From Rhodospirillales bacterium (GTDB taxonomy: Bacteria; Pseudomonadota; Alphaproteobacteria; Rhodospirillales; CAMCUA01): a stretch of DNA of 64,000 bases. Under the pieces are notes generated by a model, which saw only the letters and a program-made list of their open reading frames with translations, did no database searches and had not been told where the DNA came from. The stretch covers positions 14,116 through 78,115 of the forward strand of contig CBDFHV010000067.1 of assembly GCA_965247705.1 (NCBI GenBank), in the 5' to 3' direction. Both the position numbers and the translations under genes were made by a program. This document shows, piece after piece, positions 1 through 64,000 of the stretch (its first letter is position 1; every line of letters starts with the position of its first letter).

Positions 1-1
1 C

Positions 2-679
2 CTGGAGGACGCCGCCCGGGTGGGCACGATGTTGGGCGTGCGCCTCGATACCATCGCCATCGGCCCGGCCATGGAGGCCTTCGACGCCATGCTCCGGGAA
101 GCCTTCACCGGCCGCAACCGCGACGTGACCGAGGAGAACATCCAGGCCCGGGCTCGGGGCGTCGTGCTGATGGCGCTGTCCAACAAGCTTGGCGCCATGT
201 TGCTGACCACCGGCAACAAGTCGGAGATGTCGGTCGGTTACGCCACCCTCTACGGGGACATGTGCGGCGGTTATTCGGTGCTCAAGGACGTCTACAAGAC
301 CACCGTCTTCGCGCTCTCCCGGTGGCGCAACGACACGGCGCCGGAGGCATGCCTGGGACCCGACGGCCCGGTGATGCCCGAACGGATCATCACCAAACCC
401 CCGTCGGCCGAGCTGCGCCCCGACCAGACCGACCAGGACAGCTTGCCCGCCTACGAGACCCTGGACGCCATCCTGGGGTGCCTGGTGGAGGAGGAGTTGT
501 CTCTCGACAACACGGTGGCCCGGGGGCATGACCGGGAGATGGTGCGCCGGATCTGGCGCATGGTCGACCGCGCCGAATACAAACGCCGCCAGGCCCCCCC
601 GGGGGTGAAGCTGACTCTGCGTTCCTTTGGCCGCGACCGGCGGTATCCCATCACCAACGGATTTACCGCATTGGTTTGA
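2..679 (+). CDS. nadE: NAD+ synthetase, C-terminal part (5' end upstream of window)
   Basis: ORF is open to the window edge. The block GNKSEMSVGYATLYGDMCGGYSVLKDVYKT and the tail PSAELRPDQTDQDSLP are typical of the NAD synthetase domain. Confidence 0.85.
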   Translation: MEDAARVGTMLGVRLDTIAIGPAMEAFDAMLREAFTGRNRDVTEENIQARARGVVLMALSNKLGAMLLTTGNKSEMSVGYATLYGDMCGGYSVLKDVYKTTVFALSRWRNDTAPEACLGPDGPVMPERIITKPPSAELRPDQTDQDSLPAYETLDAILGCLVEEELSLDNTVARGHDREMVRRIWRMVDRAEYKRRQAPPGVKLTLRSFGRDRRYPITNGFTALV

Positions 680-745
680 CCGCCAAGTGTCCATGGGATC
701 AGCATACTGAAAGAAAACCCTCCACAGCCCGCCACGGAGGCGGAC

Positions 746-1663
746 ATGATCGAGGCGACGACCGTCCCCGTTTCCATCGTCATTCCGGTGTTCGGCGCGG
801 CGCCGCACCTGCGCGCGCTCATCGACCGGCTGGCGGCCCAAACCGTGGGCGCGCGGGAGATCCTGGTGGTGCATACGGGCCCCGACGATCCGACGAGCGC
901 GCTCGCCGGCGCCCATCCCGGGCTGAGGATCATTCATCAGGACCAGCGGCTTTATGCCGGACAGGCGCGCAACCGGGGACTGGCGGCGGCAACCGGGCGC
1001 TGGGTTGCCTTCCTGGACAGCGACGTTCTTCCCGAACCGGACTGGCTCGAACATATGCATGGGGCCTTGAGCGCTGGCCCCCGTGGGGTCGTGGCCGGCG
1101 GCGTGGGGGCTGCCCGAACCGGCGGCTATTGGGGCTTGAGTCTGTGGGCGGTCGAGTTCGGCAGCGTCCATCCTTACCTGCCGGACAGGGACATGGCCGG
1201 CGGATGTTCGGCCAATCTGGCGGCCGCCCGCGAGGACCTGTTGGCCATCGGCGGCTATCCGGGAGTCATCAAGACGTCGGAGGACGTGACCATCACCGCC
1301 CGATTCCGTGCCGCCGGTATGGCGAACCAGTTTTGCGGCAGCGCCGCCGTGGGGCACTACAACATCCCGGGCTTTCGTCACATGATGCGCCACCTGGCGT
1401 CCCTGGGGCGGTGGAGTGCCGAGGCCCGCCGCCGCGAGGCCCTGCCCGGCGGGTTCGTCGCCCGCTATTGGCCGCTGGCCGCCCTGCTGTGGATCTATCG
1501 GGTGCTGATTACCTACGGACGAGTCCTGCGCTGGGGCCGCGGCTACCGGTTGGCGCTTTTGTTCCGGCTGCCGGCGGTGACCCTGGGGGCCCTGGCCTGG
1601 AACGCCGGTTTCCTATACGGGCTGTTCGTCACCCGGCGGGGCGGCGACGCCGCGACGTCCTGA
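746..1663 (+). CDS. family 2 glycosyltransferase
   Basis: N-terminal VSIVIPVFGAAPHL block and FLDSDV (DxD-like) motif. The C-terminal part is hydrophobic. Confidence 0.7.
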   Translation: MIEATTVPVSIVIPVFGAAPHLRALIDRLAAQTVGAREILVVHTGPDDPTSALAGAHPGLRIIHQDQRLYAGQARNRGLAAATGRWVAFLDSDVLPEPDWLEHMHGALSAGPRGVVAGGVGAARTGGYWGLSLWAVEFGSVHPYLPDRDMAGGCSANLAAAREDLLAIGGYPGVIKTSEDVTITARFRAAGMANQFCGSAAVGHYNIPGFRHMMRHLASLGRWSAEARRREALPGGFVARYWPLAALLWIYRVLITYGRVLRWGRGYRLALLFRLPAVTLGALAWNAGFLYGLFVTRRGGDAATS

Positions 1664-1666
1664 ATC

Positions 1667-3244
1667 TCAACGCCTGAACAGGTCCGTAAGCGGCGCGCCG
1701 TCCAGGTGGTCGGGTACGCTGGTGCCAAGGGCCGCGAGGATCGTCGGCGGCAGGTCCAGGGTATGGCCGCCGTTGAGCACGTGGCCCGCCTTGATGCGCG
1801 GCCCCCGGGCGAGAAGAAATCCGTCCGGTTTGTGGAATCCCGACCGCATGTGCAGCCGTTCTTGCAGCGGGACGTCGCCATGCGTCGGCGACCGAATGCC
1901 AACCGTTGGCCGGTCGCAGCGCCAGACCACCACCAGGTCGGGCATCAGGTCGCTGTAGGGGCCCGGCCATTTCTCCTGAGTGCGGATCACCTTGTCGACG
2001 ATAGGCTCGCCGCTCACCATGTCCCGCAAGGCGTGGAGTTCGCTCGTTAGCTCCTCCAGGACGCTCTCATAGTCGGCGCCGGGCTCGACAATGCCCGACG
2101 GCTCCCGTCCCTTGAGGTTGACCCGGATGTAGCCGTGGTCGTCCGAGGGCGGCGAAAAGGCCCGCATGCGCGACCAGTACTTCTGGCCAAAGACCGCCAT
2201 GTAATGGTGGGTGCGGAAATTCTGGCGCAGGCTGTAGGGGGCATAGAGCTTGAGATGGCTACGCACTTCCTTCGGCACGGCCTGGCGCACCCAGGACAGG
2301 AACTGGGACTTCCGTGAGGTGGTGCCTTCCGGCAGGTCCTGGCCAGGGGCGATTCCCGACCATCGTTCCAGGAACCGGGGCAGGATGTCGGTCAGGGTGT
2401 ATTCCGCCATCATGCCGTGCAGGGAGAAGACCATCAGGGTGGCGTCGTCGGGCAGGGCAGCCATGACGTCGCCAATGCCCCGGTCGAGGGCCCGGGCCAC
2501 GTCGAGCATTCCGGACAGAAGGTCCCTCGGCGCGGCGGGATCGTGATCGGGGTGAGCGGAATTGGCGAAGTGCCAGAGTCGATGGCCCGCCCCATGCATC
2601 TCGCTCCACACGCAGACGATGGCGTCGAAATCGCCCTCGCGGATCAGCCATGAGGTCAGTTCGGCCTTGGCTTTGGCGCCGGCGATCAGCTTGGTGCGAA
2701 TATCGAGAAAGAATCGGTGGCTGTCCTTGTCGAAGTCTTCTTCTCCCGGCGCCAGGGGATAGGCGCCGAAGCGGCGGCGGACATCGGCCATGAATTCGGC
2801 GGGCGACGAGCCCGGGTCCAGATGGGCCGCGTGGGTGCCCCAATTGAGCAGGCAGACACCGTTCATGTCCGCATCGGGCGTTCCCTTGGGCACGTCGATG
2901 ATGGCGACCCGCGGCGCCGCGCCGTCGGCGAACCGGCTATACGCGGGGAAGGCCCGGTATTCCTTGGTCTCGGCCAGGTAGCCGTGAATCCGATACTCGC
3001 CGGTCACCAGGGGAAAGGAGGTGAAGCCGTGGGAGCGTCCCGGATGTACACCGGCATGGAAACTTGCCCACACGGCGGCCGGGAACGATTCGGCCACCGA
3101 ATCCAGCTTGGCCCAGCTTCCCTGAGCGCGGAGCGCCGCAAGGTGGGGAAGGTGGCCCTCGCCGATCCAACGGTCGATGAGATCCACCTCGGCTGCGTCC
3201 AATCCGATTGCCACCACGGGGCCGGTAGTTTTCGTTGGGGACAT
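1667..3244 (-). CDS. alkaline-phosphatase-superfamily protein (type I phosphodiesterase/nucleotide pyrophosphatase-like)
   Basis: 525-aa ORF with AlkP-superfamily-like blocks (VVAIGLDAAE near the N-terminus, MVFSLHGM, GFHKPDGFLLARGPRI). Family assignment is from recall only. Confidence 0.55.
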   Translation of the reverse strand: MSPTKTTGPVVAIGLDAAEVDLIDRWIGEGHLPHLAALRAQGSWAKLDSVAESFPAAVWASFHAGVHPGRSHGFTSFPLVTGEYRIHGYLAETKEYRAFPAYSRFADGAAPRVAIIDVPKGTPDADMNGVCLLNWGTHAAHLDPGSSPAEFMADVRRRFGAYPLAPGEEDFDKDSHRFFLDIRTKLIAGAKAKAELTSWLIREGDFDAIVCVWSEMHGAGHRLWHFANSAHPDHDPAAPRDLLSGMLDVARALDRGIGDVMAALPDDATLMVFSLHGMMAEYTLTDILPRFLERWSGIAPGQDLPEGTTSRKSQFLSWVRQAVPKEVRSHLKLYAPYSLRQNFRTHHYMAVFGQKYWSRMRAFSPPSDDHGYIRVNLKGREPSGIVEPGADYESVLEELTSELHALRDMVSGEPIVDKVIRTQEKWPGPYSDLMPDLVVVWRCDRPTVGIRSPTHGDVPLQERLHMRSGFHKPDGFLLARGPRIKAGHVLNGGHTLDLPPTILAALGTSVPDHLDGAPLTDLFRR

Positions 3245-3330
3245 TCCGTGGACCGCATCGGTTGCCGATGCCGGTCAGCTTAGGCCGGGTATCAGGGGCG
3301 GGCAACGCCCGCGGCAATCAGGCGGCTCGC

Positions 3331-4293
3331 CTACCGATACATGGACTCTTCGATCGGTCGATGGCCAAAGGCCCGCCACATGCCCGGCACCTCGTAGGCG
3401 TGGGACCGGATCGCCGAGACCAGGGCCAGGGGTACCTCGTACCAGGCAACGCCGTGATAACGGCCGTAGCGCAGGCACCAGCCCCAGGTCTGGCACAGCC
3501 GGGCCAGGAACAGGAGCGGGATCGACGCAACGTTGAGTGTCAACAGCCAGGCAAACGGCAAGGTACGGTCCAGTTGGCGCATGTGCACGGTGGCGAAACC
3601 CGTGTTGCGGCGGATATCGCGTTCCATGTCCATGCCTTCGAAGTCATGGACGACGCGCATGGCCGGCTCGAAATAAAACCTGTGCCCCTGGCGCAGCATG
3701 GCATGGGCGTGGAGCCGGCCGGCGAAGGGGCCCGCCTCGTCGCGGAACGGCACCCGCAGATAGCTGGAACGCCTGTACATGCTGTTGTTGCTGGCCACAT
3801 AGCCCACGTAGTCGGCAGCCGGCCGGCATACGTGGGAGCGGCCCGTGAGGGCCACAATTCGCTCGCGCCGGGTGCGGTTCGGGTAGTTGGTCAGTCCGCT
3901 GCACACGGAAACCTCGGGATGGTTCCGCAGCACGACCACGCCCGCTTCCACCCATCGGGGGTCCGGCACGCAGTCCGCATCCAGCACCCCCAGGAAGGGC
4001 GCCCGGGATTCGGCGATGCCCACATGTTTCATGCGGAAGGAGCGCTGGTCGTCGGCGGCAACGAAGTTGAGGTCGGGCAGGATTTCCTTCAGGTCGGCGG
4101 GGACGCGGTCCAAGTACCCCGCGTACTCGACCAGGATGACCTCCATCGATCCCGCGAAGGTCTGCCGGGCCAGGGCGGAAAGGGTGGCCCGGATGTCGTT
4201 CCACGACTTGTCCTCGCCCCCCGCGTAGTCCGAGACCACGATCACCGACACCTCGGGGCGATCCACTCGCGCGTCATCAGTGGAAGGGGTCAC
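3331..4293 (-). CDS. family 2 glycosyltransferase
   Basis: VSVIVVSDYAGG N-terminal block and LDADCVP DxD motif. Several C-terminal hydrophobic helices. Confidence 0.7.
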   Translation of the reverse strand: MTPSTDDARVDRPEVSVIVVSDYAGGEDKSWNDIRATLSALARQTFAGSMEVILVEYAGYLDRVPADLKEILPDLNFVAADDQRSFRMKHVGIAESRAPFLGVLDADCVPDPRWVEAGVVVLRNHPEVSVCSGLTNYPNRTRRERIVALTGRSHVCRPAADYVGYVASNNSMYRRSSYLRVPFRDEAGPFAGRLHAHAMLRQGHRFYFEPAMRVVHDFEGMDMERDIRRNTGFATVHMRQLDRTLPFAWLLTLNVASIPLLFLARLCQTWGWCLRYGRYHGVAWYEVPLALVSAIRSHAYEVPGMWRAFGHRPIEESMYR

Positions 4294-4493
4294 GGCGTCG
4301 GCCCCCCTTGTCGAGGGAAATCCGCGGTCGACTCCGTGGACCGTCCGCGCCGCGCCGTGTTACGTTTCGCACCTCGGGTCGAATAGGGTTCGGTCCGCCG
4401 GGTCATATGGGGTTCGCGATGCGCTTGTGTCTTTGTTGCCGAGGGTAATCTCGTCCCTCGCCGCCCGTTGACCGTTCGCGATCCTGATCTGCC

Positions 4494-5885
<1,392 letters not shown>

Positions 5886-5894
5886 GCACGTCGT

Positions 5895-6266
5895 TCAGTC
5901 GTCATGTCGCCGCATGTGTATCCGGACGCGCCCCGGTTCGACGATCCACAAGGCGCCTCTTGGAGATTCCGTTTCGGCGGCGGTAAGAAACGCCTTCAGG
6001 CACTCGAGTAGGACTGGAAGCGTCGCACGGGGCCGTGAATCCAGCACGACGATGCCCGCACTGGAGTCCGGAGGAAACCGCAGGACCTCCCCAAAATCGC
6101 GATCAAGAGTGATCAGAGTCCGGTCTTCCCGGGCGCAAGTGTCGAAGAGAGTCTGATCAGGGGCGCCGAGGAGCCCCTGATCGCGGACGGTCATGACGTC
6201 GTGCCCGGCCGATCCCAGCAATTCGACACCCCGAAGACCGATATTCTCGTCAAGCTTGATTTTCAC
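5895..6266 (-). CDS. DUF5615-type PIN-like protein (putative toxin)
   Basis: MKIKLDENIG...LITLDRDFG pattern of DUF5615/Mut7-C-like PIN domains. Overlaps the upstream DUF433 gene by 4 nt. Confidence 0.65.
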   Translation of the reverse strand: MKIKLDENIGLRGVELLGSAGHDVMTVRDQGLLGAPDQTLFDTCAREDRTLITLDRDFGEVLRFPPDSSAGIVVLDSRPRATLPVLLECLKAFLTAAETESPRGALWIVEPGRVRIHMRRHDD

Positions 6267-6523
6267 GCCACGTCATCGGGAGAGACCGCCACGATTCGTT
6301 CACGAGCGGCCTCCGCGCCATAGGCGATCGCGGCAAGTACGTCCTCGTGCGTCAGCTGCGGGTACTCGGCTCGCAGTTCCGTCTCCGTCATGCCGTCGGC
6401 GAGACAATCGAGGAGCAGGGACACCCAAATCCGAGTGCCTCCGATGCACGGTTTCCCGCCGCATACCTCCGGATTCACGGAAATACGATTGAGTAAGGCG
6501 TTCACGGCCATACCTGTGCGCAA
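6263..6523 (-). CDS. DUF433 domain protein (putative antitoxin)
   Basis: NPEVCGGKPCIGGTRI core typical of DUF433. 86 aa, translationally coupled to the DUF5615 gene. Confidence 0.7.
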   Translation of the reverse strand: MRTGMAVNALLNRISVNPEVCGGKPCIGGTRIWVSLLLDCLADGMTETELRAEYPQLTHEDVLAAIAYGAEAARERIVAVSPDDVA

Positions 6524-6612
6524 CGATATGATCGCGACAGTATGGTTCGGCAGTCAGATACGTTGCAATGCCCGTATGATCGTGGGCATTGAAATGGCGC
6601 GTTGACCGACCA

Positions 6613-7062
6613 CTACCGTCGCGCCGAGGACAGGACCTCGATGCGGGTGTCGGCCAGTTCCAGGGGCAGAAAGCGCTGGGGGTGGTCCGCGGTGTAGACG
6701 CTGGGCAGGCCTGACGGATGGCGGCGCAGGTACCACAATCCCACCGGCTGGGCCCGTTGATCGGTAACTTCCAGAACGTCATCCCCGGGTAGGACCAGGT
6801 ACACCGTCTTTCGCGAGCGGCGGCCCTTCAGCACCCGATCCACCTGAATCACGGCCAGGTCGTGACGGCGATCCCCGGCGGCGAACATCATCAGGCGTTG
6901 GCCGGTGAGGCGTCCGACAACGATCAGGTCCGACTGATCGACCAGGGCCGAGTCGGAAAGCCGCATCCAGGCGGCCTTTGCCGGCGCCAGGCTAAGGGCC
7001 AGGAACAGGCCAATAAGAAAGATCAGGCCGGCGACGGCCACCCCCACCTTGGATCGCCCCAT
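6613..7062 (-). CDS. hypothetical N-terminally anchored/secreted protein
   Basis: Internal ATG at 7062 gives MGRSKVGVAVAGLIFLIGLFLALSLAPAKA, a signal/anchor sequence. The upstream part of the 292-aa ORF is Arg/Pro-rich GC noise. Confidence 0.4.
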   Translation of the reverse strand: MGRSKVGVAVAGLIFLIGLFLALSLAPAKAAWMRLSDSALVDQSDLIVVGRLTGQRLMMFAAGDRRHDLAVIQVDRVLKGRRSRKTVYLVLPGDDVLEVTDQRAQPVGLWYLRRHPSGLPSVYTADHPQRFLPLELADTRIEVLSSARR

Positions 7063-7240
7063 GAGTCCCCCGGGAACGCTGTTGATGAATCGGCGGCATA
7101 TTCGGCGTCGGGGGTCGTCTCGCCTATGACGGCGATCACTATGATCGGCAATAAAGACGCCGCGCGTGGAAAGGGGCGCCTTGACTCGGCAATCCTGGCG
7201 CGTAGCCTGCGTCGCTTCGGTTCGCCGTACACTCGACACG

Positions 7241-8188
7241 ATGATCGCGATCAATCCCGGCGAGGCCCCGTCGGAGCGGCGATGGAGGAGCACTTTGATC
7301 TTCCCCTGGCGTGGTACGATACGGCGAGGCCTCTCCGCCTTATCGTCGGTCAGCCTTTTCGTCGCCCTTGCCGCCGTGGGCGGCTGCGAGCTGTTTTCGG
7401 ACGACGAAACGCCAGCGGTGGTCGAGCCCGGGCTGGAATCCACCTGGGGCCGCATCGCCCGGACCCAAGTCCTGCGGGTCGTTTGTGTCAATCAGAAGCC
7501 GTTTTGCTACGGCGGCGGGAAAGGGGCCGGGTCCCGGCAGGGATTCGTCCCGGCAATGGCCGAGGATCTGGCGTCCGCCTTGGGCGCTCGCGTCGCCTAC
7601 GTGCATGCCGACCGGGTGGCAGGGATCATCGCCATCGAGGACGACCAGGCGGAAATTCACTTCGCCCTCCAGAAAACGAGCGGCCGCCAGTACAAAATCG
7701 AATATGCGGGGCCCCTGTATCATCTGACCTGGGGCCTGCTTCTGCGAAAGGGTTTTGCGGGCGGCAACACCTGGGCCGACTACGATTCGCCATCGATACG
7801 AATCGCGGTCCTGAGCAATTCCGCCCTTGAGAGCGTGGCCGATTCCTGGACAGGGAGCGCCACCCGGCGCGTTTTCGACCGCTACTTGGACGCTTTGGAC
7901 TCGGTTCGCGAGGGTCGAGCGGACGCAATCGCGGTGACGATCATCAACGGCTTTGTGCTGAAAGCGGTCAACGACGACTTTGGTGCCTTGGTGATCCCAT
8001 CGCCCATCCTCTACTTGCGCCCGATTTTCGCGGGTTTGACCCATGAGGACGATGGGCGGTTCAAAGACTTCGTGGACGACTGGGCGGCAAAGAACCGGGA
8101 CACCGCACGGCCGGAAACCTGGATTCGAGAGGCCCTAACAGAAATCGGTGTGGACGAGAGCGACATGCCGGCCGCCTTTGACTCTTGA
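7241..8188 (+). CDS. family-3-like periplasmic solute-binding protein (probable lipoprotein), orphan
   Basis: VALAAVGGC lipobox after the ATG at 7241. The body resembles polar-amino-acid SBPs (LRVVCVNQKPF, ADAIAVTIING). A longer alternative start exists at 7166. Confidence 0.5.
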   Translation: MIAINPGEAPSERRWRSTLIFPWRGTIRRGLSALSSVSLFVALAAVGGCELFSDDETPAVVEPGLESTWGRIARTQVLRVVCVNQKPFCYGGGKGAGSRQGFVPAMAEDLASALGARVAYVHADRVAGIIAIEDDQAEIHFALQKTSGRQYKIEYAGPLYHLTWGLLLRKGFAGGNTWADYDSPSIRIAVLSNSALESVADSWTGSATRRVFDRYLDALDSVREGRADAIAVTIINGFVLKAVNDDFGALVIPSPILYLRPIFAGLTHEDDGRFKDFVDDWAAKNRDTARPETWIREALTEIGVDESDMPAAFDS

Positions 8189-8201
8189 AGCCCGTCCGGC
8201 G

Positions 8202-8252
8202 CGTCAGCTTCCCAAGCCCGTCAGCTTCCCAAGCCCGTCAGCTTACCAAGAA
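8202..8252. repeat. 17-bp direct tandem repeat x3 (CGTCAGCTTCCCAAGCC; third copy degenerate)
   Basis: Read directly: two perfect units at 8202-8218 and 8219-8235, and an imperfect third at 8236-8252 that contains the stop codon of the 8238..8804 gene. Confidence 0.85.
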
Positions 8253-8804
8253 TGCATCGATGTCGGCTTGGTCCATGGTGCTGCCGCTGCCATGAATGTT
8301 GGCCGCGGCGTGGTCCATCAGGCGCTGCAACAACCGCGATGCCTCCAATGCCTCCGCTTTCATGGAGTCCGTCGCGCCGTCGGCGGTCAGGGCGTCCAGG
8401 TGCCTGATCGTCGCCGCCATTACCTTGTTCATCTGGACGACGGTGCGCTCGAAGGGCTCCCGGAAGCGGGCGGGGGCATGGGCGTAGGCTTCCACCGCCA
8501 GATCCCGGTCCGCCACCGTGCTGTCCCGGAAGTGATCCACGTAGGTCTTCGGCGCCCAGGCACGAAGCTCCTCCACCAATTCCGGCATGTCGGGCACCAT
8601 CTCCAGCAGCATGACCACCTCGTTGAAATGGTTCAGGTAGTCGGTGGCCAGCAGGGTCTGGGGATTGACGTTGGTGCCCACGGCCCGGGCACGCAGGGCC
8701 GCCGTCAGCGGATCGTCCTCCGCGGTGTTGGTGGGGTTGTCTGAGGTGGCGGTTGGCATGGCGGCGACAGGATACGCGGGGTGCGCCGATGGGCCAAGCG
8801 GCAC
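8238..8804 (-). CDS. hypothetical protein
   Basis: 188-aa ORF with non-repetitive, codon-biased translation (LLATDYLNHFNEVVMLLEMVPDMPELVEELRAW). No family recognised. Confidence 0.45.
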   Translation of the reverse strand: MPLGPSAHPAYPVAAMPTATSDNPTNTAEDDPLTAALRARAVGTNVNPQTLLATDYLNHFNEVVMLLEMVPDMPELVEELRAWAPKTYVDHFRDSTVADRDLAVEAYAHAPARFREPFERTVVQMNKVMAATIRHLDALTADGATDSMKAEALEASRLLQRLMDHAAANIHGSGSTMDQADIDAFLVS

Positions 8805-8889
8805 GGGCCATGAGCCTTGAGGCGGGGCGGCATCTCACGCATTGTGCGCCGGCTCCCGGACCCGCAACCGGACTCGCGTAATTCAACCG

Positions 8890-9669
8890 ATGACCGCCGC
8901 CCCCCCCGTCGTGGTTCTGGTCCGCCCCCAGTTGGGGGAAAACATCGGTATGGTCGCGCGCGCCATGTGCAACTGCGGCCTCGACGACCTCAGGCTGGTC
9001 AATCCCCGGCGACCCTGGCCCAACCCCCGGGCCGAGGCCGCCGCCGCCGGCGCGGCGCCCCTGCTGGAGCGGGTGCGGCTGTTCGCAACCACCGCCGAGG
9101 CGGTGGCCGACCTGAACTACGTACTGGCCAGCACCGCCCGCCCCCGCCACACCACCCAAGTGGTCCTGACTCCCGAAAGCGGGGCGGCGGCGCTGCGGGA
9201 GCGCGCCGCCGGTGGCGGCGCCTGCGGCATCCTGTTCGGCAAGGAATCCCGCGGCCTGGAGAACGACGACCTGGCCCTGGCCGACGCCATCCTCAGCGTG
9301 CCCCTCGACCCCGCCCTCACCTCCCTCAACATCGCCCAGGCGGTGCTGCTGGTCAGCTACGCCTGGTTCCGGGCGGGCGATGATACGCCGGACGCCACGC
9401 TGAACGTTCCCCGCGCCACCCGCCCCGCCACCAAGGGCGAGCTGGTAGGCTTTTTCGAACACCTGGAGCGGGAGCTGGATGCCTGCGGATTTCACGCCGT
9501 GGCCGACAAACGGCCGATCATGGTGCGCAACCTGCGCAATCTCTTCCAACGGGCTTCCCTGACCGAGCAGGAGGTGCGCACGATGCGCGGTGTCGTCAGC
9601 GGCCTGGCGCGTCTGGGCCGCAGCCGGGGGACAGTGGGAAAGCGGGAGGATGAGGGTGGGGTGGAATAG
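8890..9669 (+). CDS. trmJ: TrmH/SpoU-family RNA 2'-O-methyltransferase (TrmJ-like)
   Basis: VVVLVRPQLGENIGMVARAMCNCGLDDLRLVNPR N-terminal SpoU block. ILFGKESRGLEN and SLNIAQAV motifs. Start chosen at ATG 8890. Confidence 0.7.
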   Translation: MTAAPPVVVLVRPQLGENIGMVARAMCNCGLDDLRLVNPRRPWPNPRAEAAAAGAAPLLERVRLFATTAEAVADLNYVLASTARPRHTTQVVLTPESGAAALRERAAGGGACGILFGKESRGLENDDLALADAILSVPLDPALTSLNIAQAVLLVSYAWFRAGDDTPDATLNVPRATRPATKGELVGFFEHLERELDACGFHAVADKRPIMVRNLRNLFQRASLTEQEVRTMRGVVSGLARLGRSRGTVGKREDEGGVE

Positions 9670-9686
9670 CACCGACGCTCGCTTTT

Positions 9687-10238
9687 TCAAACCCGTTCCG
9701 ACAGCCAGATGGCAAGCCGGGTGCCGGCGCGGATGGCGCCGGTGAGGGGGCGGTAGGCGGGGGTTGCCTCGGCCCCGTGGTCGAGGGCGGTGTCCCGGTG
9801 CTCGACTTCCTCGTCGCGGAAACGGGCGATGGTCGCCTTCAAGTCCTTCTCGTCGTCGCCGAGAGCTTCGAGCTGGCGGCGGTAGTGACCGTCGATGACC
9901 TCTTCCACGGCGACCGTACAGGCCATGGCCGCTTTTTCGCCGAGGAGCGCCGTTCCCGCGCCGAGGGCGAACCCGGCGGCGTGCCAGAGCGGCATCAGGG
10001 CGGTGGGGCGCACCTGGCGTTCGGCCATGATCCGGTCGAAGGTTTCCAGGTGTTGTTGTTCCTGATCCGCCATGTGGCGGATGGTCGGACCGGATTGCGT
10101 TTGCCCCAGGACCGCCAGTTGGCCGGCATAGATGCGGGCCGCCCCGTACTCGCCCGCCTGATCGACGCGGACCACCCGCTCCAGCAAGGCGCGGTCGGAA
10201 AGGTCACCGGGCATGGGCCGGCGGCGTTTGGCGCTCAT
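9687..10238 (-). CDS. coq7: Coq7-type demethoxyubiquinone hydroxylase (di-iron)
   Basis: DQAGEYGAARIY, DQEQQHL and EEVEHRD di-iron carboxylate motifs. Start at ATG 10238. The longer ORF extension is Arg-rich noise. Confidence 0.85.
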   Translation of the reverse strand: MSAKRRRPMPGDLSDRALLERVVRVDQAGEYGAARIYAGQLAVLGQTQSGPTIRHMADQEQQHLETFDRIMAERQVRPTALMPLWHAAGFALGAGTALLGEKAAMACTVAVEEVIDGHYRRQLEALGDDEKDLKATIARFRDEEVEHRDTALDHGAEATPAYRPLTGAIRAGTRLAIWLSERV

Positions 10239-10783
10239 GGCCGGGCCGCGAGGAACCCGTGCGCGGCCCATGCGCTGGCCGCGGCCAGCAACGGCGAGAC
10301 GGCGGCGTTCCAGGTGGCCATGGAGAGGCCGAGGAATGTCCAGTCCACGGCGTCGCAGGCCTTGGGCAGCGGCGCGGACAGGCTGGCCATCAGATACTTC
10401 ACGTCCATGGCCGGCGGCAGGCCGCCGCCGCAGCCGGTGGCCGATTGCCACCAGTGCTGCTCCACGCCGACGTGATAGACGGCGATCCCCGATCCGATCA
10501 GGAACGCCGCGCCCGCCGCCGCGGCCAGCCAGCCGGCGCGGCGCCGGTCGGGGGCGATGATCAACCCGACCAGGCCCAGCACGCCGACGACGGCGTAGGG
10601 GATGCGCTGGTAAAGGCACAGCACGCAGGGCTCCAGGCCGAAGCCGTACTCGGCGATGTAGGCGGTGGCCAGGGCGCCGGCGCCCACCGCCAGCAGGGCC
10701 GCCGCCACGCCCCGCGGCGTTGAAATCAGCGCCAAGCCTCGCGCCAGGGGGGCCGTGTGGTCCATGGCCTTCATATAGCGCAC
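10235..10783 (-). CDS. dsbB: disulfide bond formation protein B family
   Basis: Four predicted TM helices and a CVLCLYQRIPY CxxC motif in the first periplasmic loop. 4-nt overlap with coq7. Confidence 0.7.
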   Translation of the reverse strand: MRYMKAMDHTAPLARGLALISTPRGVAAALLAVGAGALATAYIAEYGFGLEPCVLCLYQRIPYAVVGVLGLVGLIIAPDRRRAGWLAAAAGAAFLIGSGIAVYHVGVEQHWWQSATGCGGGLPPAMDVKYLMASLSAPLPKACDAVDWTFLGLSMATWNAAVSPLLAAASAWAAHGFLAARP

Positions 10784-10811
10784 CGGAGGTGTCGCGCCAC
10801 GCTCGCCGGTA

Positions 10812-11393
10812 TCAGTGCAGATAGCGCAGCAGAACGAACCCGCCCACCAGCAGCACGCAGAAGACGATGGTTAAGAGGCCCAGGTTGTTCTCGATGAAGC
10901 GGCGGATGGGCTGCCCGAAATACCACAGAAGCCCCGCCACGATGTAGAACCGCAGGCCCCGGGCAAGTACCGAGGCAACCCCGAAAACGATCAAGTCCAA
11001 TCCGGTGACGCCGCTGGCGATGGTGATCACCTTGTAGGGAAAGGGCGTCAGGCCGGCGATGAAGACGATCCAGGCGCCCCATTCGTTGTAACGGCCCTGG
11101 AACTCGGCGAACTTCGCGCCGTAACCGTAGAAGTCCAGCAACGGCTGACCGACCGTCTCGAACAGGAAGGCGCCGATGGCGTAGCCGGCGAATCCGCCGA
11201 TGACCGAGGCAACGGTACAGACCAAGGCGATCCGCCAGGCCCGGGCCCGGTCGGCCAGCACCATGGGAATCAGCATGACATCCGGCGGCACGGGAAAGAC
11301 AGAACTTTCCACGAAGGATACCCCGGCCAGCGCCGGCAGCGCATGGCGGTGCCCGGCGAGGCTCATGGTCCAGTCGTAGATACGTCTCAGCAC
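10812..11393 (-). CDS. YqaA/DedA-type inner membrane protein
   Basis: LRRIYDWTMSLAG...VSFVESSVFPVPPDVMLIPM signature of the YqaA family. A GTG start at 11393 fits the conserved N-terminus. Confidence 0.7.
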   Translation of the reverse strand: MLRRIYDWTMSLAGHRHALPALAGVSFVESSVFPVPPDVMLIPMVLADRARAWRIALVCTVASVIGGFAGYAIGAFLFETVGQPLLDFYGYGAKFAEFQGRYNEWGAWIVFIAGLTPFPYKVITIASGVTGLDLIVFGVASVLARGLRFYIVAGLLWYFGQPIRRFIENNLGLLTIVFCVLLVGGFVLLRYLH

Positions 11394-11413
11394 GGGTCGC
11401 GGTCTCCTTGGTT

Positions 11414-12583
11414 TCAGCCGTCGAAGCGGCGGATCGAATAAGGGGCGGGGTCGAGGGCGGTTGGGCGGCCGAGCAGCATGTCGGACACCAGTTGCGCGCA
11501 GGCGGGGCCCGTGCTCAGGCCCGAGTTGGCGGGTACCGCCGTGTGGAGGCGCGGCACCTTGGGCACCTCTCCCAGGATCGGATTGCCGTCGGTCATGAAG
11601 CTCTCGCCGGCCCAGGAGCGGATCACGCGAAGTCCACCGACGGCGGGCACCGCCGCCGACGCGGTGGCATTGTTGGCGCCCAGGTTGTGGCGAATGATCT
11701 GGATGCGCCCCGTGGCGGGGGGCTCCTGGGCTTCCCATCCGCCGCCGATGATGACGGTGCCGTTGGACGCCTGCTTGAGGGTCAGGCGGCGTCCCACGTG
11801 CTGGATCAGGTGGTGCATCATGATTGGCACCCGCTCGGTCACCGTCATTTGCTGGGGCCGCGAAATGCCCGGCACCTCGACGCCCTGGAACGCGGCAAGT
11901 CGCGGGGTCCATGAACCCGCCGCGAGAACCAGCCGCTCGCAGGCGATGGTTCCACGGCCGGTGGCGACCTGGAAGCCCCGGTTGGTTCGCTCAATTCCTT
12001 CTACCGCCGTGTTTTCGATTAGCCGGGCGCCGGCCGCCCGCGCCGCCCGGGCGATGGCGTTTACCGCGGCCAGGGGGTCGGCCTTGCCTTCCAGCGGGCA
12101 GTGGGCGGCGGCGGTGACGGTCTCCCCAAGGCAGGGGGCCATGGCCCGCGCCTGGTCGCCGGAAATCATGACATTCTCCAGGCCGGCGGCGGATTCCAGG
12201 GACGTCTTGTGTTCCAGCGCGCGAAGCTGCGCCTCACCCTCGGCCACCATCAGCCCGCCCTGGGTGGTGACGCCCAGGTCCGCCTTCAAGGACTCCTCGA
12301 GGGTCCGCCAGTAGGACAAGGCATAGCGGTTCAGGGGTATCATGTGGTCGAGGACCGCGCGAACCCGCTCCGGCGATTCCTCCTCGATGAAGCGGGTCGG
12401 AAGTTGGGCATGCAGGCTGCCGGCATTGGCGCCGGATGCCTGCCGACCCAGGATGTCCCGCTCCAGCAGGACCACCGCCGCCCCCGCCTCGGCAAGGTTG
12501 CGGGCCAGCGAGCAGCCGACGATCCCGCCGCCGGCGATGACGATCTCGGCGGACTCGGGAAGGTTGGTGCCGCTCTTCATCAC
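11414..12583 (-). CDS. FAD-dependent oxidoreductase, DAO family (paralog 1)
   Basis: VIAGGGIVGCSLARNLAEAGAAVVLLERD Rossmann dinucleotide-binding motif. Sarcosine-oxidase-beta/OoxB-like length of 389 aa. Confidence 0.8.
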   Translation of the reverse strand: MMKSGTNLPESAEIVIAGGGIVGCSLARNLAEAGAAVVLLERDILGRQASGANAGSLHAQLPTRFIEEESPERVRAVLDHMIPLNRYALSYWRTLEESLKADLGVTTQGGLMVAEGEAQLRALEHKTSLESAAGLENVMISGDQARAMAPCLGETVTAAAHCPLEGKADPLAAVNAIARAARAAGARLIENTAVEGIERTNRGFQVATGRGTIACERLVLAAGSWTPRLAAFQGVEVPGISRPQQMTVTERVPIMMHHLIQHVGRRLTLKQASNGTVIIGGGWEAQEPPATGRIQIIRHNLGANNATASAAVPAVGGLRVIRSWAGESFMTDGNPILGEVPKVPRLHTAVPANSGLSTGPACAQLVSDMLLGRPTALDPAPYSIRRFDG

Positions 12584-12617
12584 GGGCAGAACCGGAGCCG
12601 CGTATCCCTATCCCGCC

Positions 12618-14030
12618 TCAGGCCGATTTCCAGGCATTTTCGCGGACCAGGGAGTCGGTGATCTTGCCGACGGCCATCTCGGCCATCTCCACCATGCGGT
12701 CCACCTCGTCCCGCGTGATGCAGAGCGGCGGCGAGAAGCCAAGGGTGTCGCCGGCGGGCATGCCGCGGGCGATAAGGCCCTCGGCCAGGCAGGCGTCGGA
12801 CATCCTTGGCCCCACCTGGAGCGCGGGCTCGAAGCTCTGCTTGGTGTTCCGGTCGGCGACGAACTCGACGGCCGCCAACAGGCCGGCGCCGCGAACCTCG
12901 CCCACCATGGGGTGATCGTCGAAGGCCTCGTGCAGGCGTTGCAGCAGGTAGGCGCCCGTATCCCGGGCATTGTCGATCATGCCATCCTTTTCGATCACCG
13001 CCAGATTGGCCAGTCCCGCGGCGGCGGCCAGGGCATGGCCCGAGTAGGTGTAGCCATGGGAGAAGGGGCCGGTCTTGGCGGTGCCCTGGCACATGACCGC
13101 GAAAACCTTTTCGCTGACGATGGACCCGGAGAGGGGCACGTAGGCGCTGGTCAGGCCCTTGGCCACGGTCATCAGGTCCGGTTCCATGTCGTAGTACTGG
13201 CTGCCGAAGTTGGCGCCCAGGCGGCCGAAGCCGCAGACAACTTCGTCGGCGATCAGCAGCACATCGTGCTTGCTCAGCACTTTCTGGACTTCCGCCCAGT
13301 ACCCCTCGGGCGGCGGGATGATGCCGCCGGTACCCATCAGCGGCTCGCCGATGAAGGCGGCGACCGTCTCCGGTCCCTCGGCCTCGATCAGGGCGTCCAG
13401 GTCGCCGGCGCACTTCTTGGCGAAGTCCCGTTCGCTCATGCCCGTCTCGGCGTTCCGGTAGTAGTGAGGCAGCGTCGTATGCAAGACGCCGTCCAGGGGC
13501 AGGTTGAACTGGGCATGAAAACGGGGCAGGCCGGTGAGGCTGCCCGCCATGACCGTCGAGCCGTGGTAGCCGCCATGGCGCGAGATGATCTTGCGCTTTT
13601 CAGGGCGTCCGAGGACGTTGTTGTAGTACCAGGCGATCTTGACGTTGGTCTCGTTGGCGTCCGATCCCGACATGCCGTAGTAGATCTTGCTCATGTGGGG
13701 CGGCGCCATGCGCAGCACCCGGTGGCTGAGGCGGATGATGGGCTCGTTGGAACTTCCCCGGTAGGTATGGAAGTAGGCCAGCTTGTGGGCCTGTTTGGCG
13801 ATCGCCTCGGCGACCTCGGTGCGGCCATAGCCGATGTTGACGCAATAGAGGGCGGCGAATCCGTCCAGCAGCCGGCGGCCGTGCTGGTCGACGATGTAGA
13901 CGCCCTTGCCGCCCTCGATGATCTGGGGCTCGCCGCTGGCGGCGTGGGCATCAAGCTGGGTCAGCGGGTGCAGGACGCACTGGCGGTCCATTTCCTCCAG
14001 GCTCAGGTTATCGGCGGGGTCCAGTTTCAT
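12618..14030 (-). CDS. class III (omega) aminotransferase
   Basis: 470 aa with YGMSGSDANE, LIADEVVCGFGRLG and TVAKGLTS (PLP-lysine region) blocks. Confidence 0.85.
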   Translation of the reverse strand: MKLDPADNLSLEEMDRQCVLHPLTQLDAHAASGEPQIIEGGKGVYIVDQHGRRLLDGFAALYCVNIGYGRTEVAEAIAKQAHKLAYFHTYRGSSNEPIIRLSHRVLRMAPPHMSKIYYGMSGSDANETNVKIAWYYNNVLGRPEKRKIISRHGGYHGSTVMAGSLTGLPRFHAQFNLPLDGVLHTTLPHYYRNAETGMSERDFAKKCAGDLDALIEAEGPETVAAFIGEPLMGTGGIIPPPEGYWAEVQKVLSKHDVLLIADEVVCGFGRLGANFGSQYYDMEPDLMTVAKGLTSAYVPLSGSIVSEKVFAVMCQGTAKTGPFSHGYTYSGHALAAAAGLANLAVIEKDGMIDNARDTGAYLLQRLHEAFDDHPMVGEVRGAGLLAAVEFVADRNTKQSFEPALQVGPRMSDACLAEGLIARGMPAGDTLGFSPPLCITRDEVDRMVEMAEMAVGKITDSLVRENAWKSA

Positions 14031-14176
14031 GGAGCGGCTCCTGCGATGATCGTGGCGGAGGGAATGGGGCTGCCCTCCGGGGTGGTCCGGACGACTCTAT
14101 TTGCAGCGTTCGGCGGGAGAACTCGAAGGCCGGCACGGTAGTCGAGACCTCCGCCGAATGCCAGGAAAATGGGCAT

Positions 14177-15337
14177 TCAGCGCCGCAGCATCGGCCGGTC
14201 GATTGCCGCTGCGGTGACGTCGATGGAGGGCGCGCGTCCCCGCACAAGTTCCGCCGCCAACCGCCCGCAGAGCGGCCCCATGGAGTAGCCCGCCGGCGCG
14301 GTGACGGCGTTGACGTAGCCGGGCACGCCCGCCACCGGGCCAAGGTAGGGCAGGCCGTCGGTGAAGGGATTGATCCCCGCCCAGGTGCGCAGGATCCGCA
14401 AGCCCCGCACCCCAGGCGCCACGTCGGCGGCGACCCTCAGGTTGCCGCGGATGCTTTCCCGCGCCACCCGGCCGTGGCCACAGGCCGCGTCGGCCACCGC
14501 CCGCCAGCCGCCGCCGATGACCACCGTCCCGTCCCTGGTCTGCTTCAGGGTCAGGGGGCGCGACGCGTGCATGACCAGATGGGGGAAGGTGATCGGGGTC
14601 CGCTCGGTGACGTTCAGGTAGGGGACCTTGGGCGTCACCGGAAGCTCGATCCCCAGCAGGCGCGCCACGCCAGCGGACCAGGCGCCGCTGGCGTTGACGA
14701 TGCGCCGTGCCCGGATCTCGGGGCCCGAGGTGAGGACCTGGAAGCCCCCGTCTTGCTGCTCGATGGCGCGCACTTCGACCCCGGTGATGGTGCGGGCGCC
14801 GCGATGGCCGGCCGCCGCCGCCACCGCGCGGCTGGCCTTTAAGGGGTTTATCCGGCCCTCCGTCGCGCACCAGGCGGCCGCCAACGCCGTTTCGTTCAGG
14901 TAAGGGGCCAGGTCGCGAAGGGCGTTGCCGCGCAGGATCTCGCTCTCGATGCCCTGGCGGCCTTCGATGACCTCTTTCCGTTCCAGGTGGCCAAGATCCG
15001 CCTCGGTCTCCGCCACCATCAGGCCGCCGGTGATCTTGCGTTCGAAGTCGGCGCCCAGATCCGCTTCCAGGTCCGACCACACCCGGTTGCCATGCACGAA
15101 GTAGGGCAGGGCCTGCTCCAGGGCGGCGGCCGAATCGGGATTGTCGCGAAGTTCCGGCGGCACCATGAGCTGGAAATGGACGCTGCCGGCGTTGCGGGAC
15201 GAGGCCTGGCTGACCAGGGCGTGGCGCTCCACCACCATGACTTCGACCCCGTCGCCGGCAAGGTCGTAGGCCGCCGTGCAGCCGACGATTCCGCCACCGA
15301 CGATCAGGACGTCGGTCTCGAGGCGCTCCCCCTTCAT
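14177..15337 (-). CDS. FAD-dependent oxidoreductase, DAO family (paralog 2)
   Basis: DVLIVGGGIVGCTAAYDLAGDGVEVMVVER motif. Collinear similarity to the other three DAO paralogs. Confidence 0.8.
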   Translation of the reverse strand: MKGERLETDVLIVGGGIVGCTAAYDLAGDGVEVMVVERHALVSQASSRNAGSVHFQLMVPPELRDNPDSAAALEQALPYFVHGNRVWSDLEADLGADFERKITGGLMVAETEADLGHLERKEVIEGRQGIESEILRGNALRDLAPYLNETALAAAWCATEGRINPLKASRAVAAAAGHRGARTITGVEVRAIEQQDGGFQVLTSGPEIRARRIVNASGAWSAGVARLLGIELPVTPKVPYLNVTERTPITFPHLVMHASRPLTLKQTRDGTVVIGGGWRAVADAACGHGRVARESIRGNLRVAADVAPGVRGLRILRTWAGINPFTDGLPYLGPVAGVPGYVNAVTAPAGYSMGPLCGRLAAELVRGRAPSIDVTAAAIDRPMLRR

Positions 15338-15367
15338 GGACGATGCCCCCGAAGGGCGGCGGCGCGA

Positions 15368-16198
15368 TCAGGCCGGCTGGTCGGACCAGCCCCACTGGGC
15401 CAGCCGTTCCCGGGACGTGACGATGGCGTCGTCCGGGTTGTCGTTGGTGATGATTTCCAGCATGGAATAGCCGTCGTAGCCCGCCTCGGTCAGGGCCGCG
15501 CCCACGGCCGCGTAGTCGACGATGCCGCTGCCGATGGGTTGTTTCTCATGATGATCGGGACCCCGGTCCGCCAGGTGAATCAGGGAAACGTGGTCCTTCA
15601 ACTTGCGGAAGGCGTCCTCGGGCTTGTCGCCGCCGGAATAGGCGTTGCACATGTCCAGATTGATGCCGACCCGGTCGTCGCCAATCCGCTTCCACATGGC
15701 CAGCAAGTCGTCGGCGGTGGCCATCATGGTGCCGGGCACGTTCTCCAGCAGCAGCTTGACCCCGGCGTCGGCGGCGAGGGGCGCAAGCTCCGCCACCCCG
15801 TCCGCCAGCCAGCCCTTGAGGCTCTCGGTGGGCGGTGAGAAGAAGGGATGGACCTTGCCCGACAGGACCAGGGCGTGCGGCACGTTCCAATCGTGGCCCA
15901 GTTCGATCACCCGCTTGTACATGTCCTTGGTGCACTGGCGCACCTCGGGCAGCATGCTGTGCAGGTTGTTGTCGTCCAGGGGGAAGCACAGGGAGTGGAT
16001 GGAAAGCCCCTTGTCGTCGAGGCGATCGCGGATGTCCCTGCGGTCGTCGGCGCCGAGGTCGGCGGGCCACACGTGGGGCGGAAATACCACCAGTTCGAAA
16101 GTGCGAAACCCAAGCTCTCCCAGGTGGAGCATGGTTTCCAGGGCGCCATGGCTATAGATGTATGAAAAAGTGCTGACCCCAACCGGCATTCCGGCCAT
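15368..16198 (-). CDS. xylose-isomerase-like TIM-barrel protein (sugar phosphate isomerase/epimerase family)
   Basis: GVSTFSYIY...LGFRTFELV N-terminus and LLENVPG, HLADR blocks. Start at ATG 16198. Confidence 0.7.
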   Translation of the reverse strand: MAGMPVGVSTFSYIYSHGALETMLHLGELGFRTFELVVFPPHVWPADLGADDRRDIRDRLDDKGLSIHSLCFPLDDNNLHSMLPEVRQCTKDMYKRVIELGHDWNVPHALVLSGKVHPFFSPPTESLKGWLADGVAELAPLAADAGVKLLLENVPGTMMATADDLLAMWKRIGDDRVGINLDMCNAYSGGDKPEDAFRKLKDHVSLIHLADRGPDHHEKQPIGSGIVDYAAVGAALTEAGYDGYSMLEIITNDNPDDAIVTSRERLAQWGWSDQPA

Positions 16199-16399
16199 GT
16201 CGATGCCTCCCGTAACGTGCGTGAAGTGTCCCCCAAGTCGGGCGGCCGCAGCATAGCGCCGGCCCGGGAACTTTTCCATGCGCGGCGCGCCGAGCGACGC
16301 TCGCGGCCTAGGTCTTGGGGTTCCCACGGCGGGCCGCTATAGTCTTGTTGCCTAATATCGAATGCATGACCGCGCCGCGCCGAGGAGATATCAGAAGAC

Positions 16400-17251
16400 A
16401 TGAGCGACGTCGTCGACAGCGCCGTAACCGAATCCGACGTCGAGGCCTTTCGCCGGGACGGCGCCGTCTGCCTGCGGGGTCTGCTGGACGCCGACTGGGT
16501 GGCGCGTATGCGCGATGCCGTGGACCGGGTGACCGACAATCCGGGGCCCATGCGCGAGACCTATCACGAGGACCAGCCGGGCACCTTCTTCAGCGAGAAG
16601 TTCCTGTGGACGGTCGATCGGGATTTTCGCGCCTACGTTCTGGAATCGCCCCTGGCGGCCACCGTCGGCCGGCTGATGGGGTCGGAGAAGGTTTGCCTTT
16701 TTTACGACCACCTCCTGGTCAAGGAGGCCAACACCCCCACCCCCACCCACTGGCATCAGGACTTGAACTACTGGCCGTGGACGGGCAAGCAGATCTGCAC
16801 CGTGTGGTTCCCCATGGACCGGGTGACCGGCGCCAACGGGACGCTCGAGTTCGTGCGCGGCTCCCACCTGTGGCACGACGGGCCCATGAGCCGGGTCGCC
16901 CTCTTCGGTCAGCGCGCCGGCCAGCCCGAGGACTTTGCGGACCCGGACGCCATGCCGGTGGACACCGGCCCGCCCCAGCCCGACGTGGACACCCGTCGCG
17001 ACGAGTTCGACATCCTGACCTGGGACCTGGACCCGGGCGATGTGCTGGTGTTCACCGCCCTGACCCTCCACTATGCGTCGGGGAATCCCACCGGTGGCCG
17101 GCGTCGGGCGCTGGCCACCCGCTGGCTCGGCGACGACATGCGCTGGCAGCGCAAGACCCGAATGCTGCAGCTTCTAAGAGACCCCGGGCTGAACAACGGC
17201 GACGTTCCCGACAGCGACCTGTTTCCCGTGGTCTGGCGCCAGGCCGCCTGA
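16400..17251 (+). CDS. phytanoyl-CoA dioxygenase (PhyH) family Fe(II)/2-oxoglutarate oxygenase
   Basis: THWHQDLNYW (HxD iron motif), FVRGSHLW, and a distal His in LTLHYASGN. Confidence 0.75.
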   Translation: MSDVVDSAVTESDVEAFRRDGAVCLRGLLDADWVARMRDAVDRVTDNPGPMRETYHEDQPGTFFSEKFLWTVDRDFRAYVLESPLAATVGRLMGSEKVCLFYDHLLVKEANTPTPTHWHQDLNYWPWTGKQICTVWFPMDRVTGANGTLEFVRGSHLWHDGPMSRVALFGQRAGQPEDFADPDAMPVDTGPPQPDVDTRRDEFDILTWDLDPGDVLVFTALTLHYASGNPTGGRRRALATRWLGDDMRWQRKTRMLQLLRDPGLNNGDVPDSDLFPVVWRQAA

Positions 17252-17294
17252 CCCTTCGCCGCATCGAACACGTGCACTAGAGAGGACGATAGAC

Positions 17295-18224
17295 ATGGAC
17301 CGCAACGACATCGACTGGACCGGCGTGATGCCGGCCATCGTCACCCCGTTCGATGCCCAGGGGCGCTTGGACGAGGCGGGGTTCTGCCGCGGCGTCGAGC
17401 TGTGCATCGACTATGGCTGCACCGGCGTCGTCACGCCCGGCTGCGCCGGCGAATCCTGGGCCCTGAGCCGGGACGAGCGCAAGCGCCTCTTTAAGCTGGC
17501 GGTGGACACGGCCAGCGGCCGGATCAAGGTCTTGGCCGGCACCAGCGCCATCACCCAGGGCGAAGTGATCGACTATGCCACTTACGCCAAGGAAATCGGC
17601 TGCGACGGCCAGATGGTCATCTCGCCCTTCTTCCCGCGGCTCCATTCCCACGAGGACTTCCTGTCCCACTACCGGGCGATCTCGGACGCGGTGAAGCTGC
17701 CGATCATGATGTACAACGTCCCGGCCTATAACCTGAACGAGCTGACGCCGGAACTGACCGCCAAGCTGGCCGACGTCGACATGGTGGTGGCAATCAAGGA
17801 AAGCACGCCGGACTGGGGCAAGTTCCACAAGACCCTGACCATGGCCGGCGACCGCATCAAGGTCTTCACGGGTCAGCTCAGCCTGTTCGGCATTGGCGCC
17901 ATCATGCACGGGTCCGATGGCGTGGTGACCGGCGCCACCAGCATCTGGGGCGCCGAAAGCGTCGAGTTCTACAACACCTGCGTGGCCGGCGACGGGGAGA
18001 AGGCGGTGCGCCTGCAGAACAAGGCCATCGAGTTGTGGGATCTGTGCCTGGCCAACAACCGCAACCTCTATCCGGCGATCAAGGCGGGCATGAACCTGCA
18101 AGGCCTTCCCGGCGGCTATCCCCGTCCGCCCCTGCGTCCGTTGAACGGCGACGAGATCGAGGAACTGCGCGTCGGCATGCAGCGGCTGGGCTTCGACGTC
18201 TCGGCCGCCGCCGCCGCCGAGTAG
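17295..18224 (+). CDS. DapA/N-acetylneuraminate-lyase family protein
   Basis: PAIVTPFD, GVVTPGCAGES, YNVPA and VAIKEST (Schiff-base Lys region) blocks of the DHDPS family. Confidence 0.8.
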   Translation: MDRNDIDWTGVMPAIVTPFDAQGRLDEAGFCRGVELCIDYGCTGVVTPGCAGESWALSRDERKRLFKLAVDTASGRIKVLAGTSAITQGEVIDYATYAKEIGCDGQMVISPFFPRLHSHEDFLSHYRAISDAVKLPIMMYNVPAYNLNELTPELTAKLADVDMVVAIKESTPDWGKFHKTLTMAGDRIKVFTGQLSLFGIGAIMHGSDGVVTGATSIWGAESVEFYNTCVAGDGEKAVRLQNKAIELWDLCLANNRNLYPAIKAGMNLQGLPGGYPRPPLRPLNGDEIEELRVGMQRLGFDVSAAAAAE

Positions 18225-18266
18225 GTATTTCGACGTTCGCCACTGGGCGGACGAACAACATGTGCG

Positions 18267-18297
18267 GTCCCGCGCTTGCCGGCGCGGGACCGCTTTC
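18267..18297 (+). terminator. GC hairpin plus T-rich tail (intrinsic terminator/attenuator candidate)
   Basis: GTCCCGCGC-ttgccg-GCGCGGGAC forms a perfect 9-bp stem, followed by CGCTTTCTTG. The TTG in the loop is the first canonical in-frame start of the downstream DAO gene. Confidence 0.5.
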
Positions 18298-19487
18298 TTG
18301 AGGCCAGTGGTTCCATCGATACGGACGTCCTGATCGTCGGCGCCGGCATCGCCGGCTGCGCCACCGCCTATTTCGCCGCCCGCGAGGGCCTGGAGGTGGT
18401 GGTCATCGACCGGGGCGACATCAATGCCGAGGGGTCCGGCACCAATGCCGGCAGCCTCCACGCCCAGATCATCTCCCGCTTCTTCAAGACCACCAATCCC
18501 TTGTGGGTACGCGGCCGGTCGCAACTCATTCCCTTCGCCTTGCAGGGTCTGCGGGTGTGGCGGCGCCTGGCCGACGAATTGGACGCGGATATCGAGCTTC
18601 GCCTCCAGGGCGGCCTGATGGTGGCCGAGACCGAGGACCAGTTGGAGATCCTCAAGCGCAAGGTCGACCTGGAGCGGGCCCAGGGCCTGGACGCCGACAT
18701 CCTGACCGGCGACGCCCTGCGGACCGCGGCCCCCTACCTGGCCGAAACGGTGGTCGGGGCCGAACACTGCCGCGACGAGGGCGAGGTCAATCCCCTGATC
18801 GCCACGGTGGCCATGGCCCGGGGGGCGGAGGCCGCCGGCGCCCGCATCATGGGCCGCACCGCCTTGAAGGCCCTGGAAGCGGGGCGCGAAGGCATGGTCG
18901 CCGCCACCGACCGGGGGTCCATCCGCTGCCGCCGGCTGGTCAACGCCGCTGGCCCCTGGGCAGGCGACGTGGGTCGCCTGGTCGGGGTGACCGTACCCGT
19001 GGAGGGTCTGCCCCGCCACATGAACGTCACCGAGCCGGTGGCGCCCCTGATCGCCCATCTGGTCCAGCACGCGGACAAGCGCCTGTCCCTCAAACAGGCG
19101 GAGAACGGCACCATCATCATCGGCGGCGGCTGGCCGACGAAGGTCGACCCTCGAACCGGACAAGTGGCCGTGTTACGGGAAACGGTGGAGTCCAACTTGG
19201 ACGTGGCCCTGCGCCTGGCGCCCCGACTGGCTGGCATTCACCTTGTGCGTACATGGGGCGGCATCCTCGGCCTCACCCCCGACGGGCTGGCCATCCTCGG
19301 TCCGGTGGAGAGCGTTCCCGGTTACGTCAATGGGGTAGTCCCCAACGCTGGCTATACCGCCGGCCCCCTGTGCGGGCTGCTGCTCGCCGAATACCTGCGT
19401 GGCAAGACCCCCAGCCTGGACCTCGCCCCCTACGCCGTGGAACGCTTCGAGTCCATCGGCGCCGGCCCCGATCTGGCGGCGTTGTGA
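18276..19487 (+). CDS. FAD-dependent oxidoreductase, DAO family (paralog 3)
   Basis: DVLIVGAGIAGCATAYFAAREGLEVVVIDR motif. Only a TTG at 18276 is available as an in-frame start. Confidence 0.75.
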   Translation: MPARDRFLEASGSIDTDVLIVGAGIAGCATAYFAAREGLEVVVIDRGDINAEGSGTNAGSLHAQIISRFFKTTNPLWVRGRSQLIPFALQGLRVWRRLADELDADIELRLQGGLMVAETEDQLEILKRKVDLERAQGLDADILTGDALRTAAPYLAETVVGAEHCRDEGEVNPLIATVAMARGAEAAGARIMGRTALKALEAGREGMVAATDRGSIRCRRLVNAAGPWAGDVGRLVGVTVPVEGLPRHMNVTEPVAPLIAHLVQHADKRLSLKQAENGTIIIGGGWPTKVDPRTGQVAVLRETVESNLDVALRLAPRLAGIHLVRTWGGILGLTPDGLAILGPVESVPGYVNGVVPNAGYTAGPLCGLLLAEYLRGKTPSLDLAPYAVERFESIGAGPDLAAL

Positions 19488-20629
19488 CCGCCGGCAACCT
19501 CAGCACCGACGTGCTGGTGGTCGGCGGCGGCATCACCGGCTGCGCCACGGCCTATTTTCTCGCCCGCGAAGGAGTGGAGGTGCTGCTGATCGATCGGGAC
19601 GACCTGGCCACCGGGGCCTCGGGGCGTAACGCGGGCAGCCTTCACCTGCAGATCCTGCCCTTCATCCTCGAGGGGCTGGACGAGGAACGGCGCCGCAGCC
19701 GGCTGTCGGCCCTGCATCTGTTTCCGCCGGCCATCGAGGCGTGGCGGGACCTGGAGCGCACCCTGGGCGCCGACTGGGAAATCCGCCTCCATGGCGGCCT
19801 GATGGTCGCCGAAACGCCGGAGCAACTCGCCAGCCTCGAACGCAAGGCGGCCGTCGAGCGCCGTGCGGGGATCGAATCCCACATCATCAACCGTGCCCAG
19901 GTGCGGGATCTGGCGCCCTACCTGTCGGCGCGCGTGATCGGTGCCGAGTTCTGCCCCGGCGAGGGGAAGATGAACGCTCTGGCGGCCCTGCCGGCCATCG
20001 CGGCGGCGGCCGAGGCGGCGGGGGCCCGGGTGCTGCGCGGGGTGGCGCTCCAGGCCATCGAGGCCGGGGAGCGCGGACTGGCGGCCCACACTTCCGGGGG
20101 AACCATCGCCTGCGCCCGGCTGGTCAATGCCACCGGCCCCTGGGCCGCCGAGGTGGCGGCCATGGTCGGCGCTTCGCTGCCGGTGACCCAGAAGTACGTC
20201 CAAAGCCACGTCACCGAGCCGACGGCGCCACTGATCCGCCACCTGGTCTATCATTGCCAGCGCATCCTGACCCTCAAGCAGTTGGACAACGGCAACCTGG
20301 TTATCGGCGGCGGCTGGCCGGCCCGACCCCAGACCGGCGGCGTCTGTCCCTGGGTGCAACGGGAAAGCGTCGAGGGCAACATGTGGGTGGCCTGCCGGAT
20401 CGCGCCCCGGGTGGCGGGCCTCAACTTGCTGCGCACCTGGGCCGGGATCAACCTGCGCTCCGACGGGCGGCCGATCGTCGGTCCCCTGCCGGGTGTGCCG
20501 GGCTTTTTCAACGTCATCCCGCCCGATGCCGGCTGGACCACGGGACCCCTCTGCGGCCGTCTGGCGGCGGAGATCCTCACCGGCCGCGCGCCGTCTCTCG
20601 ATACGGCGGCGATGGCCCTGGAGACCTGA
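19484..20629 (+). CDS. FAD-dependent oxidoreductase, DAO family (paralog 4)
   Basis: GTG at 19484 overlaps the upstream stop (GTGA). DVLVVGGGITGCATAYFLAREGVEVLLIDR motif. The upstream 327 codons of the 708-aa ORF are an out-of-frame read of paralog 3. Confidence 0.75.
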   Translation: MTAGNLSTDVLVVGGGITGCATAYFLAREGVEVLLIDRDDLATGASGRNAGSLHLQILPFILEGLDEERRRSRLSALHLFPPAIEAWRDLERTLGADWEIRLHGGLMVAETPEQLASLERKAAVERRAGIESHIINRAQVRDLAPYLSARVIGAEFCPGEGKMNALAALPAIAAAAEAAGARVLRGVALQAIEAGERGLAAHTSGGTIACARLVNATGPWAAEVAAMVGASLPVTQKYVQSHVTEPTAPLIRHLVYHCQRILTLKQLDNGNLVIGGGWPARPQTGGVCPWVQRESVEGNMWVACRIAPRVAGLNLLRTWAGINLRSDGRPIVGPLPGVPGFFNVIPPDAGWTTGPLCGRLAAEILTGRAPSLDTAAMALET

Positions 20630-20645
20630 CAAGGAGGAAACGGAC

Positions 20646-21413
20646 ATGGGCGGACAGTTGGACGGAAGAGTGGCCGCGGTGACCGGCGGCGGCACCGGCC
20701 TTGGCGAGGCCATCGCGCGGCGCTTCGCCGCCGAAGGGGCGCTGGTGGTGGTGAGCGGACGGCGCCGGGAACCGATCGACGCCGTGGCCGCCGACATCGG
20801 CGGCATGGCCGTGGTCACCGACGTGGCCGACGAGGCGTCCGTGGCCGCGCTGTTCGCCAAGACCGAACAGTCCCATGGGCGGCTCGACATACTGGTCAAC
20901 AACGCCGGTCATGGCGGTGGCGGATTGATGCCGGTGGAGAACATGGATATCGACGAGTGGGACCGCACCTTCGCGGTCAACGTCCGTGGCGTGGTGCTGT
21001 GTTCCAAGTACGCCATTCCCCTGATCAAGCGGGGCGGCGGCGGCGCCATCGTCCACATCGCGTCGGTGGCCGGTATCGGCCCGCTGAAGAATCAAAGCGT
21101 CTATGGGGTCAGCAAGGCGGCCGTGATCGCCCTGACCAAGCCCATGGCCCATGAGGTGGGCCGCGACGGCATCCGGGTGAACGCCCTCTGCCCGGGGGCG
21201 GTGGTGACGGATCTCTATCGGGGAAACGCGGCGGCGCGGCAGGCGGCGACCGGCGGCACCGTGGAGGACGACATGGCCCGCATTGCCGGCGGCGTTGCCC
21301 TCGGCCGGCTGACCACCCGCGAGGAGGTGGCCTCCAGCACCCTGTTCCTGGCCACCGCGGCGTCGGGCTCCATGACCGGCAACATCCTGGTGCTGGACGC
21401 GGGCAAGCCGTGA
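20646..21413 (+). CDS. short-chain dehydrogenase/reductase (SDR)
   Basis: TGGGTGLGEAIA cofactor motif, NNAG, and the YGVSKAA catalytic YxxxK. Confidence 0.85.
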   Translation: MGGQLDGRVAAVTGGGTGLGEAIARRFAAEGALVVVSGRRREPIDAVAADIGGMAVVTDVADEASVAALFAKTEQSHGRLDILVNNAGHGGGGLMPVENMDIDEWDRTFAVNVRGVVLCSKYAIPLIKRGGGGAIVHIASVAGIGPLKNQSVYGVSKAAVIALTKPMAHEVGRDGIRVNALCPGAVVTDLYRGNAAARQAATGGTVEDDMARIAGGVALGRLTTREEVASSTLFLATAASGSMTGNILVLDAGKP

Positions 21414-21433
21414 TGCCGGCAAGCGCCGGAAGC

Positions 21434-21454
21434 GGGCCGGTCTGAGACCGGCCC
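21434..21454. terminator. palindromic GC hairpin GGGCCGGTC-TGA-GACCGGCCC between convergent genes
   Basis: Perfect 9-bp stem with a 3-nt loop in the 63-nt convergent gap. Followed by TTCTCC, so the T-tract is weak. Confidence 0.45.
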
Positions 21455-21476
21455 TTCTCCACCGCCGGAAGACGTT

Positions 21477-22262
21477 TCACAGCGCCTTGTTGCCGCCGCC
21501 GTCCATGCGGATGACGGCGCCGTGGACCTGTCGGCTGCCGGGCGAGACCAGGAAGGCGATCAGGCGGGCCACGTCCTCGGGCTCGGCGAAGGCGCGCACG
21601 CCGCTGCTGGCGACGATCTTGCGGGCCACCTCGTCGACGCTGATTTTTTCCAGTTCCGCCCGGGTGGCCACCAGTTCCTTCCAGCGGTCGGTCTTCACCG
21701 GGCCGGGGTGGATGCAGTTGACGTTGACGTCGTCCTTCAAGCCCCGGCCGGCCAGGGCCTTGGAGAAATTGGTCATCGCCGCGTTGACCGCGCCGCCGAT
21801 CATGAAGTTGGGATCGGGCACGTCGGCGAAGCCACCGCTGATGTTCACCACCGCGCCATGGGCCTCGGTCAGCAGCGGCCACAGGGCCCGGCTCATGCGC
21901 ACGGCGGCGTAGAACTTCAGCGCGAAGCCGTCCTCCCACACCGCGTCGTCCAGGTCCAGAAAGTCGCCGCCCTGGGTGGCGCCGGCGTTGTTGACCAGGA
22001 TATCGGTGCGCCCGAAACCCTCGCGCACGGCCTGTGCCGCGGACTCGACCCCATCGGCGGTGCGCAGGTCCGTGGCGGCGGTCATCACACGGCGGCCGGT
22101 GTCCTGGGTGATACGCTCGGCTGCGGCCTTCAAGTGCTCGGCGGTGCGCGCGATCAACATCAGATCGGCCCCGCGCTGGGCCAGTTCCCCGGCCACGGCG
22201 CGGCCGATGCCGCGGCTGCCGCCGGTGATCACGGCGACCTTGCCGTCGAGCGAATCTGTCAT
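21477..22262 (-). CDS. short-chain dehydrogenase/reductase (SDR)
   Basis: VAVITGGSRGIGRAVA cofactor motif and NNAG. 261 aa. Confidence 0.85.
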   Translation of the reverse strand: MTDSLDGKVAVITGGSRGIGRAVAGELAQRGADLMLIARTAEHLKAAAERITQDTGRRVMTAATDLRTADGVESAAQAVREGFGRTDILVNNAGATQGGDFLDLDDAVWEDGFALKFYAAVRMSRALWPLLTEAHGAVVNISGGFADVPDPNFMIGGAVNAAMTNFSKALAGRGLKDDVNVNCIHPGPVKTDRWKELVATRAELEKISVDEVARKIVASSGVRAFAEPEDVARLIAFLVSPGSRQVHGAVIRMDGGGNKAL

Positions 22263-22281
22263 CGGCGTCTCCCCAAAGGCA

Positions 22282-23568
22282 TTATTTCACGAACCCGGCG
22301 AGCCGCGGCAGGGTCAGCCCCAGGTCGGGCACGTAGGTGACCAGAAGCAGAATGGCGGTCATGGCGCACCACGGCCAGAACAACTTGCGCGATACCCCCA
22401 GGATCGTCCGTTCGGCGATGGTGGCGGCGACGAAGACCACCCCGCCGATGGGCGGGGTGATGGTGCCGATGGCGATGTTCATGACCATGACCAGGGCGAA
22501 ATGGATGGGATCGATGCCGTAGGTAAGGGCCACGGGCAGCAGCACCGGGCTGAGGATCAGTAGCATGGGGATGCTCTCGGCGATCATGCAGATGACCATC
22601 AGCAGCACGTTGACCAGCAGCAGGAAGGTCCACGGCTTATCCACGACGCCCTTGATCCATTCGGCGAGCAGGCGCGGCACCTCGGCGTTGGCGATCAGCC
22701 AGTTCAGGATGTCGCCCATGGCCACCAGCACCAGCAGCCCGCAGGAAAAACCGGCCGCCAGGAAGGTGACGTCCGGCAGGTCCTTGAGGCGCAGGTCCTT
22801 GTAGACCAGCCATCCGACCAGGAAGGCATAAAAGGCGGCGACGGCGGCGGCTTCGGTGGGCGTGAACACGCCGCCCAGGATGCCGCCCATGATGATGACG
22901 GCCATGAACAGGGCCGGGATGGCGCGGACGAAAGTGCGGCCCAGGTGCTTGAGGTCGAAGGGCTGAACCTCCCGATACTGGGGGCCACCGCGCCGCGCAT
23001 GGACATAGGCGATCAGCAGCAGGCCCGGCACCACCAGCAGGCCCGGCACCACCCCGGCCAGGAACAGGGCCCCCACCGAGAGGTCGTTGATGACGGCGAT
23101 CAGCACCATCATCAGGCTCGGCGGGATGACCTGGGCCAGGGTGCCGGCGCAGGCGATCAGCGCGGCCGAGAAATCGATGTCGTAGCGTCGCTTTTTCAGT
23201 TCCGGCTGCATGATGGCGGAGATGGCGGCCGTGTCGGCGCTGCCCGAACCGGACATGGCGGCGAGCCCGGCGGCGGCGACCACCGAGACTAGCAGCAGGC
23301 TGCCGGTGATCCAGCCGACCAGGGCGGCGGAAAAGTCGACGATGCGCTTCGACAGGCCGCCCGCCTCCATCAGCACCCCGGCCAGGATGAAGAACGGGAT
23401 CGCCATGATCGGGAAGCTCTCCAGCCCGGTGAAGAATCGGTGGGCCACCAGCACGATCGGCACGTCCGTGGTCACCAGCAGGATCAGGGTGGCGGTGATG
23501 CCGAGGACGAAGACCACCGGCACGCCGATGGCCAACAGGCCGATCATGACGACGAAGCCGAAGATCAT
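22282..23568 (-). CDS. dctM: TRAP transporter large permease
   Basis: Start at ATG 23568 (MIFGFVVMIGLLAIGVPV). About 428 aa, polytopic, with DctM-like blocks (FFILAG, GTLAQVIPPS). Confidence 0.85.
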   Translation of the reverse strand: MIFGFVVMIGLLAIGVPVVFVLGITATLILLVTTDVPIVLVAHRFFTGLESFPIMAIPFFILAGVLMEAGGLSKRIVDFSAALVGWITGSLLLVSVVAAAGLAAMSGSGSADTAAISAIMQPELKKRRYDIDFSAALIACAGTLAQVIPPSLMMVLIAVINDLSVGALFLAGVVPGLLVVPGLLLIAYVHARRGGPQYREVQPFDLKHLGRTFVRAIPALFMAVIIMGGILGGVFTPTEAAAVAAFYAFLVGWLVYKDLRLKDLPDVTFLAAGFSCGLLVLVAMGDILNWLIANAEVPRLLAEWIKGVVDKPWTFLLLVNVLLMVICMIAESIPMLLILSPVLLPVALTYGIDPIHFALVMVMNIAIGTITPPIGGVVFVAATIAERTILGVSRKLFWPWCAMTAILLLVTYVPDLGLTLPRLAGFVK

Positions 23569-24086
23569 CCGCTGTCCCCGTCGGCGCCCACCCCTTGATG
23601 GAAGGGATGGTCCCAGCGCTCCACCGCCCGCAGCACCACCTCGAGGGCGAAATAGACCATGCCGATGGGGATCAGCAGGTAGACCCACCACATGGGAATC
23701 TGCAGCGACGGCGAGGTTTGATAGAGGCCGTGCTCGATCAGGATGAAGCTGCCGTAAACGATCACCCCCAGGAACAGAAGGCTGGCCACCACGATGATGA
23801 CGCTGATGACGCGCTGGATCGGGATCGGCATCAGGGCGGGAAGCGCATCGATGGCGAAGACCGTGCCCCGGCGCATGGCGATGCCGGCGCCCATGACCGC
23901 CAGCCACACCTGGGCGAAGGTCGCGCTCTCGTCGCTGCCGGCGATGGAAAAATTAAAGACGTAACGCCCGACCACCTGCACCAGGACCGCGAACACCATG
24001 TAGCCATAGCAAAGAAGGACGAAGGTGCGGACGGCGCCGCGAAGCCCGGCTATGGCGGTGCGAAGATACTGTGAGGCGGGTGGCAT
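23565..24086 (-). CDS. dctQ: TRAP transporter small permease
   Basis: 173 aa with four TM helices. 4-nt overlap with dctM. Confidence 0.75.
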   Translation of the reverse strand: MPPASQYLRTAIAGLRGAVRTFVLLCYGYMVFAVLVQVVGRYVFNFSIAGSDESATFAQVWLAVMGAGIAMRRGTVFAIDALPALMPIPIQRVISVIIVVASLLFLGVIVYGSFILIEHGLYQTSPSLQIPMWWVYLLIPIGMVYFALEVVLRAVERWDHPFHQGVGADGDSG

Positions 24087-24143
24087 GGAAGGCTGACGGC
24101 CGCGCCGGTACGTCCGACGCGGCCGCCCGATAATGTGCGGCGG

Positions 24144-25130
24144 TTACTTGGTCGCCTGGATCTTGGCCAGCAAATCTTTCTGCACGTCGGTCTTGAGGAA
24201 CGCGTCGTAGACCTGCTTCGAGGCTTCGCGGAAAGGCTCCCCATCGGCCATGGTGACCTTCACCCCGGCCGCCAGAAGTTCGGCCAGTTTGGCATTGTTG
24301 CTTGCCGCGGCCAGCCCCCGCTGCAGGCGCGCCGCGTCCTTGCCGGCCTCGATCAAGGCCTTCTGTTGATCGGCGGGCAGGGACTGGTAGACCTTCTCCG
24401 ACATGATCAACGGATTGGAGAAGTTGAGCCAGCCGACGAGGGCCCAATAGGGCGCGACCTCGTAGAATTTTTGGCTGTGGTAGTTGGTATTGGCGGCGTC
24501 CGCGCCGTCCACCACGCCGGTCTGAAGGGCGCCGTAAACCTCCGTGTAGGCGATCGCCGTGGCATTGGCGCCGAAGGCGTTGAAGGCGGCCACGTGGACC
24601 GGGTTCTTGATCGCCCGGATCTTCATGCCCTTGAGGTCGGCCATGGAAAAGATCGGTTTCTTGGCCATGATGTGGCGCTCGCCGGTCGTAAAGACACCGA
24701 TCAGGCGGAGCCCCTTGGGCGCCATCAAGGCGCTGAACTGGTCGAACAACGGCCCTTCAAAAACCTTGTTGAAGTGGTCGTTGTCGCGAAACACGAAGGG
24801 CATGTTGATCACGTTCAGTTCCGGCACCCAGTTGGCGATGACGCCGGAAGCCGGCTGGGATACGCCGACGGTGCCGAAGAGAACGCCCTCGACCACGTTC
24901 TTGCCGGTACCCAACTGGCTGTTGGGGAAGATCTTGATCTCGATCGCGCCGTTGGTCAGTTCCTTCACCCTTTCGGCAAACCGAAGGGCGCCCAAGTGGT
25001 GGGGATTCTTTTCGTTGGTGCCGTGGGAAAACTTGAGCTCCAGGGCGTTGGCGGCCGTTCCCAGGGAGGCAAAAATCGTCGCCGCGGCGACCAGGGCGCC
25101 AAGCATTGGCTTGCGGGCCAGGGTGTGCAT
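24144..25130 (-). CDS. dctP: TRAP transporter substrate-binding protein
   Basis: Signal peptide after ATG 25130 (MHTLARKPMLGALVAAATIFASLGTAANA), then LKFSHGTNEKNPHH and a DctP-family body. Confidence 0.85.
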   Translation of the reverse strand: MHTLARKPMLGALVAAATIFASLGTAANALELKFSHGTNEKNPHHLGALRFAERVKELTNGAIEIKIFPNSQLGTGKNVVEGVLFGTVGVSQPASGVIANWVPELNVINMPFVFRDNDHFNKVFEGPLFDQFSALMAPKGLRLIGVFTTGERHIMAKKPIFSMADLKGMKIRAIKNPVHVAAFNAFGANATAIAYTEVYGALQTGVVDGADAANTNYHSQKFYEVAPYWALVGWLNFSNPLIMSEKVYQSLPADQQKALIEAGKDAARLQRGLAAASNNAKLAELLAAGVKVTMADGEPFREASKQVYDAFLKTDVQKDLLAKIQATK

Positions 25131-25239
25131 GATGTTCCTCCTGCAGGATTGCAATCGCGGGTCCTCGTCGGGATCCCTTGTCTCATCGCTTCCATGATAC
25201 AGCTTCGAAGCGGATTTCCATGAAGGAATCGGGTCCGCC

Positions 25240-26994
25240 ATGCGCCTGACCGGAAACGGCATCCGGCCCGCGGGTCGCGAGGTTCATGTGACATTCGACG
25301 GGCGAACCCTGCCCGCCCATGAGGGCGAGACGGTCGCCGCCTGTCTGGCCGGCAACGGCGTGTCGGCGTTCCGAGAGACCGAGGACGGCAGCACCCGTGG
25401 CATCTTTTGCGGCATGGGCGTCTGCTTCGAGTGCCTGGTCGACATCGACGGCCGACCCAATCAGCAGGCCTGCATGACCACTGTCACCGACGGCATGACC
25501 GTCACCACGCAGGCCCACCGCGCGGCCCCCGCCGCCGACGTTTCCTTTCCCGGCGTTGCAGAGAAAATCGCCGAGCCTGAGGTGCTGGTGATCGGCGGCG
25601 GCGCGGCGGGGCTGACGGCGGCCACGGCGGCGGCCCGCTGCGGGGCCGAGGTGGTGGTGGTGGACGAACGACCGGCCCTGGGCGGCCAGTTCTTCAAGCA
25701 GCTCTCCACGGCCCATGCCGTCGACTCCGAGGAGGCCTTGGACCCGCAATTCCGCCAGGGCCGAGACCTGATCCAGGCGGCGCTGGCGGCCGGCGTGGTA
25801 GTGATGGAACGGGCCCAGGCGTGGGGCGCCTTTCCGCCCCGGGAGGTCTGCGTCCTGGATCGGGACGGCCGCGCCATGGTGCTGCGGCCCCGGCAACTGG
25901 TGCTCGCCACCGGCGCCTACGAGCGGGGCCTGCCCATCCCCGGCTGGACCCTGCCCGGCTTCATGACCACCGGCGCAGCCCAGACCCTGGCCCGGGCCTA
26001 TCGGGTGGCGCCGGGCCGGCGGGTGCTGGTGGCGGGAAACGGGCCGTTGAATTTTCAGGTGGCCTCGGAGCTGTCCACCGCCGGGGTGGAGATCGCCGCC
26101 CTGGTGGAGGCGGCGCCGGCGCCGGGCCCCCGGCATGGGGGCGCCATTCTGTCGGGGTTACGGCATTCGCCCGACCTGATGTTGAACGGCCTCGGCTATC
26201 GCTGGCGCTTGCGCCGCCGAGGCGTTCCGCTTCTGCATGGCCACGTGCTGGTGGCGGCGAACGGCGACAGCCGGGTCGAAGAAGCGGTGGTCGCCCGCCT
26301 GTCCGCCGATGGGCAGGTGGACCGGTCGCGGGCGCAAACCTTCGCCGTCGACGCCATCTGCGCCGGCTACGGTTTCATGCCGTCGAACGATTTGTCCCGG
26401 GCCCTGGGCTGTCGGCACCGCTACGACCCGGGGAAGGGACATCTGGCGATCGAGGTCGACGGCGACGGCCTGACCACGGCGGAAGGGATTTTCGTCGTCG
26501 GCGATGCCGGCGGCATGGGCGGCGCCCGGATGGCGCAAGAGCAAGGGTTCCTTGCCGGCGTGGCGGCGGCCCGCGCCACGGGCAAGGCCGTGCCTTCGGC
26601 GATCGCTGACGAGGCCGCCCGGCGCCGCCGTAAGCTGGAAGGCCATCGGCGGTTTCAGTACGCCCTGTGGACCCTGTTCGCGGCGCCCCGCCTCGACGTC
26701 GAACTGGCCGATGACGACACCCTCGTCTGCCGCTGCGAGAACGTGCCCTTAGGCGCCCTGCGGGCGACCCTGGAATCGGGCGCCTGTTCCGCCGGGTCCC
26801 TCAAGCGCCAGACCCGCGCCGGCATGGGACGCTGCCAAGGCCGCTACTGCGGCCCCCTTATCGCCGCCATGGTCGCCGCCCGTGGCGGCGTCGCGGTCGA
26901 CGAGTTCTCCTACTTCGCCCCCCGCCCGCCGATCAAGCCGGTGCCCATCGGCGCCATCGCCCGCGAGCACGCGGACCTCAAATCCCAGGGGTGA
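25240..26994 (+). CDS. fused 2Fe-2S / FAD-NAD(P)-binding oxidoreductase (HcnA+HcnB / opine-oxidase-A-like)
   Basis: N-terminal CGMGVCFECLV 2Fe-2S domain. VLVIGGGAAGLTAA and VLVAGNGPLNF dinucleotide folds. C-terminal BFD-like CRCENV...GRCQGRYC. Confidence 0.75.
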   Translation: MRLTGNGIRPAGREVHVTFDGRTLPAHEGETVAACLAGNGVSAFRETEDGSTRGIFCGMGVCFECLVDIDGRPNQQACMTTVTDGMTVTTQAHRAAPAADVSFPGVAEKIAEPEVLVIGGGAAGLTAATAAARCGAEVVVVDERPALGGQFFKQLSTAHAVDSEEALDPQFRQGRDLIQAALAAGVVVMERAQAWGAFPPREVCVLDRDGRAMVLRPRQLVLATGAYERGLPIPGWTLPGFMTTGAAQTLARAYRVAPGRRVLVAGNGPLNFQVASELSTAGVEIAALVEAAPAPGPRHGGAILSGLRHSPDLMLNGLGYRWRLRRRGVPLLHGHVLVAANGDSRVEEAVVARLSADGQVDRSRAQTFAVDAICAGYGFMPSNDLSRALGCRHRYDPGKGHLAIEVDGDGLTTAEGIFVVGDAGGMGGARMAQEQGFLAGVAAARATGKAVPSAIADEAARRRRKLEGHRRFQYALWTLFAAPRLDVELADDDTLVCRCENVPLGALRATLESGACSAGSLKRQTRAGMGRCQGRYCGPLIAAMVAARGGVAVDEFSYFAPRPPIKPVPIGAIAREHADLKSQG

Positions 26995-27092
26995 GGGTCG
27001 CCGGGGACTCGGTCGCGAATCGGTCCGCCCTCTCGCACGCGCGCGTGGCGCCTGTCGGGGTCGCGGGAATTCCCCGCTAACCGCCACCGCGC

Positions 27093-27106
27093 CTAACAAA
27101 TGTCAA
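27093..27106. promoter_or_regulatory. degenerate FNR/Dnr-type box (CTAACaaatGTCAA)
   Basis: One perfect GTCAA half-site and one 3/5 half-site. Centred about 91 nt upstream of the first gene of the oxidase operon. Confidence 0.3.
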
Positions 27107-27190
27107 TGACGCTTTTCCCCCAGCGGAGAGCATGGCTGGTGAGGACGAGTGCCGCCCGTTGGTGCGGCGAGGACAAGTGAGGAGGCGTTC

Positions 27191-27373
27191 ATGTCCGAGG
27201 CCCCAGGCGGTACCCCATCCACGGACGATGGGTCCGAGCGGATTCCAATGATGCAGCAGCTTTTGGACAACCATTTCCTGCTGTTGTTCCTGGGCGTTGC
27301 CATCCCGGCGGCGCTCTATCTCATGTGGGGGGTCATGGAAGTGGCTTCCATTCCCCTCCTGCCGGCGCAATAG
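27191..27373 (+). CDS. small single-TM protein (possible oxidase subunit IIa analogue)
   Basis: GGAGG lies 5 nt upstream of ATG 27191. One hydrophobic helix (FLLLFLGVAIPAALYLMWGV). Sits directly upstream of the CuA subunit gene. Confidence 0.4.
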   Translation: MSEAPGGTPSTDDGSERIPMMQQLLDNHFLLLFLGVAIPAALYLMWGVMEVASIPLLPAQ

Positions 27374-27454
27374 GGGGTCCCGGCGATGGCGATCACATCC
27401 CCCGAAAACCGAATCTGATGGAAAGAGCCGGTCGAGCGGTCGGAGGTCCTGTGG

Positions 27455-27931
27455 GTGACCCTGGCCCTGGTCTGGGCGCTGGTGATGTTCTTCATGATGC
27501 CCTACTGGCACATCGCCGGCGAACAGAACCTGTCCAACGAGGCCTACCGGGTGAAACCCGAGGCTTTCGGCGCCCGCGTGGAGGCGGCGGCGGCCAAATA
27601 CACGGTCCGCGAGGAAGGGGACACCGGTATCCCGGTGGTCCATCCGCCGGCCGGCGGCGATGCCTACATGCTGGCCCGGCTGTGGGAATGGTGGCCGGTT
27701 CTGGAGCTGGAAAAGGACCAGACCTACCGGCTGCACCTGTCGTCCATGGACTGGCAGCACGGGTTCTCGTTGCTGCCCGAGAGCATCAACCTTCAAGTCC
27801 ATCCCAACTACGAGATGGTGCTGACCATCAAACCGAACAGTACCGGCGTCTTCAGCGTGGTCTGCAACGAGTACTGCGGGATCGGTCACCACAACATGGT
27901 GGGCCGCATCCACGTGGTAGACAAGAAGTAG
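27455..27931 (+). CDS. B-family (ba3-type) heme-copper oxidase subunit II, CuA cupredoxin
   Basis: GGAGG lies 8 nt upstream of GTG 27455. One N-terminal TM helix. CuA ligands DWQHGF and CNEYCGIGHHNM. Confidence 0.8.
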   Translation: MTLALVWALVMFFMMPYWHIAGEQNLSNEAYRVKPEAFGARVEAAAAKYTVREEGDTGIPVVHPPAGGDAYMLARLWEWWPVLELEKDQTYRLHLSSMDWQHGFSLLPESINLQVHPNYEMVLTIKPNSTGVFSVVCNEYCGIGHHNMVGRIHVVDKK

Positions 27932-27940
27932 GGGGGCGTC

Positions 27941-28633
27941 ATGGCGACGACCGCGGAATTTCGCACCTGTCCCGAAACCGGCTTCAAGATTCATTTGCCG
28001 GCTGACAAGCTGATCAAATGGAACGCCGTGACGGGCATCGTATTTTTCCTCGTCGGTGGCCTGTTCGGCCTGGGGGTGGCGCTGACGCGCTGGCCCGCCG
28101 TTCACTTTCTGGGCCCGGAAGACTTTTACCTGGCGCTCACCGCCCATGGCCTGGACGTGCTGCTTGTCTGGGTCATCTTCTTCGAGATGGCGCTGCTCTA
28201 CTTCGCGTCCGCCGTCTTGCTGAACTGCCGGCTGGCGCAGCCGGTCATGGGCTGGGTCGGCTATTGGCTGATGCTGATTGGCGCGGTTATGGTCAACGTG
28301 GCGGTGCTGCAGGGCGATTCCAGCGTCATGTTCACCTCCTACGTGCCCATGCAGGCCTCGCCCCTCTTCTACCTGGGCATCATCCTGTTCGCGGTGGGGG
28401 CGCTGATCGGCTGCTTCGTGTTCTTCGGCACCCTGGTCATCGCGCGGCAGGAACGGACCTACGAGGGCTCGGTGCCCCTGGTCACCTTCGGCGCCACAGT
28501 GGCGGCGATCATCGCCGTCTTCACCATCGCCTCGGGCGCCATCATCCTGATCCCGACGCTGCTGTGGTCGGTGGGCTACGTCGGCACCATCGATTCGCTG
28601 ATGTACAAGGTGGTGTGGTGGGGCCTGAGCTAG
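27941..28633 (+). pseudogene. B-family heme-copper oxidase subunit I, N-terminal 230 codons only
   Basis: Multiple predicted TM helices, including the heme-ligand block LALTAHGLDVLL. The reading frame ends at ...VVWWGLS-TAG, where full-length homologs carry the WW-GHP CuB histidine. The IS left end starts at the next base. Confidence 0.75.
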
Positions 28634-28651
28634 CCCGAATTATTCACGGCG
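28634..28651. repeat. IS left inverted repeat CCCGAATTATTCACGGCG
   Basis: Matches the reverse complement of 30215-30232 at 15 of 18 positions. Confidence 0.8.
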
Positions 28652-28753
28652 CTGATTGAAAATGCTGGTGAGCGTAGATTAACCTGTTGAAATGCCGTAT
28701 GATTTTGGTGTCAAGACAAGATCACATGGCAACAGAACAACCCACGGCTCACC

Positions 28754-30094
28754 ATGAACGAGATTACCCCCTATCTCCCTGGTTTGTCACCCGTTGGAGG
28801 CAAGCCGCTTTGCGCCCGCTTCGACGGCGGACGGCTGTCGTCGGACGGCGGGGTGTTGTTGTTGGGCGAGATCGACAGGCGGCTCGGCATCGCCGACGTG
28901 CTCGCTTCCTGCGTCACCGACGTGCGCGACCCGGCGAGCACGACCCACGCTTACGTAGACATGATCCGGGCGCGCCTGTTCGCTATTGCCTGCGGGTATG
29001 AGGATTGCGACGACCTCGACGTTCTGCGTTTCGATCCGGCGTTCAAGCTGGCCTGTGGCCGTTTGTCCGAGAGCGGCGACGACCTGATGAGCCAACCGAC
29101 CCTGTCGCGCCTCGAGAACGCGCCGTCATGGCGCGCGCTCGGGCGCATGGGGCTGTCGATGATCGATCTGTTTTGCGCCAGCTTCAAGCGCGTTCCGGCG
29201 CGCATCGTTCTCGATATCGACGACACCGACGATGCCGTTCACGGCGGCCAGCAGCTGGCGCTGTTCAACGCCCATTACGACGACTATTGCTTCCAACCCA
29301 TCCATATCTTCGAGGCGGCCACCGGCAAGCCGGTGATGTCACTGCTGCGTCCCGGCAAGCGGCCCTCCGGCGACGAGGCGGCGCGGATCCTGAGACACGT
29401 CATCGGCCGCATCCGCCGCAACTGGCCACGGGTCGAGATCACCGTGCGGGGCGATGGCCACTACGCCACGCCGGAGGCCATGGAATTCCTCGAACGTCAG
29501 GGCTGCGGCTACATCTTCGGGCTTTCCGGCAACGCCCGGCTGAACAGGATCGGCCAGCCGTGGTGCGAGGACGCCGCCGTGCGCCGGGCGGGGCAGGGAA
29601 AGGATAAGGTGCGCCGCTTCTTCCACACCGGCTACCAGGCCAAAAGCTGGTCACGGCAACGCTCGGTCATCGCCCGCGTGGAAGCTACCGCCAAGGGCTG
29701 TGACGTCCGCTTCGTCGTCACCAACCTGAGCGGCCGCGCCAAGGCGCTCTACGAGAAGGTCTACTGCGCCCGCGGGCGGATGGAAAACATGATCAAGGAC
29801 CACAAGCTCTACACCAAGTCCGACCGCACGTCGTGCCACCGTTGGGAGGCCAACCAGTTCCGCCTCTTCCTGCATACCGGCGCCTACTGGCTGCTGCATC
29901 AGCTTCGCCAAGCGGCGCCTCGGAAATCGCTGTGGCGAACGGCCACCTTCGAAACCCTGCGCCGGGCGTTTCTCAAAATCGCCGTCCGCGTCGAGGAGCT
30001 CAAGTCGCGCCTCAGGATCGCCCTGCCTTCGGCCTATCCCTATCAGCCGGCCATGATCGCCATCGCCGGGCGCATCACCGCCCAAGGGCCCTGA
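28754..30094 (+). CDS. IS1380-family DDE transposase
   Basis: 446 aa with SQPTLSRLEN, VLDIDDTDD, NAHYDDYCFQPIH and RMENMIKDHK blocks characteristic of IS1380-type transposases. Confidence 0.85.
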   Translation: MNEITPYLPGLSPVGGKPLCARFDGGRLSSDGGVLLLGEIDRRLGIADVLASCVTDVRDPASTTHAYVDMIRARLFAIACGYEDCDDLDVLRFDPAFKLACGRLSESGDDLMSQPTLSRLENAPSWRALGRMGLSMIDLFCASFKRVPARIVLDIDDTDDAVHGGQQLALFNAHYDDYCFQPIHIFEAATGKPVMSLLRPGKRPSGDEAARILRHVIGRIRRNWPRVEITVRGDGHYATPEAMEFLERQGCGYIFGLSGNARLNRIGQPWCEDAAVRRAGQGKDKVRRFFHTGYQAKSWSRQRSVIARVEATAKGCDVRFVVTNLSGRAKALYEKVYCARGRMENMIKDHKLYTKSDRTSCHRWEANQFRLFLHTGAYWLLHQLRQAAPRKSLWRTATFETLRRAFLKIAVRVEELKSRLRIALPSAYPYQPAMIAIAGRITAQGP

Positions 30095-30214
30095 ACCAAG
30101 CGGCAGGTGCCGCCGGACGAGCCCCGAACAACAACCTCCAACCTCTCCGACAATCCGTCTCAAAAATCGCCGTCAACCCGGTCGCTACCGCTCGTCCCGC
30201 TGAAATCCGATGGC

Positions 30215-30232
30215 CGTCATGAATAATTGGGG
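30215..30232. repeat. IS right inverted repeat (CGTCATGAATAATTGGGG)
   Basis: Its reverse complement CCCCAATTATTCATGACG pairs with the left IR. Confidence 0.8.
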
Positions 30233-30279
30233 CTAGTGGTCCAAATCCCGGCCCTGGGCCGGAGACGGAAGATGTTGAA

Positions 30280-30312
30280 GGGGGCGGGCCAAAAACCCGC
30301 CCCCGGGTTTTC
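30280..30312 (+). terminator. intrinsic-terminator-like hairpin
   Basis: GGGGGCGGG-ccaaaaa-CCCGCCCCC forms a perfect 9-bp stem, followed by GGGTTTTCGG. Confidence 0.5.
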
Positions 30313-30361
30313 GGGGATACGGCAGATGGTTGGCCATTTGGATCAGTTGCGGGAACGATCG

Positions 30362-31171
30362 ATGGCGACCCTCGCCGTGCTGCTCCTGAGCTTGACCTTT
30401 TCCTCCCCAACCCATGCCGCCCGCGGCCATGACCCGGTGGATCGGGCCGAATCCCTGGCCGTCAGCCAAGCGGCCATCGGCCGGTCAGTGCGCGATCTGA
30501 CATTGCAGGACGCCCGTGGACGGACCGTGAGGCTGTCGGACTTCCGCGGCCGTCCCCTGGTGGTGAACATGGTCTACACCAGTTGTTCCGACGCTTGTCC
30601 GGTGGTCACCCAAAGCGTGGCCGATGCCGCCGCCGTGGCCTGGGACGCCCTGGGCGGGGAGTCCTTCGCTGTCATCACCGTCGGCTTCGATACATCGTTC
30701 GATACGGCGGAGCGGGTGGCCGGTTTCGCCCGCCGCCAGGGCGCCACGGGACCGACCTGGCGGTTCCTGAGCGGAGAACTGCCGACGGTGGCGGCCCTGT
30801 CGGACGATCTGGGTTTCGTCTTCTACCGCTCCGCCAAGAGATTCGATCACCTGTTCCAGACCACGATCCTGGACGCCGAAGGCCGGGTCTATCGGCAGGT
30901 CTATGGGGCGACGTTCGATACGCCCCTGTTCGTCGAGCCATTGAAAGACCTGGTCCTGGGCACCACGTCCCCGTTCGCCAGCCTCGACGACCTGGTCAAG
31001 AAAATGCGCCTGTTCTGCACCATTTACGACCCGGCCGCGGACCGCTACCGTTTCGAGACGTCCCTGTTCGTCCAGTTGGCCGTGGGCGCGTTGGTGGTGC
31101 TGCTGTTGGGCACATTCGTCATTCGCAATTGGATCCGCATTCTCCGCCGTGACCAGAGCCCCGCCCGGTGA
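30362..31171 (+). CDS. SCO1/SenC-family copper chaperone with C-terminal TM extension
   Basis: Signal peptide MATLAVLLLSLTFSSPTHA. Thioredoxin-fold CSDAC (CxxxC) motif and a distal His (FDHLFQTTILD). Start chosen at ATG 30362. Confidence 0.75.
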   Translation: MATLAVLLLSLTFSSPTHAARGHDPVDRAESLAVSQAAIGRSVRDLTLQDARGRTVRLSDFRGRPLVVNMVYTSCSDACPVVTQSVADAAAVAWDALGGESFAVITVGFDTSFDTAERVAGFARRQGATGPTWRFLSGELPTVAALSDDLGFVFYRSAKRFDHLFQTTILDAEGRVYRQVYGATFDTPLFVEPLKDLVLGTTSPFASLDDLVKKMRLFCTIYDPAADRYRFETSLFVQLAVGALVVLLLGTFVIRNWIRILRRDQSPAR

Positions 31172-32727
31172 CCATCCGCCGGGTTCTGCAGGATGTGGTG
31201 CTGCGCGCCAAGGCCGGTTTCGACCGCCCCTTTGGCGCGGCCTGGAATCCCTTGCGGCAGCTGGGCACGCTGGCCTTCTTCTACTACTGGATCTGCGCCG
31301 CCAGTGGGATCTACCTCTATATCCTGTTCGATACCTCGGTGACGGGGGTCTACGATTCGATCGAGTATCTGACGGTGGAGCAGTGGTACCTGGGCGGCGT
31401 CATGCGCAGCCTGCACCGCTATTCCTCCGACGCCATGGTCGTGCTGGCCGTCCTGCACCTGACCCGCGAGTTTCTGTTCGATCGCTACCGGGGGGTCCGC
31501 TGGTTTGCCTGGTTCACCGGCGTCTCGGTCCTGTGGTTTCTCTACATGTCGGGGATCAGCGGCTATTGGCTGGTGTGGGACCAGTTGGCCCAGTACGTGG
31601 CCACCGGCTCCATGGAGTGGATGGACTGGCTGGGCATCTTCGGCGAGCCGGTGGCCAACAACTTCCTCACCCAGGGCAGCCTGGGCGACCGCTTTTTCAG
31701 CCTGTTGATCTTCATCCACATCTTCGTGCCCCTGTTCCTGCTGTTCATCATGTGGGTCCACGTGATGCGGGTCGCCCAACCGCGCATCAATCCGCCCCGG
31801 GGACTGGCCGCGGGCTCGACGGTGGCGCTCCTCGCCTTGGCGCTGGCGAAGCCGGCGGTGAGCCACCCGCCGGCCGATCTGAGCACGGTGCCGTCGAGCC
31901 TCAACCTGGACTGGTTCTACATGCTGCTCTATCCGCTGTTCGATGCCTGGGGGCCGGGGCCGTTGTGGCTGCTGGCGGTCGGCGGCTCGGTCGCCATATG
32001 CATCCTGCCGTGGCTGCCGCCCCTGCGGCGGGAGGCGCCGGCGGAAGTGTTCCTCGAGAAATGCAACGGCTGCACCCGCTGTTTCAACGACTGTCCCTAC
32101 AGCGCCATCACCATGAACCCGCGCAGCGACGGCCGCCCCTTCGAGGAAGAGGCGGTGGTCGACCCGGACCTGTGCGTGAACTGCGGCATCTGCGTCGGGT
32201 CGTGCCCGGTGTCCACGCCGTTCCGCCACTCCGATGAACTGGTTACCGGCATCGACCTTCCCAACTACCCCCTCGGCCGGGTGCGCGACGTAACCCAGGC
32301 GGCCATGGACCGCCTCACCCAAGCCCCCGGCGGTCGGGTCCTGGTGTTCGGGTGCGAACATGGGCCCACGGTGGAAGCCCTGGAGCGTGATGGGATCGCC
32401 ACCGTTCCGCTCCCGTGCGCCGGCATGCTGCCGCCGTCCTTCGTCGACTGGGCCATCAGCCGCGGCGGCGTCGACGGGGTGGTGGTGGCCGGATGCCGGG
32501 AGCGCGACTGCTACCACCGCCTGGGGGTGCGCTGGACCCAGGACAGGATGGCGGGGCTGCGGGACCCCTACCTGCGCGCCCGGGTGCCCCGCGAGCAGGT
32601 GATGGCCCTGTGGGCGGCGCGAACCGACACCGAAGCCCTGATCGGCCAGGTTGAGGATTTCCGCCGCGACCTGGCTTCGGCGGCCCTCGAGGACCCGCGG
32701 CCCGCTATGGCGAGCGCGATCCCATGA
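31168..32727 (+). CDS. fusion protein: di-heme cytochrome b (bc-type N-domain) + 2x[4Fe-4S] ferredoxin + MvhD/FlpD-like domain
   Basis: GTGA overlap with the SCO1 gene. His pairs RSLHRYSSDAMVVLAVLHLTREF and FIHIFVPLFLLFIMWVHV. CNGCTRCFNDCP and CVNCGICVGSCP cluster motifs. C-terminal VLVFGCEHG...LPCAGML...GVVVAGCRERDCYH. Confidence 0.7.
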   Translation: MTIRRVLQDVVLRAKAGFDRPFGAAWNPLRQLGTLAFFYYWICAASGIYLYILFDTSVTGVYDSIEYLTVEQWYLGGVMRSLHRYSSDAMVVLAVLHLTREFLFDRYRGVRWFAWFTGVSVLWFLYMSGISGYWLVWDQLAQYVATGSMEWMDWLGIFGEPVANNFLTQGSLGDRFFSLLIFIHIFVPLFLLFIMWVHVMRVAQPRINPPRGLAAGSTVALLALALAKPAVSHPPADLSTVPSSLNLDWFYMLLYPLFDAWGPGPLWLLAVGGSVAICILPWLPPLRREAPAEVFLEKCNGCTRCFNDCPYSAITMNPRSDGRPFEEEAVVDPDLCVNCGICVGSCPVSTPFRHSDELVTGIDLPNYPLGRVRDVTQAAMDRLTQAPGGRVLVFGCEHGPTVEALERDGIATVPLPCAGMLPPSFVDWAISRGGVDGVVVAGCRERDCYHRLGVRWTQDRMAGLRDPYLRARVPREQVMALWAARTDTEALIGQVEDFRRDLASAALEDPRPAMASAIP

Positions 32728-33434
32728 CCGAGGACGGCTTTCCGATATTCTACGCGGTCCCGCTTCTGGTGTTCCTGCCGATTTTCTTTCTGGTTCTTCG
32801 AGCATTCGGCTTGTTTCGCATCATCGGCGAGCTGGTGGCGAGAAAACCGGTGGCGCAAGCAGCGTCGGAACCGGCCCCGACCACGCGGCGCCGCGCGCCG
32901 CCGCCGCGCGGCGTCCGGCCCGACGAACCGGGTCTCCAGCCCCTTCGCCTGGCCGGCCAAGCGCTGGCCTACGTGCCATTTCTGGTCGTTGTCGGGGCGT
33001 TTGCCGCCTGGCCCACGTACGAATACGTCCCCGCCGATCACGCGCGGCTCAAGGTGAGCATCGGCTACACCGGCCAGCGCAAGGAAGAATGCCGCCAGCG
33101 ATCCCGCGAGGAGTTGGCCAAGCTGGCCCCCAACATGCGCGCGCCCCAGTCCTGCTCCCGGGAGCGATGGCCTTTGCAGCTGCAGCTGCGGCTGGACGGC
33201 GAACCGTTGATCGACGTCGAACGGCCGCCGGCCGGTCTCAGTGCCGACATGCCCTCCAGCTTCTATCGGGTGATCGACGTCCCCGCGGGTGCGCACCATA
33301 TCGCCGTGCGGCTGAAGGACAGGGGCGATGCCGAGGTGTTCCCCTACAGCGACGAACGCACGGTGACCCTGGTGCCCGGCCAGTCCCTGGTCATCGGTTT
33401 CGATCAGCGGGCCGGCGGTTTCCAATACCGATAG
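32724..33434 (+). CDS. hypothetical 2-TM membrane protein with beta-rich C-terminal domain
   Basis: ATGA overlap with the upstream gene. TM segments IFYAVPLLVFLPIFFLVL and LAYVPFLVVVGAFAAW. No family recognised. Confidence 0.5.
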   Translation: MTEDGFPIFYAVPLLVFLPIFFLVLRAFGLFRIIGELVARKPVAQAASEPAPTTRRRAPPPRGVRPDEPGLQPLRLAGQALAYVPFLVVVGAFAAWPTYEYVPADHARLKVSIGYTGQRKEECRQRSREELAKLAPNMRAPQSCSRERWPLQLQLRLDGEPLIDVERPPAGLSADMPSSFYRVIDVPAGAHHIAVRLKDRGDAEVFPYSDERTVTLVPGQSLVIGFDQRAGGFQYR

Positions 33435-33458
33435 AGTGCCGCGAGCGTTCGGGCGCGA

Positions 33459-33857
33459 TCAATGGCCCGTCAGCGCGTGCAGGCGCCGGTCCAGGGTCCG
33501 GAAGTGATTGCCGAACCAACGGCCGGTCCGATCCGCGATCGCCGCGGGAACGTCCGTATCGGCGCCGGCGGCGACCTCGTCCATGATATCGCGGATGTCG
33601 TCCAGCAGCCGGTCGTGATCGGCCTTGTGCTCGGCATAACCCTCGTAACCCACCGATCGCATGACCTTTTCCTCGAGGGCGAAATGGGCCTCGATGAGGG
33701 CATGGATCTCGGCCAGGCTGGCCTGGATCTGCTGGGTCGGCCGTTCGCCCTTGGCCAGCACAGCCAAGTCGTTGATGGCGGAGATCGGGTTCTGGTGCTC
33801 GTGGTCGATGGACTCGACCCCGGTCTCGAACTCCTTGCGCCACGGAATCAGGGTCAT
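33459..33857 (-). CDS. bacteriohemerythrin
   Basis: WRKEFETGVESIDHEHQ start and the His/Asp ligand pattern (HFALEE, HKADHDRL, FGNHF). 132 aa. Confidence 0.8.
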   Translation of the reverse strand: MTLIPWRKEFETGVESIDHEHQNPISAINDLAVLAKGERPTQQIQASLAEIHALIEAHFALEEKVMRSVGYEGYAEHKADHDRLLDDIRDIMDEVAAGADTDVPAAIADRTGRWFGNHFRTLDRRLHALTGH

Positions 33858-33935
33858 GGATCGTCCCGTTGATGACCCCCGGGCTCGACCGCCCGGTGGA
33901 CGGGGTCAGGGAAACCCGTTACAGGAACCTGGTCA

Positions 33936-33949
33936 TTGACCATGGTTAA
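33936..33949. promoter_or_regulatory. FNR/Dnr-type box TTGACcatgGTTAA (9/10 to TTGAC-N4-GTCAA)
   Basis: Lies in the divergent gap between the hemerythrin and the Dnr-type regulator genes. Confidence 0.4.
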
Positions 33950-33994
33950 GGGTGCCGTTGCGGTGCCGACGGCGAATTCGACCGGGAAGACGCC

Positions 33995-34723
33995 ATGAGC
34001 CCCGAGGATCTGAACATCGTCCGCGGCCTGCCGCTTCTGGCAGGGCTGCCCGAAGACCGGCTGGGGCGACTCCTGACAGGCGCCGTACCCCGTGTCCACC
34101 CCAAGGGCCAGGTGCTGTTCTTGCAGGACGATCCGGCGGACGGCTTTTACGTGGTCCTCAGCGGCTGGGTAAAGCTGTTCGTCGAGCGCTCGGACGGCGA
34201 GGAGGCGGTGCTCGGCGTCTTCACCCGGGGCGAGAGCTTTGCCGAGGCGGTGATGTTCATCGGCGGCCGCTACCCGGCCAGCGCCCAGGTGGTGGAAGAT
34301 GCCCGGCTGCTGCGCTTCAGCTATCGTCCGTTCAGCGATTGGATCCATGCCGAGCCGGCGGCGGCCCTGAATATGCTGGCGTCCATGTCCCGTCATTTGC
34401 ATCACCTGGTGCGCGAGGTGACCCAGCTCAAGACCCGCACCGCCAGCCAGCGCGTCGCCGACTTCCTGGTCCGGCTGTTTCCGACCCGCGAGGGATCGGC
34501 GGTGGTCGCCCTGCCCTACGACAAGTCCCTGATCGCGGCCCGCCTGGGCATGAAGCCGGAAAGCCTGTCCCGGGTTCTCGGCGGGCTGCGCAAGCTGGGG
34601 GTCAAGTCGGAACAAAACCGGGTGGTGATTCCGGACGTGGCGTTGCTGCACGACTACGCCGACAGCGGCCGCCCGGTCGACGCCTTCCGCGACCAGATGG
34701 TTCGCGCCCGCGGCGCCGATTGA
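33995..34723 (+). CDS. Crp/Fnr-family transcription factor, Dnr/NnrR subtype
   Basis: cNMP-like beta-barrel and a C-terminal HTH with the E--SR recognition motif (KPESLSRVL). No N-terminal Cys cluster, so not FNR proper. Confidence 0.8.
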   Translation: MSPEDLNIVRGLPLLAGLPEDRLGRLLTGAVPRVHPKGQVLFLQDDPADGFYVVLSGWVKLFVERSDGEEAVLGVFTRGESFAEAVMFIGGRYPASAQVVEDARLLRFSYRPFSDWIHAEPAAALNMLASMSRHLHHLVREVTQLKTRTASQRVADFLVRLFPTREGSAVVALPYDKSLIAARLGMKPESLSRVLGGLRKLGVKSEQNRVVIPDVALLHDYADSGRPVDAFRDQMVRARGAD

Positions 34724-34731
34724 GCACCGCC

Positions 34732-35706
34732 TCATCCCGTTACCTTGTGAAGCCGGCCTTCCGCGTCCCGCAGCCATGCCTCGATCCCACCGCCGGTGCG
34801 GACCAGATCAACCGCCCGCTCCGACGGCGACACGGCAATGGCGGTCGACAGGGCGTCGGCGAGAACGGCGCTGGGGGCGGCCACGGTGACGCCGCGCCAC
34901 GACCGGACGGGGTGCCCCGTTTTCGGCGACAGAAGGTGATGGTGGCAGCCACTGGCCTCGAAGACCGTGCCCGAAGGCGCCGAGGTGGCCAGCGCGGCGT
35001 CGGCGAGCGGGACGGTCGGGCCATCGACGTCGATCTGCCACGGCGCGCCGTCGGCGCGGGCGCCGAGGGCCCGCATCTCGCCCAGTTCGACCAGCACATG
35101 GGTCCAGCCACGATCCTTGAGGATGTCGGCAACCCGGTCGGTGATGTAGCCCTGGGCGATCCCGTTGAGGGTGACGGCCATGCCGGTCGGCAGAACGATC
35201 CGATCGGGCCGCAGGATCAGGCGCCGCTGATCCACCGCCGCCAGGGCCGCTTCGACGGCAGCAGGCGGCGGCCCCGCGGAAACGGGCCGGCGCCGGAAGT
35301 GGCGGGCATAGAGCTGCCATAGGGATTGTACGGTGACGTCGAAGTGGCCGTCGCTCAGGCGGCTCATGTACCGGGCGAAGGACATCAGGCTTTGCATGTC
35401 CGCCGACGGGGATGCCAGGACCCCGTCCCGATTGAGGCGGTTGAGGGCGGAGTTGCCGCGCCAAAGACTGAACTCGGCCTCCAGGCGTGTCACCTCGGCC
35501 AGGCAGGCGTCGATGGCCGTCTGGGCGCTCGTTGGATCGTCCGCATGGAGAAGGATGCGCGCCTCAGCGCCCAGCGCCGCGCCGCGCCAGCGGAAGCGCC
35601 GTGCCCTTGCCGTCGCCCGGCTGCCAAGAAGCGCGCCCGCCCCGGCGGCCGCTGTCACGGTGAGGAAGCGGCGTCTGTTGAGCCGCGGAAATCCCAGGCC
35701 GGTCAC
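34732..35706 (-). CDS. nirX: ApbE-family FAD:protein FMN transferase (NirX/NosX-like)
   Basis: Tat signal NRRRFLTVTAAAGAGALLGS and an ApbE body (GIAQGYITDRV). 4-nt overlap with the upstream NosR/NirI-like gene. Confidence 0.75.
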   Translation of the reverse strand: MTGLGFPRLNRRRFLTVTAAAGAGALLGSRATARARRFRWRGAALGAEARILLHADDPTSAQTAIDACLAEVTRLEAEFSLWRGNSALNRLNRDGVLASPSADMQSLMSFARYMSRLSDGHFDVTVQSLWQLYARHFRRRPVSAGPPPAAVEAALAAVDQRRLILRPDRIVLPTGMAVTLNGIAQGYITDRVADILKDRGWTHVLVELGEMRALGARADGAPWQIDVDGPTVPLADAALATSAPSGTVFEASGCHHHLLSPKTGHPVRSWRGVTVAAPSAVLADALSTAIAVSPSERAVDLVRTGGGIEAWLRDAEGRLHKVTG

Positions 35707-37901
35707 GACTTCGCCTCCTTCATGGCCGCGGCCACCACTTCCTTCTGGGCCGCCCGCCGTTCCCGCTGGCGACGGCGGACGATCAATGGGGGACAGGTCT
35801 TGTCGTCATGGAAGAGGGCCTGGCAATTCAGGCAGTGAATGCATTCGTTGGGATTGATGTAACCGTTGGGATGGATCGCCTGCACCGTGCACCGCTGGGC
35901 GCAGATGCCGCATTCCCGACCGCATTGGAACCGGCGCTGCAGCCAGTTGAACATGTGCAGGCGTGCCGGGATCGCCAGCGCTCCGCCCAGGGGACAAAGG
36001 TAGCGGCAAAAGAACCGCTCGATCGTCAGACCCGCGGCCAGGAGCATCACGGCGTACATGACGAAAGGCCAATGGCGATGGAATTTCAATGAGATGGCGG
36101 TTTTGAAGGGTTCCACCTCCGCGCCCATGACGGCCAGGTTGGTGGAATGGAGCGAGACCGCCATCAGGCCCAGGAAGATCAGGTACTTCAGCGGCCACAG
36201 CCGTTCGTGCAGGGCGAACGGGACCGAGATTTGCGGCACGTGAAGCGCCCGGGCCCCTTCGTTCAGCAGTTCCTGAAGGGCGCCGAAGGGGCATAGCCAG
36301 CCGCAGAACACACCCCGGCCCCAGAACAGCATGGCCATGGCGACGAAGCTCCACAGCAGGAAAGCCAGGGGGTCGAGAAGGAAGAACTCCCACTGAAACT
36401 CCGTCAGCAGGGAGTGGATGAACGTCATCACGTTGACCACCGACAACTGGGCGCCCGCATACCAGCCGAGCCAGACCAGGGTGAAAGCGAGAAAGGCGAT
36501 GCGGGTAATCCGGTAGAATCGGCCGTGGCGGGCATAGCTGTCCTGAAACACCAGGATGGCCGTTAGGGCCAGCAGCATCACCGACAGGATGGCGATGCGG
36601 CCGACGCTCTGCTGCCAGATGCCGACCCACAGGGTTTCCGGGACGGCGCCGGCCGCGTCGGTTTCAGCCTCTGCCTCGGAAGGGCCGCCGATGCGGTAGC
36701 GGGCGGGCACCACGTAGGAGAGGGCGAAGGTGCGGCTCAGGCTGCCGCCGGACTCGGTGTCGCGGGTGACCAGCAACTCCAAACGCCAGGGACGCAAGGC
36801 ATCGAAGCCGGTGTCGCCGGGAATGACGAAGATTCCCACCTCGCGAAGCTCCGGCGCGTCGTTCGGGGCCAGCCGCTCCACGTTGCGGTATCCGCGTTTG
36901 GTCAGGCGGATCGTCTTTTCGCCCTGCACCACCTGGATGCGGTCGAACGCGCCCGAGCGCCACCAGCCCGTGCCCTTGAACGAATAAAGCCCCTGGGCGG
37001 CGATCATGAGGATCTGATCGTCCACCCCCAGACCGGCCACGGTGCGATTGAACAGGCGGCGCCCGAGCAGGTTCTGACCCACCCGGGGCGGGGTCGCCAG
37101 GGCGGCGAACAGTTCGATGAACAGCCCCTCCGGATCGGCCCGCTCCCGTTCCCCGAGGTGGCCGCCCACCTCGTCGAAGGACTGGACCATGGCGCCCCGC
37201 GCGAGGCGAAAACGGACCACCGAACCGTCGGCCAGCAGGTCCGTCCAGGTGGCGGGCCCAAAACTCTCCCGATCGAGCCGCGCGCCCGCCGCGGCGCCGA
37301 TCAGGCCCCGCGAGCGGGCCACCGTACGGGCCGAACGCAGGATGGCGTCGCGGATGACGGCGCTGCTGATGGTGGCGCCGGCGATGGCATCGGGCAGGCC
37401 GCTCTCGGATTCCGTCGTGACCCGCTGGCGAACATTGATCCCGGCATAGCCGGCGACGAAGTCATGAAGGCTTTTCTCGGCCACGCCGATGACCAGGATC
37501 GGCTCGCTGTGGGAGATCAGGACGGCGCCGGTGATGCGCCCGTCGTTGTCGACGCCGGCCAGGATATCGATCGGCTTGCCGGAAAACCCGACCGAACCCG
37601 TCACCGCCTTGGTGGAGAACACGAACCCCAGTCGTTCCCCCGCCCTGTAGGCCACCGCAGCCGGCGGTTTGCCGCCGAAGGGTCCGAAGCGTTCCGCCCC
37701 GGGAAAGGCCGCGGACAACGCGTCCGCGTCGACCTCGGCAGCCGCCGGGCCGGCGAGCGCCGGGAGCCACAGGCAGGCAATGATCAGGGCGGCGGAAGCG
37801 AGCCGCGCCGGGTGGATTTTCGGTCTGTAGGGCACTTGCGGCTGAGGCTCCCGGCGGCGGGGAACGGCACGCCCGCCGGGCATTCCGCCGGGCTTCCGCA
37901 T
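35703..37901 (-). CDS. nirI: NosR/NirI-family membrane FMN/Fe-S protein
   Basis: Periplasmic FMN-binding-type domain, six TM helices, CGWLCPFGALQE and C-terminal CxxCxxC ferredoxin motifs (CGICAQRC, CIHCLNC). The start is uncertain: the most upstream ATG (37934) lies inside the FNR box, so ATG 37901 was used. Confidence 0.75.
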   Translation of the reverse strand: MRKPGGMPGGRAVPRRREPQPQVPYRPKIHPARLASAALIIACLWLPALAGPAAAEVDADALSAAFPGAERFGPFGGKPPAAVAYRAGERLGFVFSTKAVTGSVGFSGKPIDILAGVDNDGRITGAVLISHSEPILVIGVAEKSLHDFVAGYAGINVRQRVTTESESGLPDAIAGATISSAVIRDAILRSARTVARSRGLIGAAAGARLDRESFGPATWTDLLADGSVVRFRLARGAMVQSFDEVGGHLGERERADPEGLFIELFAALATPPRVGQNLLGRRLFNRTVAGLGVDDQILMIAAQGLYSFKGTGWWRSGAFDRIQVVQGEKTIRLTKRGYRNVERLAPNDAPELREVGIFVIPGDTGFDALRPWRLELLVTRDTESGGSLSRTFALSYVVPARYRIGGPSEAEAETDAAGAVPETLWVGIWQQSVGRIAILSVMLLALTAILVFQDSYARHGRFYRITRIAFLAFTLVWLGWYAGAQLSVVNVMTFIHSLLTEFQWEFFLLDPLAFLLWSFVAMAMLFWGRGVFCGWLCPFGALQELLNEGARALHVPQISVPFALHERLWPLKYLIFLGLMAVSLHSTNLAVMGAEVEPFKTAISLKFHRHWPFVMYAVMLLAAGLTIERFFCRYLCPLGGALAIPARLHMFNWLQRRFQCGRECGICAQRCTVQAIHPNGYINPNECIHCLNCQALFHDDKTCPPLIVRRRQRERRAAQKEVVAAAMKEAKS

Positions 37902-37927
37902 GCTTCTCGCGACCGGGCGGGCGGTCC

Positions 37928-39803
<1,876 letters not shown>

Positions 39804-39814
39804 GCCTCGGGTGT

Positions 39815-39840
39815 GGGGCAGGCTGTTCGGGCCTGTCCCC
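39815..39840 (+). other. imperfect GC hairpin between nirS and nirE (possible attenuator/mRNA 3' stabiliser)
   Basis: GGGGCAGGC-tgttcg-GGCCTGTCCCC. The stem has one bulge and there is no T-tract. Confidence 0.35.
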
Positions 39841-39878
39841 GTCGGCGCGTTGTCGGAGAGGGGAGGCCTCGACACACC

Positions 39879-40682
39879 ATGTGGAGACACAACGCCAGGG
39901 TCTATTTGGTCGGCGCCGGTCCGGGAGACCCGGACCTGCTGACGGTCAAGGCCCTGCGCCTGATCCAGCAAGCCGACGTCATCGTTTACGACCGCCTGGT
40001 CTCGGAAGAGATCCTCGATCTGATTCCGGTCGGCACCGCCCGCATTTTCGTCGGCAAGGCCGCCGGCCAGCATCACATGCCCCAGGAGGACATCAACGAT
40101 CTTCTGGTTCGCCTGGCCCGGACCGGACACCGGGTCGTCCGCCTCAAGGGGGGCGATCCTTTCGTGTTTGGCCGCGGCAGCGAGGAAGCCGCGTATTTGA
40201 CGCGCCATGGCATCGGTGTTGCCGTGGTGCCGGGGATTACCGCCGCTTCGGGCGTCAGCGCCGCCACCGGGATACCCCTGACCCACCGCGGTTACGCGAC
40301 GGGCGTGCGGTTCGTCACCGGTCATTGCCGCGCCGGGACGGCATTGGATCTGGACTGGAAGTCACTGGCCGATCCGGACACGACATTGATCATCTACATG
40401 GGATTGGCCCATCTGCCGGAGATTGCCCATCAGTTGGCCGCGGCGGGATTGTCGCCGCAAACGCCGGCCGCGGCGGTCTCCCGGGGCACCACCCGGGATC
40501 AGCAAGTCTGCGCGGCGACCCTGGAGACCATGTCGGAGGCGGTGGCGAAAGCCGTATTGCCAAGCCCCACCCTTATCATCGTTGGACAGGTGGTTAGCCT
40601 GGCGGACGTTCTCGACCTGGCGACCGATTTTGCCGAGCCGGCGGTTACCCAGTCCCCAGAGGCGGCCCGTGCGTTCGCGTAG
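39879..40682 (+). CDS. nirE: uroporphyrinogen-III C-methyltransferase (SUMT) of the heme d1 pathway
   Basis: VYLVGAGPGDPDLLTVKA and VVRLKGGDPFVFGRG motifs. Purine-rich RBS (GGAGAGGGGAGG) upstream of ATG 39879. Confidence 0.85.
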   Translation: MWRHNARVYLVGAGPGDPDLLTVKALRLIQQADVIVYDRLVSEEILDLIPVGTARIFVGKAAGQHHMPQEDINDLLVRLARTGHRVVRLKGGDPFVFGRGSEEAAYLTRHGIGVAVVPGITAASGVSAATGIPLTHRGYATGVRFVTGHCRAGTALDLDWKSLADPDTTLIIYMGLAHLPEIAHQLAAAGLSPQTPAAAVSRGTTRDQQVCAATLETMSEAVAKAVLPSPTLIIVGQVVSLADVLDLATDFAEPAVTQSPEAARAFA

Positions 40683-40995
40683 CCTCATCGCGGCCGCCCT
40701 GCTGGTCTTCGCGGTCACCGGCATGTCGCGGGCGGACGTGCCGCCCGAACGCCAGGAAGCGTTGGCCCACCTGTTGAAGCACGATTGCGGCTCCTGCCAC
40801 GGCATGACCCGAAAAGGGGGCCTGGGGAAACCTCTCCTGGCGCCGGCCCTGGCGGAGAAGACCGACGCCGACCTGATGGAGATCATCCTCGACGGGGTTC
40901 CGGGCACGCCCATGCCTCCATGGCGGCCGCTGCTCAGCGACGACGATGCCGCCTGGCTGGTCCGTGCCCTGCGCCAGGAGGCGGCCACCCCATGA
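40669..40995 (+). CDS. nirC: cytochrome c55X
   Basis: A GTG start at 40669 gives the signal peptide RSLIAAALLVFAVTGMSRA. Single CGSCHG heme site. 108 aa. Confidence 0.75.
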   Translation: MRSRSLIAAALLVFAVTGMSRADVPPERQEALAHLLKHDCGSCHGMTRKGGLGKPLLAPALAEKTDADLMEIILDGVPGTPMPPWRPLLSDDDAAWLVRALRQEAATP

Positions 40996-42173
40996 GCCCG
41001 CTGCGCGCCCTGGCCTTCGCAGGCGTGGCGCTGCTGACGGCGGTCTCGGCTATTGCGGGGGAGCTTCGTGGCACCGGCGACATGGGCCTGGTGGTGGAAC
41101 GGGCCGGCGGCTCGGTGCAAATCGTCGATACCACCGCCCGCGCGGCCCTTGGCCGGGTCGAGGGCCTGGGCGATCTCAGTCACGCCTCCGTTGTCTTTTC
41201 CCGGGACGGGCGCTACGGCTTCGTCTTCGGCCGAGATGGCGGACTGACCAAGGTCGACCTGCTGACTCGAACCATCGCCCGGCGAATCGTCCAGGCGGGC
41301 AACAGCATCGGCGGCGCCATCTCCCAGGATGGCCGGCTGGTGGCGGTGTCCAATTACGAACCCGGCGGCGTTAATGTGTTCGACAGCGATACCTTGGCCC
41401 TGGTCGCCGACATCTCCGCCGTTTCCGGCCGCAACGGCAACCCGTCGAAAGTGGTGGGCCTGGTGGATGCCCCGGGGCAACGCTTCGTCTTCAGCCTGTT
41501 CGAGGCCGGCGAGATCTGGGTTGCTGACCTGACCAATCCGCTTGCGCCCCAATTACGAAAATTCCCGGACGCCGGGATCCAACCCTATGACGCCCTGATC
41601 ACGCCCAACGGACGCTACTACCTGGCGGGTCTGTTCGGCGAGGACGGGCTGACCCTTCTCGACCTGTGGAACCCGGACGGGGGGACGCGCCGCGTGCTGT
41701 CCGGATATGGCCGGGGCGAGACGCCTCTGCCGGTCTACAAGATGCCGCACCTGGAAGGCTGGACTATCGCCGGCGGCGAAGCGTTCGTCCCCGCGGTCGG
41801 CCGCCACGAGGTGCTGGCCATCGACACCGCGACCTGGGCGCAGGCCGGCCGCATCCCGGTGCATGGCCAGCCGGTTTTTGTCATGGCCCAGCCGGACGGC
41901 CGGCGGCTGTGGGTCAATTTCGCCCTGCCCCACAACGACATCGTCCAGGTGATCGACGTGCCGAGCCGGCGGATCGTCCGTACCATGAAGCCGGGCCGTG
42001 GCGTCCTGCACATGGAGTTCACCCCCCGGGGCGAGGCGGTCTGGGTCTCGGTCCGGGACGGGGACAAAGTGGTGGTCTACGACACCGAAAGCGGCCGGGC
42101 GCTGGCCGAAATTCCAGCTGCCAAGCCGAGCGGGATCTTCTTCACCGCCCGCGCCCATCGCACCGGGCTTTGA
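40992..42173 (+). CDS. nirF: heme d1 biosynthesis protein NirF (cd1-propeller-like)
   Basis: ATGA coupling to nirC, a signal peptide, and a NirS-like propeller without a heme c domain. Confidence 0.85.
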   Translation: MSPLRALAFAGVALLTAVSAIAGELRGTGDMGLVVERAGGSVQIVDTTARAALGRVEGLGDLSHASVVFSRDGRYGFVFGRDGGLTKVDLLTRTIARRIVQAGNSIGGAISQDGRLVAVSNYEPGGVNVFDSDTLALVADISAVSGRNGNPSKVVGLVDAPGQRFVFSLFEAGEIWVADLTNPLAPQLRKFPDAGIQPYDALITPNGRYYLAGLFGEDGLTLLDLWNPDGGTRRVLSGYGRGETPLPVYKMPHLEGWTIAGGEAFVPAVGRHEVLAIDTATWAQAGRIPVHGQPVFVMAQPDGRRLWVNFALPHNDIVQVIDVPSRRIVRTMKPGRGVLHMEFTPRGEAVWVSVRDGDKVVVYDTESGRALAEIPAAKPSGIFFTARAHRTGL

Positions 42174-42175
42174 CC

Positions 42176-42655
42176 ATGTCGCCCGTGGAGAAACGCCTCG
42201 TCGACGACTACCAGCGGGGACTGCCACTGACGCCCCGTCCCTTCGCCGACATCGCCGACAACCTGGGTGTTTCAGAGGCCGACGTACTGTCGGCGTTGGA
42301 CCGCATGAGGGGGGCCGGTGTCCTCAGCCGTGTCGGTGCGGTTGTGCGGCCCAACACAATGGGCGCCAGCACCCTCGTCGCCTTGGCCGTGGCCGAAGAA
42401 CGGCTGGAAGCCGTGGCCGCCTTGGTCAACGAATACGACGAGGTCAACCACAACTATGAGCGCGAGGGCGCGTTCAATCTGTGGTTCGTCGCCGCCGCCG
42501 CCGATGAGAGACGTCTCGCCGAGGTGCTGGCGGATATTGAATGCCGGACGGGCTTCGATCTGCTCAACCTGCCTTTGGAACGTCCCTACCACCTGGACCT
42601 GGGATTCCCGGTGCAGTGGAGTTGGAAGCCGAGGACCGAGGCCGGGCGGGTCTGA
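42176..42655 (+). CDS. nirD: siroheme decarboxylase subunit NirD (AsnC/Lrp-like)
   Basis: N-terminus RLVDDYQRGLPLTPRPF and the internal NHNYER block, shared with NirL/G/H. Confidence 0.8.
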   Translation: MSPVEKRLVDDYQRGLPLTPRPFADIADNLGVSEADVLSALDRMRGAGVLSRVGAVVRPNTMGASTLVALAVAEERLEAVAALVNEYDEVNHNYEREGAFNLWFVAAAADERRLAEVLADIECRTGFDLLNLPLERPYHLDLGFPVQWSWKPRTEAGRV

Positions 42656-42665
42656 GACCCGCCCG
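42643..42665 (+). other. perfect 10-bp GC hairpin with the nirD stop codon as its loop
   Basis: CGGGCGGGTC-TGA-GACCCGCCCG read directly. Near-identical in design to the hairpin at 21434-21454. Confidence 0.8.
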
Positions 42666-42689
42666 CTTCACACGTTTGGACTACCAAGA

Positions 42690-43175
42690 AAAGATCGCGA
42701 TGTCGCCGCCGTTCTGGCCGAAGGGCTGCCATTGGTAACGCGCCCCTACCAGGCCCTTGGGGAACGGCTGGGCCTGGCCGAAGCGGATGTTATCGACGGC
42801 GTCCGGCGGCTGCTGGACGCCGGCGTGGTCAAGCGCCTGGGGCTGGTGGTGCGCCATCGGCGGCTCGGCTACCGGTCCAATGCCATGGTGGTGTGGGACA
42901 TCCCCAACGCGGACGTGGACGCGGTGGGTGGGCGCATGGGCGCCTGCGATGGCGTCACACTGTGCTACCGGCGGCCCCGGCGGCCGCCGCGCTGGCCCTA
43001 CAACCTCTTTTGCATGATCCATGGCAAGGACCGGGAGCGGGTGCTGGCGCAGGTGGACGCGGTGGCCCGGGTTTGCGATATCGCCGATCGTCCCCGCCGG
43101 GTGCTGTTCAGTCGCCGCTGCTTCCGCCAGCGGGGCGCCCGCTACGGCGATGGCGGCGGGCGGAGGGCGGCATGA
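42690..43175 (+). CDS. nirL: siroheme decarboxylase subunit NirL; start codon unresolved
   Basis: The conserved N-terminus KDRDVAAVLAEGLPLVTRPY and CYRRPRRPPRWPYNLFCMIHG align with NirD/G/H. No ATG/GTG/TTG lies in frame between 42505 and 42731, so coordinates mark the homology-supported region. Confidence 0.65.
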   Translation, partial: KDRDVAAVLAEGLPLVTRPYQALGERLGLAEADVIDGVRRLLDAGVVKRLGLVVRHRRLGYRSNAMVVWDIPNADVDAVGGRMGACDGVTLCYRRPRRPPRWPYNLFCMIHGKDRERVLAQVDAVARVCDIADRPRRVLFSRRCFRQRGARYGDGGGRRAA

Positions 43176-43630
43176 CCCGGCGCGACCTCGACGACACGGA
43201 CAGGGCCCTGATCAACGGACTCCAGGGCGGGTTTCCCATCGAGGACCGGCCGTTTCGTGCCGTCGGCGACCGCTTCGGCCTGAGCGAAGAGGAAACCATC
43301 GCCCGCATCCGCCGGCTGGTGGAAGACGGCTCGCTGAGCCGCTTCGGCCCCCTGTTCGACGCCGAACGCATCGGCGGCGCCGTGACCCTGGCCGCCATGG
43401 CCGTACCGGCATCGGAGTTCGAGCGGGTGGCGGCGGCGGTCAACGGGTTTTCCGAGGTGGCCCACAACTACGCCCGGGATCACCAGCTCAACATGTGGTT
43501 CGTGGTCTCCTCGGACGATCCGTCCCGCATCGCCCATGTGATCGCCGAGATCGAGGCGGCTGTGGGGCTGCCCGTCCATGACATGCCGAAGCAGGAAGAA
43601 TTCTACGTCGGACTGAGGCTGACCGCATGA
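43172..43630 (+). CDS. nirG: siroheme decarboxylase subunit NirG
   Basis: ATGA coupling. DRALINGLQGGFPIEDRPF and AHNYARDHQLNMWFV blocks. Confidence 0.8.
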   Translation: MTRRDLDDTDRALINGLQGGFPIEDRPFRAVGDRFGLSEEETIARIRRLVEDGSLSRFGPLFDAERIGGAVTLAAMAVPASEFERVAAAVNGFSEVAHNYARDHQLNMWFVVSSDDPSRIAHVIAEIEAAVGLPVHDMPKQEEFYVGLRLTA

Positions 43631-44109
43631 GCGCCCTCGATCCCACCGACCGCCGCATCGTCGTCGCCCTCCAGGGTGGCCTGCCCCTGGTGGCGGAACC
43701 CTACCGGGCGGTGGCCACGGACCTGGGCCTGTCGACGGCGGACCTGATGGCCCGCCTGCGCCGCCTGCGGGCCACGGGCGCCATCCGGCGGATCGGCGCC
43801 GTGCCCAACCACTACGCCCTCGGCTACCGGGCCAACGGCATGTCCGTCTGGGATGTCGCCGACGAGCGGGTGGGATTCGTCGGGCCGCTGGTGGGGGCCT
43901 TGGACTACGTCAGTCATTGCTATCGGCGGCCGCGCCATCCGCCCCACTGGCCCTACAACCTGTTCGCCATGGTCCACGGACACGACCGGGAGACCGTGGA
44001 ACGCCATGTGGCCGCCATCGCCGAAATTCTGGGGCCCGACCAGCGGCGCCACGAGGTGCTCTACAGCACTCGAAACCTGAAGAAGACCGGCCTGCGGCTG
44101 GCGGCATAG
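43627..44109 (+). CDS. nirH: siroheme decarboxylase subunit NirH
   Basis: ATGA coupling. DRRIVVALQGGLPLVAEPY and CYRRPRHPPHWPYNLFAMVHG blocks. Confidence 0.8.
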   Translation: MSALDPTDRRIVVALQGGLPLVAEPYRAVATDLGLSTADLMARLRRLRATGAIRRIGAVPNHYALGYRANGMSVWDVADERVGFVGPLVGALDYVSHCYRRPRHPPHWPYNLFAMVHGHDRETVERHVAAIAEILGPDQRRHEVLYSTRNLKKTGLRLAA

Positions 44110-44120
44110 GGAGAGAGATC

Positions 44121-45329
44121 ATGTTCCGCCTCAGCCATTTCGTCCGCGAGGTCCTGGCGCCGACGCCGCTCCGGCCCCGCCGCGCACCGCCCGGTCCGGT
44201 GGTGATCTGGAACCTGATCCGCCGCTGCAACCTGACCTGCAAACACTGCTACGCCCTGGCGGTGGACAAGCCGTTCCCCGGCGAACTGTCCACCGACGAG
44301 GTTTTTGCGGTGATGGACGACCTCAAGGCCTTTCGCGTGCCGGTCCTCATCCTGTCCGGCGGCGAGACCCTGCTGCGCCCCGATATCCACGCCGTCGCCC
44401 AGCGGGCCAAGGCGATGGGCTTCTACGTCGGCCTGTCCACCAACGGCACCCTGATCGATCGCGGCAACATCGGCGAGATCGTCCGCGTGGGCTACGACTA
44501 CGTCGGCATCAGCATCGATGGCATGCGCCAGACCCACGACAGCTTCCGCCGCCTGGAAGGGGGGTTCGACCTGGCCCTGCGCGGCGTCCGTCTGTGCCGC
44601 GATGAAGGCATCAAGGTGGGCCTGCGCTTTACCATCACCCAGGACAATGCGGCCGAGCTACCGGCCATGCTCGACCTGCTGGACATCGAGGACATCGACA
44701 AGTTCTACCTGTCCCACCTCAACTACGCCGGGCGGGGCAACCACAACCGCAAGGACGACGCCATGGGGACCATGACCCGCGAGGCCATGGACCTGCTGTT
44801 CGAGCGTTGCCTGGCCGACCTCTCGGCCGGCCGCGAGCGGGAATACGTCACCGGTAACAACGACGCCGACGGAGCCTATTTCCTGATGTGGGTGGCGCGG
44901 CGCTTCCCCCATCGGGTCGAGCACATCCGTGGTCTGCTGGAACGCTGGGGCGGCAACGCCTCCGGCCTCAACGTCGCCAACATCGACAATGTGGGCGACG
45001 TCCACCCCGATACCATGTGGTGGCGCCATACCATTGGCAACGTGCGCCGGCGCCCGTTCTCGGAGATCTGGGACGACACTTCCGATCCCCTGATGACGGG
45101 CCTGAAACGCCAGCCGAGGCCGGTCACGGGCCGCTGCGGCGCCTGCCGCTATCTCGCCATTTGTGGCGGCAATACCCGAGTCCGAGCCCAACAGGTGACC
45201 GGGGATCCGTGGGCCGAGGACCCGGCCTGCTACCTGGACGACGGGGAAATCGGCGTCGAGGCCGGACCCCGCGTGGCGGTGACGCCGTTTCGCTCGCGCA
45301 CGACGGGACAGCGCACATGGGCCGCCTGA
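44121..45329 (+). CDS. nirJ: radical SAM heme d1 biosynthesis protein NirJ
   Basis: CNLTCKHC radical-SAM cluster motif. C-terminal SPASM-like Cys (CGACRYLAICGG). Confidence 0.9.
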   Translation: MFRLSHFVREVLAPTPLRPRRAPPGPVVIWNLIRRCNLTCKHCYALAVDKPFPGELSTDEVFAVMDDLKAFRVPVLILSGGETLLRPDIHAVAQRAKAMGFYVGLSTNGTLIDRGNIGEIVRVGYDYVGISIDGMRQTHDSFRRLEGGFDLALRGVRLCRDEGIKVGLRFTITQDNAAELPAMLDLLDIEDIDKFYLSHLNYAGRGNHNRKDDAMGTMTREAMDLLFERCLADLSAGREREYVTGNNDADGAYFLMWVARRFPHRVEHIRGLLERWGGNASGLNVANIDNVGDVHPDTMWWRHTIGNVRRRPFSEIWDDTSDPLMTGLKRQPRPVTGRCGACRYLAICGGNTRVRAQQVTGDPWAEDPACYLDDGEIGVEAGPRVAVTPFRSRTTGQRTWAA

Positions 45330-46870
45330 GCGCCTTCGCGTTCGCCCTCCTGGCATGGCCGGTTTTCGCCGCCACGGCCCAGGAGGCGCGTACCCTCTAT
45401 GCCACCCACTGTCAGGAATGCCATGGCCCGGGACGCCTCGGCGCCATCGGGCCGGCGCTTCTGCCGGAGAACCTGGGCCGCCTGAAGCCTAAATCGGCCG
45501 CCCAGGTCATCGCTGTCGGGCGCCCCGCGACCCAGATGCCGGCCTTCGCCGAGGTTCTCTCGGCAACCGAGATCGGCGCCCTGGTCAATTTCGTGTTTAC
45601 GCCGCTCCCCGCCGTTCCCCAGTGGGGCATGGCGGAGATCGCTGGCAGCCGGACGGTGGCCAACCCCGTCGCCAGCCTACCGAACCGGCCCGTCCATGGG
45701 GCCGACCCCTTGAACCTCTTTACCGTGGTCGAGACCGGGGACCACCACGTCACCATCCTCGACGGCGACCGGTTCGAGCCCCTGATCCGCTTTCCCACCC
45801 GCTTCGCGCTTCACGGCGGCGCCAAGTATTCCCCCGACGGCCGGTTCGTCTATCTGGCCTCCCGGGACGGCTGGGTGAGCACCTTCGACCTCCATTCCCG
45901 CAAGCCCGTGGCCGAGGTGCGGGTGGGCATCAACAGCCGCAACATCGCGGTCTCCGGCGACGGCCGCTACGTGATGGCGGCCAACATGCTGCCCCACAGC
46001 TTGGTGGTGCTGGAGGCGCCCGAACTGAAGCCCCTGAAAGTGATCCCGGTCGGCGACGGCAACGGCGTCAGTTCGCGGGTCAGCGCGGTCTATGCCGCGG
46101 CCCCGCGGCAGAGCTTCGTCGTCGCCCTGAAGGATCTGCCCGAGGTGTGGGAGATGTCCTACGCCGACAATCCCCGTCCCGTCGCCCGTGGCCTGGTACA
46201 CAGTCACCAGCCGGGCATGGTGGAGGGATTTTTCGAAACCGGACCCTTCCCGGTGCGGCGGATCAAGCTCGACGACTACCTGGACGACTTTTTCTTCGAC
46301 CAATCCTACCGCCTGCTGGTGGGCGCCGCCCGCGACGCCCGCAACGGGCAGGTGGTCAACATGAACGTCGGCCGCAAGGTGGCTGATGTGGCCCTCGGCG
46401 GCATGCCGCACCTGGGCTCCGGTATCACCTTCACCTATCGGGGCCGCAAGGTGCTGGCCACGCCCCACCTGCGGGAAGCGGCCGTCAGCGTCATCGACAT
46501 GACGACCTGGGAGACCATCAAGCAAATCGACACGCTGGGTCCTGGCTTCTTCATGCGCAGCCACGAGAACACGCCCTACGCCTGGGTGGACGTGTTCTTC
46601 GGTCCCCACCGGGATGCCCTTCATGTGATCGACAAGCGCAGCTTGCAGATCGTCCGCACCCTGCGCCCGGCCCCGGGCAAGACGGCGGCCCACGTGGAAT
46701 TCACCCGCGACGGCAGCCACGCCCTGGTCAGCATCTGGGACATGGATGGGGCGCTGGTGGTCTACGACGCCGCCACCCTCGAAGAAGTGAAGCGCATCCC
46801 CATGCGCAAGCCATCGGGAAAGTACAATGTCCATAACAAGATCACCCGGTCCGCGGGAACCAGCCACTGA
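45317..46870 (+). CDS. nirN: dihydro-heme d1 dehydrogenase NirN (cd1-like c-type cytochrome)
   Basis: Signal peptide, CQECHG heme c site, and a NirS/NirF-like propeller. Confidence 0.85.
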   Translation: MGRLSAFAFALLAWPVFAATAQEARTLYATHCQECHGPGRLGAIGPALLPENLGRLKPKSAAQVIAVGRPATQMPAFAEVLSATEIGALVNFVFTPLPAVPQWGMAEIAGSRTVANPVASLPNRPVHGADPLNLFTVVETGDHHVTILDGDRFEPLIRFPTRFALHGGAKYSPDGRFVYLASRDGWVSTFDLHSRKPVAEVRVGINSRNIAVSGDGRYVMAANMLPHSLVVLEAPELKPLKVIPVGDGNGVSSRVSAVYAAAPRQSFVVALKDLPEVWEMSYADNPRPVARGLVHSHQPGMVEGFFETGPFPVRRIKLDDYLDDFFFDQSYRLLVGAARDARNGQVVNMNVGRKVADVALGGMPHLGSGITFTYRGRKVLATPHLREAAVSVIDMTTWETIKQIDTLGPGFFMRSHENTPYAWVDVFFGPHRDALHVIDKRSLQIVRTLRPAPGKTAAHVEFTRDGSHALVSIWDMDGALVVYDAATLEEVKRIPMRKPSGKYNVHNKITRSAGTSH

Positions 46871-47615
46871 CCGCTTTCCGTGGCGTCACGCCGGCCTGAT
46901 TCTGGTCGCCCACGGCTCCGAAGCCGACGGCGGCGCCAACGCCGGCCTGGCCCGTCATGTGGCGGCGCTGCGGGAGCGGCACCTGTTCGCCGGCGTGGTC
47001 GGCGCGGCGCTCTACGGCAAGCCGGACCCGGTCGATGCGATGGGCCATATTCGCGCGCCCGTCGCCTTTGTGGCGCCCCTGTTAATGTGCGACGGCATGT
47101 TCGTTCGCGAGGTCCTTCCGGCCCGCTTCGAGCGCAACGGCATTGGGGAGACCGGGCCCCGGTTGTGGGCCTGCCCGCCACTGGGCGAGAACCCGGCCTT
47201 GAGCGGCCTGATCGCGCGCCGGGCCGCCCGAATGGCGATTGGGGACGGCATCGTGCCCGGTGACTGCGCCCTGCTGTTGATCGCTCACGGCTCTTCGCGG
47301 GACGGTGCTTCGTGCCGTGCCGCTCGGGCGCAAGCCCGGCGGCTGCGAAGCCTGTGCATGTTCGCGTCGGTCGAGACCGCATTCCTGGATCAGGTCCCTC
47401 ACCTGGATGACGTGTTGGCCCGCCTCCGTGGTCCGCTTGTGGTCGTCGGGCTGTTCGCCGATGCCGGCGCCCACGCCGCGGTGGACGTGCCGTCCCTTCT
47501 GGCCCGCCACGGCCGTGACGGGGCGCCGCACCTGCCGGCCATCGGCACGGACGATGAGATTCCCGACCTGATTGTCCACCAGGTGACGCGGCTCGAAGGA
47601 TCTTTCAGGCCGTAG
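46827..47615 (+). CDS. cbiX: two-domain CbiX-type (sirohydro)chlorin chelatase
   Basis: Duplicated chelatase halves, each with an AHGS motif (LILVAHGSEADG and LLLIAHGSSRDG). Overlaps nirN by 44 nt. Confidence 0.65.
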   Translation: MSITRSPGPREPATDRFPWRHAGLILVAHGSEADGGANAGLARHVAALRERHLFAGVVGAALYGKPDPVDAMGHIRAPVAFVAPLLMCDGMFVREVLPARFERNGIGETGPRLWACPPLGENPALSGLIARRAARMAIGDGIVPGDCALLLIAHGSSRDGASCRAARAQARRLRSLCMFASVETAFLDQVPHLDDVLARLRGPLVVVGLFADAGAHAAVDVPSLLARHGRDGAPHLPAIGTDDEIPDLIVHQVTRLEGSFRP

Positions 47616-48084
47616 ACGTAGCGGCCGGTCGGCAACCAACACCGGAACGGCTTCGCCACATGGCCTGGGCGGCGATGCACGCCGGCGACAGGTCCTCCTC
47701 CCCCGCTTTGCCGTCCCCAACCCAGGCCACCCGACAGGGCTTGAGCGGATTGCGCTGGGCCTCGCCGCCGCCGCCCTTGAAGATCAGCGCCCGGGGCTGG
47801 ACCAGGGTTCGGGCAACCGCCTGCTGCACCGCGCGGTAGGGGGGTGGAAGACGCCGAGAAGCTGACAGGGCGCCGCCAGGGGATTGAGCGATCGCGCCAG
47901 GCTGTTGACCACCGTGCGGACTCCCAGAACGGGCCGCAACCCGAACAGCGTCGCCAGGTGCGGGCACAGGCTCTCCAGCCCCAGATAGGCGATGTTGTGC
48001 CGCTCAAGTTCTCTGGTGGCGCCGCCTCCTGCCGAGGGAACGGGAAAAGCGATCGTATGGGGTCGGGAATTGCGATGGGGGGCA
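47605..48084 (-). pseudogene. TrpD2/YbiB-like (glycosyltransferase family 3) gene remnant, frameshifted and truncated at both ends
   Basis: One frame reads ...LGVRTVVNSLARSLNPLAAPCQLLGVFHPP. The continuation YRAVQQAVARTLVQPRALIFKGGGGE is in another frame, and the shift maps to the G6 run at 47839-47844. Only about 160 codons fit between the flanking genes. Confidence 0.5.
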
Positions 48085-49029
48085 CTAGGCGGTCTTGGCC
48101 AGGTCGCCTTCCAGGACGCCGGCTTCGACCAGAATCGCCCGCAGTTGTGCGGTTTCCTCGCCCGTCAACGGCTTGACGTGCTCGCGCGGCTCGCCGCCGG
48201 GGACGCCGATCATTTTCATCGCCGCCTTGATGCCGGCAGGCGGGATGCCCACCGACCACATGAGGGCGTCCGACACCATGCCGTAGCGGCAGTGCAGGTC
48301 CATGCGCGCCTTGGGCGACATCTCGTGGACGCCGAAGAACAGCCGGCGGCAGTCGCCGCCGAACAGCTCCGGCCCGGTGCCGACGAACCCGCCGCCGCCC
48401 ATCAGCAGGGACGGCACCAGGGTATCCTTGTGACCGTAGAGCACCGGCACCCGGTCCCCCACCTCGACGATCATCCGCTTGATGTGGTCGAAGTCGGTGG
48501 GCACATCCTTGACCACCTCCACCGGCGCCACGTCGCAGATGGCGCGCATGTGCTCCGGCGTGATGCTGTAGTGGGACAGTTGGGACAGGTTGTAGACCAT
48601 CATCGGCAGGGGCACGGCCCTGGCCACGGTGGCGAACCGGTCGCGCACCACCTCCGGCGAGGAGTCGTAGATCTGTGGCTGGCCGAGGGCGATGCCGTAG
48701 GCCCCGTTCTCGGCCGCAATCTCGGCCCGGCGGATGCATTCTCGGGTCGGCGTGCGGGTAACGTGGACGTAGAAGGGGATCTTGCCGTCGATGGTCTTGG
48801 CGGCGGTGGCCGTGACCTGGCCCAGTTCATGATCGTCGATGGCGTAGCCTTCGCCGTTGCAGCCGGCGATCAGCATGGTGTCCACCTGGACCACGTCCAG
48901 GTGATAGCGCAGCACGCGGGCGAAGTCGTCGAGCAGAAGCTCGCCCGTCGGGCTGAACGGCGTGACCGGGGCGGGGCTGTGGATCTGATTCTTGAACGGC
49001 GACTGGGAGTAGGTCTTTTCCATGGGCAT
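48085..49029 (-). CDS. DapA/DHDPS-family lyase
   Basis: APVTPFS, IAGCNGEG and MMVYN family blocks. 314 aa. Confidence 0.75.
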   Translation of the reverse strand: MPMEKTYSQSPFKNQIHSPAPVTPFSPTGELLLDDFARVLRYHLDVVQVDTMLIAGCNGEGYAIDDHELGQVTATAAKTIDGKIPFYVHVTRTPTRECIRRAEIAAENGAYGIALGQPQIYDSSPEVVRDRFATVARAVPLPMMVYNLSQLSHYSITPEHMRAICDVAPVEVVKDVPTDFDHIKRMIVEVGDRVPVLYGHKDTLVPSLLMGGGGFVGTGPELFGGDCRRLFFGVHEMSPKARMDLHCRYGMVSDALMWSVGIPPAGIKAAMKMIGVPGGEPREHVKPLTGEETAQLRAILVEAGVLEGDLAKTA

Positions 49030-49058
49030 GACGGTTTCTCCAGGGACGGCGGTTTCCC

Positions 49059-49064
49059 TATAAT
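49059..49064 (+). promoter_or_regulatory. perfect TATAAT hexamer in divergent intergenic region (candidate -10 box)
   Basis: TATAAT read directly, 63 nt upstream of the SDR ATG. The -35 region is poor (TTCTCC). Confidence 0.3.
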
Positions 49065-49126
49065 CACACAGGGCTCCCGGGGCCGCAATGCGACGTCCCC
49101 ACCACCCAGACAGGACAAATATAACA

Positions 49127-49894
49127 ATGGACCTTCAGGACAAGGTGGCCGTCGTTACCGGCGGCGGCGCGGGCATCGGCGAGGCCATTGCCCGGCGTTT
49201 CGCCGCGGCCGGCGCGGCTGTCCTGGTCGCTGACGTGGACGGCGAGGGGGCCTCCCGGGTCGCCGCCGATATCGGCGGACGGGCGTTCACGGTCGACGTT
49301 GCCGACGAGGCCCAGGTGATCGCCCTGTTCGCGGACTGCGACGGGGCCTTCGGCGGTTTGGACGTACAAATGAACATCGCCGGCGTGGTGCCGCAGAAGA
49401 TCCCCGTGGAGGACCTGGACGCGGAATTCTGGGACCGGGTGATGGCGATCAATACCCGGGGCGTCATGCTGTGCATCAAGCACGCCGTGCCGGGGCTGCG
49501 CCGGCGGGGCGGCGGGTCCATCGTCAACATGAGCTCGTGCCTGGGCGTCCACGGCACCGCCGGCCACAGTCTCTATTGCGCCAGCAAGTTCGCTGTCCGG
49601 GGGATGACCGAATCGGCGGCCCTGGAACTGGGCGCCGACGGCATTCGGGTGAATTCCCTTTGCCCGGGCACCGTGGGCACCCCCAGTTGGCACGTGCGCA
49701 TGGCCGAACGGGCCCGGCGGGAGGGCAGGGACAAGGACGTCATGGTGCGCGAGGACTATGGCGCCCGCGCCGCCCTGGGACGCATTCTCACTCCCGAGGA
49801 GGTGGCCGAGTCGGCTTTGTTCCTGGCCAGCCACGAATCGGCCGCTATCACGGGGTATCATTTGGCGGTGGACGCTGGTCGCCCGGTATTCTGA
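49127..49894 (+). CDS. short-chain dehydrogenase/reductase (SDR)
   Basis: VAVVTGGGAGIGEAIA cofactor motif and the YCASKFA YxxxK motif. Confidence 0.85.
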   Translation: MDLQDKVAVVTGGGAGIGEAIARRFAAAGAAVLVADVDGEGASRVAADIGGRAFTVDVADEAQVIALFADCDGAFGGLDVQMNIAGVVPQKIPVEDLDAEFWDRVMAINTRGVMLCIKHAVPGLRRRGGGSIVNMSSCLGVHGTAGHSLYCASKFAVRGMTESAALELGADGIRVNSLCPGTVGTPSWHVRMAERARREGRDKDVMVREDYGARAALGRILTPEEVAESALFLASHESAAITGYHLAVDAGRPVF

Positions 49895-49949
49895 TCGCCC
49901 GCCGGCCGGCCCTAGAAATCGTGTGGCCGCAACAGAGGGAGTCGCAGGG

Positions 49950-50906
49950 ATGAAGTTCGGATTCATGCTGCCGACGCGAGGTCCGCTGGCGACGGCCGCG
50001 GGCATCGGCCAACTTGTGCGAGGGGGCGAGGCGCTCGGCTTCGACATCGTCGGCGTGTCCGATCACGTGATCTTCCCCCGTTCCATCGCCCCCCGCTATC
50101 CCTATTCCGAGACTGGCGTGTTCGCCGGGACCGCCACCGGCGACAGCCTGGAGCAGCTGTCCCTGCTGTCGTTCGTGGCTGGCCAGACCTCGCGGATCCG
50201 GCTGCTCACCTCGGTCATGGTGCTGCCCCACCGTCAGCCGGTGCTGGCGGCGAAGATGCTGGCGACGGTGGACGTGCTGTCCGGCGGGCGGGTCACGGTC
50301 GGCTGCGGCGCCGGTTGGATGCGCGAGGAGTTCGAGGTTCTCGGCGCGCCGCCCTTCGCGGACCGGGGCACCGTCGCCGACGACTGCATCCGCTGCTTTC
50401 GCGAGCTGTGGACGAGCGACGCGCCGTCCTTCGAGGGCGCCTACGTGCGTTTCGCCGACGTGTCCTTCCTGCCCAAGCCCCTGCAAAAGCCGTGTCCGCC
50501 GATCTGGATCGGCGGCGAGAGCCCCGCGGCCCTACGCCGGGCGGCGCGCCTCGGTGACGGCTGGTATCCCATCGGCAGCAACCCGAAAGTCCCCCTCGAC
50601 ACCCTGAAGCGCTACCGGGAGGCCGTCGCTCGCCTGCGGCGCTACGCCGAGGAGGCAGGCCGCGACCCGGCCGACATCGCGCTCGCTTACTTCAGCCTGG
50701 CCTGGCAGCCGACCGACGGCGGCGGAAACGGCGCGGAGCGGCCTCTTCTGGTGGGCTCGACGGATCAGATCGTCGGCGACATCGGCGCCCTCTCCGACCT
50801 CGGGGTGGGCCATTTGGTGCTCAGCTTTCACGAGGGTCCGCCCGAAGGCATGCTGGAGCGCATGGAGCGCTTCGCCGCCGACGTCCGGCCCCTGGTGGGC
50901 GCGTGA
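49950..50906 (+). CDS. LLM-class (luciferase-like) flavin-dependent oxidoreductase
   Basis: MKFGFMLPTRG start, VGVSDH, and RLLTSVMVLPHRQPVLAAK blocks. Confidence 0.8.
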   Translation: MKFGFMLPTRGPLATAAGIGQLVRGGEALGFDIVGVSDHVIFPRSIAPRYPYSETGVFAGTATGDSLEQLSLLSFVAGQTSRIRLLTSVMVLPHRQPVLAAKMLATVDVLSGGRVTVGCGAGWMREEFEVLGAPPFADRGTVADDCIRCFRELWTSDAPSFEGAYVRFADVSFLPKPLQKPCPPIWIGGESPAALRRAARLGDGWYPIGSNPKVPLDTLKRYREAVARLRRYAEEAGRDPADIALAYFSLAWQPTDGGGNGAERPLLVGSTDQIVGDIGALSDLGVGHLVLSFHEGPPEGMLERMERFAADVRPLVGA

Positions 50907-50976
50907 TGTTCGCATGCGGCCGGACGGAAATGTCATTGCACCGCGAGGACAAACGCCTCCCGGGCTGGCCCGGCCG

Positions 50977-51342
50977 TCAGGTTCTGGCCAGGGCTACTTC
51001 GCGCGCGACCGCGACCAGATCCAGGGCCCGGCGCGCCGACGCTTCGCCATCGGCGTTGCCGCGCACGCAGCGGGGGCGCATCCGGTCGATCTCGTCGAGA
51101 GCATCGAGGAAGGCGGGTCCCGCGGCGAGGCCGTAATACTGGCGCTCGAATTCGGTGACGAAGTAGGCATGGACGATGTCGTCATCCGGCGCGGTCAGGC
51201 CTTTCGTGTGAAAGGCCCAGTTGATCCAGTGGCTGACGGCCAGCATGGCGCCGTCGATGACCACCTCCCAGTCCGTGGGGCGCAGTTTGGCCAGCGAGCG
51301 TTCGAGCCGTTCCGCCTTCTCCCGATGACCTTCCGGCGTCAT
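50977..51342 (-). CDS. hypothetical all-alpha protein (paralog B of a coupled pair)
   Basis: ATGA overlap with the upstream paralog. Shares the HxEKxxRxE...L.P and ...R.P.VRG pattern with 51339..51794. Confidence 0.4.
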   Translation of the reverse strand: MTPEGHREKAERLERSLAKLRPTDWEVVIDGAMLAVSHWINWAFHTKGLTAPDDDIVHAYFVTEFERQYYGLAAGPAFLDALDEIDRMRPRCVRGNADGEASARRALDLVAVAREVALART

Positions 51343-51794
51343 GGGGCGGACTCGATGACGGGGGCGGTCACCCGCCGGCACGCTCCATAGGCCGCCTCGA
51401 CTCGGGCGACGACGTCGGCGCTCGGCCGCAGGGTGCCACGGACGCTGGGTTCGCGCATTTCCTCCAGCTCGACCACGGCGCGGCGCGCATCCTCAAGGGA
51501 CGACGGGAACAAGGTGGCCGCTTCGTCGCCCTCCACATGTTCCAGGTCGCCGCCGGTGTTGATGACCGCCTCGAAGTCGCCGCTCGCCGGATCGCGCCGG
51601 AAGAAGACGGGGGCATTGTGGGCAAAGCAGTCCTCGCCCCGGGTCACGCCGATGGCATGGAGGGCGGCGTTCACTGCGTGGATTGCGGCGAACAGGGTGG
51701 CGAAATACCACAGCTCGTAGTCTTCGATGGGGTCGAGGCGAGCCCGCGCCGCTTCGATGCGGGCTATCTTTTCCACGTGGTCGGCGATGACCAT
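51339..51794 (-). CDS. hypothetical all-alpha protein (paralog A)
   Basis: 151-aa ORF 23 nt downstream of the ABC ATPase gene. No family recognised. Confidence 0.4.
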   Translation of the reverse strand: MVIADHVEKIARIEAARARLDPIEDYELWYFATLFAAIHAVNAALHAIGVTRGEDCFAHNAPVFFRRDPASGDFEAVINTGGDLEHVEGDEAATLFPSSLEDARRAVVELEEMREPSVRGTLRPSADVVARVEAAYGACRRVTAPVIESAP

Positions 51795-51816
51795 GGATGT
51801 GTCCTCGCCAAAGATC

Positions 51817-52557
51817 CTAGTGGCGGAGGATCTTGCCGACGAATTCCTGGCAGCGTTCGGTTTGGGGACTGTCGAAGATCTGTTGCGGTGGCCCGACCTC
51901 GATCACCCGGCCCAGATCCATCATCACGACCTTGGACGAGATCTCTTTTACGAAGCTCATTTCGTGGGAGACGATCACCATCGTCATGCCGTCGGCGGCC
52001 AGCACTCGAATGGCGTCGAGCACCTCATTGACCAGTTCCGGGTCGAGGGCGGAGGTCACCTCGTCGAGGAGCAGTATCTCCGGATTCAGGGCAAGGGCGC
52101 GGGCGATGGCCACCCGTTGCTGCTGGCCGCCCGACAGTTCGTCCGGGTAGGCGTTGAACTTGTCGCCCAGGCCCACTTTCGCCAGCAACTGTTCGGCCTC
52201 CCGCTCCACTTCGGCCGGATTCCGCTTCTGGATCTTGACCGGCGCGATGGTGACGTTGCGCATGGCGCTCATGTTCTGAAACAGGTTGAACTGCTGAAAG
52301 ACGACGGCGAAGCGCGACCGGGCTGCCTTCACGTCGCCCTTGTTGCGGTAGTTCACGGTGCTGCCGTCCAGGCGCACCTCGCCCCCGATGGGCGGCAACA
52401 GGCCGACGAGCACCCGCAACAGGGTGCTCTTGCCGGAGCCCGATGGGCCGATGATGCTGATGATCTGGCCCTTTTCCACCTCCAGATCGACCTGCTCGAG
52501 GACATTGATCTTGCCGTCGTAGGTGGCGGTCAGATTGGCGATTTCCAGTTGGCTCAC
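51817..52557 (-). CDS. amino-acid ABC transporter ATP-binding protein
   Basis: GTG 52557 preceded by GGGAGA. Walker A GPSGSGKST, signature LSGGQQQRVAIARAL, Walker B LLLDEVTSALD. Confidence 0.9.
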   Translation of the reverse strand: MSQLEIANLTATYDGKINVLEQVDLEVEKGQIISIIGPSGSGKSTLLRVLVGLLPPIGGEVRLDGSTVNYRNKGDVKAARSRFAVVFQQFNLFQNMSAMRNVTIAPVKIQKRNPAEVEREAEQLLAKVGLGDKFNAYPDELSGGQQQRVAIARALALNPEILLLDEVTSALDPELVNEVLDAIRVLAADGMTMVIVSHEMSFVKEISSKVVMMDLGRVIEVGPPQQIFDSPQTERCQEFVGKILRH

Positions 52558-52610
52558 GATCGTGTCTCCCGAGTTCCTCGCCCTTGCGGGTTGTTCGATT
52601 GCGCGGCCGG

Positions 52611-53345
52611 TCAGCCACGCAGTCCGAGCACGGCGGCCTCGGCGGGTTGCTTGTCTTCCTCCGCCGGGCGCCTGTTCAGTCGCGCCTCCATCCACCATCC
52701 CAGGCGGGTCAGCGGATAGGACAGGATGAAATAGATCACCAGGATCGTCCCGTAGGAAAAGATGGCCGAATAGCCGTTGTTGTTGAAGTACTTGCCCGCC
52801 TGAGTCAGCTCCAGGACCCCGACCTGGGAGGTCAGCGAGGTATCCTTGATGAACATGACGAAGAAGGCGAAGGCCGGGGGCAGGATGACTTTCCACGCCT
52901 GGGGCAGGATGACGTAGCGGAAAGTCTGCAGGCGGCTGAAGTTCATCACCCAGGCCGCGTCCCACTGATTGTGATGGACCGACTCCAGGCCGGCGCGGAT
53001 GATTTCGCCCAGGAAGGCCGTCGATATGATGACGATGCTGATACAGGCCACTGCGAACAGGGTGAAATTGAAGCCCAAGCCCTTGGAGATGAACAGCACC
53101 AGGAACAGCAGCACCAGAAACGGCACCCGGCGAAAAAATTCGGTGTAGGTGATCATCAGAATGCGCAGCGGCATGAACGGCCACCCCGGGGTCAGCCGCA
53201 GGTAGACGAGCAGGAAGCCGCTGATGAGTCCCAGTCCGATGCCGATGATGGTCATGTTCATCGTGGTGACCGCGGCCCAGAACAAGTAGCCCCAGTTTTC
53301 CCACGTCATGAATCGGGGGATCTGCTCGATGAAAGTATCGAACAT
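52611..53345 (-). CDS. amino-acid ABC transporter permease
   Basis: Polytopic with His/Glu/Gln/Arg/opine-family permease blocks (FFRRVPFLVLLF, EIIRAGLESV). Confidence 0.85.
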   Translation of the reverse strand: MFDTFIEQIPRFMTWENWGYLFWAAVTTMNMTIIGIGLGLISGFLLVYLRLTPGWPFMPLRILMITYTEFFRRVPFLVLLFLVLFISKGLGFNFTLFAVACISIVIISTAFLGEIIRAGLESVHHNQWDAAWVMNFSRLQTFRYVILPQAWKVILPPAFAFFVMFIKDTSLTSQVGVLELTQAGKYFNNNGYSAIFSYGTILVIYFILSYPLTRLGWWMEARLNRRPAEEDKQPAEAAVLGLRG

Positions 53346-54019
53346 CAGAACACCTTCGCCTTGACCCGAAAGACGGCGCGCCCGATGAACGCCAGCAAGG
53401 CGCTCGCGGTGATGGTGATCAACACGTAGCCGAAAGCTGCGATGATGTAGATCTCGATCGACCGGAAGGTGTCGGAGGCGACGTTGAAGGCGCGCCCCGT
53501 CAGTTCCTCGACCCCGAAGATGCTGGCGATGGCCGTACCCAGGATCATCCAGATGTACCAGTTCGACAGGGGCGCATAGAGCACCTTGGCGATGTGGGGG
53601 ATGATCACGTAGCGCAGGCTTTGCAACAGGTTGAAGCCCATGGCCGCGGCCGCCTCCATCTCATAGACCCTGACCGAGGCGAAGCCGCCGCGCATGATCT
53701 CGGTGATGTAGGCGCCCGAATTCAGGGCCATGTTCAGCAGGATCGTCTGATAGGGGGTCAACACGATGCCGAACTCGGGCAGGCCGAAAAAAATGAAAAA
53801 TGCCGTTACCAGACCCGGCGTGTTGGTAAAGAACACCACGTACCAGTTGACGATCCTGACCAGCCAGTTGGGCCCGTAGCTCTTGGCCATGGCTCCGAAC
53901 AGGCCGATGGTGCATCCGCACCAGAAACCGAAAAAGGACAGGTGGAGCGTGATCCATGCGCCCCCCATGAGGTAGGGCACCTCGCGGAACGCTTCTCCCC
54001 ATTGAAACGTATAGGCCAT
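53345..54019 (-). CDS. amino-acid ABC transporter permease
   Basis: Same family (FFTNTPGLV, ITEIMRGGFASV). 1-nt stop/start overlap with the next permease gene. Confidence 0.85.
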   Translation of the reverse strand: MAYTFQWGEAFREVPYLMGGAWITLHLSFFGFWCGCTIGLFGAMAKSYGPNWLVRIVNWYVVFFTNTPGLVTAFFIFFGLPEFGIVLTPYQTILLNMALNSGAYITEIMRGGFASVRVYEMEAAAAMGFNLLQSLRYVIIPHIAKVLYAPLSNWYIWMILGTAIASIFGVEELTGRAFNVASDTFRSIEIYIIAAFGYVLITITASALLAFIGRAVFRVKAKVF

Positions 54020-54126
54020 GCCTTACCGGCGCCCTGTCGGCACCGACCCTGAATCGAGTGCGCGCAACGGAAAACGAAGCAGGGCCGTCCGTGCCAAAAT
54101 GGCCGGACGGCCCTGCCTGGAAGCGC

Positions 54127-54957
54127 CTACCAGTAAGGCTGCGCCATTACCGACACGATCGGCGGGATACCGTAGTTCTTTTCCCAGATCTGATCGTGGA
54201 TACCGACGTTCTGGATTTCCCACAGGGCGGCATTGAGGAACGACGTCACGCTGTGATTTCCCTTGGCGACGCCGATGGCGCAATAGGCGGTCTTGATGAC
54301 TTCCGGCAGGATCACCCAGTTGACGTTGGGGTAGTTCTGCATCAGCACCGGATAGAAGTCCAAGTTGGCCACCAGACCGTCGGTCCGGCCCTGGGCGACC
54401 GAGCGCACCATGTCCGCGGGGCCTTCATGGAATTGGATCTTGGACTTGGGCAGGTTGTCCTTCACCCATTGCGCCGGAGTACAGCCGCGGCATTCGGAAA
54501 AGGTCAGGTCATCCCGATTCAGTTCCTTCCAAGAGGTCGGCTCCTTGCCCAGCTTGGCCTTGATCTTGTCGGTCAGCAGCACCGCCATGTTTTCGGTGTG
54601 CAAGGGCACGGTGAAGTCGATCACCTTCATGCGACGCGAATTCCGGGTCAGGGCGCCCAATGAAATATCGATGATGCCCGAGACGACCGACGGCACGCGG
54701 GCTGGTACCTCGGTGGCGATGAAATTGGCCTTTACGCCCAGCTTTTCAGCCAGAAGGTTGCCAATGTCGATGTCGAAACCTTCCCATTCGCCCTTGGTAT
54801 TGCGCGAACTGAGGGGCGGCAGGTTGGGGTTGACGCCGATATTCATGACCCCCGCCTTGATAATCTCGTCCAAGGTGCGGGCATCGCCGGAAACCGGTGT
54901 CATCAGCAGGGCCGCGGCGACAATCGCGGCCCCAGTGTTTAGAACGGACTTTAGCAT
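54127..54957 (-). CDS. amino-acid ABC transporter substrate-binding protein
   Basis: Signal peptide after ATG 54957, then GFDIDIGNLLAEKLG and SBP_bac_3-like blocks. Confidence 0.85.
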   Translation of the reverse strand: MLKSVLNTGAAIVAAALLMTPVSGDARTLDEIIKAGVMNIGVNPNLPPLSSRNTKGEWEGFDIDIGNLLAEKLGVKANFIATEVPARVPSVVSGIIDISLGALTRNSRRMKVIDFTVPLHTENMAVLLTDKIKAKLGKEPTSWKELNRDDLTFSECRGCTPAQWVKDNLPKSKIQFHEGPADMVRSVAQGRTDGLVANLDFYPVLMQNYPNVNWVILPEVIKTAYCAIGVAKGNHSVTSFLNAALWEIQNVGIHDQIWEKNYGIPPIVSVMAQPYW

Positions 54958-55152
54958 GTCTTTCGACCTCCCGTCGGTATGCTGCAGGGTTCCCGCCCGT
55001 GGTATCGGGCTCCTCAAGGGGTCTCTGGAGGGGACTTTCTTTCAGGCGGGGCAAAGGAGCCGTTAGGCGCCACAATCGACCATCGGACCGCCATTTTGTC
55101 AAGTCGCCCGCCGACCCACGACGCCAATTAGGTGCAAGCGTAAGGACCAAGC

Positions 55153-56286
55153 ATGCGAATCGAACGCCTCAGCGTGTACGCGCTGGAGAAAACACTGGAC
55201 GGCAGCGTCTACAATCCGCTTACGCGCTGGACCCGCAAGACCGCCGTGATCGTCCGGGTGCACGCCGAAGACGGTGCGCGGGGCCTTGGGGAATGCTGGC
55301 TGTATGGGACCGAGCCGGATTCCCTTGTCGCCCACCTCAAGGCCGACATCGGTCCGCGGCTGATCGGGCGCGACGCCTTCGCCACCGAAGGCCTGTGGGA
55401 CGACATCTGGGCGGATACGGTCCTCAGCGCCCGTTGGGGCCTGACCGCGTGCGCCCTCAGCGGTGTGGACATGGCGTTGTGGGACTTGAAGGCGCGGGTC
55501 CTGGGACTGCCCCTCTATCGGCTTCTGGGGGCCGCCCGCGAAAGGGTGCCGGTCTACGCCAGCGGCGGTCTCTATGGCGACGACAAGGGGGTCGACGAAC
55601 TGGCCGAAGAGATGACCGGCTATACGGCGCGCGGATTTCGCGCCGTGAAGATGAAAGTGGGGGCTCTCTCCCTGGATGAAGACGCCTCCCGCGTCCAGGC
55701 GGTCCGCGAGGCCATCGGACGCGAAACCCGCCTGATGGTCGACGCGGTCTATACCCAATCGGTACGGCAAGCCCGGCGCCTGGCCGCGCGGCTGGCGCCC
55801 CTGGACATCCACTGGCTGCAGGCGCCGGTGTGGGCCACCGACGTCGACGGCATGGCGCGGGTAAACCGGGACGGGCTCGTTCCCGTGGCCGGCGTCGAGG
55901 CCGAATGCCGGCCCGAGGCCTTTCGGCGGCTGATCACGGAAGGCGCCGTGTCCTATCTGCAATGTGCCGTCACCGCCTGCGGCGGCATTACCCGGGCACT
56001 GCGCTTGATCGATCTCGCCGCGGCTTGGCACCTGCCCTCAACGCTTCAATGCGCGTCGACGGCCATTGCCACGGCGGCAAGCCTCCATCTGGCGGCCGCC
56101 CGGCGGGGCGTGGAGTCGGTCGAAGTCCACATGTTCCACCGCCTGCTCAACGCGCATCTGCCGGACGGAACCCTGGCCCCCGTCGACGGCGCGCTGGCGC
56201 CGCCGCCGGGGGCCGGACTGGGCCTGGACGTCCCGGACTCCGCGCTGACTGCCGTGTGTCGGGTGGGCGGCGGGACGGCGGCGTGA
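55153..56286 (+). CDS. enolase-superfamily enzyme (mandelate racemase/muconate lactonizing family)
   Basis: N-terminal capping domain, FRAVKMKVG, and MVDAVYT/ WLQAP metal-ligand-region blocks. Confidence 0.8.
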   Translation: MRIERLSVYALEKTLDGSVYNPLTRWTRKTAVIVRVHAEDGARGLGECWLYGTEPDSLVAHLKADIGPRLIGRDAFATEGLWDDIWADTVLSARWGLTACALSGVDMALWDLKARVLGLPLYRLLGAARERVPVYASGGLYGDDKGVDELAEEMTGYTARGFRAVKMKVGALSLDEDASRVQAVREAIGRETRLMVDAVYTQSVRQARRLAARLAPLDIHWLQAPVWATDVDGMARVNRDGLVPVAGVEAECRPEAFRRLITEGAVSYLQCAVTACGGITRALRLIDLAAAWHLPSTLQCASTAIATAASLHLAAARRGVESVEVHMFHRLLNAHLPDGTLAPVDGALAPPPGAGLGLDVPDSALTAVCRVGGGTAA

Positions 56287-56690
56287 AACCAACGCGTATC
56301 CCTGTCCTGTTGGTGACAATCGTCGCCGTCCTCGGACTGCTGGGCTGGCTGCAGTTCGCAGCGATGCCGGAGCCGCGCCAGGCGGACACCTCGAAACAAG
56401 GTGATAAGGGCGAGCCGGACCTGGAGGCCTTGGATGTCCTGCTGCTCTACTACGCCCAAGGCATTGCGCGCGTATCAGGCAGATTTCTCGACCAGGGCCT
56501 CGTCGACGAGGCCGAGGTCCTGATCCGGCGGGTGGTCAGGATCCGCGAAGCGACCCTGGGGCCCCAACACCCGGAGACGGCCGAAGCCCTGGATCTCTCG
56601 GCCCGCCTGGCCCGGGCGCAGGGCCACATCGAGGCGGCGGAACGGCTGGAAACGCGGGCAGCGGCAATTCGCGCCGCCGCCCGGCAATAG
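56283..56690 (+). CDS. membrane-anchored TPR-like small protein
   Basis: GTGA overlap with the upstream gene. One TM helix (IPVLLVTIVAVLGLLGWL), then a TPR_10/12-like helix pair (REATLGPQHPETAEALDLSARLARAQG). Confidence 0.45.
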   Translation: MKPTRIPVLLVTIVAVLGLLGWLQFAAMPEPRQADTSKQGDKGEPDLEALDVLLLYYAQGIARVSGRFLDQGLVDEAEVLIRRVVRIREATLGPQHPETAEALDLSARLARAQGHIEAAERLETRAAAIRAAARQ

Positions 56691-56708
56691 GCAGGTTCTC
56701 GGCCGGGT

Positions 56709-57053
56709 CTATTTGAAGTCCCGACAGCGCTGGGAGTAATAAGAACGGGCTTCCAGGCCGTAGTACCCCTGGCCCTTGAACTTCCCTTCCTTCTGCATCC
56801 CGTTGGAGACCTCGAAAACTTTCTTGTGAATGGCCTTCAAATCGTTCTTGCAGACATGGGCGATATCGCCGCCGATGGCCATATTCGTGGCTTCCACCAC
56901 CTGTTTGGCGTCGCCGGAGAGTTTCTGATAGCGCGGGTTGTCGTCCGCCGCCGCCCATACCGGCGTCAACAGGCTTGTAGCGACCAGGATGGCGGCTGCG
57001 GCAAGTAAGGTGTGAAAGGGGCCTTCGAGGCGAATTGGCCGATTATGGTGCAT
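56709..57053 (-). CDS. hypothetical small secreted protein
   Basis: Signal peptide LLAAAAILVATSLLTPVWA after ATG 57053. Mature part of about 85 aa with two Cys. Confidence 0.35.
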   Translation of the reverse strand: MHHNRPIRLEGPFHTLLAAAAILVATSLLTPVWAAADDNPRYQKLSGDAKQVVEATNMAIGGDIAHVCKNDLKAIHKKVFEVSNGMQKEGKFKGQGYYGLEARSYYSQRCRDFK

Positions 57054-57148
57054 GCTGCGTTCTCCCTGGTTCATTGCTGGGCGGGGGCACTTTACCATCG
57101 TCTTGACCGGGGCGGGAGTCTGGCGGCCCCGTGGAAAAGGATAGGCCG

Positions 57149-58294
57149 ATGAAAATCGTCGACCTGGAGACCTGGATCGTCAGCGTTCCGTTCAAGGATC
57201 CGTCCTGGGGTAGCGGCCGGGGCGGCACCACGGAAGTGATTGTCCGCTTGACCACCGACGACGGCCTCATCGGCTGGGGCGAGAGCGCCGGCCAACTGGG
57301 CGGCGGTACCGCCATCGAGGCCATGGTGCGCCATGCCGCGCCGCTGGTTCTCGGCCGCAATCCCTGGGAGAAGGCGGCCATCGCCCGGGACTTCTTCCGC
57401 CGCGGCACGCCCCATCGCTGGACACGGCTGGCCCCCTTCGCCTTCGCCGGCATCGACCAGGCCCTGTGGGACCTGTGCGGCAAGGCCACCGGCCAGCCGG
57501 TCCATCGGTTGCTGGGCGGCGCCCTCAGCGATGCCGTGGACCACTGCTTCCACGTCGCACCGGGAGAGCCCGACGCAGTGGCGGCACGGGCCGCGTTGGG
57601 CGTCGAGGCCGGCTACCACACCTTCTACCTCGGCTGCGGTCACGATGACGCCCGCGACCACGGGGCCCTGGCGGCCCTGCGCCAGACCATCGGCCCCGAC
57701 CGGCCGATCCGCCTGGATGCCAACGAACGGTGGACGGTGAATCGGGCGGTGCGCAACCTCAACGCCTGGGACCTGGAATTCGGCATCGCCTACTGCGAGG
57801 CGCCGGTCCCCCACGACCTGCCCGAGGGCTTGGGCGAGGTGCGCGCCCGGGTGCCCTGCGCCATCGGCGCCAACGAATGCCTGGACAGCGAGGCGGCGGT
57901 GCTGACCCTGCTTCGCGGCCGGGCGGCCGACGTCTATTGCTTCGCGCCCTATTGGGTGGGCACGCTGCAGCGCTTCGTCAACCTCGCCCACCTGATCGAC
58001 CTGGAAGGGTTGCAAGTGACCAAGCACACCTATGGGGAGCTGGGGATCGGCGCCGCCGCGAGCCACCAGGCGGCGCTTTGCGTGCCCAACCTGCTCGACG
58101 GCAACCAGCAACTGGCCTTCGACTTCGCCGACGATCTGCTGACCGAACCCCTGCCCATCGCCTCCGGCCCTCGCTGGCCCCGCGGCGACGCCCCCGGCCT
58201 GGGCATCGAGGTGGACGAGGACCGGCTCAGGCGCTATCACGAGGTCTACCTGAGGAACGGCGCGTTCCTGCTACCCGAATATCGCGGCGCCTGA
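57149..58294 (+). CDS. enolase-superfamily enzyme (mandelate racemase/muconate lactonizing family)
   Basis: MKIVDLETWIVSVPF start, IRLDANERW, and the CEAPV metal-ligand region. Confidence 0.8.
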   Translation: MKIVDLETWIVSVPFKDPSWGSGRGGTTEVIVRLTTDDGLIGWGESAGQLGGGTAIEAMVRHAAPLVLGRNPWEKAAIARDFFRRGTPHRWTRLAPFAFAGIDQALWDLCGKATGQPVHRLLGGALSDAVDHCFHVAPGEPDAVAARAALGVEAGYHTFYLGCGHDDARDHGALAALRQTIGPDRPIRLDANERWTVNRAVRNLNAWDLEFGIAYCEAPVPHDLPEGLGEVRARVPCAIGANECLDSEAAVLTLLRGRAADVYCFAPYWVGTLQRFVNLAHLIDLEGLQVTKHTYGELGIGAAASHQAALCVPNLLDGNQQLAFDFADDLLTEPLPIASGPRWPRGDAPGLGIEVDEDRLRRYHEVYLRNGAFLLPEYRGA

Positions 58295-58327
58295 AAGCCC
58301 GCCCCCAATCCACACGGAGGACGATCC

Positions 58328-59449
58328 ATGCCCGATGAGGCCCAGACCGAGGATCTGCAAGCCATCGATGCCAAGATCGATGAGTGGCTGGAGAAAACCA
58401 ATGCCCTGTCGGGCGGGGTGGTGCAGGAGCGCCAACCCTGGAACAACGAGGTCACCGCAGATTCCATTCGTCACTTCTGTCAGGGTACGGACGACGACAA
58501 TCCCCTGTGGCTGGACCCGGACCATGCCGCCAAAACGGGTGTCGGCAAGCTCCAGGCGCCGCCGGCCTATCTGGTGTCGGTGCTCTATCCCATGCTGCAC
58601 GGGGCGCCCATGAAGGCGCCCCTCGCCTCGCTCATCGGCGGCGTCACCTACACCTGGCAAAAGCGGATCTGTCTCGGCGACAGCCTGCGGCCGGAATCCC
58701 GTCAGCAGAAGAACTTCGAAAAGCGTAACAAGCAGGGCCGGCGGCTCAACTTCGTGATCTCCGAAATCACCTACCGCAACCAGGACGCCGCGGTGGTCGG
58801 CGTCGCTAACGGCACCATGATCATGGCGACCCAGGTTGGCCGCCAGGTGATGATGGAACATGAGATGCCCCACTACGACGACGCCCAGATCAAGGCCATG
58901 GAGGCAACCTGGCGGGCGGAACAGCGGCGCGGCGCCGAGACCCGCCATGTGGAGGACGTGGAGGTCGGCGAGGAACTGCCGTCGATCCTGCGCGGTCCCC
59001 TGACCATCGGCGACATGGTCACTTGGAATGCCGCCATCGGGCCGGCCTACAAGGGCGGTCGCTGGGGCTACCTGGACTTGACCAAGGCCATGCACACGGC
59101 GGCCGTCAACCCGGTCACCGGCTTTCCCGTGAAGTATTCCCAGCAGCATGAGGACTTTCACCTGGCCGCCGGGCGCGGCATGGCCGCCCCCTTCGACAAC
59201 GGAGTGATGCGTTTCGCCTGGGTCGCCCCCCTGGTGACCAACTGGATGGGCGACGACGGCTTTTTGCGCATGCTCAATGTCCAGGTGCGCCAGCCGGGTC
59301 TCTATGGCGATCTGATCACCTACGGCGCCACCGTCACCGAAGTGGACAGGGCCACCGGCATCGTCAAGATGGAGATCACCGGCAGGAAGCCCGACGGCAG
59401 CCAGACCACCGGCGGCGGCGCCGAGGTGGAACTGCCGGGGCGCTCCTAG
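58328..59449 (+). CDS. double hot-dog MaoC-type (R)-hydratase/dehydratase (mesaconyl/itaconyl-CoA-hydratase-like)
   Basis: N-terminal FAS1-like dehydratase half (IRHFCQGTDDDNPLWLD) plus a C-terminal MaoC half. Confidence 0.65.
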   Translation: MPDEAQTEDLQAIDAKIDEWLEKTNALSGGVVQERQPWNNEVTADSIRHFCQGTDDDNPLWLDPDHAAKTGVGKLQAPPAYLVSVLYPMLHGAPMKAPLASLIGGVTYTWQKRICLGDSLRPESRQQKNFEKRNKQGRRLNFVISEITYRNQDAAVVGVANGTMIMATQVGRQVMMEHEMPHYDDAQIKAMEATWRAEQRRGAETRHVEDVEVGEELPSILRGPLTIGDMVTWNAAIGPAYKGGRWGYLDLTKAMHTAAVNPVTGFPVKYSQQHEDFHLAAGRGMAAPFDNGVMRFAWVAPLVTNWMGDDGFLRMLNVQVRQPGLYGDLITYGATVTEVDRATGIVKMEITGRKPDGSQTTGGGAEVELPGRS

Positions 59450-59466
59450 TCACCGCGGGGAATCCC

Positions 59467-61404
59467 ATGACCGGCCAACTGGACGCTGTTTATCGCCGAT
59501 CCCTCGACGACCCGGAAGGGTTCTGGGCCGAGGCGGCCGAGGACGTGCGCTGGGACAGGCGCTGGGACCGTGTGCTCGATTCAAGCAAGGCACCCTTCTA
59601 CCGGTGGTTCACGGGCGCCACCTGCAATACCTGCTTCAACGCGGTCGACCGCCATGTGGAGGAAGGCCGTGGCGAGCAACCGGCGATCATCTACGACAGC
59701 CCGGTCACCGGCGACAAACGCACTCTGACCTATGGCGAATTGCAGGTGGCGTGCGCGCGCTTCGCCGGCGTGTTGCGGGGCCTTGGCGTCGGCAAGGGCG
59801 ATCGGGTCGTGATCTACATGCCCATGGTGCCGGAGGCGGTTATCGCCATGCTCGGCTGCGCCCGCATCGGCGCGGTGCATTCGGTGGTTTTCGGCGGCTT
59901 CGCGCCACGGGAGCTGGCAACCCGCATCGACGATGCCAAGCCGACGGCGATCGTCACCGCGTCGTGCGGCATCGAGCCGACCCGCACCGTCGCCTACAAG
60001 CCGATGGTGGACGAAGCGATCGCCATCGCCGCCCACGAGGTCGCCCATGTGGTGGTGGTGCAGCGCGACCAGCAACCCTGCGACATCGTTGCCGGCCGCG
60101 ACGTCGAGTGGGGCGATGGGATGGCCGCGGCCACGTCGGCGGACTGCGTACCCGTACTGGCGACCGATCCCCTCTACATCCTCTACACCTCTGGCACCAC
60201 GGGCCAGCCAAAGGGGATTGTGCGCGACAACGGCGGCCACCTGGTCGCGCTCAAATGGTCGATGGGCCACATCTATGGAGTGGCGCCGGGGGATGTGTAC
60301 TGGGCCGCCTCCGACATCGGCTGGGTGGTCGGCCACTCCTACATCGTCTACGGGCCGCTGTTCCATGGCTGCACCACGATCCTGTTCGAAGGCAAGCCCG
60401 TCGGCACGCCCGATGCGGGCGCCTTCTGGCGGGTCATCGCAGAGCATGGGGTCAGCGTCATGTTCACCGCGCCGACGGCGCTGCGCGCGATCAAGCGTGA
60501 GGATCCGGAAGGCAAGCTGATCGGCGGTTACGATCTCAGCCGTTTCCGCACCTTGTTCCTCGCCGGCGAGCGGACCGATCCCGACACGCTGGGTTGGGCC
60601 GAGACCCATCTGAAAGTGCCGGTCATCGACCACTGGTGGCAGACCGAGACCGGCTGGGCGATCGCGTCGAACTGCTTGGGCATCGAGCACCTGCCGGTGA
60701 AGCCGGGCTCTTCGTCGCGGCCGGTGCCCGGTTATGACGTGCGTGTCCTGCATGCGGAGACCCATGAGGAGCAGCCGCGCGGCGAGATGGGCGCGATCTG
60801 CGTCAAGCTGCCACTGCCGCCGGGTACGCTGCCGACTTTGTGGAACGCGGACGCCCGCCACCGCGCCGCCTATCTGGACGAATTCCCCGGCTTCCACATG
60901 ACCGCCGACGCCGGCTACGTTGACCAGGACGGCTACGTATTCGTCATGGCGCGGACCGACGACATCATAAACGTCGCCGGGCATCGCCTGTCCACGGGCG
61001 CCATGGAGGAGGTGCTGGCGAGTCATCCGGACGTTGCCGAATGCGCGGTGATCGGCGTCCACGACCAGATCAAGGGTCAGTTGCCCCTCGGTTTCCTGGT
61101 GCTGAAGGCGGGCGTCGACCGGCCTCATGAGGCGATCGTCGGCGAGGTCGTGAGCATGGTACGCCAGAAGATCGGGCCGGTGGCCGCGTTCAAGACGGCT
61201 GCGGTCGTCGACCGAGTGCCCAAGACCCGCTCCGGCAAGGTGCTGCGCGCCACCATGCGGAAAATTGCCGATGCCGAGGCCTACACGGTGCCGGCCACCA
61301 TCGACGACCCGGCGATCGTCGACGAGATCACCGCGGCGCTGAAGACCGTCGGCTACCCGCGGACGGGGACGACCGAGTCGGACCCCACCACATCGGACAG
61401 GTGA
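59467..61404 (+). CDS. AMP-forming acyl-CoA synthetase, propionate--CoA ligase (PrpE)-like
   Basis: FYRWFTGATCNTCFNAVDRH N-terminus, YTSGTTGQPKG AMP motif, and C-terminal PKTRSGKVLR. Confidence 0.8.
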   Translation: MTGQLDAVYRRSLDDPEGFWAEAAEDVRWDRRWDRVLDSSKAPFYRWFTGATCNTCFNAVDRHVEEGRGEQPAIIYDSPVTGDKRTLTYGELQVACARFAGVLRGLGVGKGDRVVIYMPMVPEAVIAMLGCARIGAVHSVVFGGFAPRELATRIDDAKPTAIVTASCGIEPTRTVAYKPMVDEAIAIAAHEVAHVVVVQRDQQPCDIVAGRDVEWGDGMAAATSADCVPVLATDPLYILYTSGTTGQPKGIVRDNGGHLVALKWSMGHIYGVAPGDVYWAASDIGWVVGHSYIVYGPLFHGCTTILFEGKPVGTPDAGAFWRVIAEHGVSVMFTAPTALRAIKREDPEGKLIGGYDLSRFRTLFLAGERTDPDTLGWAETHLKVPVIDHWWQTETGWAIASNCLGIEHLPVKPGSSSRPVPGYDVRVLHAETHEEQPRGEMGAICVKLPLPPGTLPTLWNADARHRAAYLDEFPGFHMTADAGYVDQDGYVFVMARTDDIINVAGHRLSTGAMEEVLASHPDVAECAVIGVHDQIKGQLPLGFLVLKAGVDRPHEAIVGEVVSMVRQKIGPVAAFKTAAVVDRVPKTRSGKVLRATMRKIADAEAYTVPATIDDPAIVDEITAALKTVGYPRTGTTESDPTTSDR

Positions 61405-61413
61405 GACCACTCC

Positions 61414-62667
61414 ATGCCGAAACCGGAGATCGAAGGCGATTTCGTTCTGGGTTTGCCGGACCGCAAGCCGCCCCGGCAACTGCCCAAGAAGGACGCCGAG
61501 GGCCGGGTCATCGGCGCCCGGACTCCCATCTTGGAGCAGGAGGGGCTGATCACGCCCACGGAATCCCACTACATCGTCGCCCAGTTGGGCATGCCGGAGC
61601 CGGTTCATCCGGAAGACTACGTGCTTTCGGTCAGCGGCGAGATCGAGCGGCCCATGGACCTGACCATCGAGGACTTGCGCAAGCTGCCCGGACATTCGGT
61701 GCGCGCGGTCATCGAATGCGCCGGCAACGACGGGGACTACTTCGATATCCTGGCCGAGGGCAGCAACCGGCCCAAACCGTCGCTGATCCTGGAAACCGAT
61801 GAGGGCGTGCACTGGCGCCAAAAAACCGCCGGGTTGAGCCAGGCCGAGGTGGTGGCGTTCCTCAGCGAGATCCCCAGCACCAACTTCGTCAGCGGCGGCG
61901 AATGGACGGGCGTGTCCCTGAAGGCCCTGCTCGACACCTGCGGCCTGAAATCCTCGGCCGTGGCGGTGCGGGTGGAAGGCTGGGACCGGGGCCGCCCCGA
62001 TCCGGTCGCCCAGTTCCGATCCTCCGGCCTGGCCGACTATCCGGTGCACGATCCCGGCGAGATCAACTTCGACAAGGGCCTGCCCCTGGACAAGGCCCTG
62101 GACCCGGACACGATCCTGGCCTGGGCCCACAACGGCGCCTATATGCGCCACGTGCACGGGGCGCCCCTGCGCCTGGTGGTGCCGGGTTGGGGCGGCAACT
62201 GGTGGGTCAAGTGGCTGCACAAGATCGAGGTCATGGACCGCATGCCCGATTGCTACCACCAGACGCACTACTTCGTGTACGAGCAGTCCCCCGAGGACCC
62301 CGACAAGGAAATGTGCACGGCCATGGGGGTCAAGACCGTGATCACCGAACCCCGGGACGAGCACTCGCCGCTGGCCACCGGCGCCCACGCCGTTCGCGGC
62401 CTGGCCTGGAGCGGCCATGGCGCGGTGACCCGCATCGAGGTCAGCACCGACGGCGGCGCCACCTGGTCGGACGCCCATGTGGAGCAGACGCCGGACAAGT
62501 GGCTGTGGCGGCGCTGGTCCTATCTGTGGCGGGTAGACGCGCCGGGCGAATACCGGATCATCGCCCGCGGCACCGACGAGGCGGGGCGGGTTCAGCCCCA
62601 GATCCCATGGAACTTCCAGCACAAGTACTTCGACGGCCTGGTGCCGGTCGACGTTGTGGTCGAATAG
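61414..62667 (+). CDS. sulfite-oxidase-fold molybdopterin oxidoreductase with dimerisation domain, no signal peptide
   Basis: VIECAGN (Mo-ligand Cys), HGAPLRLVVPGWGGNWWVKWL, and an Ig-like VSTDGGATWSDA domain. The N-terminus is hydrophilic with no Tat motif. Confidence 0.8.
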   Translation: MPKPEIEGDFVLGLPDRKPPRQLPKKDAEGRVIGARTPILEQEGLITPTESHYIVAQLGMPEPVHPEDYVLSVSGEIERPMDLTIEDLRKLPGHSVRAVIECAGNDGDYFDILAEGSNRPKPSLILETDEGVHWRQKTAGLSQAEVVAFLSEIPSTNFVSGGEWTGVSLKALLDTCGLKSSAVAVRVEGWDRGRPDPVAQFRSSGLADYPVHDPGEINFDKGLPLDKALDPDTILAWAHNGAYMRHVHGAPLRLVVPGWGGNWWVKWLHKIEVMDRMPDCYHQTHYFVYEQSPEDPDKEMCTAMGVKTVITEPRDEHSPLATGAHAVRGLAWSGHGAVTRIEVSTDGGATWSDAHVEQTPDKWLWRRWSYLWRVDAPGEYRIIARGTDEAGRVQPQIPWNFQHKYFDGLVPVDVVVE

Positions 62668-62685
62668 GCGCGCCGGATTCGATCC

Positions 62686-63471
62686 GTGCGCATCGCCGTC
62701 TGCATCAAACAGATCCCCGATCCGGAAGTGGCCCCGACCCAGTTCCGGGTCGACGAGGAAGCCCGCAAGGCCGTGCCCTGGCCGGGGACGGCCCAGGTCA
62801 TCAGCCCCTTCGACGAACAGGCCATCGAGGCGGCGCTCCGCCTTCGCGACGCCGGCGCGGACGCCCACATTGTCCTCTTCACCTTGGGCGGCGAGGAAGC
62901 CCACGGCGCCCTCAAGGCCGGCCTGGCCCTCGGCGCCGACGAGGGTGTCCTGCTGTCGGATGCCGCCTTCGAGGGCGCCGATTCCTTCGTCGTCGCCACG
63001 GCCCTGGCGGCCGCGCTGGGCAAGATGGGTGCCTTCGACCTCATCCTGTGCGGACGCCAGGCGGCCGATGACGACGCCGGGGTGGTCGGTCCGGGCCTGG
63101 CGGAGCTTCTGGGACTTCCCTGCCTTAGCTTCGCCCAGGACGTGTCCCTCGACGACGGCAACCTGCGTGTGGAACGGGTGCTGGAGGACTGCGTCGAGGT
63201 CGCGGAGTGTTCCCTGCCCGCCGTGGTCACTGTCGCCCACGAGCTGGGGCCGCCGCGCAAAGCCAGTCTGCGGGAAACCATGCGCGCTGCCCGCAAGCCC
63301 ATCGCCTCGTGGACCGCCTCTGACCTGGGGTTGGCCGCCGGCGCCCGGCGCCGGGTGGAGCGGATGTTCGCGCCCGAAACGGGCATCGAATGCGATTTTC
63401 TGGACGGCGAGTCGCCCGAGGCCCTGGTGGCGGCACTTGTGGACCGCCTGCGCGCCGAGCAATTGGTTTGA
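62686..63471 (+). CDS. etfB: electron transfer flavoprotein beta subunit
   Basis: GTG start, then RIAVCIKQIPD. DLILCGRQAADDDAGVVGPGLAELLGLP block. Confidence 0.85.
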   Translation: MRIAVCIKQIPDPEVAPTQFRVDEEARKAVPWPGTAQVISPFDEQAIEAALRLRDAGADAHIVLFTLGGEEAHGALKAGLALGADEGVLLSDAAFEGADSFVVATALAAALGKMGAFDLILCGRQAADDDAGVVGPGLAELLGLPCLSFAQDVSLDDGNLRVERVLEDCVEVAECSLPAVVTVAHELGPPRKASLRETMRAARKPIASWTASDLGLAAGARRRVERMFAPETGIECDFLDGESPEALVAALVDRLRAEQLV

Positions 63472-63484
63472 GGACCCGGCGGCC

Positions 63485-64000
63485 ATGAGCGGGGCTCGCG
63501 TATGGGTGCTGGCTGAAGTGCGCCATGGGCAACCCACCGCGACCTCGGCGGAACTGCTGGCCTGGGCACGGGATTTGGCGGACGGCGACGTGACCGCCCT
63601 GGTTCTGGGCACGAATGTGGCTTCGGCGGCCGAGGACCTGGTCGCCCTCGGGGCGGACCGGGTTCGGGTAATGGCGGACCCGAGGCTCGAACCCTATGTG
63701 GCGGATGCCTGGCTGCCGGAAGTGGCGCGGCTGGTTGGCGCGGACCGGCCGACCGCCGTCCTTCTCGGCCACGGATCCATCGGCGCCGACCTGGCGCCCC
63801 GCCTGGCCTTTCGGCTGGATGGCGGGGTGGCCACCGACTGCGTGGCGGCGGAAACGGCTGGCGACCGGCTTCTGTTCACCCGCCCCTGCCATGGCGGCAA
63901 GGCGATGGAAGTGGTGTCGTTTCCCGGAGTCCTCGCCGTCGCCACCATGCGCCCCAAGTCCCGCCCGCCGGCCGCGCGGGACGAGAGCCGATCGGGCGAG
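63485..64000 (+). CDS. etfA: electron transfer flavoprotein alpha subunit, N-terminal part (runs off window)
   Basis: VWVLAEVRHG...LLGHGSIGADLAPRLAFRL pattern of the EtfA N-domain. Open to the window end. Confidence 0.8.
   Translation, partial: MSGARVWVLAEVRHGQPTATSAELLAWARDLADGDVTALVLGTNVASAAEDLVALGADRVRVMADPRLEPYVADAWLPEVARLVGADRPTAVLLGHGSIGADLAPRLAFRLDGGVATDCVAAETAGDRLLFTRPCHGGKAMEVVSFPGVLAVATMRPKSRPPAARDESRSGE

What the first reader, a model, noticed from the sequence alone, without database searches (positions are those of the whole stretch)
27191..30362. ba3-type heme-copper oxidase operon inside the denitrification island, subunit I cut at the CuB helix beside an IS1380 element
What the sequence shows:
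- There is a small TM protein, then a CuA subunit II with an intact ligand set (HGF ... CNEYCGIGHHNM).
- Subunit I stops after 230 codons at ...VVWWGLS-TAG.
- The next base is the left inverted repeat of a 1599-bp IS1380-family element. CTAG is present on both flanks.
- Only about 130 bp, including a terminator-like hairpin at 30280-30312, separate the IS from the SCO1/SenC gene.

Inference:
- In full-length B-family subunit I the WW-GHP segment carries the first CuB histidine, and roughly 330 more codons follow. The catalytic half of the enzyme is therefore absent here.
- Removing the IS and one CTAG copy still leaves the in-frame TAG. This is not a simple reversible insertion. More likely it is an IS-associated deletion, or an insertion into an allele that was already broken.
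- The operon is physically linked to senC, to a Dnr-type regulator and to nirS. That resembles the coxB/coxA-like + senC arrangement reported for B-family-derived NO reductases (the sNOR/eNOR type).
- The lost enzyme may therefore have been an NO reductase or a microaerobic O2 reductase rather than a housekeeping oxidase.
Basis: partly seen in the sequence, partly recalled or inferred. Interest (0 to 1): 0.68.

Follow-up and report, generated by a model that had tools for sequence, protein, structure and literature searches.

The report
Broken NO-reductase operon with IS insertion
This is the wreck of an eNOR-type nitric oxide reductase operon next to the nirS genes, disabled by three separate mutations of which the insertion sequence is the mildest, so it is ordinary strain-level gene decay, not a new kind of system.

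Summary
- a small membrane ORF;
- a CuA subunit II;
- a 230-codon subunit I ending WWGLS-TAG;
- a 1599-bp IS1380-family element flanked by CTAG;
- 125 bp with a hairpin, then senC.

Three syntenic contigs, 99.6-99.8% identical in DNA, carry the same locus with no IS and a 561-aa subunit I ending ...SSVWGLS-TAG.

The window allele equals that gene minus 993 bp lying between its only two GTGGGGC copies. Deleting that stretch reproduces the window ORF with 0 mismatches. The AGC-TAG before the IS is therefore the native last codon and stop.

The IS is a simple insertion into the CTAG that overlaps that stop, with a normal 4-bp duplication. Ten other copies of the same IS show CTAG or TTAG duplications.

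A third lesion was missed: TGG to TGA at codon 11 of the true 181-aa subunit II.

The intact enzyme has Gln where oxygen reductases have the cross-linked Tyr, in 79 of 79 relatives. That is the published eNOR signature, not ba3 and not sNOR.

Verdict: a decaying eNOR operon. Interest is low to moderate.

The parts
27191..27373 (+). Small single-TM ORF (60 aa), first gene of the operon. Intact here.
   Evidence: ORF and sequence. Called as a 60-aa gene in sister contigs L092-L094. Homologous ORF upstream of subunit II in 73 of 80 related loci. No Pfam or NCBIfam hit.
27386..27931 (+). eNOR subunit II (CuA cupredoxin, 181 aa in intact alleles). A pseudogene here: premature stop at codon 11.
   Evidence: Window 27418 is A where L092, L093 and L094 have G, turning TGG (Trp) into TGA. 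The N-terminus MAI..P..R.WW.EP is conserved in all 40 relatives inspected. CuA motif CNEYCGIGHHNM. Weak COX2/CoxB profile hits.
27416..27418 (+). Nonsense codon TGA (Trp11 to stop) in subunit II.
27941..28633 (+). Remnant of eNOR subunit I: codons 1-228 fused in frame to the last two codons (Leu, Ser) and the native stop. Keeps only the low-spin heme ligand His69.
   Evidence: Pfam COX1 over profile positions 2-208 of 436. Identical to the L092 gene after removing 993 bp, with 0 mismatches over 693 bp. Residue positions.
28618..28624 (+). Deletion junction: the single retained copy of the 7-bp direct repeat GTGGGGC.
   Evidence: The intact gene has exactly two copies, at gene positions 678 and 1671 (L092 8061 and 9054), 993 bp apart. 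Junction sequences.
28630..28633 (.). Left copy of the 4-bp target duplication CTAG. It overlaps the native Ser561 codon and the TAG stop.
   Evidence: L092 reads ...CTG AGC TAG TGGTCC... with a single CTAG. AGC-TAG is the common natural ending in relatives.
28634..30232 (+). 1599-bp IS1380-family insertion sequence with imperfect terminal inverted repeats starting CCC.
   Evidence: Ten other copies at 99.8-99.9% nt identity over the full 1599 bp in sister metagenomes. Absent from L092-L094 at this site.
28754..30094 (+). IS1380-family DDE transposase, 446 aa.
   Evidence: Pfam DDE_Tnp_1_4 509 bits. NCBIfam NF033539 404 bits, cut-off 180. The exact protein is seen on 55 contigs.
30233..30236 (.). 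Right copy of the 4-bp target duplication CTAG.
30237..30361 (+). Native subunit I-senC intergenic region with a hairpin (stem 30280-30288 / 30296-30304, then GGGTTTTC).
   Evidence: Colinear with L092 from position 9065 onward, with no gaps. Fold -25.6 kcal/mol, z = -2.0. G+C-rich hairpins follow the stop codon in several alphaproteobacterial relatives (sequences).
30362..31171 (+). SCO1/SenC-type copper chaperone. ORF intact, but carries G160R at a position that is Gly in 72 of 72 relatives.
   Evidence: Pfam SCO1-SenC. Substitution and polarity.
31168..32727 (+). Fusion protein: cytochrome b6-like domain, 2x[4Fe-4S] ferredoxin and an MvhD/FlpD-like domain. Conserved operon partner.
   Evidence: Pfam. 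PDB matches to cytochrome b6 (residues 32-210), ferredoxin-type subunits (291-350) and MvhD (408-502). Colinear in 60 of 60 loci.
32724..33434 (+). orf236, a conserved membrane-anchored protein of unknown family. Last gene of the operon.
   Evidence: No Pfam, NCBIfam or PDB match. Colinear in 60 of 60 loci.
33459..33857 (-). Bacteriohemerythrin, conserved neighbour of the operon.
   Evidence: Pfam and NCBIfam. Adjacent in 55 of 60 loci.
33995..34723 (+). Crp/Fnr (Dnr-type) regulator between the eNOR module and the nosR-apbE / nirS cluster.
   Evidence: Pfam cNMP_binding and HTH_Crp_2. nirS at 38055-39803 and the nir accessory genes.

Best explanation
The locus is a dead copy of an eNOR-type nitric oxide reductase operon.

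Gene order in sister genomes of the same species:
- a 60-aa membrane subunit;
- a 181-aa CuA subunit II;
- a 561-aa catalytic subunit I, with His69 and His385/His387 as heme ligands, His231/His280/His281 as active-site metal ligands, and Gln235 in place of the cross-linked Tyr;
- a hairpin;
- SenC;
- a cytochrome b / Fe-S / MvhD fusion protein;
- orf236.
A hemerythrin, a Dnr-type regulator and the nirS cluster sit next door.

In this genome three independent lesions are shown by direct comparison:
1. TGG to TGA at codon 11 of subunit II.
2. A 993-bp in-frame deletion between the only two GTGGGGC copies in subunit I. It removes codons 229-559 and joins ...VVWWG to the native C-terminal ...LS-stop.
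3. Insertion of an active, multi-copy 1599-bp IS1380-family element into the CTAG formed by the last Ser codon and the TAG stop, with a 4-bp duplication.

The IS does not change the subunit I coding sequence. It only separates subunit I from senC and the downstream genes.

Inferred, not shown:
- The deletion arose by slippage or illegitimate recombination at the short repeats.
- The enzyme reduced NO to N2O, using NO made by the neighbouring NirS.
- After the first hit the module drifted, which would explain derived missense changes at near-invariant sites in subunit II, SenC, the fusion protein and the hemerythrin.

The order of the three lesions is unknown.
For: Intact sister alleles:
- L092, L093 and L094 are 99.6-99.8% identical to the window over 12-20 kb on both sides. 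They have no IS and a 561-aa COX1 gene.
- The junction sequences show the window's ...GGC CTG AGC TAG is the native gene end, and the bases after the right-hand CTAG continue the native intergenic region.
- Removing 993 bp between the two GTGGGGC copies reproduces the window ORF exactly.
- WGLS-stop and AGC-TAG are natural endings in relatives.
- None of 79 relatives has CTAG or a stop at the helix-VI site. All read G-H there.

The IS:
- Ten other copies of the same IS have 4-bp duplications, CTAG nine times and TTAG once.
- More distant IS1380 relatives show CTAA/CTAA.
- CTAG occurs 10 times in 64 kb against 195 expected from base composition.

Subunit II: the nonsense codon and the conserved N-terminus are.

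eNOR assignment:
- The best solved match is Thermus ba3, E = 2e-47, with His233 aligned to His and Tyr237 aligned to Gln.
- The GHSSQQ motif is present in 79 of 79 full-length loci and 91 of 94 database fragments, including a Magnetospirillum sequence.
- Gln at this site is the published eNOR marker (PMC8756737 Table A4).
- Purified eNOR reduces NO and not O2 (PMC11214002).

Context:
- nirS, nirE, nirF, nirN and nosR are adjacent.
- nirS lies within 10 kb in 23 of 80 related loci.
- No C-terminal half of subunit I is found anywhere in the window.
Against: - The deletion junction and the IS target lie only 5 bp apart. For two unrelated events that is unlikely (roughly 1% within a 1.7-kb gene), so an unrecognised mechanistic link cannot be excluded.
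- No intermediate allele was found, so the history is unresolved.
- The eNOR assignment rests on a diagnostic residue and on context. It was not tested by a tree with reference eNOR sequences, and no activity data exist for this proteobacterial clade.
- Only 64 kb is visible. Another NOR, or even another eNOR copy, may exist elsewhere in the genome.
- The evidence for relaxed selection is thin: four derived changes at conserved sites. The sister lineage also carries derived changes at conserved sites, including cytbFeS 285, nosR 504 and nirS.
- The window sequence cannot be checked against reads.
Confidence: 0.88

Rival explanations
1. IS-mediated adjacent deletion: the transposase, acting from the IS end, removed the 3' two-thirds of subunit I.
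For: The IS sits 5 bp from the deletion junction. The element is active and multi-copy. Adjacent deletions are a known IS outcome (general knowledge).
Against: - Transposase-made deletions start exactly at the IS end. Here the native bases CTGAG and an intact CTAG duplication lie between the junction and the IS.
- The deletion endpoints are a 7-bp direct repeat with one copy retained, the signature of slippage or illegitimate recombination.
- Both IS flanks match the IS-free allele base for base.
Confidence: 0.05
2. Assembly or consensus artefact: the real genome carries an intact operon, or an IS-only allele, and the deletion and/or the stop codon come from mis-assembly or a mixed population.
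For: The broken allele is seen only on the window's own 83.9-kb contig, while the intact protein is on 3 other contigs. The IS is a 1.6-kb multi-copy repeat, which can confuse assemblers.
Against: - A 7-bp repeat cannot cause repeat collapse.
- The deletion is outside the IS, and both IS junctions are canonical.
- Three separate lesions, plus derived missense changes in the same module, fit real decay better than error.
- The rest of the 20 kb aligns cleanly with sister contigs.
Confidence: 0.05
3. The intact enzyme is a ba3-type (B-family) oxygen reductase for microaerobic respiration, not an NO reductase.
For: The nearest solved structure is Thermus ba3. It has a CuA subunit II and a small third subunit like ba3 subunit IIa. 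The three metal-ligand His and the Ser309 equivalent are retained. A heme O synthase gene sits in about 60% of related operons.
Against: - The cross-linking Tyr is replaced by Gln in all 79 full-length relatives.
- Families lacking this Tyr are held not to reduce O2, and purified eNOR did not (PMC11214002).
- The operon sits with dnr and nirS.
Confidence: 0.07
4. The 230-aa product is a naturally short or split subunit I that still functions.
For: The deletion is in frame and the ORF keeps its native start and stop.
Against: All complete orthologous genes in the related loci are 554-574 aa, apart from two that end early at 405 and 459 aa, probably through frameshifts. The remnant lacks every active-site ligand. 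No second half is found in the window. Subunit II is also broken.
Confidence: 0.01

Closest known systems
eNOR family of heme-copper nitric oxide reductases (Hemp & Gennis 2008; Murali et al. 2024, PMC11214002). Characterised from Rhodothermus marinus; the Magnetospirillum magnetotacticum 'cytochrome a1-like' hemoprotein is assigned to it.
   Same: - B-family-like subunit I with all heme and metal His ligands, and Gln in place of the cross-linked Tyr.
- CuA subunit II.
- The Ser309-type K-channel residue is kept.
- A heme O synthase gene lies in many related operons.
- It is linked to nirS and dnr.
- A Magnetospirillum homologue at 68% identity carries the same GHSSQQ motif.
   Different: - This copy is non-functional.
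- Placement in the eNOR clade was not tested with reference sequences.
- The tightly conserved senC / cytochrome b-Fe-S fusion / orf236 / hemerythrin partners are not described in the parts of the eNOR papers I read.
Thermus thermophilus ba3 cytochrome c oxidase (B-family; PDB 1EHK, 1XME).
   Same: It is the best solved match, E = 2e-47 over residues 20-519. It has the same three-gene logic: a small TM subunit, CuA subunit II and subunit I.
   Different: Tyr237 is Gln here. Tyr244 and Thr312 equivalents are Ile and His. The operon context is denitrification.
sNOR (norSY-senC-orf1 of ammonia oxidisers).
   Same: A CuA-type two-subunit HCO followed by senC (PMC4940428).
   Different: sNOR has Asn at the Tyr position and lacks the Ser309 equivalent. 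Here the residues are Gln and Ser. Whether sNOR orf1 is related to the fusion protein here was not established.
IS1380 family insertion sequences (for example ISAzs3 and ISEcp1).
   Same: A single DDE transposase ORF above the NCBIfam cut-off, inverted repeats starting CC, and a 4-bp target duplication.
   Different: The closest plasmid-borne relatives reach only 59% aa identity. This element has a strong YTAG target preference, which steers it to TAG stop codons in a genome where CTAG is about 20-fold under-represented.

Membership tests
eNOR (heme-copper NO reductase) | Gln at the position of the cross-linked active-site Tyr (ba3 Tyr237). | tested here: met
   The HMMER alignment to ba3 puts Q at Tyr237. 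GHSSQQ or GHASQQ is present in 79 of 79 full-length relatives and in the 99.7%-identical intact allele, as Gln235. The marker is defined in PMC8756737 Table A4. In the window itself this codon is deleted.
eNOR (heme-copper NO reductase) | Three His ligands of the active-site metal and the two heme axial His are retained. | tested here: met
   The intact allele has His69, His231, His280/281 and His385/387, aligned to ba3 His72, 233, 282/283 and 384/386. The window remnant keeps only His69.
eNOR (heme-copper NO reductase) | CuA-binding cupredoxin subunit II. | tested here: met
   H...C-x3-C-x3-H-x2-M is present. Partial CoxB/COX2 profile hits. The gene carries a premature stop in this genome.
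eNOR (heme-copper NO reductase) | B-family-like K-channel residues, including the Ser309 equivalent (absent in sNOR). | tested here: met
   Ser aligns with ba3 Ser309 and Thr with Thr315. The Thr312 equivalent is His. The criterion comes from PMC11214002.
eNOR (heme-copper NO reductase) | Falls inside the eNOR clade in a tree with reference sequences (R. marinus, haloarchaea). | not tested
   No reference eNOR sequences could be fetched. There is only indirect support, from a Magnetospirillum homologue with the same motif and the statement that the M. magnetotacticum enzyme is an eNOR.
eNOR (heme-copper NO reductase) | Reduces NO and not O2. | not testable with these tools
   This needs biochemistry. 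It has been shown only for the R. marinus enzyme.
sNOR | Asn at the Tyr position. | tested here: not met
   The residue is Gln.
gNOR | Asp replaces one active-site His, and subunit II lacks CuA ligands. | tested here: not met
   All three His are present and the CuA motif is present.
B-family (ba3) oxygen reductase | Cross-linked His-Tyr cofactor (Tyr four residues after the first CuB His). | tested here: not met
   H-S-S-Q-Q in place of H-P-I-V-Y.
IS1380 family | IS1380-type DDE transposase. | tested here: met
   NF033539 scores 404 bits against a cut-off of 180. PF13701 scores 509 bits.
IS1380 family | Terminal inverted repeats and a short (4-5 bp) target-site duplication. | tested here: met
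   Inverted repeats match at 15 of 18 bases. A 4-bp duplication is seen in 11 of 11 copies of this IS, including one non-palindromic TTAG pair. CTAA pairs occur in two related elements.

The most novel reading that the evidence does not exclude
Two things could be new here.

First, the conserved partners (SenC, the cytochrome b6-like / 2x[4Fe-4S] / MvhD-like fusion protein, orf236 and the hemerythrin) may form a dedicated, uncharacterised electron-supply and assembly system for proteobacterial eNOR. They are colinear with eNOR in 60 of 60 related loci.

Second, within one IS-rich species, strains may switch between NO-reducing and NO-releasing nirS denitrifiers by knocking this module out.

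This genome would then be a natural eNOR-null strain that keeps consensus residues at the polarised nirS sites, usable to test what eNOR and its partners contribute to N2O production.
Probability: 0.3. Interest if true: 0.5.

Novelty: new member of a known kind. Interest (0 to 1): 0.25.

Why it matters
- Annotation. eNOR genes are routinely labelled 'cytochrome c oxidase' or 'cbb3-type oxidase' (names). This locus would count as a NOR in a gene survey although it cannot work. Gene-presence inventories of N2O producers can therefore be wrong at strain level.
- Method. An IS lying beside a truncated gene is not necessarily the cause of the truncation. Here only a near-identical IS-free allele revealed an internal microhomology deletion, and showed that the 'premature' stop is the native one.
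- IS biology. The case documents an active IS1380-family element with YTAG specificity that lands on TAG stop codons.
- Physiology. A nirS organism without this NOR would either rely on another NOR elsewhere in the genome or release NO. Which of these applies is not known from the window.

Tried and rejected
1. Second IS copy in the window, to explain the break by inversion or recombination. The 446-aa ORF at 47399-48739 is a coincidence of length. The repeat search found no copy.

2. Missing half of subunit I, or a heme O synthase gene, elsewhere in the 64 kb. tblastn gave only noise, E > 0.07.

3. CTAG as the tip of the inverted repeat instead of a duplication. Rejected because of non-palindromic CTAA/CTAA and TTAG/TTAG pairs.

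4. AGCTAG as a mutated Gly-His codon pair, or as a 6-bp micro-deletion of the helix-VI sequence. Dropped once the native C-terminus VWGLS-TAG was seen.

5. The right flank as the remnant of a ctaB or subunit I 3' end. No similarity in any frame. It is the native intergenic region.

6. megablast of the IS against plasmids found nothing. The protein search reached only 59% identity or less.

7. The first homologue search returned only proteins of 402 aa or fewer. This looked like a family of short proteins, but it appears to be a hit-length limit of about 1.75 times the query. Full-length genes were recovered from DNA loci instead.

8. Exact look-ups of the 230-aa remnant and of the transposase found no contig. 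The source organism could not be named.

9. A literature search for CTAG targeting by IS1380 elements returned nothing useful.

Full report
**1. Observation**

The region reads as the first-stage reader described it.
- A 60-aa single-TM ORF lies at 27191-27373.
- A cupredoxin gene ending at 27931 carries a complete CuA motif, HGF...C-NEY-C-GIG-H-HN-M.
- A heme-copper oxidase subunit I ORF runs 27941-28633, 230 codons, ending YKVVWWGLS-TAG. Pfam COX1 scores 102 bits but covers only profile positions 2-208 of 436.
- From 28634 to 30232 lies a 1599-bp element with imperfect terminal inverted repeats. Its 446-aa transposase scores 404 bits on the NCBIfam IS1380 model, cut-off 180.
- CTAG flanks it on both sides.
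- 125 bp follow, containing a 9-bp G+C hairpin (-25.6 kcal/mol, z = -2.0). A SCO1/SenC gene then starts at 30362.

**2. What the family is**

A scan of one genome per species found more than 540 loci encoding relatives. The best 80 are 71-79% identical in protein.

In these loci subunit I is 554-574 aa wherever the gene is complete, apart from two that end early at 405 and 459 aa, probably through frameshifts. The helix-VI segment reads WW[AG][ML]GH[SA]SQQ in 79 of 79.

The nearest solved structure is Thermus ba3 oxidase, E = 2e-47. In that alignment:
- the first CuB His is conserved;
- the cross-linked Tyr237 is Gln;
- the other metal and heme His ligands and the Ser309 equivalent are present.

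Published tables give Tyr for oxygen reductases, Asn for sNOR and bNOR, Gln for eNOR, and a His-to-Asp change for gNOR (PMC8756737 Table A4). Murali et al. report three relevant points (PMC11214002):
- families without the Tyr do not reduce O2;
- purified R. marinus eNOR reduces NO only;
- the Magnetospirillum magnetotacticum 'cytochrome a1-like' protein is an eNOR.

A Magnetospirillum homologue of the window protein, 68% identical, has the same motif. The operon is therefore best filed as eNOR. It is related to ba3 but is not a ba3 oxidase, and it is not sNOR despite the senC linkage.

A tree with reference eNOR sequences could not be made, so membership rests on the diagnostic residues and on context.

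**3. Conserved neighbourhood**

The gene order is: small ORF, subunit II, subunit I, senC, a cytochrome b / Fe-S / FlpD fusion, then orf236.
- This order is colinear in 60 of 60 loci that extend far enough.
- A hemerythrin lies next door in 55 of 60.
- nirS lies within 10 kb in 23 of 80.
- About 60% of loci have a heme O synthase gene between subunit I and senC (TIGR01473, 250 bits against a cut-off of 210). This species does not.

In the window the module is followed by dnr, apbE, nosR, nirS, nirE, nirF, nirDLGH-type genes, nirN and a CbiX-like gene, up to about 47.6 kb. The flanks encode unrelated catabolic and transport genes. No norCB lies in the window.

**4. The decisive comparison**

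The fusion protein's 90% cluster contained members from long contigs. Their loci, L092, L093 and L094, come from three metagenome assemblies.
- They are syntenic with the window over 12-20 kb on both sides.
- They are 99.6-99.8% identical in DNA.
- The only break in colinearity is at the finding.
- They have no IS, and subunit I is 561 aa.

The intact gene reads:
- ...AAG GTG GTG TGG TGG GGC ATG GGG CAC TCG TCC CAG CAG... at helix VI;
- ...AGC GTG TGG GGC CTG AGC TAG, followed by TGGTCCAAATCC..., at its end.

The window reads ...AAG GTG GTG TGG TGG GGC CTG AGC TAG [IS] CTAG TGGTCCAAATCC...

Three conclusions follow.
- The AGC-TAG in front of the IS is the gene's own last codon and stop.
- The CTAG it forms is a single native site that was duplicated on insertion.
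- The truncation is a 993-bp in-frame deletion (codons 229-559) between the only two GTGGGGC copies in the gene.

Making that deletion in silico reproduces the window ORF with 0 mismatches over 693 bp. WGLS-stop and AGC-TAG are also natural endings in more distant relatives. This is why the remnant appears to 'end at WWGLS'.

**5. The IS**

Ten further copies of the same element, 99.8-99.9% identical over all 1599 bp, were recovered from a sister metagenome.
- Nine are flanked by CTAG/CTAG and one by TTAG/TTAG.
- More distant IS1380 elements show CTAA/CTAA.

The flanks are therefore true 4-bp duplications of a YTAG-type target and are not part of the inverted repeat.

CTAG occurs only 10 times in the 64-kb window against 195 expected from base composition. 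TAG stop codons preceded by C should therefore be among the few available targets; I did not tabulate where the other CTAG sites fall. The exact transposase protein is on 55 contigs, so the element is active and abundant.

The insertion here leaves subunit I's coding sequence unchanged. It separates subunit I from senC and the downstream genes. Whether it silences them or drives them was not testable. One outward promoter-like match lies at 30200-30227, no more than chance would give.

**6. A third lesion and drift**

Against all three sister contigs the window has G to A at 27418. This turns Trp11 (TGG) of the real 181-aa subunit II into TGA. The N-terminal MAI..P..R.WW.EP segment is conserved in all 40 relatives examined. 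The window's own annotation calls only the 158-aa downstream ORF.

The window also carries derived substitutions at near-invariant positions:
- subunit II N133S (Asn in 78 of 80 relatives);
- SenC G160R (Gly in 72 of 72);
- fusion protein E15K;
- hemerythrin L24P.

At the four polarised nirS differences the window keeps the consensus residue. This fits decay of the eNOR module after a first inactivating hit. The numbers are small, and the sister lineage has its own derived changes.

**7. Mechanism and open point**

Shown:
- three independent lesions;
- a canonical IS insertion;
- a deletion between short direct repeats.

Inferred:
- slippage or illegitimate recombination as the cause of the deletion;
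- loss of NO reductase activity.

Unexplained: the deletion junction lies only 5 bp from the IS target. This is unlikely by chance, yet it is not the geometry of a transposase-made adjacent deletion. No intermediate alleles were found, so the order of events is unknown.

**8. Verdict**

- Right: the catalytic half is lost, and the enzyme was an NO-reductase type linked to nirS.
- Wrong: the IS as agent of the deletion, and the reading of the stop codon.

This is a pseudogenised member of a known enzyme family, hit by a member of a known IS family. Interest is low to moderate.

The conserved but uncharacterised eNOR partner genes are the most promising lead seen along the way.

Noticed in passing
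window 30362-33857; L001-L080: The eNOR genes always travel with senC, a 519-aa fusion protein (cytochrome b6-like, 2x[4Fe-4S], MvhD/FlpD-like) and orf236, which matches no family. The order is colinear in 60 of 60 loci, with a hemerythrin adjacent in 55 of 60. The fusion family has more than 5346 members, annotated only as 'hydrogenase iron-sulfur subunit' or 'cytochrome b N-terminal domain-containing protein'.
   Followed up: partly
L001-L080, between subunit I and senC (for example L001 about 11.8-12.7 kb): About 60% of related operons carry a heme O synthase gene (TIGR01473, 250 bits) between subunit I and senC. This species and its nearest alphaproteobacterial relatives lack it there and have a G+C-rich hairpin instead.
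   Followed up: partly
window 24144-25262 (dctP); L092 4438-4454; L093 2297-4573: The sister contigs have their own lesions in the TRAP-transporter binding-protein gene, which is intact in the window. L092 has a 17-bp insertion and L093 an IS5-like insertion. The population seems rich in IS activity and pseudogenes.
   Followed up: no
window 30.3-42.2 kb versus L092/L093: There are 22 nonsynonymous against 6 synonymous differences across senC to nirF, close to the neutral ratio. At nirS codons 272, 352, 418 and 512, and at nosR 504, the window has the outgroup consensus and the sister contigs are derived.
   Followed up: partly
whole window: CTAG is about 20-fold under-represented: 10 sites against 195 expected at 67% G+C. 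Two of the 10 are the IS duplication. TTAG, CTAA and TTAA are similarly rare (8-11 each).
   Followed up: partly
window 30200-30227: A promoter-like hexamer pair (CTGAAA, 16-nt spacer, AATAAT) faces outward at the right end of the IS, towards senC. It is a single consensus match and no more than chance would give.
   Followed up: no
window 11.7-20.3 kb: Several paralogous FAD-dependent (DAO-type) oxidoreductase genes share 60-124-nt stretches at 71-83% identity, in direct and inverted orientation. They lie inside an amino-acid/opine-like catabolic cluster with DHDPS-family, aminotransferase and TRAP-transporter genes.
   Followed up: no
P0005, P0011, P0039, P0058; L010 and L058: Several homologues from very long contigs have C-terminal tails that look frameshifted. 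One MAG (MFD05684.bin.2.180) holds two eNOR loci, one of them with an altered subunit I C-terminus. These may be long-read errors or further examples of decay.
   Followed up: no
tool behaviour: The homologue search with the 230-aa query returned only proteins of 402 aa or fewer, about 1.75 times the query length. This hid all full-length orthologues and the 99%-identical intact allele.
   Followed up: partly
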